From: Myxococcales bacterium
Lineage (GTDB): Bacteria; Myxococcota_A; UBA9042; JABWCM01; BTVJ01
Length of the DNA: 64,000 nucleotides
Direction: 5' to 3'
Assembly: GCA_045863395.1 (NCBI GenBank)
Contig: BTVJ01000015.1
Span: 1-64,000 of the forward strand
Below, in pieces: positions 1 through 64,000 of this stretch (positions are counted from its first letter, which is position 1; each line of letters starts with the position of its first letter). A program made the position numbers and the translations under genes. The notes under the pieces were generated by a model. It had not been told where the DNA came from. It ran no database searches and saw only the letters and a list, made by a program, of their open reading frames with translations.

Positions 1-2
1 CT

Positions 3-2417
3 ACCAAACACGTCGATCTGGAGCCCTTCCAATACGGGGAGTCCCTCCTCACGGTGACTTCAATCGGGCAGTTACGGGCCTGCCCGAAGATCCGTGTGTC
101 CTATTCCGCGGGGTTGCAGCCTGGCTGGGGGAGTGGTCCATTCTACCCCCACACCTATCAGAAGGAGATAATTGCCGACGGACCGTGCATGAATCCCGGG
201 GAGTCTGCCACCTGGGTCGTTGCGGGCCGCGGCCCATCGGGTCATCACAGTATCGAGGTAGAGGTGACGAGTACGCCTGTTCAAGTTGAGGGCGTCACAT
301 TCAAAAAGGGCACGCAATACAAGAAGGTACTCGTGTTCCCAGGAAACTCGGACATCAAGGAGGTAAGAGAACTTCTCACGGTTGTAGAGACTCCGATGAT
401 GGAGTACTCCGATGATGAGACGATTTCTTTGCACGTGAAAGGGGAGGTGGTGAATCCGCCAATGCCCGCGGAGCTGAACGTGGACTTGGTGCTTCCTGGA
501 CCCGTGAGCCTCGATTCGGACTTCTCGATGAGCCTGCTGATCGGCAACAAGGGCGACACGCCCGTACCCGACGTTGCCGTGGAGGTGACACCTTCGCCGG
601 GACTCACGGTCGAGACGTCCAGCAGCGACGGAGTGTGCGAAGGCTCCATCTGCGCCCTTGGCGAGCTCGGCGCGGGGGAGGTCGCCACCGCGACCGTCAC
701 CGGCGTAGCGGACACCGTAGGACAGGCCTCGGTAAAGGCCGTCGTCACCAGCGGGGGCATCGTCGTGACCAGCAAGACGGCACTCATCGACGTGGTCGCC
801 GCCTGCAAGCTCCCAAGCGACGATGGGAAGCCGTGCGACGATGGCGATCCCTGCACGAAGGGTGACGTCTGCGCCCCTGAAGGGGGCTGCAAGGGCACCG
901 CCACTTTCTGCCCTGGCGCGGGAGCCTGCAACGTCGGGAAGTGCAGTCCCGAGACGGGCGCGTGCGAGGTCGTCGCAGCGTCGGATGGGTCTTCGTGCGC
1001 CGGGGACCCCTGCATGATCTGCCAGTCGGGAGCCTGCCTCCCGAAGGTCTGCGAGCCGTCCAGCGCCGCGGCCATGAACCCCTGCTTGTCGACGACTTGC
1101 ACTGGGGGCGAGTGCGTCGATGCACCGAAGGAGGGCTCGTGCGGCGGTCCGGGCCAGTGTCAGGACGGGGAGTGCCTGTGCCCCCAGAGTGTGGCGGCCG
1201 CCAAGGACGAGTGCCTCGTCACGTCGCTGGTGGGAGGGATGTGCGCGGACGTGCTCAGAACCGGTGAGCCGTGTGCCGGCGCCGCCCCGTGTCAGAAGGA
1301 CCCCGTGTGCGTGGCATCGGGGAGCGGCGCTGCGTGTGTCGGCACCCCCGTCACCTCGGGGACGCTCAACGGCGTCGACTGCGGTCCGCCTCCGACACCC
1401 ATCGACGTCGTAGGGTCCGCGGGGGGAGATGGCACGTTCACAGCCCTGCCCGGCGAGCCTGTCGTCGTGTTCGACCTGGATGTCACTGCCCCTGCCGGCC
1501 TTCCGCTCACCCTCGTGGGCGTGAGTGTCGTGGGCAAGGCCAAGGTGACGGGCATGGAGACGACCAACGTCGTCGGGGACGCCTTCGAGCCCGAGGCGGA
1601 GGTCGCCACATTCACCAGCGGCAAAGCGACCATGCTCGAGACCGCGAAGGCCCTTGTCCAACCCTCCCTGGTTCCGGTCGCGGGTTCGTCGGGGTCACCC
1701 ACGGGAACCTCCTACCAGTCCACCTTCAAGCTCCAGACACCCATCGTCCTTCCGTCCGGGTCGACGACGACGGTGCAGGGCACGGCGACGCCAACTGCGG
1801 CGGCCCTGCTGCTCGGGGGCGGCGTAATCGTTGGCCGGCGGGGCGGGCCCACGGAGGGGACGAGGTCAGGGGGATCCGGCAGCCCGTGGCCACCCTGGAG
1901 CGCCGTGACGATGGCGCTTGCCACATTGGCCCTTCTGGCGGCACGGCGGGTGGCGGGCGGCCTGATCGCGGCGCTCGTCGTCGGGCTCCTCGCCTTGTCC
2001 TGCGGGAGCGGAGACGCAACGGACAGCGGAGGAGGCGGTCACGCGGGGAAGGACGCCACGGACGATGCACTTGCCGACACCGAGGGTGAGCCTGGGACTG
2101 ATGCGTCTGGGCCATGGGACGCGGTCGGCGACACTGCCGACGTTTCGGGTGGCTCGTTGGACGACGCGGTCGGCGACACCGTTGCCGATACTGGCGGCGA
2201 GCCGCTCAGTGACGTGATCGGCGATGGTGCCGGTGATGCCACGGTCGAGCCAAGCGCCGATGCTGCTACCGACTCTGGCGGAGACGCGGGACCGATCCCC
2301 GGCCCCATCGAGATCGTGATCGAGGTCACGGCACTTCACTTCGAGACGTTGGACGGCGAACCGCTCGACGTCGAGGTCTCCATCCAAGGCCCGACCGTCC
2401 GAATCGTCCCCCCATGA
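3..2417 (+). CDS. Large cell-surface protein (5'-partial): beta-sandwich and DUF11-like domains, Cys-rich CDDGDPCT-type repeats, hydrophobic segments and acidic linker
   Basis: Frame is open from base 3. DUF11-like GNKGDTPVPDVAVEV...CALGELGAGEVAT segment, then CDDGDPCTKGDVC repeats and hydrophobic segments near the C-terminus. Confidence 0.8.
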   Translation, partial: TKHVDLEPFQYGESLLTVTSIGQLRACPKIRVSYSAGLQPGWGSGPFYPHTYQKEIIADGPCMNPGESATWVVAGRGPSGHHSIEVEVTSTPVQVEGVTFKKGTQYKKVLVFPGNSDIKEVRELLTVVETPMMEYSDDETISLHVKGEVVNPPMPAELNVDLVLPGPVSLDSDFSMSLLIGNKGDTPVPDVAVEVTPSPGLTVETSSSDGVCEGSICALGELGAGEVATATVTGVADTVGQASVKAVVTSGGIVVTSKTALIDVVAACKLPSDDGKPCDDGDPCTKGDVCAPEGGCKGTATFCPGAGACNVGKCSPETGACEVVAASDGSSCAGDPCMICQSGACLPKVCEPSSAAAMNPCLSTTCTGGECVDAPKEGSCGGPGQCQDGECLCPQSVAAAKDECLVTSLVGGMCADVLRTGEPCAGAAPCQKDPVCVASGSGAACVGTPVTSGTLNGVDCGPPPTPIDVVGSAGGDGTFTALPGEPVVVFDLDVTAPAGLPLTLVGVSVVGKAKVTGMETTNVVGDAFEPEAEVATFTSGKATMLETAKALVQPSLVPVAGSSGSPTGTSYQSTFKLQTPIVLPSGSTTTVQGTATPTAAALLLGGGVIVGRRGGPTEGTRSGGSGSPWPPWSAVTMALATLALLAARRVAGGLIAALVVGLLALSCGSGDATDSGGGGHAGKDATDDALADTEGEPGTDASGPWDAVGDTADVSGGSLDDAVGDTVADTGGEPLSDVIGDGAGDATVEPSADAATDSGGDAGPIPGPIEIVIEVTALHFETLDGEPLDVEVSIQGPTVRIVPP

Positions 2418-2664
2418 CCCATGAACCAAGCGCCCGGAGCCCGGGCACGCCGGTCGTCGGCTGGCAGCAATGGTCCTGGAGATTCCTGTGGCGTCGCACA
2501 GTCGTGCGCCACTCCGGTGCTGTCTCCATCTGGACGTCGTGATTCTCTCGGTGTCCGACTGCCGAGGGGTTCCGCCCCGCCCCCGAACCCTCGCAGCCAC
2601 CGGCTCGTCCCAGCGTGTACCCGCCGGTCACCCCCGGGTCGGAGCCCGAGGACGGGCACCGGCC

Positions 2665-3837
2665 CTACCCGAGCAAGGCCCGCGTCTCCTCGAAGTCCTC
2701 GAAGAAGCCCAAGGCGAGGCGCGTGACCTGCTCGTCGGTGAGCGCCACGCCCGCAAACTTCACCGCGCGCCGCATGGCGACCAGATCCCCGAAGCCCGAG
2801 CTGAGCCCGTCGGTCACCATGGCGTCGGCCGCGGTCAAAAGGCGGATGTAGCCCTCGTGGGGCTGCCCCGCCGGCGGCCTGTGGTGGTCATTGATGATCG
2901 CGATGACGTCCGCGGTCAGGCTCCAGCGCTCGGCGACACGCACGCTGGCCTCCACGTGGTGGGCGTGGAAGGAGCGGGCGAGCGCCTGCCGCGACGGGGT
3001 CATGTCGCGGCGCTGCTCCCGCGCCAGGGACGCCGCCACGTCGAGCAGCACCAGCTTTCCCACGTCGTGGAAGAGCCCCGCGGTGAACGCCACGTCCGGG
3101 TCGAGCCGCAGCTCAGTCGCCAGGAGCCGCGCCAGATACCCCGACCCGACCGCGTGCTCCCACAACGCGCGCGCCTCCTGCTGGAGCGCCGGGTGGGCCT
3201 TGAGCACGCGCCCCCGGAACGTGGCCATCATCACCACGTCCCGGGTCCCGCTGAGCCCCATCTTGGACATGGCGGCGCGCACGGACTTGCTCTCGACCAG
3301 GCTTCGATAGAACGGGGAGTTGGCGACCCGCAGCACCTCGGCAGCCACCGAGGGGTCCGACTCGATGATGCTCGCGAGCTGGCGGACAGACGCCCTGGGG
3401 TCCGCGGCGGCCCGCTGGAGCTGCACGGCCACCCGCGGCATCATGGGGATCTGCACCCTCCCCTGCGCCATGGCCGCCGCCACCGCCCGCTCGAAGTGCT
3501 CGTCGTCCGATGTCGGTGCGCCCCGGTCCTGCTCGACCTCCATCTCTCGGAGCAGGCGCCCCATCGCCACGTCGCGTGCGCTCGGCCCCTTGGGTCGCGA
3601 GTCGCTCCGCAGCTCGGCGGCCAGGTACTCGCGGAGTGCGTGATCGGGGTTGGACACGGACACACGGTCGGGCTTCGCCAGCACGACGTCCGAATCCCGC
3701 GGCTCCTCGGGCAGACGGTCGGTGAACTCGTACCGCCGCTGCGCCGCTGCCTGCTGCCTCGCGAGCAGGGCCATGCCGCGCCGGCGGCTACCCCACAGGC
3801 CTCCCCACCAACGGCCGAGCCACCCCATACCCGTCAC
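2665..3837 (-). CDS. HDOD domain signal-transduction protein
   Basis: IESDPSVAAEVLRVANSPFY, LWEHAV and AFTAGLFHDVGKLVL motifs. GTG start overlaps the upstream stop (GTGA). Confidence 0.9.
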   Translation of the reverse strand: MTGMGWLGRWWGGLWGSRRRGMALLARQQAAAQRRYEFTDRLPEEPRDSDVVLAKPDRVSVSNPDHALREYLAAELRSDSRPKGPSARDVAMGRLLREMEVEQDRGAPTSDDEHFERAVAAAMAQGRVQIPMMPRVAVQLQRAAADPRASVRQLASIIESDPSVAAEVLRVANSPFYRSLVESKSVRAAMSKMGLSGTRDVVMMATFRGRVLKAHPALQQEARALWEHAVGSGYLARLLATELRLDPDVAFTAGLFHDVGKLVLLDVAASLAREQRRDMTPSRQALARSFHAHHVEASVRVAERWSLTADVIAIINDHHRPPAGQPHEGYIRLLTAADAMVTDGLSSGFGDLVAMRRAVKFAGVALTDEQVTRLALGFFEDFEETRALLG

Positions 3838-4538
3838 GCGACGTCGACGATGACGACGGTGACGTTGTCTTCCCCCGTGCGGTTCGCCAGCTCGATGAGC
3901 CGCTGGCAGGCCGCCTGGGGGTCCACGACCGCGTCCAGGACCTGGGCCAGCTCCGCCTTCGTCACCCCTTTGGTGAGGCCGTCGGTACAGAGCAGCCAGC
4001 GATCACCCCGGTTCAGGAGCCAGGTGCTGGTCTCGACGTAGATGTCCTGGCGGTGCCCGATGTGGTTGGCAAGCTGGTTGACGTTCTCCGGCTCCACGTG
4101 ATCCACGGTGACCTGCCTGAGCCCCTGGCCGCGCCGATGGCAATAGATACGGCTGTCCCCGACATGCACGACCGTCGCCTGCCGCTGGGCCTCGTCGACG
4201 TGGAGCACGCTCAGCGTGCAGCCCATGCGGTGGTGGCTCCCCTTCTCCTGCGCCGCGGTCCACACCGCGTTGTTCGCGCTGCGGACCAGGTCCAGGAGGG
4301 TGCGCTCCCCGTGGAACCGCTCGGGCGGGTACTGGAAGTAGAGCCAGAGCTGATCGACGGTCATGCGCGAGGCCTGCGCCCCCGCCTTGTGCCCGCCCAT
4401 GCCGTCGGCCACGGCGAAGATAGCACCCCGGCGGGCGTCGCGGACCCGCTTCTCTCCGTGGAACACCCGGTAGGCGTCCTCGTTTCGGTCCCTCTTCTTG
4501 CCCGTGTCGGTCGCGTGCCCGACCAGAAGCTCACCCAC
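3834..4538 (-). CDS. PP2C/PrpC-family Ser/Thr protein phosphatase
   Basis: TDTGKKRDRNEDA, AVADGMGGH, HVGDSRIY, LLCTDGL and EDNVTVV motifs. GTG start at 4538 follows a GGAGGGAG RBS. Confidence 0.92.
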   Translation of the reverse strand: MGELLVGHATDTGKKRDRNEDAYRVFHGEKRVRDARRGAIFAVADGMGGHKAGAQASRMTVDQLWLYFQYPPERFHGERTLLDLVRSANNAVWTAAQEKGSHHRMGCTLSVLHVDEAQRQATVVHVGDSRIYCHRRGQGLRQVTVDHVEPENVNQLANHIGHRQDIYVETSTWLLNRGDRWLLCTDGLTKGVTKAELAQVLDAVVDPQAACQRLIELANRTGEDNVTVVIVDVA

Positions 4539-4698
4539 GCTCCCTCCTGCCACGCTGCCCCCTGCCCGAACGACGTCTGGTGTCCCCCAATCAACAGGGA
4601 GCGACCGCCTCGATCCAAGCCCCCCGACTCCGGACGGCCGCTCATTGTAGCAAACACACCGCGGCAGCGTGAGGGCAAGGTTGCGGTCAGGGTTGCAG

Positions 4699-5181
4699 TC
4701 AGCGCTCCGCCTGCGCAACGGGGTGGTCACCACCGGAGAGCCTGAGCAGCACCGGACCCGCTGGATCGTCCGGGGGCACGAGGAGCGGCAGCAGGTTGTG
4801 CCACGCCGCGCGGGAGAGGCGCGCCTCGGCCCCGCCCTTGACGCGGCACGCCGCCGACTCCCCACGCAGCCGGAGGGACGCGGGGTCCAGCAGCTCGCGC
4901 GTTCCGTCCGACAGCAGCAGCTCGACCGCGGTGGGGAGCGAGGGGTCCCCGACGACCCGCAGGTTGCGCACGACGTAGGGGGTGCCCTCCACCTGCACGT
5001 AGGCCCAGTGGGACCCGATGCGGACGATGACCTCGCCGTCGGCCCGCACGGAGAGGCCGGCGTTGAGCGCCGCCACCGTGCGCTCGTGGGTGATGGCCTC
5101 ACCGCGATGGGTCCACCGGCAGTCCCCGTCCAGCCCGAGGCCGCTCCCTCGCCGCAGCAGATCGAGGATCGCGTCGTCCAA
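4699..5181 (-). CDS. DUF1285-like hypothetical protein
   Basis: WTHRGEAITHER...VQVEGTPYVV...CRVKGGAEARLSRAAW pattern. TTG start after GGAGG. Confidence 0.7.
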   Translation of the reverse strand: MDDAILDLLRRGSGLGLDGDCRWTHRGEAITHERTVAALNAGLSVRADGEVIVRIGSHWAYVQVEGTPYVVRNLRVVGDPSLPTAVELLLSDGTRELLDPASLRLRGESAACRVKGGAEARLSRAAWHNLLPLLVPPDDPAGPVLLRLSGGDHPVAQAER

Positions 5182-5193
5182 AGGTGCCTCCAA

Positions 5194-6891
5194 TCAGAGG
5201 CCGCAGCCGGCGGCCTCCGGCGCGCACACGCCCGAAAAGCTGGAGCTTGCGCAGGCCGGTGTGAACGCGGTGGCGGTGCTTCCGCAGGCCTCGATGGCGC
5301 AGGACCAGAGCGACGACACGCCAGGCACCGCCCCCCCGGACATGCCGCCGAGGCACCCGAACATGCACTGCTGCTTCGCGAGACCGAAGCCGCCGCACGC
5401 CGTGATGCACGAGGTGGTGGCGGCGCAGTCGTACAGGCTCCCGACCGGCCCGTTGCAGGTGCCCGCCACGTCGGCGCAGGCGAACCAGCTCGCGACGGCC
5501 AGGCACTCCTGGCTGTCCGCCGCGTTGTTCTCGTCGAGGTCGCACAGCCCGAAGCGGCAGTCGTTCCACAGGATGGCGTCCATGCCCCCCGACGGCGAGA
5601 GCTGGTCGAAGCACGCGTCGATGCAGGCCTGGTTGCCGCCGCAGGCGCTCAGGCACCCCCCGTTGTAGATGTCGCCGCAGGACTTCGTGCCCACGTAGAA
5701 GCAGTCCGCGTACTCCTGGAGACACCAGGTCAGGTAGCAGTCCGTGAACTGGGCGTCGGGCACCGACGCGCAGTGCTGCACGAGGCAGCTCTGCCACGCG
5801 TTCCAGTGGGCCTTGGTGTCAGGGGGCAGCGCGTTGAGGCACCCGGCGTAGCAGAGGGAGTTGTTGAAGCAGCTCTGGATGCACGGCCCCAGGTCCGCGG
5901 GACAGCTCTGGCCCACCTTGCAGCCGCAGCCCTTCTCGCCGAGGCACGTATAGACGTCGTCGCAGGAGACCACTGGCGAGCAGACCGGTTCGAGCTGGCA
6001 GTCGTGGTCGGCGCAGTCCGTCTTGCCGTCGAGATCGTTGTCCTTCCCGTCGTCGCAGTCCTCCACGCACGCGACGGTGCCCACGCAGTCGGGGTCCGCG
6101 CAGTCGGTCTTGCCGTCCAGGTCGTCGTCCACGCCGTTGATGCAGTTCTCGATGCACCCGGGCTTGCCGGCGCAGTCCGAGTCCGCGCAGTCGGTGAGCC
6201 CGTCCACGTCGTCGTCCTTGCCGTTGCCGCAGATCTCGAAGCAGCCTTGCTGCTTCACGCAGTCCGGGTCGTAACAGTCGGTGAGCCCGTCCAGATCGTC
6301 GTCCACCCCGTTGGTGCACACCTCCGGGCTGGGAGTCACATCGGCGCCCTGGGTATCCGGCGCGCCGGTGTCCGGCGCGCCGGTGTCCGGCGCGCCGGTG
6401 TCCTGCGCGCCGGTGTCCTCGCCCGCGTCCACGGCCCCGCCCGCGTCGCTCCCCGCGTCACCCTCGCCCGTCTCGGGGCCTCCAGTGTCCTGCGTGACGT
6501 CGGGCAGGCTCGTGTCGGTCCCCGCGTCCCCAGCTCCCGTGTCGGTGCCTGGGCCTCCGTCAGCCGCGTCGGGCCCTCCCGCACCGTCCGGCGCCCCCGC
6601 GTCGGGCCCGCCGCCGTCCGCACCGCCGTCCGCGAGCCCGTCAGGAGCGCCTCCATCCGACGTGTCCAGGGCCGCGGCGTCGGTTGCGACGTCCGCTGGC
6701 GTCCCGGCGTCGTCCATGCCCCCAATGTCCAGGACGAGCCCGCCCCCCCCGTCGCTGGAGCCGCCCCCCGCGACATCTCCAGCGCCCTGGGTCCCCCCGT
6801 CCGCCTGCCCTCCAGCGCCGCTGTCACAGGCGGACACCGCCAACACGACGCAAACGAGCCAGCCAGCGGTCTTGAAGTGTGCGTGCCTCAT
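5194..6891 (-). CDS. Cys-rich lipoprotein with acidic linker, four ExCxNGxDDDxDGxTDCxDxDC repeats and C-terminal Cys-rich repeats
   Basis: Lipobox VSAC, D/G/A/T-rich linker, repeats such as EICGNGKDDDVDGLTDCADSDC. Confidence 0.85.
   Translation of the reverse strand: MRHAHFKTAGWLVCVVLAVSACDSGAGGQADGGTQGAGDVAGGGSSDGGGGLVLDIGGMDDAGTPADVATDAAALDTSDGGAPDGLADGGADGGGPDAGAPDGAGGPDAADGGPGTDTGAGDAGTDTSLPDVTQDTGGPETGEGDAGSDAGGAVDAGEDTGAQDTGAPDTGAPDTGAPDTQGADVTPSPEVCTNGVDDDLDGLTDCYDPDCVKQQGCFEICGNGKDDDVDGLTDCADSDCAGKPGCIENCINGVDDDLDGKTDCADPDCVGTVACVEDCDDGKDNDLDGKTDCADHDCQLEPVCSPVVSCDDVYTCLGEKGCGCKVGQSCPADLGPCIQSCFNNSLCYAGCLNALPPDTKAHWNAWQSCLVQHCASVPDAQFTDCYLTWCLQEYADCFYVGTKSCGDIYNGGCLSACGGNQACIDACFDQLSPSGGMDAILWNDCRFGLCDLDENNAADSQECLAVASWFACADVAGTCNGPVGSLYDCAATTSCITACGGFGLAKQQCMFGCLGGMSGGAVPGVSSLWSCAIEACGSTATAFTPACASSSFSGVCAPEAAGCGL
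6352..6418. repeat. 15-bp tandem repeat (about 4 copies) encoding DTGAP
   Basis: GGTGTCCGGCGCGCC units read directly. Confidence 0.85.
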
Positions 6892-6953
6892 GCGCGCTCC
6901 CTCCCCCGAGGATGGCGCCACCATACACCCGAAGCCCCCGCCAGGCCAGGAGA

Positions 6954-7964
6954 TCAGGCGTCGACCCCGGTGTGCGGGGCAGGCAGCGTGGAGACGAGCC
7001 CCTCCCCCTGGTAGCGGTAGCTCGGGTCGCCTCGAAGGTCGGTGCGGATGCGCTCGACGATGGGCCGCGGGTCGACGAACACAGGGTAGAGCTCCGCGGG
7101 ATCATAAGCGTTTCCGCGCTCGTAGAGCCCCCCGCAGATCGACCGCAGGCGGCACTGCCCGCAGCACTCCGCGTAGAGGTGCCCCCACTCGGTCTGCCGC
7201 ACGCTGCCCTTCTCGTCGAGGAAGTGGACGATGCGCTCCTCGTCCTTGACGATCTTGCGCGTCTCCGTGGAGCAGTGCGCGTACTCGGTCATGTAGCAGA
7301 GCGGCACGCGCTCCACGCGGAAGGTGCACCCGTGGGCCTCCAGGTGCCGCATCGCCCGCAGCAGCGACACCTCGAAGTCCGCCAGCCGCGGCGTGAAGAA
7401 CTGGTTCTCGCTGGCCTTGCCCAGATCCGGGTCCAGGTTGTTCCACACGTAGTGGCGCACGAAGGGGAAGTTCTTGGTGTGGTAGCGGACGTTCTCGTCC
7501 AGGTGGTCCGCGTTGAACTTGTTGATCACCTGGTTGATGTTGCAGGCGACGCCAGCGGCGTCCAGGTTCTTGAGGGCCGCCGTCGCCTTGCGCAGCGACC
7601 CCCGCGACCCGCGCAGCCAGTCCTCGAGATCCGGTCGCACGCTGTAGATGCTGACGTGCGCGTGCTGGAGCCCCGCCTCCGCCAGCTCTCGCGCAACCTC
7701 CGGATCCTCCAGGAGCTGCCCGTTGGTGATCATGCGCACGTGCAGCGACGTGGTGCGCGCGTAGCGGATGATCTCGGGCAGAATCGGCGACAGGGTCGGC
7801 TCGCCGCCGGTCAAGATGATGCCGAAGTAGCCCCGCTCGACGAAGTCGTCGATCAGACCGCGGATGTCCTCGAAGCTGTGCACGTACGGCGTGGTCGGGT
7901 TGGAGCAGAACCCGCACGCCTGGTTGCAGTGCCGGACGACCTGGATGTAGCCGATGTTGGCCAA
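6954..7964 (-). CDS. Radical SAM protein, HxsC-like
   Basis: CNQACGFC motif, LTGGEPT, ITNG and C-terminal CGQCRLRSICGG. TTG start after GGGAGG. Confidence 0.9.
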   Translation of the reverse strand: MANIGYIQVVRHCNQACGFCSNPTTPYVHSFEDIRGLIDDFVERGYFGIILTGGEPTLSPILPEIIRYARTTSLHVRMITNGQLLEDPEVARELAEAGLQHAHVSIYSVRPDLEDWLRGSRGSLRKATAALKNLDAAGVACNINQVINKFNADHLDENVRYHTKNFPFVRHYVWNNLDPDLGKASENQFFTPRLADFEVSLLRAMRHLEAHGCTFRVERVPLCYMTEYAHCSTETRKIVKDEERIVHFLDEKGSVRQTEWGHLYAECCGQCRLRSICGGLYERGNAYDPAELYPVFVDPRPIVERIRTDLRGDPSYRYQGEGLVSTLPAPHTGVDA

Positions 7965-7983
7965 GGTCGGAGCCTCCCGGCGC

Positions 7984-9735
7984 TCAGGCGCACGCCGCCC
8001 GCGCCTCGGAGGCGAGCGGCTGGAGCGCCTTGAACCCGTGGTTGCGCAGATAGTTGATGTGCATCCCCCGGCACGTGGTGTCCAGCGCGCAGCCGCGGCA
8101 CCGCTTGCTCTTCGCGTAGTACTCGCTGACCACGAAGTGCTCTACATAGTGATCGATGTCCAGGTCTCCGGCCCGGTCGACCAGGTGACGGGGCAGCGTG
8201 TGGTGGTCCGCAGGGCGTGAGGCGCTCCCGGCGATGCACGCAGGCACGTTCTTGAGGGGGACCCCCAGGCCCGCCAGCCTGGCCAGCGTATCGGGATCCG
8301 GGTCCACCTCACGTGACTCGCTCAGGTATTCGTGGTTGCCGAGGCGCAGGGTCAGGCGCCCCTCCAGGGAGCCCACGCCGTGCTCCAGCAGCCACGCGGC
8401 CATCACCGCGTCCACCTCCGCCTCGACGGCCAGCCCCGGCGGCAGCACGGGGCCCAGCGCCTCCAGCGCCTCGACGGTCCGCACCACCAGCGTGGTGACG
8501 CGCCCGGGGTCCGCCGCCAGCGCGAGGACCTCGGCGACGGTCGGCACCTCCGCGCGCACGACCGCCCCCGGGAAGGCGTCCCCCACGTAGCCCCGCACCG
8601 CCTCCAGCGAGCCGCGCACCTCGACGCTCATCGGCCGCTGCCGCGCGAACGCCTCCTCGGCACGCGGCCCCATGGACGGGACGTCGAGGTCCACCGACAC
8701 CCGCTGGAAGCCCCCCGCCTCGTGCTTCTCGCGGAACGGGAGCATGGTCCCCCGGCACAGCCCGTTCAGGAAGCAGTGGTCGCACCGCTCCCCGAAGCAG
8801 TCGGGCTTCGTGCCGGTCTTCATGAAGCCCTCGAAGTTGTTGCGCCCCCCGTTGACCTCCGAGTGGAGCTTGTGCGGGTCCTGGATCAGGTGCTCGTACC
8901 CCTCGAGCTGGGCGACGGGCAGCCGGTTCGTCCACATGAAGACGCCGGGCTGCTTGCTGACCTCGAACGCCCGCTGCAGGTCGTCGTGGTGGGCCTCGAT
9001 GTCGAAGAAGAGCTGGTCGCGGAACTCCTCGAACCCCCGCCCGAAGGGCACGATGTGCAGCAGGTCGAACTCCCGGATCCCCATCGCCATGTAGAAGTCG
9101 ACGATGTCCCGCAGGTACCTCACGTTGAGCTTGTTGATGACCACGTCGACGTTGACGACGACCCCGCCGACGGCCTGGAGGTTGCGGATGCCCTGGTTGC
9201 CCCGCTCGAAGGCACCGGGCAGGCCGACCAGCCGGTCGTGCAACCGCGGTGTGTGCCCGTGCATGGAGAAGGTCGCCTCGTTGAGCCCGGCGAGCTTCGC
9301 CTTCCGCGCGAAGTCCGGGTAGGCGAACATCTGCCCGTTGGTCACGGTCTGGATCCAGTCGTATCCGAGTGATCGGCCGTACCGGATGAGCTTGATGAAC
9401 TCCGGGTGGACCGACGCCTCCCCGCCCGACAGGATCAGCCGCTCGCCCCCCTTGTCACGCCCCTCCTTGATGAAGGCCATCAGCTCCTGGACGGGAACGT
9501 AGGTGCCGTTCTGGTTCCAGGAGTCGAGGCAGAAGGTGCAGCGCTGGTTGCAGAGCCGCGTGACGCGGACCCACACGCGCTTGTGCTTGACCGCGTCCTC
9601 CTTGGCCGCGTCCTTCTCGATGTACATCTCGGCGCTGTCGATGAACGCGGTCTCCTCGGCCCCGGCGTCCAGGCCGCGCGCCTTGTTGGCCAGGCGCTCC
9701 AGGGTGACTACGTTCTGGGGTGAGAAGGTCGGCAT
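7984..9735 (-). CDS. Radical SAM protein, HxsC-like, with C-terminal extension and two auxiliary Cys clusters
   Basis: CNQRCTFC, LSGGEAS, TVTNG, internal CDHCFLNGLCRG and terminal CRGCALDTTCRG. Confidence 0.9.
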   Translation of the reverse strand: MPTFSPQNVVTLERLANKARGLDAGAEETAFIDSAEMYIEKDAAKEDAVKHKRVWVRVTRLCNQRCTFCLDSWNQNGTYVPVQELMAFIKEGRDKGGERLILSGGEASVHPEFIKLIRYGRSLGYDWIQTVTNGQMFAYPDFARKAKLAGLNEATFSMHGHTPRLHDRLVGLPGAFERGNQGIRNLQAVGGVVVNVDVVINKLNVRYLRDIVDFYMAMGIREFDLLHIVPFGRGFEEFRDQLFFDIEAHHDDLQRAFEVSKQPGVFMWTNRLPVAQLEGYEHLIQDPHKLHSEVNGGRNNFEGFMKTGTKPDCFGERCDHCFLNGLCRGTMLPFREKHEAGGFQRVSVDLDVPSMGPRAEEAFARQRPMSVEVRGSLEAVRGYVGDAFPGAVVRAEVPTVAEVLALAADPGRVTTLVVRTVEALEALGPVLPPGLAVEAEVDAVMAAWLLEHGVGSLEGRLTLRLGNHEYLSESREVDPDPDTLARLAGLGVPLKNVPACIAGSASRPADHHTLPRHLVDRAGDLDIDHYVEHFVVSEYYAKSKRCRGCALDTTCRGMHINYLRNHGFKALQPLASEARAACA

Positions 9736-9751
9736 CGTTCTCCGTGGCGCC

Positions 9752-10651
9752 TCAGGCGGCGCGCGCCTCGTTGATGGGGCTCAGCTCGTCGAACCCGTAG
9801 CGCCGCGCGTAGGCGGCATGGATCCCCGGACACCGGACACGGGCGGCGCACCCCTCACAGGGCGGGCCGTGGACCCGGCGGTCATCGTCCCCCGCTTCCC
9901 TCACTGGGTCGGAACCTGGATGAGCCTCGGCCAGCGCGGGGCGCAGGTCGACGAGGCCCCGCTCGTCTCCCCCGAGCACGCACGGCGGCACCCCCTTGAT
10001 GGACGCGGGCCGCCGCACCCGCCGGAGCACCCCGACCGCCTGCGCGAGGTGCGGCGCGGTCATCGCGTAGCGAGGAACGATCTGCACCAGGTCTGTGCCG
10101 GCCAGCCCGGCGGGCCGCGCGAAGGACGCGCGCCAGCCGTCAGCTCCCAGCGACACGGCGAAGGCGGCGAGCTCCTTCAGGTGACGGTGGTTGGAGCGGG
10201 TGATCACGGAGGTGACCAGGACGGGCAGCTCGTGGGCCTTGGCGCGCTGAAGCCCGCGGACCGCCTGCTCGAAGGACCCCTCCGCCCGCGTGTGCCAGTC
10301 GTGGAGCAGCGCCTCGTGGCCCTGCAGCGCGATCTGGAGCGAAGAGACGCCCGCCTCGACCAGCCGGGACACGACGCCTTTGTAGGAGAGCATGCGCCCG
10401 TTGGTCTGGACCTCGACGCGACGGAAGCCGAGGCCTCGGGCGAACGCGACCCACGCCGGCAGCTCATCGCGCAGCGAGGGCTCACCGCCCGTCAGCACGA
10501 GGACGTCGCCAACGGCCCTGGCCTGCGCGATGCGCTCCCGCACAGCGTCGTCCGCGAGATCACGGGTGCGGTCGCGCAGCGTGCCCTGCGAGCAGAAGCG
10601 GCAGCGGCTGTTACACGACCAGCCCGTGACGACGTCGACGCGTCCCGACAA
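9752..10651 (-). CDS. Radical SAM protein, HxsC-like
   Basis: CNSRCRFC, LTGGEPS, VQTNGRML, VPPCVL and C-terminal CEGCAARVRCPG. Confidence 0.9.
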   Translation of the reverse strand: MSGRVDVVTGWSCNSRCRFCSQGTLRDRTRDLADDAVRERIAQARAVGDVLVLTGGEPSLRDELPAWVAFARGLGFRRVEVQTNGRMLSYKGVVSRLVEAGVSSLQIALQGHEALLHDWHTRAEGSFEQAVRGLQRAKAHELPVLVTSVITRSNHRHLKELAAFAVSLGADGWRASFARPAGLAGTDLVQIVPRYAMTAPHLAQAVGVLRRVRRPASIKGVPPCVLGGDERGLVDLRPALAEAHPGSDPVREAGDDDRRVHGPPCEGCAARVRCPGIHAAYARRYGFDELSPINEARAA

Positions 10652-10720
10652 GGGATCCCTCTGTGTCTGCGGCCGCCGCAGCGGCTGGTTGGTTCTGGGG
10701 CTGCCTCCACCGGCCCCGAG

Positions 10721-10749
10721 AGCGTAACAGCGGGCCCCACCCGGGTCAA
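10721..10749 (-). promoter_or_regulatory. Putative sigma-70 promoter of the radical SAM operon
   Basis: Minus strand TTGACC-N17-TACGCT, about 70 bp upstream of the start at 10651. Confidence 0.5.
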
Positions 10750-10802
10750 CGCACGCCCCCGAAATCCCGAGGAATCCGGCCCTCGGGAGGGTCCCCGGCC
10801 CC

Positions 10803-10832
10803 TTGACACCCGCGGGAGCCCGACCGTAGAGT
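10803..10832 (+). promoter_or_regulatory. Putative sigma-70 promoter of hxsD
   Basis: TTGACA-N18-TAGAGT upstream of the ATG at 10886. Confidence 0.6.
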
Positions 10833-10885
10833 GGCGGCCGGTGTCGGGGAGCCCCCGGCCACGAAGAGGCACGAACGGAGGCGAG

Positions 10886-11425
10886 ATGAAGGAGCCGAAG
10901 GTGCTGTCCATCGACGCCGCGCAGGGGGTGGCTCTCCTCGCGCTGGACAAGGGCCTCTACCCGCTGGAGGTGATCTACGGCGCTGCCTACGTGCTCATCG
11001 ACAGGGCGTATGTGCTGCTCGACCGGGACGACGAGGGCCGCACCCTGGTGCGCATCGAGTGGAAGCCGGAGGAGCGGCGCCCCGACGCCTCCCCGGAGCA
11101 GGCACTGCGTGCGCTGGCGGGCGAGCTGTCCAATGAGCTGCTGAGCCAGGCGCTCCGGCGCAAGATCACCAAGCAGAACCAGCCGATCCTCGAAGCGATC
11201 ATCACCCAGGCCATGGCGGGCGCAACGGGAGCGACCTTCGGCGCGTTGGAGCAGGGCGACGACGATCTGGACTTTCTCGACGATCCGCTGGGCATCGCCG
11301 TCCCCTGGGAGGAGAAGTTCTCCAAAGACAAGAAGAAGGCCGCGGAGTCGGCGACGGACGCGACGACGGCGGGTCCGGGCCAGTCTGGGGGCTTCAAGCC
11401 CACGTCAGAGGGAGGCGCGTCGTGA
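10886..11425 (+). CDS. hxsD: His-Xaa-Ser system protein HxsD-like, with acidic C-terminal tail
   Basis: LDKGLYPLEVIYGAAYVLIDRAYVLLD...ELSNELLSQALRRKI resembles the HxsD signature. Tail LDFLDDPLGIAVPWEEK. GGAGG RBS. Confidence 0.8.
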   Translation: MKEPKVLSIDAAQGVALLALDKGLYPLEVIYGAAYVLIDRAYVLLDRDDEGRTLVRIEWKPEERRPDASPEQALRALAGELSNELLSQALRRKITKQNQPILEAIITQAMAGATGATFGALEQGDDDLDFLDDPLGIAVPWEEKFSKDKKKAAESATDATTAGPGQSGGFKPTSEGGAS

Positions 11426-11631
11426 CGCTCCGTCTGGACCGCAAGCTCTACACGAAGGCGGCGGTGACCGCGACGGCGGAGGCCTTCGCGGGGCTCGCCC
11501 GCATCCAGGTCACGGCCGACGACCGCTACCATGTCGTGGAGCTGTCGGACCCCGACCCGGACGTCGCCGACACGATCGACAGGGAGTTCGCGAACTTCGC
11601 CCTCGCGGAGACCATCGAGGGGCGGCGCTGA
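11422..11631 (+). CDS. Small HxsD-like protein
   Basis: 69 aa, LDRKLYTKAAV...AFAGLA...EFANFAL. GTGA overlap with hxsD and a GGAGG RBS. Confidence 0.75.
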   Translation: MTLRLDRKLYTKAAVTATAEAFAGLARIQVTADDRYHVVELSDPDPDVADTIDREFANFALAETIEGRR

Positions 11632-11714
11632 CCGCGGCTCCCGCCCGGGCGCGTGACACCCAGGTGGTGACGGTCACAACCACGTCACTGTCATCATTCT
11701 CGTCGTTCTCATCG

Positions 11715-11744
11715 TTGACAGGGGTAGAGCGGGGCCCGTAGACT
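11715..11744 (+). promoter_or_regulatory. Putative sigma-70 promoter of the Tat-signal gene
   Basis: TTGACA-N18-TAGACT, preceded by three 9-bp direct repeats. Confidence 0.6.
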
Positions 11745-11807
11745 TGCTGGCAACGCGGACTCGCACCACCTGTCGCAGCCAAAAAAGGGACCGTCGGAGG
11801 CCTCCAG

Positions 11808-12377
11808 ATGTCGATGAACAAGGACAATGGCGTCACTCGCCGCGGCTTCATCACCGGGCTCGCAGCAGGTACCGCGGTGATCGCCCTGGCCCGGCCAGGG
11901 GTCGCCAGCCCCGCGAGCAGCATCCCCTCCGACGAGCCCAGCCGGGCTGAGCCCCTCGGCTCCCTCCAGGACCTGTCCGCCCCGCTCCGAGACGTCCTCG
12001 CGGTCCTCACACCGGGGGCCACCGTGCTCCCTGGCTGGAGCATCGCCAACGTCGGCACCCGCACCGGAGCAGTGGCCGTGTTCCTGCGCTCCACAGAGGG
12101 CGCGGAGCTGCGGGTGGACGTGTGCCGGAGGGACGCGGACCGTCAGTCTGGCGTCGTGAGGACGGAGCACTTCGAGCTCGTCCTGATGAACCACGGCGAG
12201 GGCCAGGCGGTCACCCCCCAGGAGCACGAGCAGGCGGCGCGAGTCATCGGCGAGGCGCTGCGCCGCGTCGAGGGGCGGCTGACCGCAGCCCCGTCTGAGC
12301 TCGCGACCCACGAGCGGAGGGTCGCGCTCTTCCAGAACGCCGTCCTGTTCCACCCGGAGCCGGCGCGCCGAGCCTGA
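11808..12377 (+). CDS. Twin-arginine (Tat) signal protein of unknown function
   Basis: TRRGFITG followed by a hydrophobic stretch. GGAGG RBS. Confidence 0.8.
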   Translation: MSMNKDNGVTRRGFITGLAAGTAVIALARPGVASPASSIPSDEPSRAEPLGSLQDLSAPLRDVLAVLTPGATVLPGWSIANVGTRTGAVAVFLRSTEGAELRVDVCRRDADRQSGVVRTEHFELVLMNHGEGQAVTPQEHEQAARVIGEALRRVEGRLTAAPSELATHERRVALFQNAVLFHPEPARRA

Positions 12378-12563
12378 GCGTTGGCCCTCCCGCCACAGAA
12401 CGTACGGCGAAGCCCTCGTTCTTGACCCACTGCCCCTGCGCCAGAACCCTGTCACCCTAGGCTACCCTCAGCGGAGAGATCTGCGCCCTGGCCCTGTCCC
12501 CGCTCCCGACGATGTGATAGGGTACTGCGATCCCGCGCCTACCCACATCTGCGGAGTGTGTTC

Positions 12564-15425
12564 ATGCGTCTCTCACGGCTCCTGCTCAGCGTGCTCGTAT
12601 TCTCCTTGGGGTGCTCCGAGTCGGACGTCACGGGGGCCGGCGAGCCGGACGCGGGGGATCCCGGCCCGGTCGGCGGCCACGGCAAGCTCACCATCGACAC
12701 GAAGCTGTCCGACAACCAAGTGTACGCGGGCCAGACCGTCGACGTGACCTGCACCGTCCGGGACGGGTCCGGCGAGGCCGTAGACAAGCCCACCGGGCTG
12801 TTCATCAAGCCCGGCGAGGGGCTGACCGTCACCGACCATGCGCTGCTGACCACCAAGCCTGGCACCTGGAAGGTGGCCTGCAAGCTGCTCGACCCCCCCA
12901 TCGTCGACCTGGACATGGAGACCCTCGTCGTCGTCAAGGGCGCACCCATCAAGGTGGAGGCGAAGGTGGACCCCGCCTCCGTTGGCGCCGGAGAGCAGGC
13001 GCAGGTCACGTGCATCGTGACGGACGCGCTCGGGAACGTGCTGGACGAGCCCACGTCCGTGGTGGCAGAGGGGCTCACTGTGGACGACCACTCCATCAGC
13101 GGCACGACGCCCGGCACCTACGAGGTGCGCTGCGTGGTCGACGAGCACCCGAAGCTGGAGAACATCCCCGGGTCGCTGGTCATCGAGGCCGCCGTGCCCG
13201 CGACCATCGAGCTGTCCGTGACGCCGGTGAAGTCCATCTACGACCCGGGCAACAACGTCACGTTCTCTTGGGTGGTGAAGGACGCCTTCGGCAACGAGAT
13301 CCCCGACGCCCCAGCGACGCTGGTGGGCCCGACGGAGGGCGTCAAGCACCTCCAGGACACGAAGTACAAGCTCCTCGTGGACGGCCACCACACGTTCACG
13401 GTCACGCTGGACCCGCCTGGGCCGCCGCTGTCCGACTCGCTCACCCTCATCGTGGACGGCCTGGCGCCCGAGATCGTGATCGACTGGCCCGAGCGGGGCG
13501 CCACGATTCAAGGTGGTGCAACGGACGATGTCGTGATTCAGGGGCACATCGTCGATGCGGGCGGGGTGAAGTCCTTCTCCATCAACGGGCAGCCGGTCCC
13601 GCTGACCGAGGACGGGAGCTTCACCTTCCCGATGAGCCCCAAGTGGGGCCTGAACCTCATCGACGCCAAGGCGGTGGACATCGCGGACCACGAGTCGCGC
13701 ATCTCGCCCACCTACTACTACTCGACGGCCTTCCTCTCCTACGAGGGGGCGACGGCCGGGGACGTGAAGCTCCCCGACTCGGTGGCGCTGCTCCTGGGCC
13801 AGCCCTTCCTGGACGATGGCGACCACGACCCGGCACACCCGAACGACGTGGCGACGCTGCTGGAGATGGTGCTCTCCCTGCTGGACCTGAACAGCCTGAT
13901 CCCCCCGATCAACCTGCCCGGCTTCGGCACCACGCTGCCTGGCATCATCAACTTCTCCATCCCGGGGCCCGCGGGCACCACCATCGATCTCGCCGGGGAC
14001 CTCGGCTTCGAGGTCATCATCGGCCAGCCCCAGCTCGGCTCGTTCACTGTCTCGCTGGATTCGCGGGAGGGCGGCATCGACATGGGCCTCGGCCTCGGGA
14101 GCGAGGCAAAGCCCGCCTTCCTGTTGCCGATCACCATCGAGGTGTCGGTCCCCGTGACCATGGGCATCACCTTCGACCTGCCCTTCGGCGGCGGGCAGCA
14201 GACCATCGAGCTGGACGTGGTGGGCAAGGCGACCATCGCGACCGGGGTGCAGATCAAGCACATCGGGGTCGTCACGCGCCTGGATATCGCCTTGGCGCCC
14301 GGCGGGCAGGCGGAGGTGTCGGTCGCAGACATCGAGATCCAGCTCCAGGGGGTTGGCGTCGTGCCCATCAAGGAGCTGGTCATCGACTTCGGTGACCTGC
14401 AGCTCATCCCGTTCCTGCCGCCCATCCCGCTGAAGTTCGACCTGCTGCAGTTCATCCCCGGCATCACGGACCTGTTCGACTTCCTGGTGCTCGACCCGCT
14501 CATCCAGGCCATCGAGCCGCAGATCTCGGGGCTCATCGAGCCTCTGATCGACCAGGCCATCGGCGCCGTCATCGAGCCGCTGTTCGCTGCGCTCAACCTG
14601 GAGACGACGCTGCCGCTGCCGAGCCTGACGGGAGGCCCCGACATGGAGCTGGGCATGGCCATCGGGCTGTCGTCCATCCAGTTCACGGACGACGGCGGCA
14701 CCATCGGCCTCGGCTGGGGGTGGGCGACTCCCAAGGGCGTCGACCGCCAGCCCCTCGGGATGCCGCTGCGCGATGGCTGCCTCAACGGCACGGGCGACGG
14801 GCCCTTCGCCTACTCCTGGGAGCGCTCCGTGGGCGCCGCCGGCCGCACGGACTCGCTCAACGAGCTGCTGTTCTCGCTGTGGTGGAGCGGCATGCTCAAC
14901 AACACCCTGGATCTGAGCGGCCTCGGCGGCGGTGGTGGGGGCGGCTTCAGCCTGGACGGGGTCGTGATCACGCCCACCATGCTGCTCCCGCCGCTGGCCA
15001 ACGACTGCAGCAAGGGCCCGAACGAGGTGCAGGTCGGCGATATGTACCTGGACCTGGACGTGAACCTGGGCGGCTTCGCCATCAAGGCCAAGATCATCAT
15101 GGATCTCGCGGTCCAGGTGAACTTCGTCGGCGGCCCCGACGGCATCTCGCTCCAGATCGGGCAGTTCACGCTGCTCGACATCGAGGTGCTGGACGTGGGT
15201 GGGGGCCTCGGGGCGTTGTTCGACGTGGAGGACCTGCTGCTCGGCACCCTGGTCCCCATGATCAAGGACAACGTGGAGGGGCTGACGCTCGGCCCCATCC
15301 CGCTGCCCGGGATCCCGCTCGACGGCATCCTGCCGGGCGTCCCACCGGGGACCGAGTTCCTGATCGGCGACTTCAAGGTGGGCAAGCAGCCCGGCTACAC
15401 GATCATCGCAGGGGACGCCCAGTAG
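12564..15425 (+). CDS. Large lipoprotein with Ig-like repeats and a hydrophobic C-terminal region (possibly BPI/TULIP-like)
   Basis: Lipobox SLGC, VTCxVxD(A/G)xG Ig-like units, and a long L/I/P/G-rich C-terminal half. Confidence 0.8.
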   Translation: MRLSRLLLSVLVFSLGCSESDVTGAGEPDAGDPGPVGGHGKLTIDTKLSDNQVYAGQTVDVTCTVRDGSGEAVDKPTGLFIKPGEGLTVTDHALLTTKPGTWKVACKLLDPPIVDLDMETLVVVKGAPIKVEAKVDPASVGAGEQAQVTCIVTDALGNVLDEPTSVVAEGLTVDDHSISGTTPGTYEVRCVVDEHPKLENIPGSLVIEAAVPATIELSVTPVKSIYDPGNNVTFSWVVKDAFGNEIPDAPATLVGPTEGVKHLQDTKYKLLVDGHHTFTVTLDPPGPPLSDSLTLIVDGLAPEIVIDWPERGATIQGGATDDVVIQGHIVDAGGVKSFSINGQPVPLTEDGSFTFPMSPKWGLNLIDAKAVDIADHESRISPTYYYSTAFLSYEGATAGDVKLPDSVALLLGQPFLDDGDHDPAHPNDVATLLEMVLSLLDLNSLIPPINLPGFGTTLPGIINFSIPGPAGTTIDLAGDLGFEVIIGQPQLGSFTVSLDSREGGIDMGLGLGSEAKPAFLLPITIEVSVPVTMGITFDLPFGGGQQTIELDVVGKATIATGVQIKHIGVVTRLDIALAPGGQAEVSVADIEIQLQGVGVVPIKELVIDFGDLQLIPFLPPIPLKFDLLQFIPGITDLFDFLVLDPLIQAIEPQISGLIEPLIDQAIGAVIEPLFAALNLETTLPLPSLTGGPDMELGMAIGLSSIQFTDDGGTIGLGWGWATPKGVDRQPLGMPLRDGCLNGTGDGPFAYSWERSVGAAGRTDSLNELLFSLWWSGMLNNTLDLSGLGGGGGGGFSLDGVVITPTMLLPPLANDCSKGPNEVQVGDMYLDLDVNLGGFAIKAKIIMDLAVQVNFVGGPDGISLQIGQFTLLDIEVLDVGGGLGALFDVEDLLLGTLVPMIKDNVEGLTLGPIPLPGIPLDGILPGVPPGTEFLIGDFKVGKQPGYTIIAGDAQ

Positions 15426-15428
15426 CGG

Positions 15429-16040
15429 TCAGCCGGGGGGCGGCGGCCGGAACCGGAAGGTCAGCGTGCCCGCCTGGACGTCGGCGCCCGGCTCCAGCTC
15501 CAGGCGCGCGTCCTGGGGGATGACGTCACCGCGCACCGCCACACGGTTCGTGCTGTTCAGGTCGGTGATGAACAGGCGCCCGCCATAGTGCTCGATGCGC
15601 ATGTGCTCCCCGGACAGAGCCCGGTCGTCGAAGAGGAGGTCGCCCCGGGCGCGGCCGATGACGATCTCGTGCAGCCAGGTCCTGATCTCGAAGACGATGC
15701 CCTCCCCCTCCCGCTCCACCTGGATCTCCATGGGCTTCGCGGTCTTGAGCGAGTGGAGCGCGAAGAGCAGCTCGACCCGGCCGAACCGCACCACGTCCCC
15801 GTCCGTCAGGCGCTCCCGAGGCCAGACCAGCCGACCATTGCGGTAGGTCTCCTGGTTCTGGAGCGGCTCCAGGACGTAGTTGCCCTCCTGAAAGCGGAAG
15901 CGCGCGTGCTGCGGCAGCACCGACGCAGCGCGGAGCACCACGTCGTTGTCGTCCCGGGAGCCGAGGGAGGTGGTCCGCGGGCTGAGGTCGATGCGGTGCA
16001 CGACCCGGGCCCCCAGCACGAACAGGTAGGCTTCATCCAT
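15429..16040 (-). CDS. Tandem FHA-domain protein
   Basis: LGSRDDNDVVL...HAR...TYRNG and IGR...LSGEH...DLNSTN. The first FHA is degenerate. Confidence 0.85.
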   Translation of the reverse strand: MDEAYLFVLGARVVHRIDLSPRTTSLGSRDDNDVVLRAASVLPQHARFRFQEGNYVLEPLQNQETYRNGRLVWPRERLTDGDVVRFGRVELLFALHSLKTAKPMEIQVEREGEGIVFEIRTWLHEIVIGRARGDLLFDDRALSGEHMRIEHYGGRLFITDLNSTNRVAVRGDVIPQDARLELEPGADVQAGTLTFRFRPPPPG

Positions 16041-16164
16041 GCCGTGCATTCAACCCCAGCGCCCTCGGGGCGTCAACAACGGGTATGACATCCGCGTCCG
16101 AGCCCTGACGCGCTCGCCAGGGGGTCCAGAGCCATAACCATCTGATTTCATGGCATCTGCATCT

Positions 16165-16180
16165 TGGAACGGCCGTTGCA
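16165..16180 (+). promoter_or_regulatory. Putative sigma-54 (-24/-12) promoter
   Basis: TGGAAC-N5-TTGCA, 35 bp upstream of the ATG at 16215. Confidence 0.65.
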
Positions 16181-16214
16181 TCATACACGTCCTTGGGGGG
16201 TTGGAGGTCATCGC

Positions 16215-17183
16215 ATGACAGCATGGAGATCCGGCGCGCTCGCGCTCTTCCTGACCGCCACGGCCTGTGAGGCCCCGCCGGTCGCGGAGGGGGGGCTCTG
16301 CCTGTCGGATGGCGCCTGCCCGCCATCACAGATGTGCCGGGAGGGCCAGTGCGCGGCGACCTGCTTGTCGGGGAGTGTGTGCCAGACAGCCGCCCCGCTG
16401 ATCGGGGGCATCTCAGTCATCGAGGTCACCACCTCGGGCGAGGAGCCCACGCTCACCGCCCAGGCCCTGTTCCTGGCCCCGACCAGCGACGGCATCGACG
16501 AGAGCCACACCCTGGCTGGCAGCGACTGCGTGCTGCTGCCCCTCACCGACGCTCCTGAGACGTGCGGTCTGTCCGCTGGCGTGATCACTCTGGAGGGCGC
16601 CATCCTGGCCCCGTCGCCGGGGGTCGCCGATGGGGCCGCGACCGAGGCTACATTGGAGCCCGTGACCGCGGAGGGTGGGAACGAGTACGAGATCGTCGTG
16701 GATGCATCGGCGCGCCTCGCACCGTCGGGTACGCTGGTCGCAGTCGCCGCGGGCGCCCAGGTCCCTGCCTTCACGGGGCAGGTGGCCGTGCCGGCGCCTC
16801 TGCTCGGCGCCCTCGGTGCCTATCGACCGGACGAGGGGCGCCTGGTCGCCACGTGGGAGCCTGGAGATTCGCCCCAGCTCGTGCTGCGGCTCAGCGGACC
16901 ACCCTCAGCGGAGGTAGAGGCGGCTCGAGCCGCCCTGACCACCCCCACCTCACAGGTCAAGCCCGACTCGCAGGGCGAGCCGCGCGCCCGCACGGTGGTC
17001 TGCCCCGCCCGGGACGAGGCGGGCACCATCGTCGTCCCCGCGTCCGTGCTGGCGGTCTTCACGCCTGGGCCCATCGAGGTGACGCTGGTCCGCTCCGGCC
17101 TGAGCTTCGTGGCGCTCCCCGAGGGGGACGTCATGGTGCGTGCCGCGCGGGAGGTGCGCATGGAGACCCAGATCGTCCGGTGA
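16215..17183 (+). CDS. Hypothetical lipoprotein with N-terminal Cys-rich module
   Basis: GGAGG RBS, lipobox ATAC, CLSDGACPPSQMCREGQC and VVCPARDEAGTIVVPA. Confidence 0.75.
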   Translation: MTAWRSGALALFLTATACEAPPVAEGGLCLSDGACPPSQMCREGQCAATCLSGSVCQTAAPLIGGISVIEVTTSGEEPTLTAQALFLAPTSDGIDESHTLAGSDCVLLPLTDAPETCGLSAGVITLEGAILAPSPGVADGAATEATLEPVTAEGGNEYEIVVDASARLAPSGTLVAVAAGAQVPAFTGQVAVPAPLLGALGAYRPDEGRLVATWEPGDSPQLVLRLSGPPSAEVEAARAALTTPTSQVKPDSQGEPRARTVVCPARDEAGTIVVPASVLAVFTPGPIEVTLVRSGLSFVALPEGDVMVRAAREVRMETQIVR

Positions 17184-17244
17184 CGGTGGCCGCTCCGGCG
17201 AGGCTCCGCTATACTCGCGGCGGCCTCGCTGACCCCAGCCCGGA

Positions 17245-19629
17245 GTGCCCGCCGTGACCCGCTCCACGCTGCTCGCCCTCGCCGTCCTCGCTCTCTCCTG
17301 CTCCTCGGTGACCCCGCTCCAGGATGCCTATGGCGGCGGAGGCGGTGGAGGCGGCGCGGACTCGGGTGAAGTCGACGTGTCGGTCCCAGTCGACACTGCA
17401 AGCGTCCCAGACGTGGCGGCGCCCGACGCCGGCGGGGAGGACGTTGCCGACGTCCCGTCCGGCGAGGTCGTCGAGGACACGGGGGCAGCCGCCGACGTCG
17501 TGCTGCCTGACGACGTCCCGACTCTACCGGACACCGGGGGCGGCTGCCCCGCACACCCGAGCGCGGGGCCGCCCCTCGGCGAGCGGTCGTGCGCGCTCCG
17601 CTTCGCCGTACCGCTGCCCCCGGGGACCTCGTCGGCGACCGTGCGGTCCGAGCTCAACGACTGGGGCAACGCCGGAGAGTGGCCCCTGTCGGACACGGAC
17701 GGGGATGGCACGTGGACAGGCGAGGTGGACGCCTCGGCGATGATCCCCGGCACCTATGGCTACAAGCTGTTCCTCAACGGCACGGACTGGGTCCTCGACC
17801 CGTCGACGCCGCTGCGGAAGGTCGTGGGGACCGAGAACAACTCCAAGCTGTACGTCCCCGACTGCGCCCTGCCCGAGCTGGTGGTGGAGTCGCTGAGCAT
17901 CGGCGCCGGGGCCATCGACGCCGTGATCGCGATTGCGGACGGGACGGCGGGGCCCGTGACGTCGGCGACCGCCACCCTCGCCGGTGAGCCCCTCCCGTGC
18001 GCCTTCGATGCGCCGTCGGGCCGCTTCTTCGTCGCGGAGAGCGGGCTCCCGCCAGGCAAGCACACGCTTCGGGTGCAGGCGTCGAACGAGGCCGGTACGG
18101 CGGCCGAGGTGACCCTGCCCATCTGGGTGGAGGCGACAGCCTTCGCGTGGGCCGACGCGGTGATGTACTTCGCCTTCGTGGACCGCTTCGACAACGGCGA
18201 CCCGAGCAACGACGGCGGCGACGCCTGCATGGACACCGACGATCCGGCGCGCTGGATGGGGGGCGACTGGAAAGGGCTTCTCTCGCGCATCGAGGGCGGC
18301 TGGTTCGACGCCCTGGGGGTCAACACCCTGTGGGTGACTGCCCCCGCCGACAACCCGAGCGGTTGCTTCACGGGTGACCTGCCGGGCAAGCAGTACACGG
18401 CCTACCACGGCTACTTCCCCAAGTCGATGACCGACCCGGAGGAGCGCTTCGGGACCATGGAGGACCTGCGGGCCGTGGTGAAGGCGGCGCACGCCCGCGG
18501 GATGCGGGTGCTCGTCGACCTGGTCGCCAACCACGTGCATGACCAGCACCCGAGCTATGGGGCGCACGGGGACTGGTTCCACCCCTACTTCCAGTGCGGC
18601 TTCGAGGAGAAGCCCGTGGAGTGCTGGTTCCAGCCCTACCTCCCGGACATCGACTACACGAAGGACGACGCGGTGGAGGCCTTCACCGAGATGGCGCTGT
18701 GGTGGGTGCGGGAGGCGGATCTGGACGGCTTCCGCGTGGACGCCGTGAAGCACGTGCACCAGAACTTCCTGCTGACGCTGCGCTGGCGGCTCGACCAGAT
18801 AGGCGAGCCCACCGGCGTGGACCACTACCTGGTGGGCGAGACCTTCGTAGGTGACTGGGGCGGAGGCGCCGGGCCCAACGAGGGGACCATCAAGGCCTAC
18901 GTGGGGCACGAGCAGCTCCACGGGCAGTTTGATTTTCCCCTGTATTGGCGCCTGCTCCAGACCCTCGCGCGCAACGAGGCGCCCCTGTCGAGCCTGGGGC
19001 AGCTCCTCGTGGAGTCGGCGGGATTCTACGGGTCTGACGCCATCATGGCCACGTTCCTGGGCAACCACGACGTTCCGCGCTTCATCAGCCACGCCAACGG
19101 CGACATCGGGGACATGTGGGGCAACGGCTCCAAGGAGCAGGGCTACGACGACCCGCCGGGGGCGCCGGGCACTGCGACCGCCTGGGAGCGCCTGCGGCTG
19201 GCGTGGACCTTCCTGTTCACGCAGACGGGCATCCCGCTCATCTACTACGGGGACGAGATCGGGATGCCCGGGGCAGGCGACCCGGACAACCGGCGCATGA
19301 TGCAGTTCGACGGCTTGAGCGCCGAGCAGCAGGCGACCATCGCGCACATCGGCAAGCTGGCGGAGGTGCGGCGGGCGCACCCGGCGCTTCGCGGCGGCGC
19401 GACGGCGGTGCTCGCCTCCGACGCCGACATGCTGCTCCTGGCGCGCACGCTCGGGGCGGACAAGGTGGTCGTCGCACTCAACCGGGGGGCCGGGTCGGCC
19501 ACGCTGAGCGGGTCCGTCGGGGGGACAGCAACCTGGACCGACGCCCTGAGCGGCGCTCCGGGCGGGACCGGGGGCACGGTGTCCATCACGCTGCCGCCCC
19601 GCTCTTCGGCGGTGCTCGTCAGCCAGTAG
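17245..19629 (+). CDS. GH13 alpha-amylase-family lipoprotein with CBM48-like N-terminal domain
   Basis: Lipobox ALSC, DRFDNGD, YHGYF, DLVANH, DGFRVDAVKH, VGE, FLGNHD and IYYGDEIG. Confidence 0.93.
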   Translation: MPAVTRSTLLALAVLALSCSSVTPLQDAYGGGGGGGGADSGEVDVSVPVDTASVPDVAAPDAGGEDVADVPSGEVVEDTGAAADVVLPDDVPTLPDTGGGCPAHPSAGPPLGERSCALRFAVPLPPGTSSATVRSELNDWGNAGEWPLSDTDGDGTWTGEVDASAMIPGTYGYKLFLNGTDWVLDPSTPLRKVVGTENNSKLYVPDCALPELVVESLSIGAGAIDAVIAIADGTAGPVTSATATLAGEPLPCAFDAPSGRFFVAESGLPPGKHTLRVQASNEAGTAAEVTLPIWVEATAFAWADAVMYFAFVDRFDNGDPSNDGGDACMDTDDPARWMGGDWKGLLSRIEGGWFDALGVNTLWVTAPADNPSGCFTGDLPGKQYTAYHGYFPKSMTDPEERFGTMEDLRAVVKAAHARGMRVLVDLVANHVHDQHPSYGAHGDWFHPYFQCGFEEKPVECWFQPYLPDIDYTKDDAVEAFTEMALWWVREADLDGFRVDAVKHVHQNFLLTLRWRLDQIGEPTGVDHYLVGETFVGDWGGGAGPNEGTIKAYVGHEQLHGQFDFPLYWRLLQTLARNEAPLSSLGQLLVESAGFYGSDAIMATFLGNHDVPRFISHANGDIGDMWGNGSKEQGYDDPPGAPGTATAWERLRLAWTFLFTQTGIPLIYYGDEIGMPGAGDPDNRRMMQFDGLSAEQQATIAHIGKLAEVRRAHPALRGGATAVLASDADMLLLARTLGADKVVVALNRGAGSATLSGSVGGTATWTDALSGAPGGTGGTVSITLPPRSSAVLVSQ

Positions 19630-19687
19630 CGCCGGCGGGGCGTGCGCTGCTATCCTCGGGCCCCCAGGCCAGGCAGGAGGCGACCAC

Positions 19688-20587
19688 ATGAGCGAGCAGA
19701 AGCAGACCAGGCGCGCGACGGTTCCTGCGCTGGAGGAGGTGCTCGGGCAGGCCTTCCCCGTGCTGGACCACGGCTTCGTGCGTGTCGTCGACTACATGGG
19801 CGACGACGCGGCCATCGTGCAGGCGGCGCGGGTCTCCTATGGGGCCGGGACGCGGAAGCTGCGGGAGGATCGGGGGCTCATCCGCTACCTCATGCGGCAC
19901 CGTCACACGACGCCCTTCGAGATGTGCGAGCTGAAGCTCCACGTGAAGCTGCCCATCTTCGTGGCGCGCCAGTGGATCCGGCACCGGACCGCCAACGTCA
20001 ACGAGATCTCGGCACGGTATTCGGTGCTCGACCGCGAGTTCTACGTGCCGGACCCCGCGCAGATGACCGCGCAGGCCGAGGTGAACCGGCAGGGGCGCGG
20101 AGAGGCGCTGCCCCCCGAGCTGGCGGACCGGTTCCGGGAGCTGCTGCGGGACGACGCGGTGCGCGCCTACGACCACTACCTGGAGATGCTCAACCTGGAT
20201 GACGAGGGCGCGCCGGTCGATCCGACGCGCGAGGGGCTGACCCGGGAGCTGGCGCGCATGGACCTGCCGGTCAGCTACTACACCCAGTGGTACTGGAAGG
20301 TGGACCTGCACAACCTGCTGCACTTCCTGAAGCTGCGGAAGGACCCGCACGCCCAGTGGGAGATCCGCGTGTACGCCGACGTGATCGGGGGGCTCGTGGA
20401 GCGGTGGGTGCCGGCCGCCTGGGAGGCCTTCCGCGACTACCAGCTCGACGCCGTGCTGCTCTCGCGCATGGAGGCGGAGGCTCTCCGGGCCGTGCTCCGC
20501 GGGGAGGCGCCCGATCTGGCGGCCCTCGGGATGAGCCCGCGGGAGATCCGGGAGCTTCGGGAGCGCTTCCCTCTGGGGGCCCCATGA
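19688..20587 (+). CDS. thyX: FAD-dependent thymidylate synthase
   Basis: HTTPFE, RQWIRHRTANVNEISARY, RELAR and HAQWEIR. Confidence 0.96.
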   Translation: MSEQKQTRRATVPALEEVLGQAFPVLDHGFVRVVDYMGDDAAIVQAARVSYGAGTRKLREDRGLIRYLMRHRHTTPFEMCELKLHVKLPIFVARQWIRHRTANVNEISARYSVLDREFYVPDPAQMTAQAEVNRQGRGEALPPELADRFRELLRDDAVRAYDHYLEMLNLDDEGAPVDPTREGLTRELARMDLPVSYYTQWYWKVDLHNLLHFLKLRKDPHAQWEIRVYADVIGGLVERWVPAAWEAFRDYQLDAVLLSRMEAEALRAVLRGEAPDLAALGMSPREIRELRERFPLGAP

Positions 20588-21048
20588 GCGAGCGAGATGC
20601 GCACGAACAGGCACGGATGGAGGCCGAGGAGCGGCTGCGCACCTTTCTGTGGCATGAGGGGGCCGCCCTTCGCCAGCCCGTGGAGCTCGGGTACGTGACA
20701 TTGGACGAGGCGGTGGCGGTGCTGCTCGCCGCCTACGGGCGCGTGCTGGAGTGTGACCCGGACCAGGTGCTCCGGCAGGCATTCCAGGAGGGCGGCCCAG
20801 CACCCGCCGAGCGCCGAGCGGAGGAGGAGGAGGCGCGGCTTCTGGCCGTCGTGCAGTCGGCGAGGCCAGGCGTCCGTCGCCCCGTCCAGGCGGCGTCAGA
20901 CCGTGAGGTCCGCGAGGTCCGGGAGGTCCGGGAGGTCCGGGAGGTCCGGGAGGTCCGGGAGGTCCGGGAGGTCCGGGAGCCGCCGCGCCTTCGCGTCGCC
21001 CCGGAACCTCCCGAGGACCCGAGCGATGAGCCCCCGGGCGACGTCTGA
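20584..21048 (+). CDS. Hypothetical protein with (REV)n tract
   Basis: ATGA overlap with the thyX stop and GC3-rich codons. Confidence 0.6.
   Translation: MSERDAHEQARMEAEERLRTFLWHEGAALRQPVELGYVTLDEAVAVLLAAYGRVLECDPDQVLRQAFQEGGPAPAERRAEEEEARLLAVVQSARPGVRRPVQAASDREVREVREVREVREVREVREVREVREPPRLRVAPEPPEDPSDEPPGDV
20902..20979 (+). repeat. 9-bp tandem repeat CGGGAGGTC, 8.7 copies
   Basis: Six perfect copies, two variant copies and a partial copy, read directly. Confidence 0.95.
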
Positions 21049-21145
21049 TCCCTTGTCTTGCGCCGCATCGGTCGGCCATACTGGCGCGGTCGGCTGATCG
21101 GAGAGCTGCTCCGTGGCGGTCGGCGCCATACCCCCAGGAGCCTCC

Positions 21146-21646
21146 ATGGAGTCCAGCACCCAGCGCGCTGCGGCCGGCAAGGTCGTGCAGGTCCACTACT
21201 CTCTCTGGAACGACAAGGGCGAGCAGATCGAGAGCTCCCGTGACTCGGACGCGCTCACCTACCTGCATGGCGCGGGCAACATCATCCCTGGCCTCGAGCG
21301 GGCGATCACGGGCAAGGCCATTGGCGACACCCTCGAGGTGTCCGTCGCCCCCGCGGATGGCTATGGGGATCGAGACCGGCCGGCACACCAGCCGGTCCCG
21401 CGCTCGGCCTTCCCAAAGGGCGCCCCCCTGAACGCCGGCATGCGCTTCACCACGGAGTCGGGCGGCGGCGACGTGGTCCCCGTGTGGATCGCCGAGGTCA
21501 CCGAGGACACGGTGTTCATCGACTTCAACCACCCGCTGGCGGGCCAGGTGTTGCGCTTCGAGGTGGAGGTCGTCGGCGTCCGCGACGCCACGCGGGAGGA
21601 GGTCGCCCACGGCCACCCCCACGGAGCAGGTGGGCACCACCACTGA
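21146..21646 (+). CDS. slyD: FKBP-type peptidyl-prolyl isomerase SlyD
   Basis: YLHGAGNIIPGLE, DFNHPLAG and a His-rich tail. Confidence 0.93.
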   Translation: MESSTQRAAAGKVVQVHYSLWNDKGEQIESSRDSDALTYLHGAGNIIPGLERAITGKAIGDTLEVSVAPADGYGDRDRPAHQPVPRSAFPKGAPLNAGMRFTTESGGGDVVPVWIAEVTEDTVFIDFNHPLAGQVLRFEVEVVGVRDATREEVAHGHPHGAGGHHH

Positions 21647-21649
21647 CGG

Positions 21650-22645
21650 TCACTCGGGGGTGAGCTCTCCCGCCAGGTCCGTGAGGAAGGTGGACTCCAC
21701 CTGAGCGGGGGTCGTCCCGAGGGCCCACATGAGCTTGGTGACGCTTGCCTCCACGGTCATGTCTCCGCCCGAGATCGCCCCCCGGTCTCGGGCCGCCTGC
21801 CCGCACTCGTAGAGGCCCAGGTCCACCCCACCGCGGAGGGTCTGGGACGTGATGACCACCGGGATCCCGTCGCACCGGAGGGCCGAGATGGCGTCGAGGA
21901 CGGACGGGTCCAGGGTCGGCACGTTGCCGCTGCCGTAGGCCAGCAGGACGAGCCCCGCGGCCCCGCCCGCGCGGACGGCACCCACCAGCGCCTGTCCCGG
22001 CATTCCGGGGGTGAGACGCACGCACGCCACGCGCGAGTCGAGCGCACCGCGGAGCTCCAGGGACCCCGTCGGGCGACGGACGTCGGTGGACAGCTCGACC
22101 CCCACGCCAATGCGAGCCAGGGGCGGGTGGTTCGGGCTCTCGAAGGCCTCGTAGCGCCACACGTCCACCTTGGTCGCACGGTTGGCGCGCAGCAGGTGCG
22201 ACCCGAAGCAGATCGTCACCTCGGGCACGTCCCGGGTGGCCAGCTCCACCGCGTCCACGAGGTTCATGCGCGCGTCGCTGCGGATCTCGCCCAGGGGGCG
22301 CTGAGAGCCGGTCAGGACTACGGGGCAGTCGAGGCCAGAGAGCAAGAAGGACAGCGCCGAGCCCGTGTACGCCATCGTGTCGGTGCCGTGGATCACCACG
22401 AAGCCATCCGCGCCCGCCCTCAGGGCCACGATGCGCTCGGCGAGCTGGTGCCAGTGGTCTGGGCCCAGGTTGGAGCTGTCCAGGTTCCAGAGCAGCTCGA
22501 CGTTGATGTCGGCGAGGCCCTCGATCTCGGGGACGACTCCGACGAGATCCCGCAGGTAGGTGCCCGGGTGCAGGGGGCGGGGGCGCCTCCCCTCCATACC
22601 CAGGGTCCCGCCGGTCAGCAGGAGGGAGACGCGCGGCTTGGCCAC
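21650..22645 (-). CDS. ansA: Type I L-asparaginase
   Basis: TGGTLGM, DSSN, HGTDTMAY, VLTGSQ and AFESPN. Confidence 0.9.
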   Translation of the reverse strand: MAKPRVSLLLTGGTLGMEGRRPRPLHPGTYLRDLVGVVPEIEGLADINVELLWNLDSSNLGPDHWHQLAERIVALRAGADGFVVIHGTDTMAYTGSALSFLLSGLDCPVVLTGSQRPLGEIRSDARMNLVDAVELATRDVPEVTICFGSHLLRANRATKVDVWRYEAFESPNHPPLARIGVGVELSTDVRRPTGSLELRGALDSRVACVRLTPGMPGQALVGAVRAGGAAGLVLLAYGSGNVPTLDPSVLDAISALRCDGIPVVITSQTLRGGVDLGLYECGQAARDRGAISGGDMTVEASVTKLMWALGTTPAQVESTFLTDLAGELTPE

Positions 22646-22688
22646 AGGAGCCTCGGGAGGGTTGGTCAGAGGGACGAGTGCTGATGAA

Positions 22689-23666
<978 letters not shown>

Positions 23667-23696
23667 GTGCATACCTCCTGTGTGTTTCCGAGCCGG

Positions 23697-23725
23697 AGCA
23701 TCGAACACGGCGACCCGGATGTCAA
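23697..23725 (-). promoter_or_regulatory. Putative sigma-70 promoter of cysK
   Basis: Minus strand TTGACA-N17-GATGCT. Confidence 0.45.
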
Positions 23726-23993
23726 CGGACAGCGCGCACGGACCCGGACGCCAGGCCGGCGCGGCGGCGACCAGGAGCATGCTGCCGGGAAGAATCATCC
23801 CACGCCGATACACACGATGTGGCGATTCGCTACAACATCGTAACTCGAGCGGGGTACACGCCCAACGTTTGAGCGGTTCCCTCCAGGTACTTGCCACATA
23901 CCGGTTGAGAGGAGGACGCGCCGACGCGCCGGGGGCGGGGAGCTGTGTGAGTCAATGCAGAGGCTGCGGGGGAGACCCGCGGTCTGGAGGGGC

Positions 23994-25565
23994 TCAGAGG
24001 GAGACAGGCCCCGGGAGCAGCAGGGTCTGGTCGAGGCTGAGCTCCGATGCGTCGAGGATGTGCAGGGCGCCGTCCCCGCGGTCCGTCCACAGGATCCAGT
24101 CTCCCTGGGGACGGGCGTGGAGGCGATCCCCCGTGACGCCCAGGGCCACGGGAGACACCGTGTCCGCCGCGAACCTGTAGAGTGCGCCGCCGTCCGTGGT
24201 CAGCAAGGACCCATCCGGAGCGGTGACTCGCTCGCGCAGGCCAGCAGCCGGGCCGTTGAGCGCGTTCAGGTCCTTGGTCCCCATGGCGACGCCGGCGGTC
24301 AGACCCACGCCCCCCTTGGTCCCGTGCACGAGCAGGGCACCGTCGCTGGCGAACACGTAGTCTGGCCGCTCGTCGCCCGCCGAGATGGCGTCCCAGGTCA
24401 GGTCCGCGACATCGACGACGATCACGCCGAAGGGGTCGGTCTGGAACGTGTTCCACTCCACCATCAGGGTCTCGCGGATCGTGAACCCGGCAACCCGGTG
24501 ACCGTCGGCGGACCACTCCACGGGCCCGAAGCCCGGCACGTTGCCCAGGTGCTCGCCGGTCTCCAGGTTGACGATGCTCACGGGGTCACCGGGAGGGAAG
24601 TCGTTCCACGTCTGCACCTCGTCAATCACCTCGGGCTGCGCGAGGACCGCGTCGTGCAGCACGCAGGTGCGCGGAGCCAGCACGGCGAGGGGCCCCTCGG
24701 GCTGGAGCTTCAGGTCGTCTGCGCAGTTGGGAAACTCGATGGCGCCCCGGTAGCTCATATCGGCGAGCTCCCACGTCTGCACCGTGGTCCAGGGGACGCC
24801 GAACTTGTCCCACTTGCTGGAGGTGACGATCATCGCGTCGTCGGTCATGTCCAGATCCCGCGTGGCGGCGATGGCCACGAAGGCCTGTGAGGCGCCGATC
24901 TTCAGATCGACCAGCTCGACGCGGCGCGCCCACAGGGCGAGGACGTCGGACTCCCAAACCGCCACGTCCGACGGGCGTTGCGGAAGATTCAGCAGCGCGA
25001 CGTGGCCGCCGCTCGGCGAGGCGACGAGGCTGCGGGAGACGGCCTCCGACACATGGACCGTCTCTACGGCGCCCGATGGCAGCGAGAGCCGGAGGACCGT
25101 GCGCCCGTCGCCGCGCAGCAGGAGCGCCTGCCCAGGAGCGCCGGCCCGCATGGCCTGGAGACCGCACAGATCCGCGCGGAGCTGGGTGGTCCGCGCCTCC
25201 AGGTCAGTCACCGCGAGGCAGCGGCCGGAACCCGCCTGGACCAGGCTCAGCAGGAAGCGCCCGTCGCGGGTGAGGAGCTGGTCCTCCAGGGCGCCAGGGA
25301 GAGTTTCATCCACGACGTCGATGGGCGGATTCTGGGGATCCGCGGGGTTGGACGGGTCCTGCGGGAGTGTCGCCCGGGGGTCCGACGGGTCCCGCGCGGG
25401 GCCTCCCGAATCGTCGGCGGAGGGCGACTCCGAGGGGTCTCCAATCACGGACGGGTCGCCGACCTGGCTGGCCGAGCCCCGGCCCATGGGCTCGCACCCG
25501 ACGGAGAGGCCACCGAGCGACAGGGCCAGAGGGAAGGCGATCCAGGGGATTGCGCGCAAGGTCAT
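23994..25565 (-). CDS. Probable beta-propeller lipoprotein
   Basis: Lipobox SVGC, P/D/S-rich linker and repeated S(P/A)xG / TxDG turns. Confidence 0.75.
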   Translation of the reverse strand: MTLRAIPWIAFPLALSLGGLSVGCEPMGRGSASQVGDPSVIGDPSESPSADDSGGPARDPSDPRATLPQDPSNPADPQNPPIDVVDETLPGALEDQLLTRDGRFLLSLVQAGSGRCLAVTDLEARTTQLRADLCGLQAMRAGAPGQALLLRGDGRTVLRLSLPSGAVETVHVSEAVSRSLVASPSGGHVALLNLPQRPSDVAVWESDVLALWARRVELVDLKIGASQAFVAIAATRDLDMTDDAMIVTSSKWDKFGVPWTTVQTWELADMSYRGAIEFPNCADDLKLQPEGPLAVLAPRTCVLHDAVLAQPEVIDEVQTWNDFPPGDPVSIVNLETGEHLGNVPGFGPVEWSADGHRVAGFTIRETLMVEWNTFQTDPFGVIVVDVADLTWDAISAGDERPDYVFASDGALLVHGTKGGVGLTAGVAMGTKDLNALNGPAAGLRERVTAPDGSLLTTDGGALYRFAADTVSPVALGVTGDRLHARPQGDWILWTDRGDGALHILDASELSLDQTLLLPGPVSL

Positions 25566-25625
25566 GGGGTCCTCCAATGCGGCGCGGTGGCCGCGGGTTG
25601 TGGTCCGCTCGACGGGGTGGGCATT

Positions 25626-25641
25626 AGCAATTCCCGTGCCA
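25626..25641 (-). promoter_or_regulatory. Sigma-54 promoter (leftward)
   Basis: Minus strand TGGCAC-GGGAA-TTGCT, matching the -24/-12 consensus. Confidence 0.8.
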
Positions 25642-25658
25642 CGGCGTCGCCAGGTCTC

Positions 25659-25674
25659 TGGCACCGACCTTGCA
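25659..25674 (+). promoter_or_regulatory. Sigma-54 promoter (rightward)
   Basis: TGGCAC-CGACC-TTGCA, matching the -24/-12 consensus. Confidence 0.8.
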
Positions 25675-25762
25675 GAGGGCGCTCCTGACTCTCGCGGCGA
25701 ACGGACACCGAATGAGCTCGGCGGCCGAGGCCCACCACTCAACAGGGAAAGGGAGGAAGCAG

Positions 25763-27769
25763 ATGAACGTGCTTACGGACAGACTCCGAAGACTGGCAGT
25801 GGGCGCCTTGCTCCTCGGCCTCTCGGCAGGCTGCGACGCGGCGAGCGAGCAGGGGAACACGGGGCCCAACTTCAGCGGAAACGCGGCGGACTCATTCGCT
25901 GACACCAGCAGCGGGGAGGGGAGCCAGACTGGCGGCGGAGGGGGCGGATTTGGCTACGAGCCGGGGAGCAATAATGATTGGGGTGGCGGTTCCGACACGG
26001 CCAGCCCTGCGTCGGACTCGACTGGAGGGTGGAGCGGTTGGGGCGGCGCCGGCGCCGACGCCAGCAGCGGAGGCCCCGGGAGCCCGGGCGGAGGGAGCGG
26101 ACCCAACGGCGAGTGCATCCCCGACTGCGCAGGTCGCCAGTGCGGCCCGGACGCCTGCGGCGGCACCTGCGGCTGGTGCGGCGGAGACGACTCCTGCCAG
26201 CTCGGCGTGTGTCTGGAGGTCCCCGGCTGCAAGCCTGCCTGCGCCGGCCAGATGGTCGGCATCGAGGACGGCTGCGGTGGCGTGTGCTCGGGCAGCGGCC
26301 TGGGCATCGGGCTCGTGCCTGGCGGCGCACAGGACGCGTCCTACTTTCGCAAGATGGTGCTGGCGGGCGAGGTGCCCAGCCCGGACGTGCTCCCCATCGA
26401 GGGCTGGCTCACCGAGCACGGCACGCCGCTGCCTCCACCGCTGCCGGACCGCTTCGTCTCCCTGCACGGGTTTGCGGGGCTCTTCTACGACCCGGCCCAG
26501 GGCGCCCCCACGGTCGCGCTGCAGCTCGGGATGAACTCGGCGGTGCCACAGGAGGTCATCGAGGCCAACCACTTCAACCTCAGCCTGGTGGTGGACGTCA
26601 GCGGGTCCATGGACGGGCAGGACAAGATGGTGTTCGTGAGGCAGGGGCTCCTCCAGCTCATCGACACCCTGAGCGAGGAGGACATGGTCTCCATCGTCAC
26701 CTACTCGACGGACGCGAAGACCGTGTTTCCGCCGCAGCGGCTCAAGGACAAGGCGAAGGCGAAGCAGGTCATCGAGGCGATGTTCCCGGGCGGGTCGACC
26801 AACCTGTCCGGCGGCCTGAAGCTGGGCTATGAGAACGTCCTGACCCACATCGCAGACACGAGCCTCACGCCGCGGGTGATTCTGCTGAGCGACGGCGTGC
26901 CGACCGCAGGGATCCTGGACACGCCGTCCATCCTGGCGATGAGCAAGAGCTTCAATGACGTGGGGGTCGGCCTCACGACCATCGGGGTTGGAGCAGACAT
27001 CAACTTCGATCTGATGCACCTCCTCGCCACCCAGGGTCTCGGCAACTTCTACTTCCTGGACACGGCGGACAAGATCACCCAGGTGTTCGAGGCCGAGATC
27101 AAGTATCTGCTGACTCCGGTCGCCAACAACCTGAAGATCTGGTTCTCTCTGCCCACCGGGTTCGGGGTCGACGCGATCTACGGCTTCGAGTACAAGCTCA
27201 AGGACGGGTCTGTCCACCTCCTCGGCCCGAGCCCCCAGTATGACGTGGACGAGGGTGGGGTCATCGAGCCGCCGCAGCCGAGCGAGGAGCAGCCGGACGT
27301 GGCAGTCTCCACGGTCTTCGCCGCCAAGAAGAACGGTCTGCTGATGGTGAAACTCCAGAGCCCGCAGGCCGACCTGCTCAAGGACATGGAGAACGCGGCC
27401 CTGACCAAGGTCTATTACGAGTACGAGCTGGTCAAGGAGAAGACGGTCGAGACCTTCACGACCGACATCGCGCTGGGCTCGCTGGAGTATGACGACGGCG
27501 GCGGGTTCCAGTACTTCTCGGGCGCCATCATGCAGCGCAACTTCTGTCTGCTGCGCCTGGGGCTGTCCATGAAGGAGGCCTGCGGGCTGTTCCACGAGGA
27601 CTCGACCAACGTCCAGCCGGCGATTCAGCAGCTCGTCTATGCGCGGACCTTCTGCAACGGGATCAACGTCCAGCTCAAGGACCCGAAGATCGCGGAGGAC
27701 GTGGTCCTGCTCGAGACCCTCATGGAGAACATCTGCTCGGAGTGTGTCGACCCTGCGGCGCAGCCGTGA
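25763..27769 (+). CDS. VWA-domain lipoprotein (YfbK-like) with Cys-rich module
   Basis: Lipobox SAGC, CGPDACGGTCG, MIDAS motif DVSGS, GGSTN and LLSDG. Confidence 0.9.
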   Translation: MNVLTDRLRRLAVGALLLGLSAGCDAASEQGNTGPNFSGNAADSFADTSSGEGSQTGGGGGGFGYEPGSNNDWGGGSDTASPASDSTGGWSGWGGAGADASSGGPGSPGGGSGPNGECIPDCAGRQCGPDACGGTCGWCGGDDSCQLGVCLEVPGCKPACAGQMVGIEDGCGGVCSGSGLGIGLVPGGAQDASYFRKMVLAGEVPSPDVLPIEGWLTEHGTPLPPPLPDRFVSLHGFAGLFYDPAQGAPTVALQLGMNSAVPQEVIEANHFNLSLVVDVSGSMDGQDKMVFVRQGLLQLIDTLSEEDMVSIVTYSTDAKTVFPPQRLKDKAKAKQVIEAMFPGGSTNLSGGLKLGYENVLTHIADTSLTPRVILLSDGVPTAGILDTPSILAMSKSFNDVGVGLTTIGVGADINFDLMHLLATQGLGNFYFLDTADKITQVFEAEIKYLLTPVANNLKIWFSLPTGFGVDAIYGFEYKLKDGSVHLLGPSPQYDVDEGGVIEPPQPSEEQPDVAVSTVFAAKKNGLLMVKLQSPQADLLKDMENAALTKVYYEYELVKEKTVETFTTDIALGSLEYDDGGGFQYFSGAIMQRNFCLLRLGLSMKEACGLFHEDSTNVQPAIQQLVYARTFCNGINVQLKDPKIAEDVVLLETLMENICSECVDPAAQP

Positions 27770-27787
27770 GTCTCGCTCCAGGGGGGT

Positions 27788-29125
27788 CTACTCTCCCCCC
27801 ACCGTCATGCGCGCGATCTTCAGGGTGGGGCTCGCGACCCGGTCGTCCTCTCGCAGGTCATCCCCCACCAGCTCCACCTGCTTGAGCATGTCTGCCAGAT
27901 TGCCCGCGATGGTCACCTCGTGGACCGGGCGGGCGAGCCTGCCGTCCTCGATCCAGAAGCCCGCTGCGCCCTGCGAGTAGTCGCCCGTGACCAGGTTCAC
28001 GCCGAAGCCGATGAGCTCCGTGACGTAGAGGCCCGAGCGGACGCTGGAGACGATGTCCTCATGGGACGACTTGCCCGGGAGCAGACGCAGGTTGGTCGGC
28101 GCTGCGGTGGGGGAGTCTCCCGTGGACCGCGCCGCGTTGCCCGTGCTGCGGAGGCCCAGCTTGCGGGCGCTGTAGACGTCGAGGATCCAGCTCTCGAGGA
28201 CGCCGTCGCCCACGACGACCGTGCGGCGGGTGGCGAGGCCCTCGCCGTCGAAGGGCTTGCTGCCCGGGCCCCGCTGGATGGTGCCGTCGTCCACGATGGT
28301 CACCAGCGGTGAGGCGACCGGCTGGCCGAGGCGACCGATGAGGAACGACGCGCCCTTGTAGAGGGAGTAGCCGTTGACCGCCCCCGCGAAGTGCGACAGG
28401 AGGCTGCTCGCCGTCTCTGGATCGAACACCACCGGGACGTCCGCGGTGCGCGGCTTGACGGCGCCCATGCGGCGGGCCGTGCGCTCGGCAGCGATGCGGC
28501 CGACCTCCTCGGGGGAGTCGAGCTCCGCCAGAAAGCGCCGCGAGGTGGACCACCAATCGCGGACCATCTGGCCGTCCTTGGCAGCGATGGGCACCGTGTG
28601 GAGGCTGAACCGCGTCGAGCGCCACGCCCCGGCGAACCCGGCCGTGGTAGCGAAGGCGACCGCGCCATCCGAGAAGGAGAACTGGCTGGTCTCCACCTGC
28701 CGGATGTCCGGGTGTGCGAGCGCCGCCGCCTCCACCCGTCGGGCCTGGTCCAGCGCGACGTCGAGGCTGAACGCGTCCGCCGAGGGGTCCGCGAGGTCCA
28801 GGTCCGGTACGCCCCGCGCCAGCTCTGCCTGGTCCGGGAGCCCGGCGGACAGGTCGGCGGCGGTCACTCGCGCGTTGGCGACCGTGACATCGACGAGCAT
28901 GTCCAGGCCCGCGGCCGTCAGGTCCGACGTGGACGCGGTCGCCGACCGGTCCCCGACGAACACCCGGAGCCCCAGGCTCTTCTGCCGCGCCTGCTCGACG
29001 CGCTCGGCATCGCCCTGGCGCACCCGCACCACTGTCGACAGGTTGTCGACTCCGATGACGTCCGCCGCGGTGGCCCCCGCTCCCTTCGCCTGGTTCAGCA
29101 CCCGCTGGAGCAGCTCCTCGATCAT
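27788..29125 (-). CDS. pmbA: TldE/PmbA protein
   Basis: PFDGEGL, GVNLVTGDYSQGAAGFWIEDG and EVTIAGNL. Follows tldD. Confidence 0.93.
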   Translation of the reverse strand: MIEELLQRVLNQAKGAGATAADVIGVDNLSTVVRVRQGDAERVEQARQKSLGLRVFVGDRSATASTSDLTAAGLDMLVDVTVANARVTAADLSAGLPDQAELARGVPDLDLADPSADAFSLDVALDQARRVEAAALAHPDIRQVETSQFSFSDGAVAFATTAGFAGAWRSTRFSLHTVPIAAKDGQMVRDWWSTSRRFLAELDSPEEVGRIAAERTARRMGAVKPRTADVPVVFDPETASSLLSHFAGAVNGYSLYKGASFLIGRLGQPVASPLVTIVDDGTIQRGPGSKPFDGEGLATRRTVVVGDGVLESWILDVYSARKLGLRSTGNAARSTGDSPTAAPTNLRLLPGKSSHEDIVSSVRSGLYVTELIGFGVNLVTGDYSQGAAGFWIEDGRLARPVHEVTIAGNLADMLKQVELVGDDLREDDRVASPTLKIARMTVGGE

Positions 29126-29136
29126 CTCACCCCTCC

Positions 29137-30603
29137 TCAGGCGGACGTCCCACCCACGGTGAGGCCGTCGATCTTGATGGTTGGCAGCCCCACGCCCACA
29201 GGGACTCCCTGCCCGTCCTTGCCGCACACGCCCACGCCCGTGTCGAGCTTCAGGTCGTGACCGACCATGCTGACACGGGTCAGGACGTCGGGCCCGTTGC
29301 CGATGAGCGTCGCGCCCCGGACGGGGCGCCCGATGCGCCCGTCCTCGATGAGGTAGGCCTCTGTGGCGCTGAAGACGAACTTGCCGCTCGTGATGTCCAC
29401 CTGGCCGCCACCAAAGGAGACCGCGTAGAGGCCGCGCTTGACGGAGCGGATCACGTCCTGCGGGTCGCTCTCCCCTGCGAGCATGAAGGTGTTGGTCATT
29501 CGCGGCATGGGGACGTGCGCGAAGCTCTGGCGCCGGCCGTTGCCCGTGGGTGAATGGCCCGAGAGGCGCGAGTTGAGCCGGTCCTGCATGTACCCCCGCA
29601 GGATCCCGCGCTCGATGAGCACCGTGCGCTGGGTGGGTGTGCCCTCGTCGTCCACGTTCAGGGAGCCGCGGCGGCCAGGGATGGTGCCGTCGTCCACGAT
29701 GGTGCACAGCTCGCTGGCGACCCGCTGCCCCAAGAGGCCCGAGAAGGCGCTCGTCCCCTTGCGGTTGAAGTCGCCCTCCAGGCCGTGGCCGATGGCCTCG
29801 TGCAGCAGGATGCCGGGCCACCCCGGGCCCAGCACCACGTCCATGGTGCCGGCCGGCGCGGGCGCCGCGTCGAGGTTCACGAGGGCCTGGCGGGCAGCCT
29901 CCAGTGCCCAGCCGATGGCCGCCTCCTCGGCGCCGTCGAGCGCGACCAGGGCATCGAAGCCCGAGCGCCCGCCGCCACCGGAGCGGCCCACCTGGCGGTT
30001 GCTGCCCTCCTCCGCGATGCACTGCACCGACACGCGGACCAGCGGCCGCACGTCCCCCGTGAGCTGCCCGTCGCGGCGGGCGATGAGCACCACCTTCTGC
30101 TCCAGCGCCACCGTCGCCATCACCTGGGTGATGCGGGGGTCCACCGCGCGCGCCGCCCGGTCCATGGCCTCCAGGACCCCTATCTTGCGGTCCATGGGCT
30201 CGTCCACCGCCGCGCGCTCCACGGGGTAGAGGTCGTGGGCGTGCGGGACAGGCGCGATGGCGACGCTGTGCTGGGGGCCGCCGTGCCGGGCGATGGCGTG
30301 GGCGGTTCGGGCTGCGGCCTCGAGCTGGGGGAGGCCTATCTCGTCGGTGTGGGCATACCCGGTCCGCTCTCCCTCGATGACGCGCACGCCGGCGCCCTGG
30401 TGGACGTCGTGGGTCGCCTTCTTGACGATCCCCTCCTCCAGGCTCAGCGTCTCGCTGACCGTGTGCTCGAAGTAGAGATCGGCGTCGTCCACCGCGCCGG
30501 TGAGGGCCGCGCTCATCACCCGCTCGAGCCCTCGGGGGGCAAGCCCGAAGCGCTCCAGCAGCGCGGTCTCCGTGAACTCGGGGGCGTCTGTTCTGTCGGT
30601 CAT
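29137..30603 (-). CDS. tldD: Metalloprotease TldD
   Basis: GWPGILLHEAIGHGLEGDFNRK, PMPRMTNT and CGKDGQ. Confidence 0.96.
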   Translation of the reverse strand: MTDRTDAPEFTETALLERFGLAPRGLERVMSAALTGAVDDADLYFEHTVSETLSLEEGIVKKATHDVHQGAGVRVIEGERTGYAHTDEIGLPQLEAAARTAHAIARHGGPQHSVAIAPVPHAHDLYPVERAAVDEPMDRKIGVLEAMDRAARAVDPRITQVMATVALEQKVVLIARRDGQLTGDVRPLVRVSVQCIAEEGSNRQVGRSGGGGRSGFDALVALDGAEEAAIGWALEAARQALVNLDAAPAPAGTMDVVLGPGWPGILLHEAIGHGLEGDFNRKGTSAFSGLLGQRVASELCTIVDDGTIPGRRGSLNVDDEGTPTQRTVLIERGILRGYMQDRLNSRLSGHSPTGNGRRQSFAHVPMPRMTNTFMLAGESDPQDVIRSVKRGLYAVSFGGGQVDITSGKFVFSATEAYLIEDGRIGRPVRGATLIGNGPDVLTRVSMVGHDLKLDTGVGVCGKDGQGVPVGVGLPTIKIDGLTVGGTSA

Positions 30604-30791
30604 GGGCTCCTCGCTGCACCGAGTACCGTGGTGCAGGCTGCAAAGATACGCGCCCGCACCGAAAAAGGGCAACTCCGAGGCGGCCCGGGCACCACCACGG
30701 GCGGGCGCAGGCGCCGCGCACCCGAGTTGCCGCTCAGTATGGGGGGGGCTACACTGACAGGGGCGCGGCCTCCGCGCGTCGAGAGGGATCC

Positions 30792-33272
30792 ATGAAGCAT
30801 CTGACCCTGGCATTGCTCCTGGGCGCCGCGATGGTCGCCCCGCCGATCGGCGCTCAGCCCGCGGGGCTCTGGGCGGTGAGCGCGCCCCCCGACGTGCCCC
30901 CGAGCCTGGTCCTCGCCCGGTCCCTCCTGGCGGCCGGAGATCTGGACGGGGCCGGGCGGACCCTGACATCCCTCCTGGAGTCCTACGACGACGCGGTGAC
31001 CGCCGCAGACAAGGGCCTCGCCCGGTACATGCTCGGCACCATCTTCATGGAGCAGCACCGATGGAAGGAGGCAGCGGCGGAGCTGCGCCGCGTCGGTCCC
31101 CTCGCCATCGCCGACCACGCGACGGTGGCCCTGGCGCAGGCGCTCACACACCTGGGCCAGCAGGAGGAGGCGCTCGAGGCCTGGACCCGTGTCGCCCGGG
31201 ACGGGGAGAGCACGCTGCGCCACGAGGCGACCATCCAGCGCGCGCACACGCTCGCGGCCCTCTCGCGTCACGCGGAGGCGCTGACCGCCCTCCGAGAGGT
31301 CCTCGCGCTCTATCCCCGAGCGCCCGCCGCCCGGGAGGCGCGGCTGGCCATCGCCGAGTCGCTGCTGGCGCTGGGGAGGGCCCAGGCGGCGGCGGACGCC
31401 TTCCGGGATGTGGAGCAGGACTGGCCGGGGAGCCACGCGGCGGTGGTCGCGAGCGTCCGTCTGGCCGTCCTCGCCCAGGACGGGGTGACTCCTACGCCGT
31501 GGACGCTGGCTGAGCGCCTCGCCCACGGAAAGCACCTGCGGACCGACAAGCGGTGGGCCGAGGCCATCGCGGAGCTGGACCCCCTGATCGTGGAGCTGGA
31601 GAGGAGCGGCCGCGCTCCGCTGGCGCTGGAGGCACGAAGGGAGGCGGCCCGGGCGGCACAAGGGGCCGAAGACTGGGAGGACGCGCTGCGGCGCTGGCGG
31701 GAGGTCATGGGGCTGCGTCCGAGCGACTGGACGCGAGGGCAGATCGCCGAGTGTCTGGCGCGCTCGGGTCGAATCGCCGAGGCCGCCGCGGAGCACCGCA
31801 AGCGTGGGCGCGGCGCGCTCCCTCAGCTCGCCGAGATGTACTTCCTCGTGGGTGAGTACCAGAAGGCGTGGGAGATCGAGTCCACGCTGCGGCGTGGCGA
31901 CGCGGAGGGGCGCTGGCGGCTGGCCTGGCTCGACTACCAGCGCGGCAAACCCCTGGAGGCGGTGAAGAGGTTCGAGGCGCTGTCGGGGGCCGTCGGTTGG
32001 GAGCGCTCGACCTACTGGCAGGCGCGCGCCTTCGTGAAGGCGGGCAAGCCGAAGCAGGCGATCCCCCTGTTCACGTCCATCGTCGAGCGCGACCCGCTGA
32101 CCTACTACTCGCTGCAGGCGAACAACCGCCTCTACGAGCTGGGGGTGGTGCGCGAGGAGTGGAAGGCGCTGCCACCCGAGCAGCTCCCGGATCTCGAGGC
32201 GACGGGCGCACGGATCCACTGGCCCGCGGCGCCCGTGGAGCTGACGGCGCGGGCCGGCGTGCCTGCGCGGCGCACCCCGCTCGACACGGCACCAGATGAC
32301 CTGCTGGACCGCCTGGCCGCCGACTTCGGGGGGACGCTGCCCGAGCTGCGAAAGGCAGCAGAGCTCGCGCGGGTGGGCCAGCTCGAGGCGGCGCGCGTCG
32401 AGCTGCGCTATGCGATGGCGACGCTGCGCGACCTCAAGGCAGGGGTGCCTGCGCGGTCGTTGGCGGGCGCCGAGCCGAATCTGCTGCACGACAACCGGAG
32501 GGTGGGTGAGAAGGAGGGCCTCTGGGGCATGCGCCTCGGCCACCGCCAGGCGCTGTCCAAGGGCGACGAGGCACGCATCGTCGCGCGACTGGAGCAGGCC
32601 CGAAAGCTTCCAGGCAGTCTCCGCGCAGACATCTCCCTCGCAGCGAGCCGCCTTGGCGACTGGTATCAACTGAGGGCGCACGCGTCGCGCTCGGGCCCCC
32701 TGGGCGCCTGGCCCACCGCCGAGCGCCTGGAGCGCTGGCGGGGCGTCTACCCCCGCGCGTACCCGGAGACCATGGGCTTCTTCACGGATCTCTACGGCAT
32801 GCGGCCGGAGCTGATGTGGGCCGTCATGCGGGTCGAGAGCGCGTTCAACCCGTGGGCGATCTCCATCGCCGGGGCGCGGGGGCTCCTGCAGGTGATGCCG
32901 CGGACGGGGCGCCTCATCGCAGCGAGGACCGGGTACGGCGAGTTCTCCCAGGAGATGCTGCTCGAGCCCGAGATGAGCATCTACTTCGGCACCTGGTACA
33001 TGGGCCAGCTCATCGAGAAGTTCAAGGGGCAGGAGCCGCTGGCCATCACGAGCTACAACACGGGGCCCCACCGCATCGCCTCGTGGCTGGAGCGCAAGGC
33101 GCACATCGCCTACGACGAGTTCCAGGAGGAGACGCCCTACCGGGAGGGCCGCGAGTACACCAAGAAGGTGCTCAAGTACATGCTCCTCTACCGGTGGCTC
33201 TACGAGGGGGTCCAGGTCCTCTACGTGCCCAACCGCCTCGACGGCGAGTTCGCGGACAACATCAACTTCTGA
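30792..33272 (+). CDS. Soluble lytic transglycosylase (SLT) with TPR repeats
   Basis: Signal peptide, helical repeats, MRVESAF, GARGLLQVMP and SYNTG. Confidence 0.92.
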   Translation: MKHLTLALLLGAAMVAPPIGAQPAGLWAVSAPPDVPPSLVLARSLLAAGDLDGAGRTLTSLLESYDDAVTAADKGLARYMLGTIFMEQHRWKEAAAELRRVGPLAIADHATVALAQALTHLGQQEEALEAWTRVARDGESTLRHEATIQRAHTLAALSRHAEALTALREVLALYPRAPAAREARLAIAESLLALGRAQAAADAFRDVEQDWPGSHAAVVASVRLAVLAQDGVTPTPWTLAERLAHGKHLRTDKRWAEAIAELDPLIVELERSGRAPLALEARREAARAAQGAEDWEDALRRWREVMGLRPSDWTRGQIAECLARSGRIAEAAAEHRKRGRGALPQLAEMYFLVGEYQKAWEIESTLRRGDAEGRWRLAWLDYQRGKPLEAVKRFEALSGAVGWERSTYWQARAFVKAGKPKQAIPLFTSIVERDPLTYYSLQANNRLYELGVVREEWKALPPEQLPDLEATGARIHWPAAPVELTARAGVPARRTPLDTAPDDLLDRLAADFGGTLPELRKAAELARVGQLEAARVELRYAMATLRDLKAGVPARSLAGAEPNLLHDNRRVGEKEGLWGMRLGHRQALSKGDEARIVARLEQARKLPGSLRADISLAASRLGDWYQLRAHASRSGPLGAWPTAERLERWRGVYPRAYPETMGFFTDLYGMRPELMWAVMRVESAFNPWAISIAGARGLLQVMPRTGRLIAARTGYGEFSQEMLLEPEMSIYFGTWYMGQLIEKFKGQEPLAITSYNTGPHRIASWLERKAHIAYDEFQEETPYREGREYTKKVLKYMLLYRWLYEGVQVLYVPNRLDGEFADNINF

Positions 33273-33339
33273 CCGGGCGCGCCGCGTCCTGCGTCCGCGG
33301 CCCCTCGACGCTCGGCGCGATCCCGACTCGCGCCCGCCA

Positions 33340-33358
33340 GAGTGGTTTGAAACCACTC
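33340..33358. promoter_or_regulatory. Perfect palindrome, putative operator of the Mo-hydroxylase operon
   Basis: GAGTGGTTT-G-AAACCACTC, upstream of TTGACG-N18-GATGCT (33382-33411). Confidence 0.55.
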
Positions 33359-33448
33359 CCTGGTTCCGCTCCAGTGCGTCGTTGACGCCCCCCGGCGCCC
33401 GGCGGGATGCTGCCCTGGTCTGACGGGCACGCAGCCAAGGAGTCGCGC

Positions 33449-34243
33449 ATGAACAAGTTTCACACCCCTGCAACGGCGCTCGAGGCGGTGCGGCTGCGCA
33501 CCGAGCTGGGCGACGGGGCCGCCTTTCTGGCCGGAGGGACCGAAGTGAACACCCAAGCACAGAGGCCGACGCACCTGATCTCCCTGTCGGGTCTCGGCCT
33601 CGACGGCATCGACGCGGGCACCCGCGACGTGACCATCGGCGCATGCGTGCGCCTTCAGACCCTCGCGGAGTCCACCGAGGTGCCCGAGCCGCTGCGGCGC
33701 GCGGCGGGGCAGCTCGCCAACCGGAACATCCGCAACGCGGCGACCATCGGCGGGCACATCGGCGCGAACAACCCGTGGAGCGATCTGCTGCCCACCCTGC
33801 TGGTGCTGGACGCCCGAGTCGTCATGGTGTCGAGCAGCGGACGCGCCGACCTGGGAATCGAGGACGTGCTCTGTGGGCACCACCCGGGCCTGATCAGCCA
33901 CGTGCGGGTGCCGCGCTCCGTAGAGCGCTTCGCCATGGCGTCCCACCGGCTCGTCGCCAATGACGTCCCCCTGGTCGCCGTCGCCGTCGCGCTCGAGCGC
34001 GGAGGGCAGAGAGACCCGGCGGTCGCCGCCTCCGGAGTCGCAGAGACCGCGATCCGCCTCCCCTGGGTGGAGGACGCGCTGCGCGGGCCCGAGATCGACC
34101 CGGACGCGCTGGAGCTCATGGTCGGCAAGCGCCTGTCACCGCCCGAGGACCTCCGAGGCACCTCGGACTTCAAGCAGCGCATCGCGGGGGTGCTCGTCGC
34201 CCGCTGCGTGCGCGAGCTCCTCGGAGCCGGGGAGGGGCACTAG
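33449..34243 (+). CDS. Molybdenum hydroxylase FAD-binding subunit (YgfM-like)
   Basis: FLAGGTEV, IRNAATIGG and DLRGTSDFK. Confidence 0.9.
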   Translation: MNKFHTPATALEAVRLRTELGDGAAFLAGGTEVNTQAQRPTHLISLSGLGLDGIDAGTRDVTIGACVRLQTLAESTEVPEPLRRAAGQLANRNIRNAATIGGHIGANNPWSDLLPTLLVLDARVVMVSSSGRADLGIEDVLCGHHPGLISHVRVPRSVERFAMASHRLVANDVPLVAVAVALERGGQRDPAVAASGVAETAIRLPWVEDALRGPEIDPDALELMVGKRLSPPEDLRGTSDFKQRIAGVLVARCVRELLGAGEGH

Positions 34244-37099
34244 ATGCGCATCGCGTTCACGCTCAACGGCACGCCCCGCGCCGTGGAGGCCGACGGCGCC
34301 ATGTCGCTCAAGGACCTGCTGCGCCGGGAGGGGCTCACGTCCGTGAAGGCCGGCTGTGACGGCGACGGCACCTGCGGGGCGTGCGCCGTGCTGGTCGACG
34401 GCCGCCTCGTCAACTCCTGCCTGCTGGCCGCGGGCCAGCTCGAGGGGCGCGCCGTGCGGACCGTCGAGGCGATGGCCGGGCCCCGGCGCCTGTCCGTGCT
34501 GCAGGGGGCGTTCGTGGACGCGGGCGTCGTCCAGTGCGGCTACTGCACGCCGGCCATGCTGCTGGCGGTGGAGGAGCTGCTGGCGCGAGAGGAGGCGCCG
34601 GACCGGGCCGCCGTGCGGGACGCCCTCTCGGGCACGTTCTGCCGCTGCACGGGCTACGAGCAGGTCTTCGGGGCGGTGGAGCTGGCGCGGGCGCGCCTCC
34701 GGGACCCCCAGGCACGGCCGGACGTCCCCGAGTTCCGCGACTACCGGATGGTCGGCAAGGTGACCCGCAAGGTGGACGGGCCCATGCTGGCGCGGGGGCA
34801 GGCCGCGTTCGTGGAGGACCGGGTTCGACCAGGGCACGCCTGGCTGAAGGTCCTCGGGAGCCCCCACGCCCACGCCTGCATTCGCAGCATCGACACGGCT
34901 CGCGCAGAGGCGCTCCCCGGAGTCATCCACGTCGTGACGCACCTGAACTGCCCGCCGGTGGAGTACAACCAGGCGGGCCAGGGCTTCCCCGAGCCGAGCC
35001 CCTATGATCGGCGCATGTTCGGGAAGAAGGTGCGGCACGTGGGCGACCGGGTGGCCGCCGTCGTGGCGGAGTCCCTGGAGGTCGCCGAGCGGGCGTTGGG
35101 ACTCATCGACGTCGAGTATGAGGTGCTCCCGCCCGTGCTGACCATCGAGCAGGCGAAGCGGGGGCCTGCCGTTCATGCGGGTCGCGTCGAGTATGTGGTC
35201 GGGGCGCCGGCGGATCTGGACAGGCTCAACGAGACCGCCGATCCCCGGGACGGGCGGATCATCTACCAGTTCCCCATCCACGGGGATCCCCGGCGCAACG
35301 TCGCGGCGGCAGTCTCCGGCGGCATCGGGGACGTGGCGGTAGGGTTCGCCGAGGCCGACGTGATCCTGGAGAGGGAGTATGAGACCTCGCAGGTGCAGAG
35401 CACCCCGCTCGAGCCGCACGTGGTCTACACACGCATGGAGGGGGAGCGCCTCGTCATCCACGGCTCGACGCAGGTGCCGTGGCACCTGCGGCGCATCATC
35501 GCGCGGATCCTGGACGTCCCCGAGAACCGCATCCGCGTGATCAAGGAGCGGACGGGCGGGGCCTTCGGCGCCAAGCAGGACATGGTGTTGGAGGAGGTCG
35601 CCGCGTGGTGCACCTGGGTGACGGGCCGTGACATCCTCTTCCGCTACACCCGGGAGGAGGAGTTCATCGCGTCTCGGACGCGCCACCCCATGAAGATCCG
35701 CGTCAAGCTCGGCGCGCGACGGGACGGGAGCCTGACGGCGATTCAGATGGGCGTCGAGGCCAACACCGGCCCGTATGGGGCGCACTGCCTGACCGTCCCC
35801 ATGAACGCCTGCTCCAAGTCGCTGCCGCTCTTCCTGTGCGACCACGTGCGCTTCGACGTCACCACCTGGTACTCCAACATCCCGCCCACCGGAGCCTATC
35901 AGGGGTACGGCGCCCCGCAGGGCTCCTTCGCGATGCAGCTCGCGATGACCGAGCTGGCCGCCGAGCTGGGACTGGACCCATTGGCGCTCATCGAGAAGAA
36001 CCGGGTCCGCGAGGGCTCCATGCTGGAGATCCTGCGCTGCCTCGGCGAGGGGCGTGAGGGGGCTCCCCAGCGGGTCGCCACCTGCGGGCTGGGGCCGGCC
36101 CTCTCGCAGGGGGCAGAGATGATCCGGTGGGGCGAGCGGGAGCCGCCGGCAGGAGACCTGCGCATCGGCAAGGGAGTGGTCGTCGTGCAGCAGGGGTCGG
36201 GACTCCCGGGCCTCGACTCGGCAAACGCCGCCATCAGCATGTTCGGCGACGGCACCTTCATGCTGCTGTCGGGGGGCACGGACCTCGGCACGGGCCTCGA
36301 CACCGTCACTCTGAAGATGGCTGCCGAGACCCTCTGCGTGCCGCTGGATGCCGTCGCGCTGACCGCCGCCGACACGGACGTGACGCCGTTCGACGTGGGC
36401 GCCTACGCCTCGTCGGGGACGTACTTCTCAGGTGGGGCCGCCCTCAACGCGGCCCTGGAGATGAAGCGGATGCTCCTGGCAGTGGGCGCGGAGCTCCTCA
36501 GCGAGCCACTGGACAACGTGGCGCTGGAGTTTCCCGGGCGCGTGCGGGGGCGCAGCGGCGCGGTCACCTACGAGGACATCGCCCGGCACACCCAGTCGGG
36601 GACCGGGCGAGGGCAGCTCACGGCCGTCGGGCACTTCATCACCGACAAGGGGTCGTTCCCCTATGGCGCCCACTTCGCCCAGGTGGCGGTGGACACCCGC
36701 ACCGGGGCCGTCACGGTGCAGAAGTACTACGCGCTCCAGGACGCGGGGACCCCCGTGAACCCGGAGCTGGCGCTGGGGCAGATCTACGGTGGGGTGCTCA
36801 AGACCATCGGGCACGCGCTCACGGAGGAGCTCGTGCTCGACGAGGGCGGTCGCTGCCTGAACCCAGGGTTCCGGGACTACAGGGTGCCGCAGATCGGAGA
36901 CCTGCCGGCGGACTTCAAGGCGGTCCTCATCGACACCCACGACCCCTTCGGCCCCTTCGGGAGCAAGTCAATCTCTGAGATCTCATGCAACGGAGCGGCT
37001 CCTGTGATCGCGGCGGCCATCCACGACGCCGTCGGCGTCTGGGTGCGCTCGTGGCCCTTCACGCCAGAGAAGGTGCTGCGCGCCATGGGCAGACTGTAG
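34244..37099 (+). CDS. xdhD: Fused 2Fe-2S / molybdopterin-binding subunit (XdhD-like)
   Basis: GCDGDGTCGAC, QCGYCTP, CRCTGY, GGAFGAKQ, AYQGYGAPQ and GAYASSGT. Confidence 0.9.
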   Translation: MRIAFTLNGTPRAVEADGAMSLKDLLRREGLTSVKAGCDGDGTCGACAVLVDGRLVNSCLLAAGQLEGRAVRTVEAMAGPRRLSVLQGAFVDAGVVQCGYCTPAMLLAVEELLAREEAPDRAAVRDALSGTFCRCTGYEQVFGAVELARARLRDPQARPDVPEFRDYRMVGKVTRKVDGPMLARGQAAFVEDRVRPGHAWLKVLGSPHAHACIRSIDTARAEALPGVIHVVTHLNCPPVEYNQAGQGFPEPSPYDRRMFGKKVRHVGDRVAAVVAESLEVAERALGLIDVEYEVLPPVLTIEQAKRGPAVHAGRVEYVVGAPADLDRLNETADPRDGRIIYQFPIHGDPRRNVAAAVSGGIGDVAVGFAEADVILEREYETSQVQSTPLEPHVVYTRMEGERLVIHGSTQVPWHLRRIIARILDVPENRIRVIKERTGGAFGAKQDMVLEEVAAWCTWVTGRDILFRYTREEEFIASRTRHPMKIRVKLGARRDGSLTAIQMGVEANTGPYGAHCLTVPMNACSKSLPLFLCDHVRFDVTTWYSNIPPTGAYQGYGAPQGSFAMQLAMTELAAELGLDPLALIEKNRVREGSMLEILRCLGEGREGAPQRVATCGLGPALSQGAEMIRWGEREPPAGDLRIGKGVVVVQQGSGLPGLDSANAAISMFGDGTFMLLSGGTDLGTGLDTVTLKMAAETLCVPLDAVALTAADTDVTPFDVGAYASSGTYFSGGAALNAALEMKRMLLAVGAELLSEPLDNVALEFPGRVRGRSGAVTYEDIARHTQSGTGRGQLTAVGHFITDKGSFPYGAHFAQVAVDTRTGAVTVQKYYALQDAGTPVNPELALGQIYGGVLKTIGHALTEELVLDEGGRCLNPGFRDYRVPQIGDLPADFKAVLIDTHDPFGPFGSKSISEISCNGAAPVIAAAIHDAVGVWVRSWPFTPEKVLRAMGRL

Positions 37100-37109
37100 G
37101 AGGCGAGAG

Positions 37110-38576
37110 ATGGAGGCGCTGGTCTGCCGCGCGGACTTCCTGCTGCCCGGAGGGGGGGAGAGGATCCGCGACGGCTATGTGCTCTGCGAGGGGGAGCGGA
37201 TCGTCGAGGCGCGACAGTGGACCCCGGAGACGGGAGACAGGCTTCGTGCACGGTTTGGTGAGCAGCTCCAGGTGATCGGGGGGCGGCTGGCGCGCGCCGG
37301 TGAGGAGGTCCCGCGGCTGCGCGGCGTGCTGCTGCCGGCCTTCGTCAAGGCCCACGGTCACGACCACGAGCAGCCGCTCATCGGGATCGCCAAGGACGAG
37401 CCCCTCACCGCGTGGCTCGATCACGCGGTCAACCCCTTCACGGGGTTCATGAACAGAGAGCGGGAGGCGCTGACAGCGGAGCTCGGGTGCTCGCCCCAGC
37501 TCGTCGCCTACCGGATGGCCCGCCTCTGTGACGTCCACTACGGGATCACCGCCTCGCTGGTCCATCACTGCAACTACAACAAGTATCACCTGGAAGACAT
37601 CGCCGCCGCCAACGAGGGGGCGGGCACGACGATGATCTGCGCCGTCGGGTCCCAGGACCGCTTCTACGTGGACGAGATCCTCGACACTCCGGCGGAGGCG
37701 ATTCGGCGCCTGGACGCCGCGTGGGAGCTCGGGAGGGGGCTGCCTCGGACGTCCTTCTGCCCTGGCCCCGACCAGGACTTCTCCAACAGCCGGGCGCTGC
37801 TCGTCCCCCTGAAGCGGTGGGCGCGGGAGCACGGCTCGCTGTTTCACATCCACTCCTCGGAGGAGCCGCGCACCACCGCCTGGTTCCGGGAGACCATCGA
37901 GCCGGGCCTGACCCCGGTGGAGTATCTGCAAGAGATTGACGCGCTCGACGGAGACACCATCGTTGCCCACCAGGTGAACTGCGGGCCCCGCGACGTGGAG
38001 ATCCTGGCGCGGACCAGGGCTCAGGTTGCGCACAACCCGCTGGCCAACACCATCCTGGGCTCGGGGATGCCACCGGTCATGGAGATGCTGAGGGCAGGGG
38101 TGCCGGTCGCCATCTCCACCGACGGGTCCGGCTCGGCGGACAATCAGAACATCCTGGCGGCGGCGCGGCTCGCGGCGCAGTATCAGAAGGCTGCACACCG
38201 CGACGCCACGCTGCTGCCATCGGACCAGCTCCTGGAGATGATCACGTCCGTGCCCGCGCGCATGCTGCGGCTGGAGCAGGGGGCCCTGCGACCGGGACTC
38301 CTGGCCGACTGGATCGTCGTCGGCCTCGACCGTCCCAACCTGACGCCCACGCGGCTCGACAACGTGGTGGAGAACCTGCTCTGGGCGGCCGACGGCTCGG
38401 AGGTGGAGGTGGTGGTCTCCCGCGGGCGCGTGCTGAAGCACGACGGCGCCGTGCTCCCCCTCCACGACGGAACCACTCCGGGGCAACTCATGGACGCCGT
38501 GCAGCACCTCTCGGAGCGCTTCGCGACGTGGCGGCAGACGGCGCCCGCGCTGCGCGGCACGGGGGCCCACCGGTGA
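37110..38576 (+). CDS. Metal-dependent amidohydrolase (SsnA/MtaD/GuaD-like)
   Basis: KAHGH, HIHSSE, VAHNP and STDG. Confidence 0.88.
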   Translation: MEALVCRADFLLPGGGERIRDGYVLCEGERIVEARQWTPETGDRLRARFGEQLQVIGGRLARAGEEVPRLRGVLLPAFVKAHGHDHEQPLIGIAKDEPLTAWLDHAVNPFTGFMNREREALTAELGCSPQLVAYRMARLCDVHYGITASLVHHCNYNKYHLEDIAAANEGAGTTMICAVGSQDRFYVDEILDTPAEAIRRLDAAWELGRGLPRTSFCPGPDQDFSNSRALLVPLKRWAREHGSLFHIHSSEEPRTTAWFRETIEPGLTPVEYLQEIDALDGDTIVAHQVNCGPRDVEILARTRAQVAHNPLANTILGSGMPPVMEMLRAGVPVAISTDGSGSADNQNILAAARLAAQYQKAAHRDATLLPSDQLLEMITSVPARMLRLEQGALRPGLLADWIVVGLDRPNLTPTRLDNVVENLLWAADGSEVEVVVSRGRVLKHDGAVLPLHDGTTPGQLMDAVQHLSERFATWRQTAPALRGTGAHR

Positions 38577-39121
38577 AGGCGATCCTCCTCGCGGCGGGGT
38601 CCGGGCGGCGCATGGGGTGCGACAAGCTCTGGGTGGACATCGGTGGTGAGCCGCTGATCGTCCGGGCCGTGCGCCCCTATGTCGCCGCGGGCCTTCAGGT
38701 GGTGGTGGTGGTTCGGCCGGGGGTGCGGCTTGCCATGGGAGGAGTTCGGACGGTGGAGTGCGAGGACCACGCAGAGGGCATGGGGGCATCCCTGCGCGCG
38801 GGGGTGGAGGCCGTGACGGAGACCGAGGCGTTCGTCATCGGGCTGGGCGACCTCCCGTGGCTTCGGACGGAGACGGTGGTGGGGGCGGTGGAGGCGTGGC
38901 GTCGGGTGGGTGGAGTCGTGGTCCCCACCTTCGACGGGCGGCATGGGCACCCGGTGGTCGTGGCGGGAACGCTGCGGGGCCGCCTCCTGGCGGCGCGCGG
39001 AGACTCCGGGGGGCGTCACCTGAGGGCGGGGGCCCACCTCTGGCAGACCGATGATCCCGGTGTCGTGACCGACGTGGACACGCCGGAAGACCTGGCGCTC
39101 ATGGGCGGGGCCTCCCCATGA
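38573..39121 (+). CDS. Molybdenum cofactor cytidylyltransferase-like (MocA/YgfJ)
   Basis: ILLAAGSGRRMG, GMGASL, LGDLP, GHPV and DVDTPED. GTGA overlap. Confidence 0.88.
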   Translation: MKAILLAAGSGRRMGCDKLWVDIGGEPLIVRAVRPYVAAGLQVVVVVRPGVRLAMGGVRTVECEDHAEGMGASLRAGVEAVTETEAFVIGLGDLPWLRTETVVGAVEAWRRVGGVVVPTFDGRHGHPVVVAGTLRGRLLAARGDSGGRHLRAGAHLWQTDDPGVVTDVDTPEDLALMGGASP

Positions 39122-39918
39122 CCTTGCGCGTGCTCATTCGGGGCGCCGGCGAGCACGCCTCCGCCACCGCCCACCGTCTGCACCGTTGCGGGCTGAGCGT
39201 GGCCATGACGGAGGTCGCCGGACCCACGGCCGTCCGCCGCGCCGTGTCGTTCTGCTCGGCGGTCTGGGACGGAGAGATCGTGGTGGAGGGCGTGCGGGGC
39301 AGGAGGTGGGGGCTCGCAGACGTCTCCGCGCTGGACGCCTTCTCCTTCGAACACATCCCGGTGTTCGTGGATCCGACCGCCACGCTACGAAGGCTGTGGC
39401 GGCCCGACGTGGTGGTGGACGGCCGCATCCTCAAGCGCAACGACGGCGGCTCCATCTCGGACGCGCCCCTCGTGGTCGCCCTGGGCCCGGGCATCGTCGC
39501 CGGGCGAGACGCCCACGTCGTGGTGGAGACCCAGCGGGGGCATGACCTGGGGAGGCTCATCACGAGCGGAGAGGCCACGCCGGACACGGGCACGCCGGGA
39601 GTCATCGGCGGGTTCGGGCACGAGCGGGTCCTGCGCGCGCCGGTGGCAGGGGTCGTGCGCGCCCGCATGGACATCGGTGCCCGGGTGGCTGCGGGGGACG
39701 TGGTGGGGGAGGTGGACGGAGTGCGGGTCTGCGCCACCATCCGTGGGGTGCTGCGGGGCTTCGTGCGCGACGGCCTCATGGTCCCCGCGGGGCTCAAGAT
39801 CGGCGACCTGGACCCGCGGGGCGACGTCGCCGCCTGTGTGACCCTCTCGGACAAGGCGCGGACCATCAGCGGGGGTGTGCTCGAGGCGATCCTGGCCCGC
39901 TTCGGGGGCCGGGAATGA
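39118..39918 (+). CDS. yqeB: Selenium-dependent molybdenum hydroxylase system protein YqeB
   Basis: IRGAGEHASA, AVRRAVSF, ETQRGHDLGR, KIGDLDPR and SDKARTISGGVLEA. Confidence 0.92.
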   Translation: MTLRVLIRGAGEHASATAHRLHRCGLSVAMTEVAGPTAVRRAVSFCSAVWDGEIVVEGVRGRRWGLADVSALDAFSFEHIPVFVDPTATLRRLWRPDVVVDGRILKRNDGGSISDAPLVVALGPGIVAGRDAHVVVETQRGHDLGRLITSGEATPDTGTPGVIGGFGHERVLRAPVAGVVRARMDIGARVAAGDVVGEVDGVRVCATIRGVLRGFVRDGLMVPAGLKIGDLDPRGDVAACVTLSDKARTISGGVLEAILARFGGRE

Positions 39919-40673
39919 CCGGAGCGGGAGACATCCTGGACCTGCTGGGCGCCACCGGCCCTGGCCTCGTGTCGATCATCGGGGGTGGTGGCAAGACCAC
40001 CCTGATGATGGCCATGGCCCGCGCCCATGTCGCTCGGGACCACACCTGCGTCACCACCACCTCCACGCGCATCCGTGAGCCAGCCCCCGGCGACACGGGG
40101 GCGGTGGTGGTCGGGCCGGTGGATGACGTGCTCCCTCGCGCGCTGGCGCTGCTGCGCGCCCGCCAGCACATCACGGTCGCCCGGGAGCGTGAGGTGGCCG
40201 AGGACCGGGTGAAGCTCCGGGGCTTCGCCCTCCCCTGCCTGGACCGCCTGGCTGGGCTGGGTTACGCGACACTCGTGGAGGCAGACGGCTCGGCAGGCCG
40301 CTCACTGAAGGCCCACGACGCGTGGGAGCCCGCAGTGCCCTCAAGGAGCCGCCTCGTCATCTGCGTCGTCGGCGCCGACGGAGTGGGCGCCCCCCTGGAC
40401 GAGGAGCACGTCCACCGCCCCGCGCTCTTTGCGGCTCGGTGCGGCCTCTCCGCCGGAGACGCCACCACACCGGAGGCCATCGCCACCGTGCTCCTCCACC
40501 CGGACGGCCCGCTCCGGGTGGTGTCCCCCAGGGCGCGGGTGGTGGTGGGGATCACCAAGTGGGAGGCACACGCTGCCGGAGCCGCAACCCTCGCGGGGGC
40601 GATCCGGCGCAGGGCGCCGCGCCTCGAGGTGGTGATGCTGCCGAGCCTGCCTCCCCCGGCGCGCGCCCGCTGA
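39915..40673 (+). CDS. yqeC: Selenium cofactor biosynthesis protein YqeC
   Basis: GGGGKTT, TTTST, VEADGSAGRSLKA and EPAVP. Confidence 0.92.
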   Translation: MTGAGDILDLLGATGPGLVSIIGGGGKTTLMMAMARAHVARDHTCVTTTSTRIREPAPGDTGAVVVGPVDDVLPRALALLRARQHITVAREREVAEDRVKLRGFALPCLDRLAGLGYATLVEADGSAGRSLKAHDAWEPAVPSRSRLVICVVGADGVGAPLDEEHVHRPALFAARCGLSAGDATTPEAIATVLLHPDGPLRVVSPRARVVVGITKWEAHAAGAATLAGAIRRRAPRLEVVMLPSLPPPARAR

Positions 40674-40697
40674 CGCCGCCCCCCTGGCAGACGCGGC

Positions 40698-41375
40698 TCA
40701 CAGCGACCGGCCGCCCGTGCCGGGTCCCGTGGACGAGGGCGGAGGTCGCAGGGCGGCGAGGTCCTCTACGAACGTCCGGGCAGGGGTCCCCGCCGGCCCG
40801 CGCAGGCGGGGCGGCGTGTCACGGATCGGGGCGCCGGGTGTCGCGACGCGCAGGACGATGGGCCAGCGGATCGTGCCCCCAGCCGCGCTCGATCTGAACC
40901 GCGTCGCCGCGGCGACGCGCACGATGGCGTTGGTCAGTCCATGGAGCCGGACGGCGTCGTGCTCGACGAGCACCGACTCCACGGCGCCGTCTGGAGCGAC
41001 CTCCAGGCGGAGCACCAGGCGCCCCTCCCTGCTCGGGACCCGCTGGACCCACGGCTGCCAGGCCGCCCGGATCGCGGCGTGGCGACCCGCCAGCGTGCGC
41101 GCGGCCGAGGCGTCGTCGAGCGGAGCCGGGAGGGGCTTGGGGGCCGGAGGCGGGATGCAGGCCACCGTCACGAGGAGCGACCCGTCGGGAAGCCGCACAC
41201 GCGTGACACGGTGCCTCCACCCCTCGAAGGCCCCCGCCGGGAGCCCATGCTGCTTGAACACCTCCGGTGGGAAGTGAACCCACTCGGGGGCGTGCTCCGC
41301 AGGTCCGCGCCCGTCCGCGCCTCCGGACCACCCGACGAGAGCCCGAGCCACTACAACGAATCCTGCCCACTTCAT
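40698..41375 (-). CDS. Secreted protein with AgmX/PglI (TonB-C-like) C-terminal domain
   Basis: GRLVLRLEVAPDGAVESV...RF...IRWPIVL. Start uncertain. Confidence 0.6.
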   Translation of the reverse strand: MKWAGFVVVARALVGWSGGADGRGPAEHAPEWVHFPPEVFKQHGLPAGAFEGWRHRVTRVRLPDGSLLVTVACIPPPAPKPLPAPLDDASAARTLAGRHAAIRAAWQPWVQRVPSREGRLVLRLEVAPDGAVESVLVEHDAVRLHGLTNAIVRVAAATRFRSSAAGGTIRWPIVLRVATPGAPIRDTPPRLRGPAGTPARTFVEDLAALRPPPSSTGPGTGGRSL

Positions 41376-41546
41376 CGCCACAACTCCAGCGTTCCAGTGC
41401 GCCCCCGACAACGCCGGTGGGACGGAGTTTCCTGACGCTTGGATTCCTGGAGTCTGCCGGTGGGCAGGTGGCTGGCAACCGGGCTCAGACACCCGGTTCC
41501 CGGCACCGACTCAGATGCGCCCCCCCGTGTTGGTCCCCCCCCCGGG

Positions 41547-43166
41547 TCAGGGGCAGCCGAGATTCGGGCGCAGAAAGGCCGGCCGCTCCGTCAGGAACCG
41601 CAGGAGGTCGTCGGTGGCCTCGACGAACGCAGCGGCGTCCTCGTTGAGGTCCCGTTCGTCCTCCTGGACGTGGGCGGCGAGGTGCTCCCGGAAGCCGCGG
41701 ACCATGCCCGGCAGCCGCTCCTTCCAGACCGTCGATGCGAAGATCTCGCAGATGCGCGACTTCAGCGCCTTGCGCAGCTCCGGGTCGTTGACCACGAGGT
41801 GGATGAGCATGTTGAAGTAGCTGCTCGTGGGGTAGACAGGGTCCATGCCCTGGCGGAGCGTCCCCGTGTCGTACCACTCATCGACGACCAGCTTGTCGCA
41901 GACGGTGTCGTCGCCTTCGGCGTCATACAGACAGCCAAGCGTCAGGTCGAGGTCCCACGGCACGAAGGCCCACTTCACACCAGCGCCCGAGGGCAGCCGG
42001 GCGACCACGTAGTTCTTCTTCACGTGGTCGTGCCCCTGGATGGCCCCCATCACCGCCAGGTATCCCACGAGGCGGTCTACGTCGGCCTGCTCCCGGAGTC
42101 GCACAGTCTTCGTGTGATCGAGACTCGGCGATTCCTGATAGTCTCCCCACAGGGTCTCCTCTACGAAGGAGCGCAGATCTGAATAGTCGTCGGGGCCGCT
42201 CTGCTTGTCGTAGGCCTCGCGGTACGTCGCGTCGTCGGGGAGCGGGGTCAGCGTCGCGATGCCCTGCTGGGCCATCTTGTTGGGCGGATCCGCGTCGTAG
42301 AGCGGCGCATCCTTCGGGAGACCGCGCGCCTCGAGGAACGGCTCGCCGACCCGCTCCACCTCGGACATGAGGCCGTAGGGTTCCCCGTTGACGGACAGCC
42401 GAACGAAGCGGGTGCGGAACGTCGGCAGCGTCGTCAGGCGGCGGAACGTCTGAGCCGCGAGCGCGTTGCGGAGGTAGGTCGGATCGTTCCACTCCGCGCG
42501 GAGGTTGATCTTCCGCGAGTATCCCGGGTGCGCGGACTTCTTGGGAAACTCGATCCGAAACGACCGCTTCGGCGCGGACAGGCTCGATCCGCCGCGGAGC
42601 CTCACCTGGCCGTCGCCGTAGGTGGTGCCGCCGACCTCGATCACGCAGGGGTAGAGGTCCGTCTTGGACTCGTTGTCCACCAGCGCCTTGAAGTCGGCAG
42701 GAGCGATCAGGAGATTCCACCCTGGTACTGGCGGCAGACACGTCCCGTGGAGGCAGGTCTCGCCAGCTCGGCAGGGCGCGTCGCTCCCGCAGGCGCCACA
42801 CCAGCCGTCGGGGCGACAGGCGTCCAGGTCGCCGCAGTCGTCAACGCCGCCGCAGGGGCCGCATGTGCCCGCGTTGCAGCCGTGGCCGGCCGGGCACTGG
42901 AGTGCGCCCTCCGGGCAAGCGCCGCCCACGGGAGGCGGGCCTGGCGGCTGTGTGGGGCCGGAGTCCGGCGTCCCGCCCGGCGTGTCCAGCGAGCTGGACG
43001 GGCCCCCGCTGTCCGCCGAGTCCCCACCGCCCCCCTCCGGCGCCTCATGGTCGCGTGCCGGAACGCCACAAGCGACACAGAGCGCGAGGACGCTCCCGAA
43101 GAGAGTGGTCGAGCGCCGTGACGGTCCGCTGCCTCGTCGGCGATGGCCCAGGGCACACGGCGCCAT
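41547..43166 (-). CDS. CotH kinase-family lipoprotein
   Basis: RLRGGSS, PKRSFRIEF, NGEPYGL, KKNY and VPWDLDLT. Lipobox-like CVAC and Cys-rich module. Start uncertain. Confidence 0.88.
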   Translation of the reverse strand: MAPCALGHRRRGSGPSRRSTTLFGSVLALCVACGVPARDHEAPEGGGGDSADSGGPSSSLDTPGGTPDSGPTQPPGPPPVGGACPEGALQCPAGHGCNAGTCGPCGGVDDCGDLDACRPDGWCGACGSDAPCRAGETCLHGTCLPPVPGWNLLIAPADFKALVDNESKTDLYPCVIEVGGTTYGDGQVRLRGGSSLSAPKRSFRIEFPKKSAHPGYSRKINLRAEWNDPTYLRNALAAQTFRRLTTLPTFRTRFVRLSVNGEPYGLMSEVERVGEPFLEARGLPKDAPLYDADPPNKMAQQGIATLTPLPDDATYREAYDKQSGPDDYSDLRSFVEETLWGDYQESPSLDHTKTVRLREQADVDRLVGYLAVMGAIQGHDHVKKNYVVARLPSGAGVKWAFVPWDLDLTLGCLYDAEGDDTVCDKLVVDEWYDTGTLRQGMDPVYPTSSYFNMLIHLVVNDPELRKALKSRICEIFASTVWKERLPGMVRGFREHLAAHVQEDERDLNEDAAAFVEATDDLLRFLTERPAFLRPNLGCP

Positions 43167-43481
43167 CACACCCGGGCACTCGGCCTCGGAGAGGTCGGCG
43201 CAGGTCCCAGTCACATCTGCCTTCAACTTTCCACCTGGGGAGGCCCTCAGTTCCAGAGCCGCTCTGGCCCGCGCCGCCATGTGGTCCTCTCTGACGCCCC
43301 GTGGACCCAAGACGCCAATACGAATCGGCGATGACCGAGGCACCCCCGGGGGCGGTGCGAACCCGGGGCGTGCGGCTCGAACACGGGGCAGCAGCGCGCG
43401 GTGACGCAGGCTCGACCCCGGACCGCTGAACCCGTTGGCCCAAGGCCTCTCCGAGCGAGGTCCAGCGACGTCACGCTCCCC

Positions 43482-43931
43482 TCACTGTGCCACCTTGCGC
43501 GCCGTCATCGTGCAGTCTCCGCCGCCGCCGCAGCCTTCGCACTTCGTATCGCTGGTCGTCGTCTCGAACGTGAACTCGCACTCGTGGCAGGACTTGCCGC
43601 CACAGAGCAGCACCGTCTCTCCCATGGAGTCGTCGATCACGATGATGCTGCCCAGCGGGATCTTCACGGCGTTGATGTCCACGCCACTTCCGACCACTCC
43701 GACCTTCGTGGGGGTGAGCTGTACGAGCTTGAATCCCGGGGCAGCGACGAGCGCCTGCCCCTTCGCCGCGAGCTTCGCCTGCTGCAGGGTCGCTTGGACC
43801 GGCTTGACCTTGCCCGCCTTCAGCGGGACCTCGGTGACCACCTTCGGCTTCGGCTTCCCATCCGCAGCCCCGATCAGCGCGCCGCAGAGCGCGATCACGA
43901 CAGCCACTGTGAGCAATCCTCTCGTCGCCAT
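43482..43931 (-). CDS. Small secreted protein with six-Cys C-terminus
   Basis: AGGAGAG RBS, signal peptide and CGGKSCHEC...CEGCGGGGDC. Confidence 0.7.
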   Translation of the reverse strand: MATRGLLTVAVVIALCGALIGAADGKPKPKVVTEVPLKAGKVKPVQATLQQAKLAAKGQALVAAPGFKLVQLTPTKVGVVGSGVDINAVKIPLGSIIVIDDSMGETVLLCGGKSCHECEFTFETTTSDTKCEGCGGGGDCTMTARKVAQ

Positions 43932-43980
43932 GTCTCTCCTCCGAGCGCGTGTGAGTGGAGCGAGCATAGCACTTGGACAC

Positions 43981-44247
43981 GGCGAAGCAAAGACCGCCGA
44001 CTTCGGCCTGTGCGTCCCGTACTTCCTGCTCACCACCGAGGTCCTGCCCCCGCGGTGGACCGCCGGACTGGTCTACCTCGCCGCCGGCGGCCTCGGCGGT
44101 CTGCGCTTCGACGTCGCCACGACCACCGTCACTCTCCGCCGCAGCACGCCGCTCGTGAGGCCGCGGTGCGTGGGGCTCAGCGACGCCCTCTCCGTCTCGA
44201 TCCTCGCCTGCACCATCGCCCGCCCTGGTAGGGCGTCGCCAGAGTGA
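43981..44247 (+). pseudogene. Possible gene remnant (LVIVD-repeat-like fragment)
   Basis: GC3-rich frame without a good start. GLVYLAAGGLGGLRFDV resembles an LVIVD repeat. Confidence 0.3.
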
Positions 44248-44390
44248 TGATGCAATCCGGAGGGTCGAGGCGCCCTGCCAGGCGCTCGGGCCAAGCGCAG
44301 GAGTACTCGGGGTATTTCAAGCCTGGTCCGGGCGTCTGGCGGGGATGGATCGGCCCTCCCGGTTGCATCATCAGTTCGGCGACGACCTAC
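44228..44390 (+). ncRNA. Candidate structured RNA or palindromic element (long rod-like hairpin)
   Basis: Stems 44245-44268/44350-44373, 44273-44296/44321-44344 and 44300-44306/44312-44318. Eight G-U pairs versus one A-C on the + strand. Confidence 0.55.
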
Positions 44391-44573
44391 TGGTGCGGAC
44401 TGGATGCAGCGGCAGGTCTGACGGGCGTCCCAGAGCCCGCGACGCCGTCGCTCCAGGCGGCCCTCGCCGATGGGTCGTAACCGGCGCCCCGTGTACCGCC
44501 GGCTCGTCCTTGCGCTTCCACTCACCATGGCGCTATGACGCACTGTGTCATCGCACTGCACGAGGAGGTCATC

Positions 44574-46136
44574 ATGGACCGGACGGAGATGGCGAGGGTC
44601 GCGCTGTGGCCGCTGGACACCGCGCTGGGGGCTGCTGTCAACGGGCTGGAGCGTGCGGGGCTGCTGGCGCAGGCCTCGGGCACGGCCATGGCAGTCCTGA
44701 GGGGGAGCCTGCGCGCGATGCTGCGGCGCCAGAACGACCTGCTCGTCGAGGGGGCCGAGCACGTCCCGCCCGCGGGGGGCGTGATCTTTGCCTGCAACCA
44801 CCAGAGCTGGCTGGACGTCCAGGTGCTCGGGGCGGCCGCCCCGCGGAGGGTCCACTTCGTCGCCAAGTCCGAGTTCAAGGTGTGGCCGGCGCTCCGGCAC
44901 CTGGTGCGCCTGTCCGAGTCCGTGTTCGTCGACAGGGGCGGGGACGACCGCGCCCTCGCAGGCATCGCCGACGCGCTGCGCCGGGGCCAGGCGGTGGCCA
45001 TCTTCCCCGAGGGGACCATCCCGGGCGAGGAGGACATCCCGCGCACCGCCGTCGACCCGCGGACGGGGCTCCTGCGGGGGCACAGCGGGGTCGCGCGGCT
45101 GGCCATCGAGGCTGGGGTTCCCATCGTGCCCGTCGGCGTGTCGGGGACGGGGCGGGCGTTTCCACCGGAGGTCTACCCGCGACTGGAGCTCCTGCGCCTC
45201 CCCGCATCGACGCCCGTGCGCATCCGCTTCGGAGAGCCCATCCGCCCGGCATGGTGGAGCGGTCGCCCCGCTGGGCGCCCCCTGGCTCGGGAGCTGACCG
45301 ATCACGTCATGGAGCGCATCAGCGCGCTGGTGGACCATCGGGTGAGCTACGTGCCCATGGAGCTGCCGTTGCGGCCGGTGCCCCGCCACGACCGCATCGG
45401 CGTTCTGCTGCTGCACGGGTTCACCTCGGACGTCGCGGCGGTCGACGGCCTGCTCCCGCACCTCCGCGCGGCGAACATCGACGTGGAGCGTCCCGTGCTC
45501 CGCGGGCACGGCACCCACCACCTGGACCTGCGCGGGGTGACCGCAGCGCACTGGGTCACCGACGCGGAGCGGGCGATGGTGGCGTTGGCGAACAGAGTGG
45601 ACCGGGTGGTGGTCGTCGGCCTCTCCATGGGTGGCCTCGTCGCCCTGGAGCTGGCCCGGCGACACCCGCTGACCATCGCCGGCGTCGTCACCGTGGCCGC
45701 CGCCCTGCGCTTCGCGGATCCGCTCACCCCCATGGCGCCCCTCCTGGCGCGCCTGTTCCGCACCTGGCCGAGCCCCCGCGCCTTCAACGACCCGTCTCTG
45801 GCGGCGCACAGCCGCAACTACCCCCGGTTCGCGACGGACGCCTTCGCCTCGCTCCTCGCCTTCTCCCGCGAGGTGGAGTCGCGCCTCGGCGAGGTCCACG
45901 TCCCCATCCGGGTGCTCCAGAGCCGGAGGGACACCGTGATCGCGCCGGTCTCCGCCAACCTGGTCTACGAGAAGGTCGGCTCCGCCCACCGCGAGCTCCT
46001 GTGGTACGAGCAGAGCGGCCACGAGATGATGCAGGACCTGGAGGCGGACCAGGTCTTCGGGGACATCATGGACTTCGTGCTGCGGTTCCCGGCCCCACGC
46101 CACGACGCGCGCTCCCGGCGACGCCCCGCGGCCTGA
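44574..46136 (+). CDS. PlsC-type acyltransferase fused to an alpha/beta-hydrolase (carboxylesterase)
   Basis: NHQSWLD, FVAK and FPEGT, then LLHGFT, GLSMGG, D and SGH. AGGAGG RBS. Confidence 0.9.
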   Translation: MDRTEMARVALWPLDTALGAAVNGLERAGLLAQASGTAMAVLRGSLRAMLRRQNDLLVEGAEHVPPAGGVIFACNHQSWLDVQVLGAAAPRRVHFVAKSEFKVWPALRHLVRLSESVFVDRGGDDRALAGIADALRRGQAVAIFPEGTIPGEEDIPRTAVDPRTGLLRGHSGVARLAIEAGVPIVPVGVSGTGRAFPPEVYPRLELLRLPASTPVRIRFGEPIRPAWWSGRPAGRPLARELTDHVMERISALVDHRVSYVPMELPLRPVPRHDRIGVLLLHGFTSDVAAVDGLLPHLRAANIDVERPVLRGHGTHHLDLRGVTAAHWVTDAERAMVALANRVDRVVVVGLSMGGLVALELARRHPLTIAGVVTVAAALRFADPLTPMAPLLARLFRTWPSPRAFNDPSLAAHSRNYPRFATDAFASLLAFSREVESRLGEVHVPIRVLQSRRDTVIAPVSANLVYEKVGSAHRELLWYEQSGHEMMQDLEADQVFGDIMDFVLRFPAPRHDARSRRRPAA

Positions 46137-46181
46137 CGGCGGGCAACGCGAGCACTCCGAGGGGCCTCCCCCGGGGGGCAG

Positions 46182-47741
46182 TCACAGCACGAGGCGCCTC
46201 TCCGGGCTCCGGGTCTCGCCGGCGGCGACCACACGGACGGCCGGGGCCGCTACCGGGCACACCCACTCGCAGGTGCCGCAGCCGATGCACCGGGCGACGT
46301 CCACGTGAGGCACCAGGAGGTCGAGCGGGGGCGCGTCGCGCCGGGGTGCGGAGGCGAGCTCGAGCCAGATGGCCTTGGGCGACGTGGGGCAGTGCTCCTC
46401 GCACTTGCTGCACGGGGTGGCCGCCGCCCAGGGGAGGCAGCTCCCCCGGTCATGGAAGGCGGTGCCCATGCGGAGGGGCCCGTCGGAGGAGCCCCGGCGG
46501 TCCGCGAGGGTGAAGCGCGCGATGGCGCCGGTGGGGCAGACCCGCCCGCACACGTCGCAGTCTGGGTCGCAGTGCCCGAGGCTGAAGTCGGCCTTGGGCG
46601 TCCAGAGCCCGTCGAGGCCCGCCTCCAGCCAGGTCGGGGCGAGGACGCGCGTCGGGCAGGCCTTCACACACGCGCCGCACTTGACGCAGGCCGCGACGAA
46701 GGCGGGCTCGGCGAGGGCACCGGGCGGGCGGATGAGCGAGGGGACGGCGTGCTTGGCGGCGGCGCCCTGGCGCGAGCTGCGGGGATCGGAGCGGACGGCC
46801 AAGACCGCGGCGGCGCCAGCCCCGAGCGACAGGAGCGCGCTGCGGCGCCCGACGTCCACCAGGGCGCGCGAGCCCTCCGAGGGCGGCAGCCAGCGCACGG
46901 TGATCGCCTGGTGGGGGCAGATGGCGGTGCAGTTGAGGCACAGGACGCACTCCGACGCGAGCAGGGTCTCCTGCGGCTCGGCGGCGCCAGCACACACGGC
47001 CTGGCAGAGGTTGCAGCCGTTGCAGCGCTCGGGGTCCCGGTGGATGCGCAGCAGACTGAAGCGCGCCAGGAGGCCGAGCAGCGCGCCGAGCGGGCACAGG
47101 GCGCGGCAGAACCAGCGCGGGTGGGCGACGTTGGCGATGAGGACGGCCAGCAGCAGGAGACCCAGCAGCCAGCCCATGGGATATGCTCCGCTGGGGAACC
47201 ACACGGTGGCGCCAGGCGCGAACCCCACGGCGAGGCTCCTCCACAGGAGCGCGATGGGGTCCAGGAGCCCGGCCGCGTTGACCCCCAGGGCCGCGGCGAG
47301 CAGCAGGCCCGCGAGGACCAGATACTTCGACCGGTAGGCTGGGCGCCAGGCGTTGCGCGCCTGCTCGGCTGGTGCGGACCGGCGCGCGCGGAACATACGC
47401 CCCACCAGCGTGTTGAGCGCCCCGAGGGGGCAGAGCCAGGAGCAGAACACGCGGCCCAGCACGAGCGTGAGCAGCACGACGCAGAGCGCCAGGGCGAGGT
47501 CCGCGTAGAGGGTGCCGGTGGCGAGCGCCGTAGACAGGGCGACCAGCGGGTCCAGACGCAGCCAGACGGTGAGCGGTACGCCGGCGACGAAGGGCTCCAG
47601 GGTCAGGGCCAGCAGCGCAATGAAGGCGAGGAGCGTGGCGGACTGCCAGAGGACGCGCAGGGACCGCGCCGCGGCCCCGGGGCCACGCCATCGGATCCAG
47701 GCCGGCAGCGCCGTGGCCGCGCGCCCCAGGCGCCCCCTCAC
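46182..47741 (-). CDS. Membrane polyferredoxin (NapH/MauN plus NapG/MauM-like fusion)
   Basis: TM helices, FCSWLCPLG, FCRALCPLG, IRPPGA and several CxxCxxCxxxCP motifs. Confidence 0.9.
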   Translation of the reverse strand: MRGRLGRAATALPAWIRWRGPGAAARSLRVLWQSATLLAFIALLALTLEPFVAGVPLTVWLRLDPLVALSTALATGTLYADLALALCVVLLTLVLGRVFCSWLCPLGALNTLVGRMFRARRSAPAEQARNAWRPAYRSKYLVLAGLLLAAALGVNAAGLLDPIALLWRSLAVGFAPGATVWFPSGAYPMGWLLGLLLLAVLIANVAHPRWFCRALCPLGALLGLLARFSLLRIHRDPERCNGCNLCQAVCAGAAEPQETLLASECVLCLNCTAICPHQAITVRWLPPSEGSRALVDVGRRSALLSLGAGAAAVLAVRSDPRSSRQGAAAKHAVPSLIRPPGALAEPAFVAACVKCGACVKACPTRVLAPTWLEAGLDGLWTPKADFSLGHCDPDCDVCGRVCPTGAIARFTLADRRGSSDGPLRMGTAFHDRGSCLPWAAATPCSKCEEHCPTSPKAIWLELASAPRRDAPPLDLLVPHVDVARCIGCGTCEWVCPVAAPAVRVVAAGETRSPERRLVL

Positions 47742-48685
47742 AGGCGGACCTCCCGCGGGGACAGGCTGCGCCAGTCCATCACGCCGAGCTTCCGGTCGCG
47801 GGCGAGGCGGAGGTGAGCGATGTCCTCCGCCTTTCGATCAATCTGCTCGGCGGCCCAGGCGTCGAGGGCCACCGGATCCACTCCGGCCGCCATCGCGTCC
47901 ATGCGGCGGACGTCGGAGAGGCGCCCCCCGGTAGGTCCGCTCCGCATCAGCACGCGGGTCGCGTCCAGCACCGTCAGCGTCGGTCGCACGGCCGCGGCCA
48001 GGTCGACGATGGAGGCGTCCAGATCGCCGTGCAGGAGCCCCCGGTCTCCCCCGGCGACGCCGAACAGGTTCTTCATGCCCGCGGTCAGAGTGCTCGACCC
48101 ATGGTGCTTGACCACGGGCACGTTGATCAGCTTGTCGGTCTCGTACAGCGCGTCGATCAGCGGCCACCGGCTGACGGCGTGGCCACCGACGAGAGTCTCC
48201 GAGGTCGACGCGTGGCGAATCACCGTAGCGCCCACCCGCCGCGCGGCCGCCTCGATGCCGCTGCGCTCGAAGGTGGCGTCGGCCGCGTTGCAGGGCACGT
48301 CCGTCACCACCACCTTGGACGCGCCCGCCTCCAGGCAGAGCTGGACCAGGGCCTCCACGACGTCGGGGTGGGTGTTGGCCCCCTGCTCGGGGGTCCGGTT
48401 CCAGGCGATGTTGGGCTTGACCAGCACGCGGTCACCCTTGGCCACGAACGCGCCCATGCCGCCGAGGGCCGCGATGACGGCGCGGGTCAGCGCCTTGGGA
48501 TCGGCGCCGTGGCCGATGGCGAGGCCGCGCGCGGTGTCCGCCGGGGCCAGCTTGGGCAGCTCCCGTGGCTTGGCGAGCACGTCCCGCTCGGCGCGCAGGC
48601 CGAGCCAGGTCAGGGCGCCTGCGCCGGCGCAGGCGAGGCCGCAGGCGGCGATGCGGAGAGCGGAGCGGCGGGTGATGTCACTCAT
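47738..48685 (-). CDS. DUF362 family protein with Tat-like signal
   Basis: TRRSALR, VLVKPN, ANTHP, INVPVVKHH, GMKNLFG and DPVALD. Confidence 0.9.
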   Translation of the reverse strand: MSDITRRSALRIAACGLACAGAGALTWLGLRAERDVLAKPRELPKLAPADTARGLAIGHGADPKALTRAVIAALGGMGAFVAKGDRVLVKPNIAWNRTPEQGANTHPDVVEALVQLCLEAGASKVVVTDVPCNAADATFERSGIEAAARRVGATVIRHASTSETLVGGHAVSRWPLIDALYETDKLINVPVVKHHGSSTLTAGMKNLFGVAGGDRGLLHGDLDASIVDLAAAVRPTLTVLDATRVLMRSGPTGGRLSDVRRMDAMAAGVDPVALDAWAAEQIDRKAEDIAHLRLARDRKLGVMDWRSLSPREVRL

Positions 48686-49268
48686 GGGTGTCTCCAGGTG
48701 GGTGGAGCGCTGCACGGGCCAGCGCGGCCAGGTGCTCTGCGAGCCCGACCGGCTCGCCCCCGTTGTGGGTGACGCGCACGTAGATCCGACCCGAGCGGAC
48801 ATCGCCGCCCTGATCGTCGACGGCCCCCTCATCCCCGAGGGACGGCGTGCGCGGGCGGTCGGGTGCCACGTGCTCACCGAAGACGGCGCGGGCGTCCTCA
48901 GCAGAGCCGAGCTCGTAGCGCTCGACGGTCACGTCGACGCCGCGGACGCGCAGCGTCCTGAAGGAGGCGCGGGTGAGCCCGTGGCGGATGAACACGTCCG
49001 CGGCGCCGTTGATCTCCGTGTGGAGGGTGGCCGCGTCGAAGGAGCGCTCGGGGGCGGCGCGCAGGGCCGTGAGCAGGGGAGCCTCCGGGGTAGGCTCTTC
49101 CGGCGCGGGCGAGCCGGGCACGCCCCCGAGGGTCGCGACCACGAGGCCGAAGGCGCCGAGGCCCAGAGCGCCCGCGACGACCCCGGCGGCGGGACGACGC
49201 CACAGCAGCGCCAGGGCCAGACCCAGGGGCAGGGCCAGGAGCGCGGCGATCTGGAGCGCCTCGGCCAT
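48678..49268 (-). CDS. Membrane-anchored hypothetical protein (DUF6599-like)
   Basis: Two TM segments, LHTEINGAADVF and ERYELGSAEDARAVF. Confidence 0.65.
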   Translation of the reverse strand: MAEALQIAALLALPLGLALALLWRRPAAGVVAGALGLGAFGLVVATLGGVPGSPAPEEPTPEAPLLTALRAAPERSFDAATLHTEINGAADVFIRHGLTRASFRTLRVRGVDVTVERYELGSAEDARAVFGEHVAPDRPRTPSLGDEGAVDDQGGDVRSGRIYVRVTHNGGEPVGLAEHLAALARAALHPPGDTHE

Positions 49269-49638
49269 CGCACCTCCCGCCGCACCGTCGCGCGGCCCGG
49301 TCAGCTTAGGACCCGTAGCCGCGCCGCTACAAGGAATCTCGACCCCTCACGACAGCCAGGCCCCCCCGTCGTAACCCGCGGCGCGCTGGACAGCGGGGGG
49401 GCTGCCGCGGAGGAGCCGGCGCAGGCTCCCTGGTGCCCCACGGGGAGCCACGCAGGGGGCTGCGGCGAAGCTCGCCCACCCCGTCCGTCGGGCACTGGAC
49501 CCCGAGGCCGACCAGAGGCGCGAGTGCCTGGTGCGGACCGCCGGGGCGCGGTGGGAGCGCAACGCCTCGCAGCGGGATCGAGAAACCTGCTATGGTGCCG
49601 CGTCCGCCCCGGTGCTCGGGGCGAGAGCTCGCGGAGGC

Positions 49639-52206
49639 ATGGACGTGACGTTTCGCAGTGGCGCGCAGACCCTGGCGTGGAGCCTCTGGCTGGCCGCGTG
49701 CGTGACGTCGAGCCCGGCGCCGCCACCGCATGACGTCACCCCTGGGCTGGACGCCTCCGCTGGGGGGGACACCGCGCACCCGGATGGGGGCGGCGAGGTC
49801 GACACCCACCCCGATGGAGGCTCCAGCGACGCCGCCGAGGTCACGGACGTGCCGCAGCAGGACACTCCGGGCGTGGGGGACGGTGGAGTGGCCGACGCAC
49901 CGACGGACACCGCGGATCTCGGGGATTCGGACGCGCCGGTCGGCGACGCAGACGACGTCCTGGCGGACCTCGGCGCCGACGTGATGGGCGACTCCGAGGA
50001 CACGCCTGGCGGCGAGACCGACGGCGGGACGTGTACTGTGGCGCAGTGCGACGACGGCGACCCCTGCACCGTGGAGTCATGTGTCGGGGGAGGCTGCGCC
50101 TACACGCCCGTGCCCTGCGACGACGGCGACCCCTGCACCATTGATGGTTGTGGCCCCGGCGGGTGCACCCACGCTCCCCTGCCCTGCGACGACGGGGACC
50201 CCTGCACCGTCGACACCTGCGGATCTGGCGGGTGCGCCCACGCTCCACTGCCTTGCGACGACGACGACCCCTGCACCGTCGACGGTTGTGGCCCCGGCGG
50301 GTGCGCCTGGTCGCCGCTGCCTTGCGACGACGGCGACCCCTGCACCGTCGATCATTGTGGCCCCGGCGGGTGCGCCTGGTCGCCGCTGCCCTGCGACGAC
50401 GGCGACCCCTGCACCACCGACACCTGCGGACCCGGCGGGTGCGCTCATGGCCCGGTGCCTTGTGACGACGGCGACCCCTGCACCCTGGACGAGTGCGCCT
50501 CGGGCTCGTGCCTGCACACACCCGATCCCTGCGACGACGGCGACCCCTGCACCTCGGACCTGTGCCTCGCCGCCGCCGGGTGCGCCAACACGCCGCTCCC
50601 CTGCAACGACTACGACCCCTGCACGCAGGACGCGTGCGCCGGCGGGACGTGCGTCTTCACGCCCGCGTCCTGTGACGATGGTGACCCATGCACCCAGGAC
50701 ACCTGCGGCCCCACTGGCTGTGCCAGCGCCTGGGGCTGCGACGACGGCGACCCGTGCACCGATGACGCCTGCGGCCCCGCGGGCTGTGCCCACGAGGCCG
50801 TGGACTGCGATGACGGGGCCGCCTGCACGGCCGACGCCTGCGACGGTTGGAGCGGAGCCTGTGTGGCCACGCCAGCCTGCGACGACGGCGACCCGTGCAC
50901 CGACGACGGGTGCGCCCCGGACGGCGCCTGCGTCCACGGCTCCGGGTGCGACGACGACGACCCCTGCACGCTCGATGGCTGCGTGGCCGGCGTCGGCTGC
51001 GTGAGCATCCCCCTGGGGTGCGCCGACGGGGATCCGTGCACCCAGGACGGCTGCCTCGGCGGTGGGTGTGTCCACGAGCCCGTCGCAGGCTGCGCCGGGT
51101 GCGCCGAGGACGCGGACTGCAAGGACGAGAGCCTCTGCACGGTGGACGTCTGCGATGTCGAGACGGGCGCCTGCAGCCACACCGCCGCGCAGTGCGACGA
51201 CGGCGACCCCTGCACGGCCGATGCGTGCGACACGGAGACGGGCGCCTGCGCCAACGAGGCCGCCGACTGCGACGACGGCGACCCCTGCACGGAGGACGCC
51301 TGCGGAGCGGACGGCGCCTGCGTCAGCGCGCCCGTCGCGTGCGGAGACGGCGACCCCTGCACCGACGACCTGTGCGGGCCCGAAGGGTGCGCCCACATCC
51401 CCGTGCCGCTCTGCACCGGCTGCATCGATGCTGACGACTGCGACGACGGCAGCCCCTGCACCGCGGAGCTGTGCGCGGACGGCGCATGCCTGCACAGCGG
51501 CACAGGCTGCGGGGACGCCGACCCCTGCACCCTGGATCTGTGCGTCGACGGTGCCTGCCAGCACCTGCCTCTCCCGACCTGCCAGGGGTGCCTCCTGGCC
51601 AGCGACTGCGAGGACGGAGACCCCTGCACCGCACACACCTGCGACGGCGCGTGCGGGACGGCTCCCGACCCGAGCTGCGGCACGTGCGCGAGCGACGCCG
51701 CGTGCGATGACGGACTCGCCTGCACCGTGGACACCTGCGACGGCACCTGCGCCCACGCGCCCGTGCCCTGCCCCAAGGCGGGCCCGTGCTCCGTGGCCTT
51801 CTGCGTCGAGGGCGCGGGGTGCCAGAGCCTCCCCGGGCCCGGCTGCCAGGAGCCCTGCACCACCGCGGCGGACTGCGAGGACGGGTCACCCTGCACGACG
51901 AAGGCGTGCCCCGCAGGCACCTGCCAGACGGCGCTCCTGCCGTGCGGCGACGGCGACCCCTGCACCCTCGACGCCTGCGACCCGCTGACCGGCGCCTGTA
52001 CGAGCACCCCAGTCCCCGGGTGCACGGCGCAGTGCTCCGCCGCCGCCCACTGCGACGACGGCGACGCCTGCACCCTCGACCTCTGTGACCAGGCCACTGG
52101 CACCTGCTACGGCGCACCCGTAGGCTGCGAGGACGGCGACCCGTGCACCGCCGACCAGTGCGACCCGCTGCTCGGCTGCACCTTCACCCCACTGTGCGGG
52201 CCATGA
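49639..52206 (+). CDS. Lipoprotein made of about 28 Cys-rich CDDGDPCTxDxC repeats
   Basis: GGAGG RBS, lipobox LAAC, acidic linker and about 28 counted repeat units. Confidence 0.88.
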   Translation: MDVTFRSGAQTLAWSLWLAACVTSSPAPPPHDVTPGLDASAGGDTAHPDGGGEVDTHPDGGSSDAAEVTDVPQQDTPGVGDGGVADAPTDTADLGDSDAPVGDADDVLADLGADVMGDSEDTPGGETDGGTCTVAQCDDGDPCTVESCVGGGCAYTPVPCDDGDPCTIDGCGPGGCTHAPLPCDDGDPCTVDTCGSGGCAHAPLPCDDDDPCTVDGCGPGGCAWSPLPCDDGDPCTVDHCGPGGCAWSPLPCDDGDPCTTDTCGPGGCAHGPVPCDDGDPCTLDECASGSCLHTPDPCDDGDPCTSDLCLAAAGCANTPLPCNDYDPCTQDACAGGTCVFTPASCDDGDPCTQDTCGPTGCASAWGCDDGDPCTDDACGPAGCAHEAVDCDDGAACTADACDGWSGACVATPACDDGDPCTDDGCAPDGACVHGSGCDDDDPCTLDGCVAGVGCVSIPLGCADGDPCTQDGCLGGGCVHEPVAGCAGCAEDADCKDESLCTVDVCDVETGACSHTAAQCDDGDPCTADACDTETGACANEAADCDDGDPCTEDACGADGACVSAPVACGDGDPCTDDLCGPEGCAHIPVPLCTGCIDADDCDDGSPCTAELCADGACLHSGTGCGDADPCTLDLCVDGACQHLPLPTCQGCLLASDCEDGDPCTAHTCDGACGTAPDPSCGTCASDAACDDGLACTVDTCDGTCAHAPVPCPKAGPCSVAFCVEGAGCQSLPGPGCQEPCTTAADCEDGSPCTTKACPAGTCQTALLPCGDGDPCTLDACDPLTGACTSTPVPGCTAQCSAAAHCDDGDACTLDLCDQATGTCYGAPVGCEDGDPCTADQCDPLLGCTFTPLCGP
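50047..52200 (+). repeat. Intragenic tandem repeat, about 66-bp period
   Basis: TGCGACGACGGCGACCCCTGCAC cores. The first copies are near-identical. Confidence 0.9.
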
Positions 52207-52226
52207 GCCCGCTCCCTGGAGGCCCC

Positions 52227-53909
52227 ATGAGACGGGTGTTCTTCGCTCTCGCCCTGGCGCTGGCCACCCCCGCGGTGGCGGACGTCCCCGCGACGGTCAC
52301 GTTCCAGGGGCTGCTGACCACCAGCGCCGGACTGCCCGCCGACGGCACGTTCAACCTGTCTCTGAAGCTTTTCCCAGCGGCGACCGGCGGAGCGGCGGTC
52401 TACTCCCAGAACCTGGGCTCGGTCACCGTCACCGCCGGGATGGTGGACACCACCATGGGCCCACTGACGACGGCCCTCCTCGCCGCACCCGAGCTGTGGG
52501 TGGAGCTGACGGTCATCGGGGAGCCGCCCTTGCCCCGACAGCGGCTCCGCTCCGTGCCCTACGCCCTCCAGAGCGAGGCGGCGACGTCGGCGGGGTCGGC
52601 GGCGGCGCTCCTGTGCTCGGGCTGCGTGGGCGCCGGCCACCTGGCCCCCAACCTCCTGCTGGGCGGCAACGTGGGGTCCACGGGCACGCTCACCACATGC
52701 ACGGACGGCGCCACGGGCTGCGGGCTCAAGGTCGGGGGAGCCGCGGCCCTGGTGGACCCGAAGGACGGCATGATCAACCTCCAGGTCACCGGCGGCCTGC
52801 GGCTGCGCACGGTGGACAACGGCGCGTGGGCGCCGCTCCAGGCGGGAGCGGTCACGGCGCAGGGCCCCCTGGTGGCCGCTGCCGGGTCCACGCTGACGGC
52901 GCCGGTGGTGGTGACGGGCAACGGTCAGACGGTGGCGGGCACGGGGACGGTGCGGGTGGAGCGCGACGCGGGCGAGGTGAACGTGCTCGCCGTCGGCGCG
53001 GGCACCGGTGGGGCGATCATCGCCTTGGAGCCCGGCAGTGGTGGCAAGCGCTGGGGCGCGGTCAGCCACGGAGCGGGTGACGCGGGCGCCGAGGCGGGGG
53101 CCTTCGCCGTGCGCGACGAGGCGACAGGGAAGCGCCCGCTGGTGGTGCGCCCGGACGGCCGGGTGGGAGTAGGAACAGGGGCCGCCGAGTCGGCGCTGCA
53201 TGTGGTCTCCGACGCCAACAACGCGGTGACGGGCACGGACGCGACCCTGCGCGTCGACAACCACCGCGACGCCCACACGCCGCTGGCCGTCCACCAGAAC
53301 AAGACCGACACCTACGCGGCCCGGCTCGTGACGGACGGGTGGGGCCTCCGCGTCACGCAGGCCGCGGGCGCGGCGAAGTCGGCCGCGGTGTCGCTGCTCT
53401 CCGTGGACACCGACGGCGGGACGACGGGCAACGTGCTTCGGGTCCAGGCCAACGGCAACGTGGGCATGGGCACGACGAGCCCCGCGGCGCGGCTCCACGT
53501 GGCCGGGAACATCCGCGCCGACGGCACCGTGCATGCGAGCACGGGGGTCATCGTGGCGGGGCAGACGGTGGTGGACGCCACGGGAAAGGTCATAGGGCCC
53601 GTAGACCCGAGCACCCACGCCCACGCGGTCAACGGCAACGCCGACAACGCCAAGCTCATCGCGTCCTCCATGTGCGCCGTGATGGGCGGAGGAGGCCACA
53701 CCACCGCCTGCCCACGCATCTGCAGCAACACCAGCGCGGACTGCAACCAGATCTGCGCAGGTGGAGGAGGCAGCGCCTTCAACGCCCTGCACATCTACGT
53801 CGGCTACCTGGAGCGGGTCTACGTCTACAACGGCACCAGCGGCAGCTTCTGCGGGCCCAACTGGTGCTGCTGCCGCCTCGAGTACAACGCCTGCCCCACG
53901 CCGTGGTAG
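52227..53909 (+). CDS. Secreted fibre/adhesin-like protein with Cys-rich C-terminal domain
   Basis: Signal peptide, N-terminal domain TFQGLL...PRQRLRSVPYAL, GNVGMGTTSP units and C-terminal CGPNWCCC. Confidence 0.8.
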   Translation: MRRVFFALALALATPAVADVPATVTFQGLLTTSAGLPADGTFNLSLKLFPAATGGAAVYSQNLGSVTVTAGMVDTTMGPLTTALLAAPELWVELTVIGEPPLPRQRLRSVPYALQSEAATSAGSAAALLCSGCVGAGHLAPNLLLGGNVGSTGTLTTCTDGATGCGLKVGGAAALVDPKDGMINLQVTGGLRLRTVDNGAWAPLQAGAVTAQGPLVAAAGSTLTAPVVVTGNGQTVAGTGTVRVERDAGEVNVLAVGAGTGGAIIALEPGSGGKRWGAVSHGAGDAGAEAGAFAVRDEATGKRPLVVRPDGRVGVGTGAAESALHVVSDANNAVTGTDATLRVDNHRDAHTPLAVHQNKTDTYAARLVTDGWGLRVTQAAGAAKSAAVSLLSVDTDGGTTGNVLRVQANGNVGMGTTSPAARLHVAGNIRADGTVHASTGVIVAGQTVVDATGKVIGPVDPSTHAHAVNGNADNAKLIASSMCAVMGGGGHTTACPRICSNTSADCNQICAGGGGSAFNALHIYVGYLERVYVYNGTSGSFCGPNWCCCRLEYNACPTPW

Positions 53910-53922
53910 GACCAGGATCTCC

Positions 53923-55029
53923 TTGACGTCCCCCAAAGACCCCATCTCCATCCCCGGCTTCACCGACCCCGTGAGCTGCTGGACCCACCTGCTCGGCGCG
54001 GGCGTCGCCCTGGTCGCCGGGGTGCGCCTCGTGCGCAGAGGTCGTGGCAGCGCCGCCCGCGTCGCCGCCCTCGTCGCGTTCGTGTTCGGCGCGGTGTTCA
54101 TGTTCTCCATGAGCGGCACCTACCACCTGCTCGACCGGGAGGGCGCGGGCCGCGCCGTGCTCCAGCGCCTGGACCACGCCGCCATCTTCGCGATGATCGC
54201 CGGCACCTTCACCGGGCTCCACGGCGCCGCGCTGCGGGGGCCCTGGCGCTGGGGGTTCATCGCGCTCTTGTGGGCGCTGGCGGCCACGGCCATCACGCTC
54301 AAGACCGTGTTCTTCGAGGGTACCCCGGAGGCCCTGGGGCTGGCCCTCTACCTGGGGATGGGGTGGCTCGGCGTGGTGTCGTGGATCAAGCTGCGCCACC
54401 TGGCGGGTGGGCGCATCGGCCGCCTGCTGCTCCAGGGTGGTGCGGCCTACAGCGCTGGCGCCATCCTGGAGTATGCCCGCTGGCCGGACCTGCTGCCCGG
54501 CGTCATCGGCCCCCACGAGCTGTTCCACCTCTGCGTCATCGCGGGGGCGGCGCTGCACTGGCGCGCCGTCTCGGTGGCGGTGACGGAGGCGACCGGCCCC
54601 CAACCCCAGGCGTCACGGCCCCGGAGTGAACGTCTCACGCCCCGTCGCCCCTTCGATGACGTCCTCGAGGTGGAGGCGCAGCGGGAGAGTCTCGTTGCCG
54701 AGCCACAGGCGGGCCTGGTCGGCGAAGTGGGGGCTGTCGACGAGGCCAGACTGACCACCGGGGATGATGTTGCGCCCCGTGACCTTGTCTCCCAGCGCTA
54801 CGACCATGCGCATGACGGGGCCGTGGTCGTAGGTGAAGGCGTCCAGCGAGAACCCTTGCTCCGCGGCGTCCACGGCGAAGTTGTCGCCAGGGCGAGGGAA
54901 GTGGACGAGGCCCTTTCGCGGGTCTCCGGCGGGGAGAGTCTCGGCCAGGGGGAGGTTCTTGGTGGTGATGGAGAAGAGATCCACGATGAGCTTCAGCGCC
55001 GGGTCGTCCCCCACCTGGGCGATCAGTGA
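53923..55029 (+). CDS. Haemolysin III / PAQR membrane protein
   Basis: SCWTH, SGTYH, RLDHAAIFAMIAGTFT and HELFHL. The reading frame runs 417 bp into the convergent gene. Confidence 0.85.
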   Translation: MTSPKDPISIPGFTDPVSCWTHLLGAGVALVAGVRLVRRGRGSAARVAALVAFVFGAVFMFSMSGTYHLLDREGAGRAVLQRLDHAAIFAMIAGTFTGLHGAALRGPWRWGFIALLWALAATAITLKTVFFEGTPEALGLALYLGMGWLGVVSWIKLRHLAGGRIGRLLLQGGAAYSAGAILEYARWPDLLPGVIGPHELFHLCVIAGAALHWRAVSVAVTEATGPQPQASRPRSERLTPRRPFDDVLEVEAQRESLVAEPQAGLVGEVGAVDEARLTTGDDVAPRDLVSQRYDHAHDGAVVVGEGVQREPLLRGVHGEVVARAREVDEALSRVSGGESLGQGEVLGGDGEEIHDELQRRVVPHLGDQ

Positions 55030-57807
55030 CTCGAAGCGCACCTGATGCCGGAGACCCCAGAGCCACGCGTCCATGTCCGCCACACCGAAGCCCCCGACTC
55101 CCGGCGCCGCCTGCGGGCTCTCCAGATAGTCGAGCGCATCGGCCAGAGATGACAGCATCACCTCGTCTGCGCGCTCGCTCTCGGGCGTGCCCACCCGGTC
55201 GAAGAAGACGGACTCGCCGGTCTCCTCGCTCCAGCTCGCCAGCGCCCCCGGATTGCCCGGCCCCCTCCCGTCGAGGAACGCCAATATGGCGGCGAGGCGC
55301 GTGTTGTCGGGTCGATACGGGAACAGGTCACCGCACGGCTCGTCGCCCCACACGGACGCCACGAAGCGGGGGAGCCACGCGTTGAAGACCATGGTCGCGA
55401 CCGCGTCAGCGCGGTCCTCCAGAGAGGGCGAGTGGTAGAAGGTCTCCACGCCGGACTCTGCCCGGAAGGACCACGCCCCGAGGCGCTGCTCCACCTCGCC
55501 GAAGCGGTCCGCGTTGGCCGACCAGAGCGCCACGAGGCGCGCCTCGTGCTCCTGGAGCGGGCCATCGAGCATTGACAGTGCGCGCGCCCCGGCGATGGCG
55601 GCCAACAACGGCGGAGTGAACCGCTCGCCCATGCGCGAGGTGTGGTCTCCCTGGACGCTGGCCATGTCCTCCTCCGTGGCCCCACCTGCCGCGACCACCT
55701 CCTCCAGGCGCCGCCGGATGGTGTCCGCCCGCGGAGACTCCCACGGCCCCCCGATGTACCACGCGTCGTTGGTCTGGTCGCCGTCGTCGTCGATGGGCGC
55801 GGGCTGGTTGTTTGCGGTGCGCACGAAGCCCTCCGGCGGGTTGAGCGCCTGGGGCATGGCGTCGAAGGGGATGACGCAGCGGTAGGGATCCGAGTCGCCC
55901 TCCACCGCGTGGCCCGCCGGGTCCGTCGGTAACGTGAAGGCTCCAAACGTGGTGCCATCGAGCAGGAACGCCGGGTGGGCCCCGGGCAGGAATCCCTCCG
56001 CGTCCTTCGGCAGATAGCCACGGCAGGGGATCGCCTGGTAGGACGAGAAGAGCACGTTCCCGAGAGAGTCTCCGGCGGCCATGAAGAGCCCGCCGCCGAC
56101 CACGCCGCGGGTGGCCTCCCGAAACTCGAGCACGTCGCGAGAGACTCCCATGGCGTAGAGCGCGTCGGGCCACCGGGTGGCGTCGAAGGCGCCGTAGTCG
56201 AAGGAGATGGCGCTGATTACCCCGTCCCCGTCCACGTCGGCGGGGATGACCCGGTCCTCGCCGAGACGCACCACGAAGGCGTCCGGCTCGTCTCCCGGCG
56301 GCACGACCGTCCCCTCGATCTCAAGCAGGCGCCGCCCGTCGAAGGTCTCCCACCGGGCCCAGGTCTCCGTCCGCCCCACGGATCCGAGGGCGGGCACGTC
56401 CGCGATGACGTAGCTCTCGTCCACGCGCACGAGCGGCCTCCACTCTCCCTGGAAGCGGCTCGCCACGGGCGCGCCGTCCTCCAAGAGCAGCTCCTCGCGG
56501 TACCAGTCCGTGACGTCCACCACCGGGTTGACCATGCTCCAGGCGACGTCGCCGTTGGTGCCGGCGCCCAACACCGGGAACGGCGTCAGCAGGAGCCCGG
56601 CCTGGTGGATGGGCCCGCCCCCGAGCACCGACGTGTCCATGCCGATCTGGTACATCAGCGAGGGCACCGTCAGCGCCAGGTGACCGTCACCCGCGACCAG
56701 CGCGCCGCCCGTCTCCGTGTGCGCCCCGGACACCGCCCAGGCGTTGGACCCGTAGGGTCCCAATGCGTCGTGGGTCAAGCGCTGGTCGAGGCGCCCACGC
56801 CGCCCGGCGAGGCGCGCGAGCATGGAGCGCTCGGCCGACCCCGGCGTCGCCCGCGCCGTCTGCACCCGTTCGAGGCCGGAGGTCCCGAACCCGGGAGACG
56901 ACGCGTTGCCCGGGTAGAGCGGCCTGAAGCTGCCCCACACGTCCCCGAGGAAGCCCTGCTCCCGCAGCGCCGCGGAGTCCACCCCCTCGAACGCCCCGTC
57001 GAGCTGCGCGAGCTTGTAGGCGCGGTCCACGTCGTCGGTGCGGAAGTTCGTCTCGAAGAGCAGCGCCGCCGGGATGGCCATGAGGTCGCGCAGGGTGAAC
57101 GGCTCCATCAGCGAGGTCGGGTCCGCCGCCCCGAGGAAGGGCCCGGCCAGGTCCAGCTCGCTCGGCCCCGGCAGCTTGCCGGCCTTCACGGCGTCGATGT
57201 AGGCGTTGACTCCGCTGGCCACCGCCTCCATGTAGGCCTTCATCTCGCCTTCCAGGCTCGCCGTCAGGTTGTCCGCCACCGTCGAGACGCCCGTCAGCCT
57301 GGCGTTCAGGTCGCTCGAGAGCGCCGCGTCCCCGAGGAGCGCGCTGATCGTCCCCAGTGAATACCGGCGCTGGATCTCCATGAAGAAGTAGCGGTCCCGG
57401 GCGAGCACGAAGCCGACCACGCGGCCCAGATCCTCGCGGGTCGCCGCGTAGACGTGGGGCACGTTGGCCTCGGTCCGCAGCACGTAGGCGGGCGCACTCA
57501 ACCCCGGCAAGGTCCACGCCTCGGTCTCGGGTACCGCGAGCAGGCCCTCAGGGGCGGCGGTGTCCACCGTGCCCGCTGTGTCCCCCGCATCTCCTACGTC
57601 ATCTGGCCCGGCGTCTGCGGCCCCCGCGTCGGCGCTCCCATCCGGGACGTCACCACCCGCGTCACCGGTGCCGGTGTCGCCAGGGCCGACGTCGGCGACG
57701 TTCGCGTCCAGGACGTCGCCGTGCCCGGAGTCCCCTACGCCCCCGCCCTCGCCGTCATCGCCACAGGCGGCCACCACCAGCAGCCCGACCAGGATCGCCC
57801 TCTTCAT
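54613..57807 (-). CDS. Penicillin acylase-family (Ntn hydrolase) lipoprotein
   Basis: Lipobox VAAC, VPHVYA, GSNAW (nucleophile Ser), TANN and PGGQSG...SPHFADQ. Confidence 0.92.
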   Translation of the reverse strand: MKRAILVGLLVVAACGDDGEGGGVGDSGHGDVLDANVADVGPGDTGTGDAGGDVPDGSADAGAADAGPDDVGDAGDTAGTVDTAAPEGLLAVPETEAWTLPGLSAPAYVLRTEANVPHVYAATREDLGRVVGFVLARDRYFFMEIQRRYSLGTISALLGDAALSSDLNARLTGVSTVADNLTASLEGEMKAYMEAVASGVNAYIDAVKAGKLPGPSELDLAGPFLGAADPTSLMEPFTLRDLMAIPAALLFETNFRTDDVDRAYKLAQLDGAFEGVDSAALREQGFLGDVWGSFRPLYPGNASSPGFGTSGLERVQTARATPGSAERSMLARLAGRRGRLDQRLTHDALGPYGSNAWAVSGAHTETGGALVAGDGHLALTVPSLMYQIGMDTSVLGGGPIHQAGLLLTPFPVLGAGTNGDVAWSMVNPVVDVTDWYREELLLEDGAPVASRFQGEWRPLVRVDESYVIADVPALGSVGRTETWARWETFDGRRLLEIEGTVVPPGDEPDAFVVRLGEDRVIPADVDGDGVISAISFDYGAFDATRWPDALYAMGVSRDVLEFREATRGVVGGGLFMAAGDSLGNVLFSSYQAIPCRGYLPKDAEGFLPGAHPAFLLDGTTFGAFTLPTDPAGHAVEGDSDPYRCVIPFDAMPQALNPPEGFVRTANNQPAPIDDDGDQTNDAWYIGGPWESPRADTIRRRLEEVVAAGGATEEDMASVQGDHTSRMGERFTPPLLAAIAGARALSMLDGPLQEHEARLVALWSANADRFGEVEQRLGAWSFRAESGVETFYHSPSLEDRADAVATMVFNAWLPRFVASVWGDEPCGDLFPYRPDNTRLAAILAFLDGRGPGNPGALASWSEETGESVFFDRVGTPESERADEVMLSSLADALDYLESPQAAPGVGGFGVADMDAWLWGLRHQVRFESLIAQVGDDPALKLIVDLFSITTKNLPLAETLPAGDPRKGLVHFPRPGDNFAVDAAEQGFSLDAFTYDHGPVMRMVVALGDKVTGRNIIPGGQSGLVDSPHFADQARLWLGNETLPLRLHLEDVIEGATGRETFTPGP

Positions 57808-57810
57808 CGC

Positions 57811-59184
57811 TCACTCCACGGGCAGGCGCCAGCCGGCGCCCAGGTGCTCGTCCAGCCGCTTCAGCTCCGCCGCCACCTCGGGATCGTCCACGTTCGCGTC
57901 CGCTGGCTCGACTCGCGGCGGGTCGTGCCGCAGCACCACCGGCGTCCAGCCGAGCCCGGTCACGTCGCCGTCAAGGCTCACCTTGCCGATGACGCCCGTC
58001 TCCACCTCGATGCGGTCCGGCACGTCGTTTGTGAAGTTGCCGAGGCTGTAGAGCACGGCCGCGCGCCGCTTCCGCCCGTCGGCGCTGCGCACGCTGCACG
58101 TCCCGATGCCGGGCACCTTCTCTGGGTGGTTCACCCAGCAGAGCTCCGCCGGCTGCACCACGTGGGGGCCCTGCGCGGCGATGACGTCCGCCCCGAACGA
58201 GACCATCTGCCGCGCCATCTGCAGGAAGCGCGGGTCGGGGTACCACTCGAACTCGTAGCCCCAGTGCAGCAGGACCACCACGTAGTCCGCCCCTGCCCGC
58301 GCCTCCCCCACCTCGGCTTCGATTCGCGACAGGTCCACCTCCCCCTTGTGTCCGAACGGCACGACGAACAGGTCGTGGGCCGTCTCGTAGTCGCGCCGGT
58401 TGACGCCCCAGGTGTAGGACAGGACCGCGACCTGCTTGCCCTTCACGTCCAGCGTGGCGTGCCCGTTGAGCCCCGTGGTCCGGTAGCCCCGCGCCTCCGC
58501 CTGCTCCTTGGTCGACAGGGCGCCGTCGTCGTCGGCGTCCAGCGTGTGGTTGTTGTTGAGCTGGAGCAGGTCGAACGGCAGGTTGTCGAGCATCTCCGGA
58601 GGCGCGTTGAAGCGGATGGGCACGCCGCCCTTGCCCGGGGGCTTCAGCGCCGACACCGCCGTCTCCAGGTTGCCGATGCGCAGGTCCGCCCGCGTCACCG
58701 GCTCCGCCCCCTTGGCGAAGTCGGACCAGTTTCCGCCCAGGTACAGGATGTCCCCCGAGAAGGACAGGACGATGCCCCCGCCCAGCGGGGGGATCTCCCC
58801 GCCCGCCTGCGTGAAGTGCGCCACGAGGTCGGGTGACGCGGTCGTGTAGTGCTTCTGGAGCTTCTCGAAGTAGTCGAGCACGATGGGGTCTTCCAGGCCC
58901 CAGTCCTCGGTCTCCCACCGAGCATCGGCATAGGGCGGCTTGTCTGGGTCGGGCGCGGCGACCCAGGGGAAGACCGTGGTCGGGTCGGGCCAGGCAGCGT
59001 AGGGGTCCGCGGCGTCCGAGGTGCCTGAGGCATCCGAGGCATCCGCTGCGTCCCCGGCCGCCACGACGTCCACCGTACCCAGGCCGTCGCCGACGGATGC
59101 CACGTCGGCTCCACCCGACGAACCTCCATCACACCCGCCGAGGCCGACCGCGAGCACCACACCGAAGGCTCGTCTCCGGTTCAT
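57811..59184 (-). CDS. CapA-family metallophosphatase lipoprotein
   Basis: GD, GNLE, NNHTLD, HWGYE, PHVVQ and YSLGNF. Lipobox LGGC. Confidence 0.88.
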   Translation of the reverse strand: MNRRRAFGVVLAVGLGGCDGGSSGGADVASVGDGLGTVDVVAAGDAADASDASGTSDAADPYAAWPDPTTVFPWVAAPDPDKPPYADARWETEDWGLEDPIVLDYFEKLQKHYTTASPDLVAHFTQAGGEIPPLGGGIVLSFSGDILYLGGNWSDFAKGAEPVTRADLRIGNLETAVSALKPPGKGGVPIRFNAPPEMLDNLPFDLLQLNNNHTLDADDDGALSTKEQAEARGYRTTGLNGHATLDVKGKQVAVLSYTWGVNRRDYETAHDLFVVPFGHKGEVDLSRIEAEVGEARAGADYVVVLLHWGYEFEWYPDPRFLQMARQMVSFGADVIAAQGPHVVQPAELCWVNHPEKVPGIGTCSVRSADGRKRRAAVLYSLGNFTNDVPDRIEVETGVIGKVSLDGDVTGLGWTPVVLRHDPPRVEPADANVDDPEVAAELKRLDEHLGAGWRLPVE

Positions 59185-59270
59185 GAGGACCCTCCTGGTC
59201 ACGCTGGATGCTGCACCGAGGGGCACCGTGGATCAACGGCGGCACAGACCTGGTGGTGTCTGCGAACCCG

Positions 59271-59714
59271 TCACGGCGTGGCCCCGGGCTTCCACCCGGG
59301 TGACGCCAGCTCGAAGCCCGCGAACTCGAAGGCTGGCGATACTGTGCAGCCCACGAGGGTCCAGGCCCCCAGGCTCGCGGCCGCCTGCCACGCCCCGGCA
59401 GGGACCACGTGCTGCGGCCTCTCCCCGGAGTTCAGGTCGCCCCCCAGCACCGCGACCCGCTCCGCCACCCCGTCCGCGCTGACCCGCAGCTCCAAAGGGG
59501 CCCCAGCGTACCAGTGCCACACCTCGGCGGCGTCCACCCGGTGCCAGTGGGAGCGCTCGCCGGCCGCCAGCAGGAAGTAGATGGCCGTGCCCGCGCCCCG
59601 CCCCCCAGCAGGGTCGACGGCGCGCCAGGTCTCGACGAAGTGGCCCCCCTCGGGGTGGGGCTGAAGCCCGAGCAGGGCGATCACCTCGTCAGCGGTCTGG
59701 GAGTCGACGATCAT
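59271..59714 (-). CDS. Cupin (DUF985/Cupin_5) protein
   Basis: LQPHPEGG, TAIYFLL, SHWHRV and VSPAFEF. Confidence 0.92.
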   Translation of the reverse strand: MIVDSQTADEVIALLGLQPHPEGGHFVETWRAVDPAGGRGAGTAIYFLLAAGERSHWHRVDAAEVWHWYAGAPLELRVSADGVAERVAVLGGDLNSGERPQHVVPAGAWQAAASLGAWTLVGCTVSPAFEFAGFELASPGWKPGATP

Positions 59715-62204
59715 TCACGCCTCGACGTCCGCCGGCGTCGGCACCAGGGTCAGGCGCACCCCCTCCACGTTGGCCTCCACCTCGCCCACGCCAAACCCGA
59801 TGGCATCTGCGCGCACGGCGGCCTGGAGCTCCGTCAGGATCGGCGCGATCTGCTCCCGCCAGTCGGCAGGCGCGTCGATGATCAGGGACTCGAGGCGCCG
59901 GCTGTTGGCGAGGCGCAGGGTCGTCCGCTGGTGCCGCACGGCGCCGAGCAGGTCGATCAGGCGGTCGCCCGCCTCGACCGGCTGCAACGAAGCCGCGTCC
60001 ACGCTCGGCCACGCCGTGACGTGCAGGCTCTTGACGCCCTCCACCCCGCGATAGATCCGCTGGTAGAGCGCCTCGGTAACGTGCGGCACGAAGGGCGCGT
60101 ACATCGCGAGCACGAGCCTCAGCGTCTTCACGAGCGTCACCTGGGCGGACAGGCGGTCCCGGTCCGTGTACGCGTCTCGCGTCCAGAACCGGTCCTTGAT
60201 CATCTCAAGCCAGTTGTCGCAGAAGTGGTGCCAGAAGAAGCGGTCGATGGCCTCCCGCGCCGTCCCGAACTCGTAGCGCTCCAGGGCGTCACCCACCTTC
60301 TGGAGCGTCGCGTTGGCGTGGTGCCACACCCACTGGTCGACGACGGTGCGCTCGCCGAGTGGCAGCTCCGTCGAAAAGTCGAAGCCCTCCAGGTACATGA
60401 GCCCGAAGCGGGACGCGTTCCACAGCTTCGTCAGGAGCCGCTTGCCCGCCTTGACGTCCCGCTCGTTGTAGCGCAGGTCGTACCCGAGCCCGGCCCCCGT
60501 CGCCCAATACCGGAGCGAGTCGGCGCCGTACTTCGTGATGACCTGGTAGGGGTCATAGCGGTTGTAGCCGTCCGCGTCCGTGGACTTCTGCAGGTCGCGC
60601 TTCGAGATCTTCTTGCCCTGCTCGTTGAGCCCCCACCCGCTGATCATCACGTCCCGCCAGGGCAGGCTGTCCGTGTGGAAGTGGCTCTTGACGACCGTGT
60701 AGAACAGCCAGGTGCGGATGATCTCGAAGGCCTGCACCCGCACGCTCATCGGGTAGAGCGCCCCCATGCGCGCGCCATCGTCCGCGGCCCACCCCGCGTT
60801 GATCAGCGGCGTGCCCGACGAGGTCATCCACGTGTCCATGACGTCCGTCTCGGGCCGGAAGGCCGTCCCGCCGCACGACGCGCACGACAGGACCGGAGGC
60901 GCGCTCTCCGTGGGATCGACAGGGAGGTCCGCCCTGTCGGCGAGCACGTGCTGGCCGCAGGTCGCGCAGAACCACACGGGGAACGGCACGCCGTAGAAGC
61001 GCTGCCGGCTGATGTTCCAGTCCCACTTCAGGCCGTTGACCCAGTCCCGGTAGCGCACCTGCATCCACTCGGGGAACCACCCGAGCGCCTCGCCCCGCGC
61101 CAGCAGGGCGTCCTTGTGCTCCAGCACCTTGATGAACCACTGGGGCACCACGGCGAACTCGATGGGGGTCGAGCACCGCTCGTGGATGCTGACGCTCTGG
61201 TCGATGGGCTTCTCCCCGCGCAGGTCGCCGGTCTCCGCCAGCCGCTCGACGATGCGCTTGCGCCCGACGATGAGGTCCAGCTCGGCGAACTCGCCCGCCA
61301 GCTCGTTGAGGCGCCCGCTCCGATCCATGACGATGCGCAGGTCCAGGCCGTCGCGGCGCCACTTGTCCACGTCCTCCACGTCGCCGAAGGTGCAGACCAT
61401 CATCAGGCCCGTCCCGAACGTCGGGTCCACCGACGGGTCCGTCTTGATGGGCACCCGGTGGCCGAACACCGGCACCACGGCCTCCGCCCCAACCAGGTGC
61501 TGGTAGCGGGCGTCCTCGGGGTGGAAGTACATGGCGACACAGGCGGGGATCAGCTCCGGCCGCGTCGTGGAGATCACGAGGTCGCTGCCGTCCGCCGCGT
61601 GGAACGCGACGTCCCAGATCCTACCCTTGCGGTCGAGGCTCTCCAGGTCCGCCTGGGCCAGCGACGTGCGGCAGTGAGTACACCACAGGATGGGATCGTT
61701 GCGGCGCTCGATGAGCCCCCGCTCCAGGAGCTCGATGAAGCTCCGCTGGGACGTGTGCTGGCACCGGGGGTCGATGGTCGAGTACGTCTCGCTCCAGTCC
61801 ACGCTGAGCCCGAGGGACTGCCACAGCTCCTTGTAGACCTGGGCGCCGGCGCGGGTCTCCTGCAGGCACAGCGCGATGAACTCGCTCCTGGTCATGGAGC
61901 CGTGCTTGATGTCGTACTTCTGCTCGACGTAGCGCTCGGTGGGCAGGCCGTTGTCGTCGAAGCCCATGGGGTAGTAGACCCGGTGGCCCTTCATGCGCTT
62001 GTACCGGACCACGAACTCCGCCTGGGCGTAGCTCATGGCGTGGCCCACGTGCAGGTGCGCCGCCGACACATAGGGAGGCGGCGTGTCCACGCTGAACACC
62101 GGGCCGTCCCCATCCGGGTCCCAGCGGTAGACCTGCTCGCGCTCCCACAGCTCGTGGCACTCGCGCTCGATCTGCGCGATGTCGTAGTCCTTGTCCAGCT
62201 CCAT
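59715..62204 (-). CDS. valS: Valine--tRNA ligase, short (archaeal-like) type
   Basis: DTPPPY, HVGH, GFDDNGLPTE, DWNISRQR, DVMDTW and KISKR at the KMSKS position. Confidence 0.93.
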   Translation of the reverse strand: MELDKDYDIAQIERECHELWEREQVYRWDPDGDGPVFSVDTPPPYVSAAHLHVGHAMSYAQAEFVVRYKRMKGHRVYYPMGFDDNGLPTERYVEQKYDIKHGSMTRSEFIALCLQETRAGAQVYKELWQSLGLSVDWSETYSTIDPRCQHTSQRSFIELLERGLIERRNDPILWCTHCRTSLAQADLESLDRKGRIWDVAFHAADGSDLVISTTRPELIPACVAMYFHPEDARYQHLVGAEAVVPVFGHRVPIKTDPSVDPTFGTGLMMVCTFGDVEDVDKWRRDGLDLRIVMDRSGRLNELAGEFAELDLIVGRKRIVERLAETGDLRGEKPIDQSVSIHERCSTPIEFAVVPQWFIKVLEHKDALLARGEALGWFPEWMQVRYRDWVNGLKWDWNISRQRFYGVPFPVWFCATCGQHVLADRADLPVDPTESAPPVLSCASCGGTAFRPETDVMDTWMTSSGTPLINAGWAADDGARMGALYPMSVRVQAFEIIRTWLFYTVVKSHFHTDSLPWRDVMISGWGLNEQGKKISKRDLQKSTDADGYNRYDPYQVITKYGADSLRYWATGAGLGYDLRYNERDVKAGKRLLTKLWNASRFGLMYLEGFDFSTELPLGERTVVDQWVWHHANATLQKVGDALERYEFGTAREAIDRFFWHHFCDNWLEMIKDRFWTRDAYTDRDRLSAQVTLVKTLRLVLAMYAPFVPHVTEALYQRIYRGVEGVKSLHVTAWPSVDAASLQPVEAGDRLIDLLGAVRHQRTTLRLANSRRLESLIIDAPADWREQIAPILTELQAAVRADAIGFGVGEVEANVEGVRLTLVPTPADVEA

Positions 62205-62235
62205 GCGGCTCCCTCGACGTGTGCGGCCTCCCGCG

Positions 62236-62265
62236 CTTTTACGGGGCGCGGGCCGGCGGTGTCAA
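62236..62265 (-). promoter_or_regulatory. Putative sigma-70 promoter of valS
   Basis: Minus strand TTGACA-N18-TAAAAG. Confidence 0.45.
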
Positions 62266-62363
62266 GGGCAGGGAGAGGCCCGCTGGGAGCAGGGTCAGGG
62301 ACGCGGAGACTCCGGGTCGTGCAGCGAGGGCGCACCTGCGGGCCCCCAGCCAGGCGCGGGGGA

Positions 62364-64000
62364 TCAGGGCTCGTGCTTCAGGCCGTGCCCCCCGTGACAG
62401 GACTGCTCCTTGGCGTCATGCAGCCCTCTCTCGACGAGCGCCCGAGTCGCGGGAATGGGCTTGCGGTTGTCGCCCTTGGAGCCCGGCTTGGGGGCGGGCG
62501 GCAGCGGCGGCACCTTCACGCCATCGAGGGGCGGCTTCCACCCGCCGCCGTCCACGTCCACGAAGAGGGGATTCGTGAACGCGAGGGCCCGCGCGGCATC
62601 CATCACGATGGGCCGCACGTCCCCCGAGGCTGCCTTGTTGCCGGTCGCCAGGACCACGTACCAGGCGTCCTCCCCGGGCTCCAGATCGAAGACCACGGTC
62701 TTGACGTAGCGGGCCCCCGGCGCGCCGCCCTCCACGGCGGGCATCAGGTCCGCCTCCGTCATCTCCACGTCCTGCGAGAAGGCGACCGGAGGCTTGGTCT
62801 CGACGAGCTGCCCCGGCGGCGTCACGATGGACGTCGCGTTGCTGAACACCTCCACCTTGTCGACGGTGTACCAGCGCGGCGTCTGGATGTTGACGACGAG
62901 CTGCATCGCCTTGCCCGAGAGGGCCAGCGTCTCGCCGACCTCCGCCTCGTCCCCGGTCGCCGGGTCCACGAGCCGCACGTCGAGCAGCGGCCCGTTCGAC
63001 CCCACGAGCCGCCCGGCGTTGACCGCCGCCGCGAACGCAGCCGCGTCCAGCGGCGCGATGGTGTCCTTCCCCTCCGGCATCCGCACGTACGAGCACGGGA
63101 CGCCGCCCGGGTCCTTGATCAGGCTGTGGGTGTCCGTCACCGCGGTGCCCGTCACGCGGAAGCCCCGGTTCAGGAAGGTCATCCACCAGTTTGTCGTGGA
63201 CCAGAGCTTGGTCACGCTGAAGCCGTTGTAGAGCTCCATCGCGGTGAACTTCTCGCTCCAGAGCTTTGTGTCCCCGGTCACCGGGTCCTTCTCGATGGGC
63301 GCCATGCGGAAGGCCTCGGGCTCCGCGAAGGTCATGCCGGTGGCGGCGTCCAGGTCCACAGCGAAGAAGTACCCGCTGTTCGGGTGGTTCACCTGGATGA
63401 CCTGCTCCCCGGGGAACGCGTGGAGCGCGTCGAAGATGGAGTCAGGCGTCAGGCAGGGCCCGTCGCCCCCGGCCCAGTCCACGGCGCCGCCATTGCGCGC
63501 CTCCAGGTCCGCGACGAGGGGGAACGAGTTGTAGTGCCCATAGTCGAAGGTGGTCAGCTCCACCCCGACGATGCTCGCGAGCCAGCCCTCGCCGCCGAGC
63601 TCCGCGATCACGGGCGCGTAGTCCGTGACGAAGTCGTGGTCCGTGGATACGAGGACGTCGGTCGCCTCCGCCATGAAGCTCGCCACCCGGCTCCGGTTGC
63701 CCACCGGCGCGTCCGGCGAGTTGACCGCGTGGACGTGGAGGTCGCCGGACAACCAGCCCGCCGTGTCCAGCGCCTTCGCCACGACGGGGAACAGCTCGAC
63801 CGTCTGGCCCGGCTCCACCGTGATCGCGTGCCCGGGGTTCTTGGCGACGTCGTAGTCCTCAGGCCAGAGCGTATGGGTCGTCCCCCGGGAGACCACCACC
63901 CGGTACTTCCCCGGCGGCAGCGGGATGGTCGCCTCGCCGGAGACCCCCACCCGCTCCACGGCGCCCTGGTGGTTGAAGTCGTAGGTCACGTCCCGGTTCT
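62364..64000 (-). CDS. CehA/McbA-like PHP metallohydrolase (5'-partial)
   Basis: GDLHVH, STDHD, GVE, GHYN, NHP, TDTH and AFTNP. Frame is open to the window end. Confidence 0.85.
   Translation of the reverse strand, partial: NRDVTYDFNHQGAVERVGVSGEATIPLPPGKYRVVVSRGTTHTLWPEDYDVAKNPGHAITVEPGQTVELFPVVAKALDTAGWLSGDLHVHAVNSPDAPVGNRSRVASFMAEATDVLVSTDHDFVTDYAPVIAELGGEGWLASIVGVELTTFDYGHYNSFPLVADLEARNGGAVDWAGGDGPCLTPDSIFDALHAFPGEQVIQVNHPNSGYFFAVDLDAATGMTFAEPEAFRMAPIEKDPVTGDTKLWSEKFTAMELYNGFSVTKLWSTTNWWMTFLNRGFRVTGTAVTDTHSLIKDPGGVPCSYVRMPEGKDTIAPLDAAAFAAAVNAGRLVGSNGPLLDVRLVDPATGDEAEVGETLALSGKAMQLVVNIQTPRWYTVDKVEVFSNATSIVTPPGQLVETKPPVAFSQDVEMTEADLMPAVEGGAPGARYVKTVVFDLEPGEDAWYVVLATGNKAASGDVRPIVMDAARALAFTNPLFVDVDGGGWKPPLDGVKVPPLPPAPKPGSKGDNRKPIPATRALVERGLHDAKEQSCHGGHGLKHEP

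Follow-up and report, generated by a model that had tools for sequence, protein, structure and literature searches.

The six genes at positions 6,954 to 12,377 are a detached piece of a split myxobacterial HxsA4 pathway, other parts of which lie on other contigs of the same genome. As its anchor families are already catalogued, the locus is not a new system. We favor, with a probability of roughly 0.6, the reading that the proteins encoded here act in trans, together with HxsB and about ten enzymes from other contigs, on the HxsA4 peptide encoded on contig C12, and that the Tat-signal protein then binds and exports this peptide. The window referred to below is the whole stretch of 64,000 nucleotides that was analyzed; it contains the following features.

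6954..7964, minus strand: R1, HxsC-like radical SAM enzyme, 336 aa (PF04055; TIGR03977 96.9 of 267.9 bits)
7984..9735, minus strand: R2, HxsC-like radical SAM enzyme, 583 aa, containing an insertion and two copies of the CxxCx5CxG motif
9752..10651, minus strand: R3, HxsC-like radical SAM enzyme, 299 aa (NF038332 143.8 of 500 bits)
10721..10749, minus strand: weak sigma-70-like promoter of the enzyme arm, seen by eye, under the scan threshold
10803..10832, plus strand: sigma-70-like promoter 5' of hxsD (scan, 10/12 matches)
10886..11425, plus strand: hxsD, long form, 179 aa (TIGR03976 58.7 bits, cut-off 50)
11422..11631, plus strand: hxsD-like gene, 69 aa (NF038315 67 bits, cut-off 41)
11715..11744, plus strand: sigma-70-like promoter 5' of the Tat gene (scan, 10/12 matches)
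11808..12377, plus strand: Tat-signal protein, 189 aa, accessory to the HxsA4 system (TIGR01409 18.7, cut-off 16.7)

The locus and the other parts of the pathway

The three enzyme genes are separated by only 16 (R3-R2) and 19 bases (R2-R1), an order that is conserved among relatives. Each product carries a CxxxCxxC and a CxxCx5CxG motif, the second being doubled in R2. On the opposite arm the stop of hxsD overlaps the hxsD-like gene in the sequence GTGA. A preliminary description of the locus had reported this arrangement correctly, including the two HxsD genes and the Tat signal. It had also proposed a sigma-70 promoter for each arm. This was confirmed for the plus strand, where a scan returned 2 sites against 0.2 expected, but not for the minus arm, where no site exceeded the threshold and TTGACC-17-TACGCT with an extended -10 TG (10749-10721) is a weak candidate found by eye. 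Contigs from RNA libraries span the Tat gene in 4/4 runs and part of hxsD in 3/4, with strand, start and level not readable from such contigs.

R1-R3 are HxsC-like and stay under every family cut-off: they scored 79-97 bits against HxsC (TIGR03977, cut-off 267.9) and 46, 100 and 144 bits against HxsC4 (NF038332, cut-off 500). The earlier designation as HxsC-like thus holds as a likeness but not as membership of either family. In an enzyme tree calculated with a quick method, the orthologue groups of R1-R3 were separate from HxsC4 and R3 formed a group of its own; this tree does not place them relative to canonical HxsC, which the motif filter missed. R2 has a paralogue on contig C9 (40% identical). 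Modelling R1 and HxsD as a complex returned a score of 0.00 in two runs, which weighs neither for nor against an interaction.

The hxsD and hxsD-like genes of the window are the sole copies found in the genome. The concern that the two small proteins might not match HxsD families proved unfounded, both being over the cut-off, and in a profile comparison HxsD-like matched HxsD at 96.5%. HxsD ends in an acidic tail, FLDDPLGIAVPWEEK, which is conserved among relatives and predicted to be loosely ordered. A fold search with the HxsD model returned common alpha/beta arrangements only (best Z 7.6).

Neither a tandem HxS repeat (two or more triplets, all six frames) nor a profile match to HxsB was found in the window, as had been noted before. 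Two explanations had been offered for this, a split RiPP pathway and a variant acting on a different substrate, and the presence of hxsA or hxsB elsewhere in the genome had been named as the deciding observation. An HxsA4 precursor is encoded at C12:8401-8709 (NF038313 119.4 bits, cut-off 55), HxsB is encoded twice, on C121 (529 bits) and C89 (464 bits; TIGR03978, cut-off 370), and HxsC4 is encoded on C9 (NF038332 536 bits, cut-off 500). The pathway is therefore split, and an alternative substrate is unnecessary. The core of the precursor reads HCS-HAS-(HGS)13-W, i. e. 15 His-x-Ser units; the His-Gly-Ser units are monotonous and their number varies between precursors.

About 16 radical SAM genes are tied to the system in this genome. 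The genome-wide best scores against HxsC were 100.8-111 bits, under the cut-off of 267.9, and no canonical HxsA (TIGR03979) was over the cut-off, the HxsA4 precursor reaching 23.1 of 121.65 bits. A four-gene D-B-C-A operon is not present; the parts are spread over C15, C12, C9, C89, C121 and others. PADLOC 2023 returned generic viperin radical SAM matches only. A prepilin-type peptidase was considered as a candidate and rejected: the single PF01478 gene lies on C134, a contig on which no Hxs gene was found.

Distribution and linkage across Myxococcota

Among 301 genomes, R1 and the hxsD-like gene were found together in 102, one alone in 4 and neither in 195. The Tat gene was present in 72/106 genomes with R1 or hxsD-like versus 2/195 without either. 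Hence 72 of the 74 genomes with a Tat gene have the system, and the Tat protein, which had been called an orphan, is a regular member of it. The gene often adjoins hxsD; outside the class, its distance to hxsD-like is at most 1.5 kb in 27/39 genomes. In 32 of 104 R1-positive genomes no Tat gene was found among the 11 candidates scored per genome.

Within the class the system is near-core (51/58 well-assembled genomes) and its genes are scattered. An R1 orthologue occurs in 90/107 class genomes. R1 is the most constant of the enzymes tested, with 62-71% identity between distant Myxococcota, and R3 was found in 29/80 R1-centred loci. Outside the class, an HxsA4 match was found in 44/45 selected genomes.

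Orthologues of the genes that are scattered here sit side by side in compact clusters of other Myxococcota. In one of these (L215), a stretch of about 20 kb encodes R1, R3, the Tat protein and the precursor together with HxsB, the two HxsD proteins, an HExxH hydroxylase and four additional enzymes; L205, L225, L243 and L113 are similar. Of the 80 R1-centred loci, 31 contain hxsA, hxsB or an hxsD gene and 40 have no other Hxs gene, many of the latter being short contigs. On a single contig of Polyangium jinanense (the scaffold of L188), some 630 kb separate R1 from hxsD and hxsA4. This shows that the dispersal is not an effect of assembly alone.

The Tat-signal protein and the proposed export of the peptide

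The Tat protein belongs to a family of 782 clusters at 50% identity, in which 135/139 aligned members have the RR motif. As it has a twin-arginine signal over the cut-off of TIGR01409 and tatC is present on contig C42, its export is predicted. Its model (pLDDT 83.8) resembles no known fold clearly: the best hit among 48,161 chains had a Z of 5.0, Foldseek gave no match at E<=0.001, and all Atlas feature matches were below 0.9. The weak neighbors include the periplasmic binding domains of MucB (Z 5.0, rmsd 2.9, 80 aligned residues) and RseB (Z 4.5, rmsd 2.9, 81 aligned).

A relative was found among the enzymes themselves. In profile-profile comparison the Tat core matched the domain at the N terminus of a radical SAM family with 97.1% probability, while 25 column shuffles gave at most 2.2%, and an Atlas structure of a 383-aa Myxococcota radical SAM cluster aligned to the Tat core with a TM of 0.61. 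The match rests on the profile-profile comparison; when the genome was searched with a single-sequence HMM of the Tat core, the domain on C3 reached only E=1.2, and the two enzyme-borne domains showed no match in direct comparison (0.1%). The family is patchy, occurring in 17/301 genomes, 2 of these 17 being without R1 and hxsD-like.

The leaders of the precursors differ according to the presence of the Tat gene. Signal-peptide-like leaders were found in 33/34 precursors from Tat-negative genomes versus 2/47 from Tat-positive ones. In a first set the best 12-residue mean hydrophobicity was 1.37-1.87 for 16 Tat-negative leaders and -0.21 to 1.31 for 18 Tat-positive leaders; in a second set 17/18 Tat-negative versus 2/29 Tat-positive leaders exceeded 1.34. 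The contrast corresponds to about two to three independent events. On an R1 tree (quick method) 4 changes of the Tat label are needed, at least 3 of them on strong branches. Two of the changes fall on the pair of R1 copies in a single genome of 770 contigs (G239), whose Tat gene is possibly unassembled. In the Tat-positive families f28, f35 and f55 the leader retains a short stretch, QSLLLL.

From these sequence comparisons, the Tat protein is likely the export carrier of a signal-less peptide and not a substrate of the enzymes. A further interpretation, which we regard as tentative, is that the approximately 16 radical SAM genes, together with methyltransferase domains and the HExxH hydroxylase, all serve one His-Gly-Ser peptide and that the peptide-recognition domain of the enzymes became a free-standing Tat carrier replacing the signal peptide. 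This would amount, with similar reservation, to dedicated piggy-back export of a hypermodified peptide by an undescribed binding fold.

The best-surviving alternative, in our view rather unlikely, retains the split pathway and has the Tat protein exported alone, as an extracytoplasmic receptor, anchor or immunity protein, with the peptide leaving the cell otherwise. The promoter-like site of the Tat gene and the periplasmic binding domains among its weak fold neighbors would suit such a role, and the protein could replace the peptidoglycan-binding domain missing from HxsA4. However, lone export leaves unexplained why a hydrophobic signal-like segment is nearly confined to precursors from genomes in which no Tat gene was found, and why cytoplasmic radical SAM enzymes carry the Tat domain as a fusion.

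The same leaders bear on a second alternative, that the product stays cytoplasmic or is cut small, e. g. to a cofactor or metal ligand derived from the peptide, and that the Tat protein is its periplasmic user or binder. The near-core, dispersed occurrence resembles that of housekeeping pathways, and the monotonous units and the strong conservation of R1 are compatible with this. Yet in lineages without the Tat gene the precursor itself carries the signal-like segment, in one case (G109) with a full twin-arginine motif in the leader; this suggests that the peptide is exported and makes this alternative improbable. Least probable, with only a slight chance, is a different substrate in the area of the window: the HxsD tail is strikingly conserved, and some of the more than 12 enzymes may have other targets, but HxsA4 exists here and in nearly all selected genomes outside the class, the HxS triplet is missing from both HxsD and the Tat protein (tandem HxS in 0/139 family members), many R1-positive genomes have no detected Tat gene, and the 955-aa lipoprotein, also proposed earlier, has one isolated HES triplet, is absent from 80/80 R1-centred loci and is linked to hxsD (about 8 kb or less) in 4/36 hxsD-centred loci, all of the family f8.

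Relation to known systems and possible function

The sole characterized His-Xaa-Ser system in the literature consulted is HXS (HxsD-HxsB-HxsC-HxsA) of Enterobacteria and other Pseudomonadota, an anti-phage system that blocks the entry of phage DNA (Li et al. 2026, PMC13128918). According to the text of that paper, all four genes are required, HxsC pulls down HxsD, HxsA of E. coli is changed by +8 Da (+C, -4H), and more than 99.8% of systems have the four proteins, with a single gene order in 99.6%. The DNA-binding model for E. coli rests on the peptidoglycan-binding domain of HxsA and basic residues, and the authors call the export non-canonical. The word 'Myxococc' is absent from this text; its supplements might list Myxococcota HxsA proteins.

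The pathway described here shares with HXS, as there described, the HxsD and HxsB families, HxsC-like enzymes with the same two cysteine motifs, a His-x-Ser repeat substrate and an export that is inferred. Unlike HXS, it has no HxsC or canonical HxsA over the cut-off, its HxsA4 lacks a signal peptide, a peptidoglycan-binding domain and basic residues, with neutral Gly in place of Arg, and its genes are scattered instead of forming a single operon. Additional components are a second HxsD-like gene and the Tat protein, and its radical SAM genes number about 16 versus 2. NCBIfam holds an annotation-only subtype consisting of HxsA4 (NF038313), HxsC4 (NF038332) and HxsD-like (NF038315), and all three models are matched here. 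In contrast to the content of that subtype, R1, R2, R3 and the Tat protein matched no curated family beyond generic domains. Our literature search returned no paper naming HxsA4 or HxsC4 and none on this branch of Myxococcota.

Triceptide RiPPs offer a further comparison, as WprB, a radical SAM enzyme, acts on repeated WPR motifs (PMC12957482). Repeated aromatic-x-aliphatic triplets and radical SAM enzymes are the common features with the triceptides described there, which could be a plausible model for a link from His to Ser; the enzyme count is far higher here, and the +8 Da reported for E. coli HXS is not a plain -2 Da triceptide-type link. For the export step, Tat hitchhiking is known from PaoABC and HybOC, in which a signal-less partner exits bound to a signal-bearing protein (PMC4273604). 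Hitchhikers of this kind are enzyme subunits, whereas the candidate cargo here is a modified repeat peptide and the candidate carrier a small free-standing domain.

In the favored reading, that of action in trans with export by the Tat protein, HxsD and HxsD-like would be adaptors, by analogy with the E. coli system. R1 would take the place of HxsC as the core partner of HxsB, while further changes would come from R2, R3 and the other enzymes. The 15 His-x-Ser units may become oxidatively cross-linked and methylated, similar to E. coli HxsA. That the signal-less precursor would then exit as a Tat hitchhiker is on balance suggested by the anticorrelation between Tat gene and signal-like leader. 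The weakest step, for which we would not quite give even odds, is that the product would be a standing component of the envelope; its nearest precedent may be the phage-entry barrier of E. coli.

The characterized system is a four-gene phage barrier. This branch offers a simpler, pure-repeat substrate, a candidate protein for the export step and a large number of uncharacterized radical SAM enzymes, and some relatives that host it (Polyangium, Plesiocystis) are in culture. If the Tat protein is indeed the carrier, it would be a Tat hitchhiking system dedicated to a modified peptide and would represent a new peptide-binding domain.

Genes of the window

The locus is built as the preliminary description had it, with three packed radical SAM genes on the minus strand (16 and 19 bases apart) and a divergent hxsD arm beginning 234 bases away:

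6954-7964, minus strand: R1, radical SAM gene (336 aa)
7984-9735, minus strand: R2, radical SAM gene (583 aa)
9752-10651, minus strand: R3, radical SAM gene (299 aa)
10886-11425, plus strand: hxsD, passes the family cut-off
hxsD arm: hxsD-like gene (69 aa), passes the family cut-off
11808-12377, plus strand: gene of the Tat protein (189 aa)

Each of the two hxsD genes is assigned to its own family by these scores, and no further copy of either turned up in the whole genome (8.77 Mb, 97% complete). A promoter had been proposed for each arm. The scan gave two sites, both on the plus strand; on the minus arm it gave none, and only a weaker promoter-like site is seen there by eye.

R1, R2 and R3 each carry CxxxCxxC and CxxCx5CxG, the same pair as canonical HxsC from an Aminobacter plasmid. 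Their scores lie far under the cut-offs of both HxsC and HxsC4, their pairwise identity is only 27-31%, and in a quick tree they form separate orthologue groups (SH-aLRT 95, 98 and 90). These enzymes and the Tat family are unnamed. HxsA4, HxsC4 and HxsD-like are already catalogued in NCBIfam; literature searches found no papers on them.

HxsD has a near-invariant acidic tail (FLDDPLGIAVPWEEK) past its TIGR03976 domain. A gene 29 bases downstream of R1, on the same strand (5194-6924), encodes a lipoprotein-like protein of 576 aa in which an acidic double-disulfide repeat (NF033662) occurs four times. A 164-aa gene at 4699-5193 matches DUF2944 weakly; in five loci of relatives (L083, L085, L091, L099, L118) homologues lie close to hxsD.

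A probable pathway scattered over the genome

Scanned in six frames, all 186 contigs together contain a single run of at least four HxS triplets, in a 102-aa protein on contig C12 that ends in HCS-HAS-(HGS)13-W. This protein is the repeat precursor HxsA4 (119.4 bits, cut-off 55), and five more radical SAM genes surround its gene. HxsB is over the cut-off twice, on C121 and C89, and a true HxsC4 lies on C9, flanked by two more HxsC-like genes and close to a methyltransferase-like gene. The preliminary description had named a canonical hxsA/hxsB elsewhere in the genome, accounting for the pathway, as what would refute its atypical locus, and a precursor and HxsB are both there; a split pathway, one of its two readings and here of the HxsA4 type, has a probability of about 0.9.

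Neighbour clustering added an enzyme-methyltransferase fusion on C3 and an HExxH hydroxylase on C66 (TIGR04267, 88.3 bits, cut-off 40). Beyond the window we count 13 genes of the radical SAM family that recur in the Hxs clusters of relatives; this number takes in an HxsB-like gene in which the SAM motif is missing. The hydroxylase (C66:17765-18985) stands alone in this genome; its orthologues occur in 13 fetched Hxs loci, mostly adjoining R1 or R2, and it likely belongs to the pathway. At C89:7760-10746 the HxsB-like gene, which lacks CxxxCxxC (234 of 370 bits), comes after HxsB. The same kind stands directly after hxsD-like in 5/36 relative loci, and its product could act as a scaffold or as a pseudo-enzyme partner.

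Although dispersed here, these genes behave like a single system. The best 80 of 261 R1 matches are mostly in records titled Myxococcota or its subgroups. Searches of 41 close genomes, this one included, gave hxsD-like in 35, HxsA4 above its cut-off in 32 and HxsB in 38; 36 loci fetched around hxsD-like all contained hxsD, with hxsB in 23, a precursor in 14 and R1 in 11. Relatives repeat the order R3-R2-R1, frequently linked with hxsD, hxsD-like and hxsB, and in several genomes one cluster contains most of the components. In a phylum sample of 301 genomes, R1 turned up in 104 and hxsD-like also in 104, with 102 genomes having both. Of the partners examined, R1 accompanies the HxsD pair most constantly, and we infer that it is the likeliest to take the part of HxsC. 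Within the class of the host 51/58 genomes have hxsD-like, outside it 53/243; the system is therefore near-core in the class and patchy by family elsewhere.

Three records titled Klebsiella or Enterobacteriaceae (L180, L186, L246) contain R1 at 63-66% identity, in L180 and L186 within Myxococcota-type clusters; these titles may be mislabels. Elsewhere in the genome, what seems to be one and the same cassette, with a gene for a small peptide and with kinase-like, radical SAM and peptidase-like genes, occurs on C62 (38043-40823) and C145 (843-3623), in both cases behind a very large surface protein; it is either duplicated or an assembly overlap. A protein with repeated VGPCL motifs adjoins a B12-type radical SAM gene (C56:27687-31680), a candidate for a separate modification system.

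The Tat protein and the precursor leader

The Tat protein had been taken for an orphan, yet it is a member of the Hxs system: its gene was found in 74/301 genomes, 72 of which have R1 or hxsD-like, and outside the class it lies within 1.5 kb of hxsD-like in 27/39 genomes. The family comprises 782 clusters at 50% identity. Nothing points to the proposed role as alternative substrate; the twin arginines are kept in 135 of 139 aligned members, and tandem HxS occurs in none. The 955-aa lipoprotein with Ig-like repeats (12558-15425), the other substrate suggested, is not a regular member, being absent from all 80 R1 loci and present in 4/36 hxsD loci, all of one family. The homologues in these four genomes (31-36% identity) are no more than about 8 kb from hxsD, perhaps as old synteny.

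HxsA4 of this genome lacks a hydrophobic segment. In the class sample, from which leaders with unknown residues or shorter than 45 residues were dropped, all 16 scorable leaders of genomes without a Tat gene have a stretch resembling a signal (TRxQAA-like motif, then a run of hydrophobic residues, then a small-residue site) and score 1.37-1.87 (best 12-residue mean hydrophobicity), whereas all 18 from Tat-positive genomes score -0.21 to 1.31. The threshold was fixed at 1.34 and applied to other classes (15 Tat-negative and 30 of 41 Tat-positive genomes), where it was exceeded by 17/18 Tat-negative and 2/29 Tat-positive leaders, a contrast that amounts to some two to three events, since kin are not independent and, of the four changes of Tat label on the R1 tree (52 rows; at least three on strong branches), two are due to one fragmented genome. 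The lone exception on the Tat-negative side comes from a fragment at a contig edge; no precursor was matched in one Tat-negative genome, and one Tat-positive genome was not scorable. In a Tat-negative genome (L095:10483-12675), a membrane protein encoded just upstream of hxsD weakly resembles the Tat core over an N-terminal stretch (E 0.011).

The predicted model of the Tat core is confident. The core is a homologue of the domain with which a radical SAM family begins at its N-terminus (97.1%; shuffles no higher than 2.2%), a family which is patchy (17/301 genomes) and whose member on C3 adjoins the enzyme-methyltransferase fusion; the C-terminal domain of an enzyme on C23 matches more weakly (70%). 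In the Atlas, the Tat core has a Myxococcota radical SAM cluster of 383 aa as its top structural neighbour (TM 0.61). That one domain occurs on enzymes and also by itself in exported form would be in keeping with putative peptide binding.

A possible route for the product

According to PMC13128918, HxsB, HxsC and HxsD are all required for HxsA processing in E. coli, HxsD is pulled down by HxsC, a +8 Da change (+C, -4H) is located at SHRSS, and the product is active in the periplasm. If the present system works likewise, its two HxsD proteins would serve as adaptors, the core change would come from HxsB and R1, and further changes from R2, R3 and the other enzymes. The most likely chemistry would be His-to-Ser cross-links with methylation, by analogy with the three-residue cyclophanes described in PMC12957482. 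Export could proceed by Tat hitchhiking, for which PMC4273604 offers a precedent; that the Tat protein is a carrier of the peptide we hold slightly more probable than its contrary.

Any one final role of the product is proposed tentatively, at somewhat less than even odds. HxsA4 carries Gly in the place of Arg and lacks a wall anchor, so that the E. coli DNA-binding model is not directly transferable. A near-core, scattered and mostly single-copy system is also unusual for a defence island.
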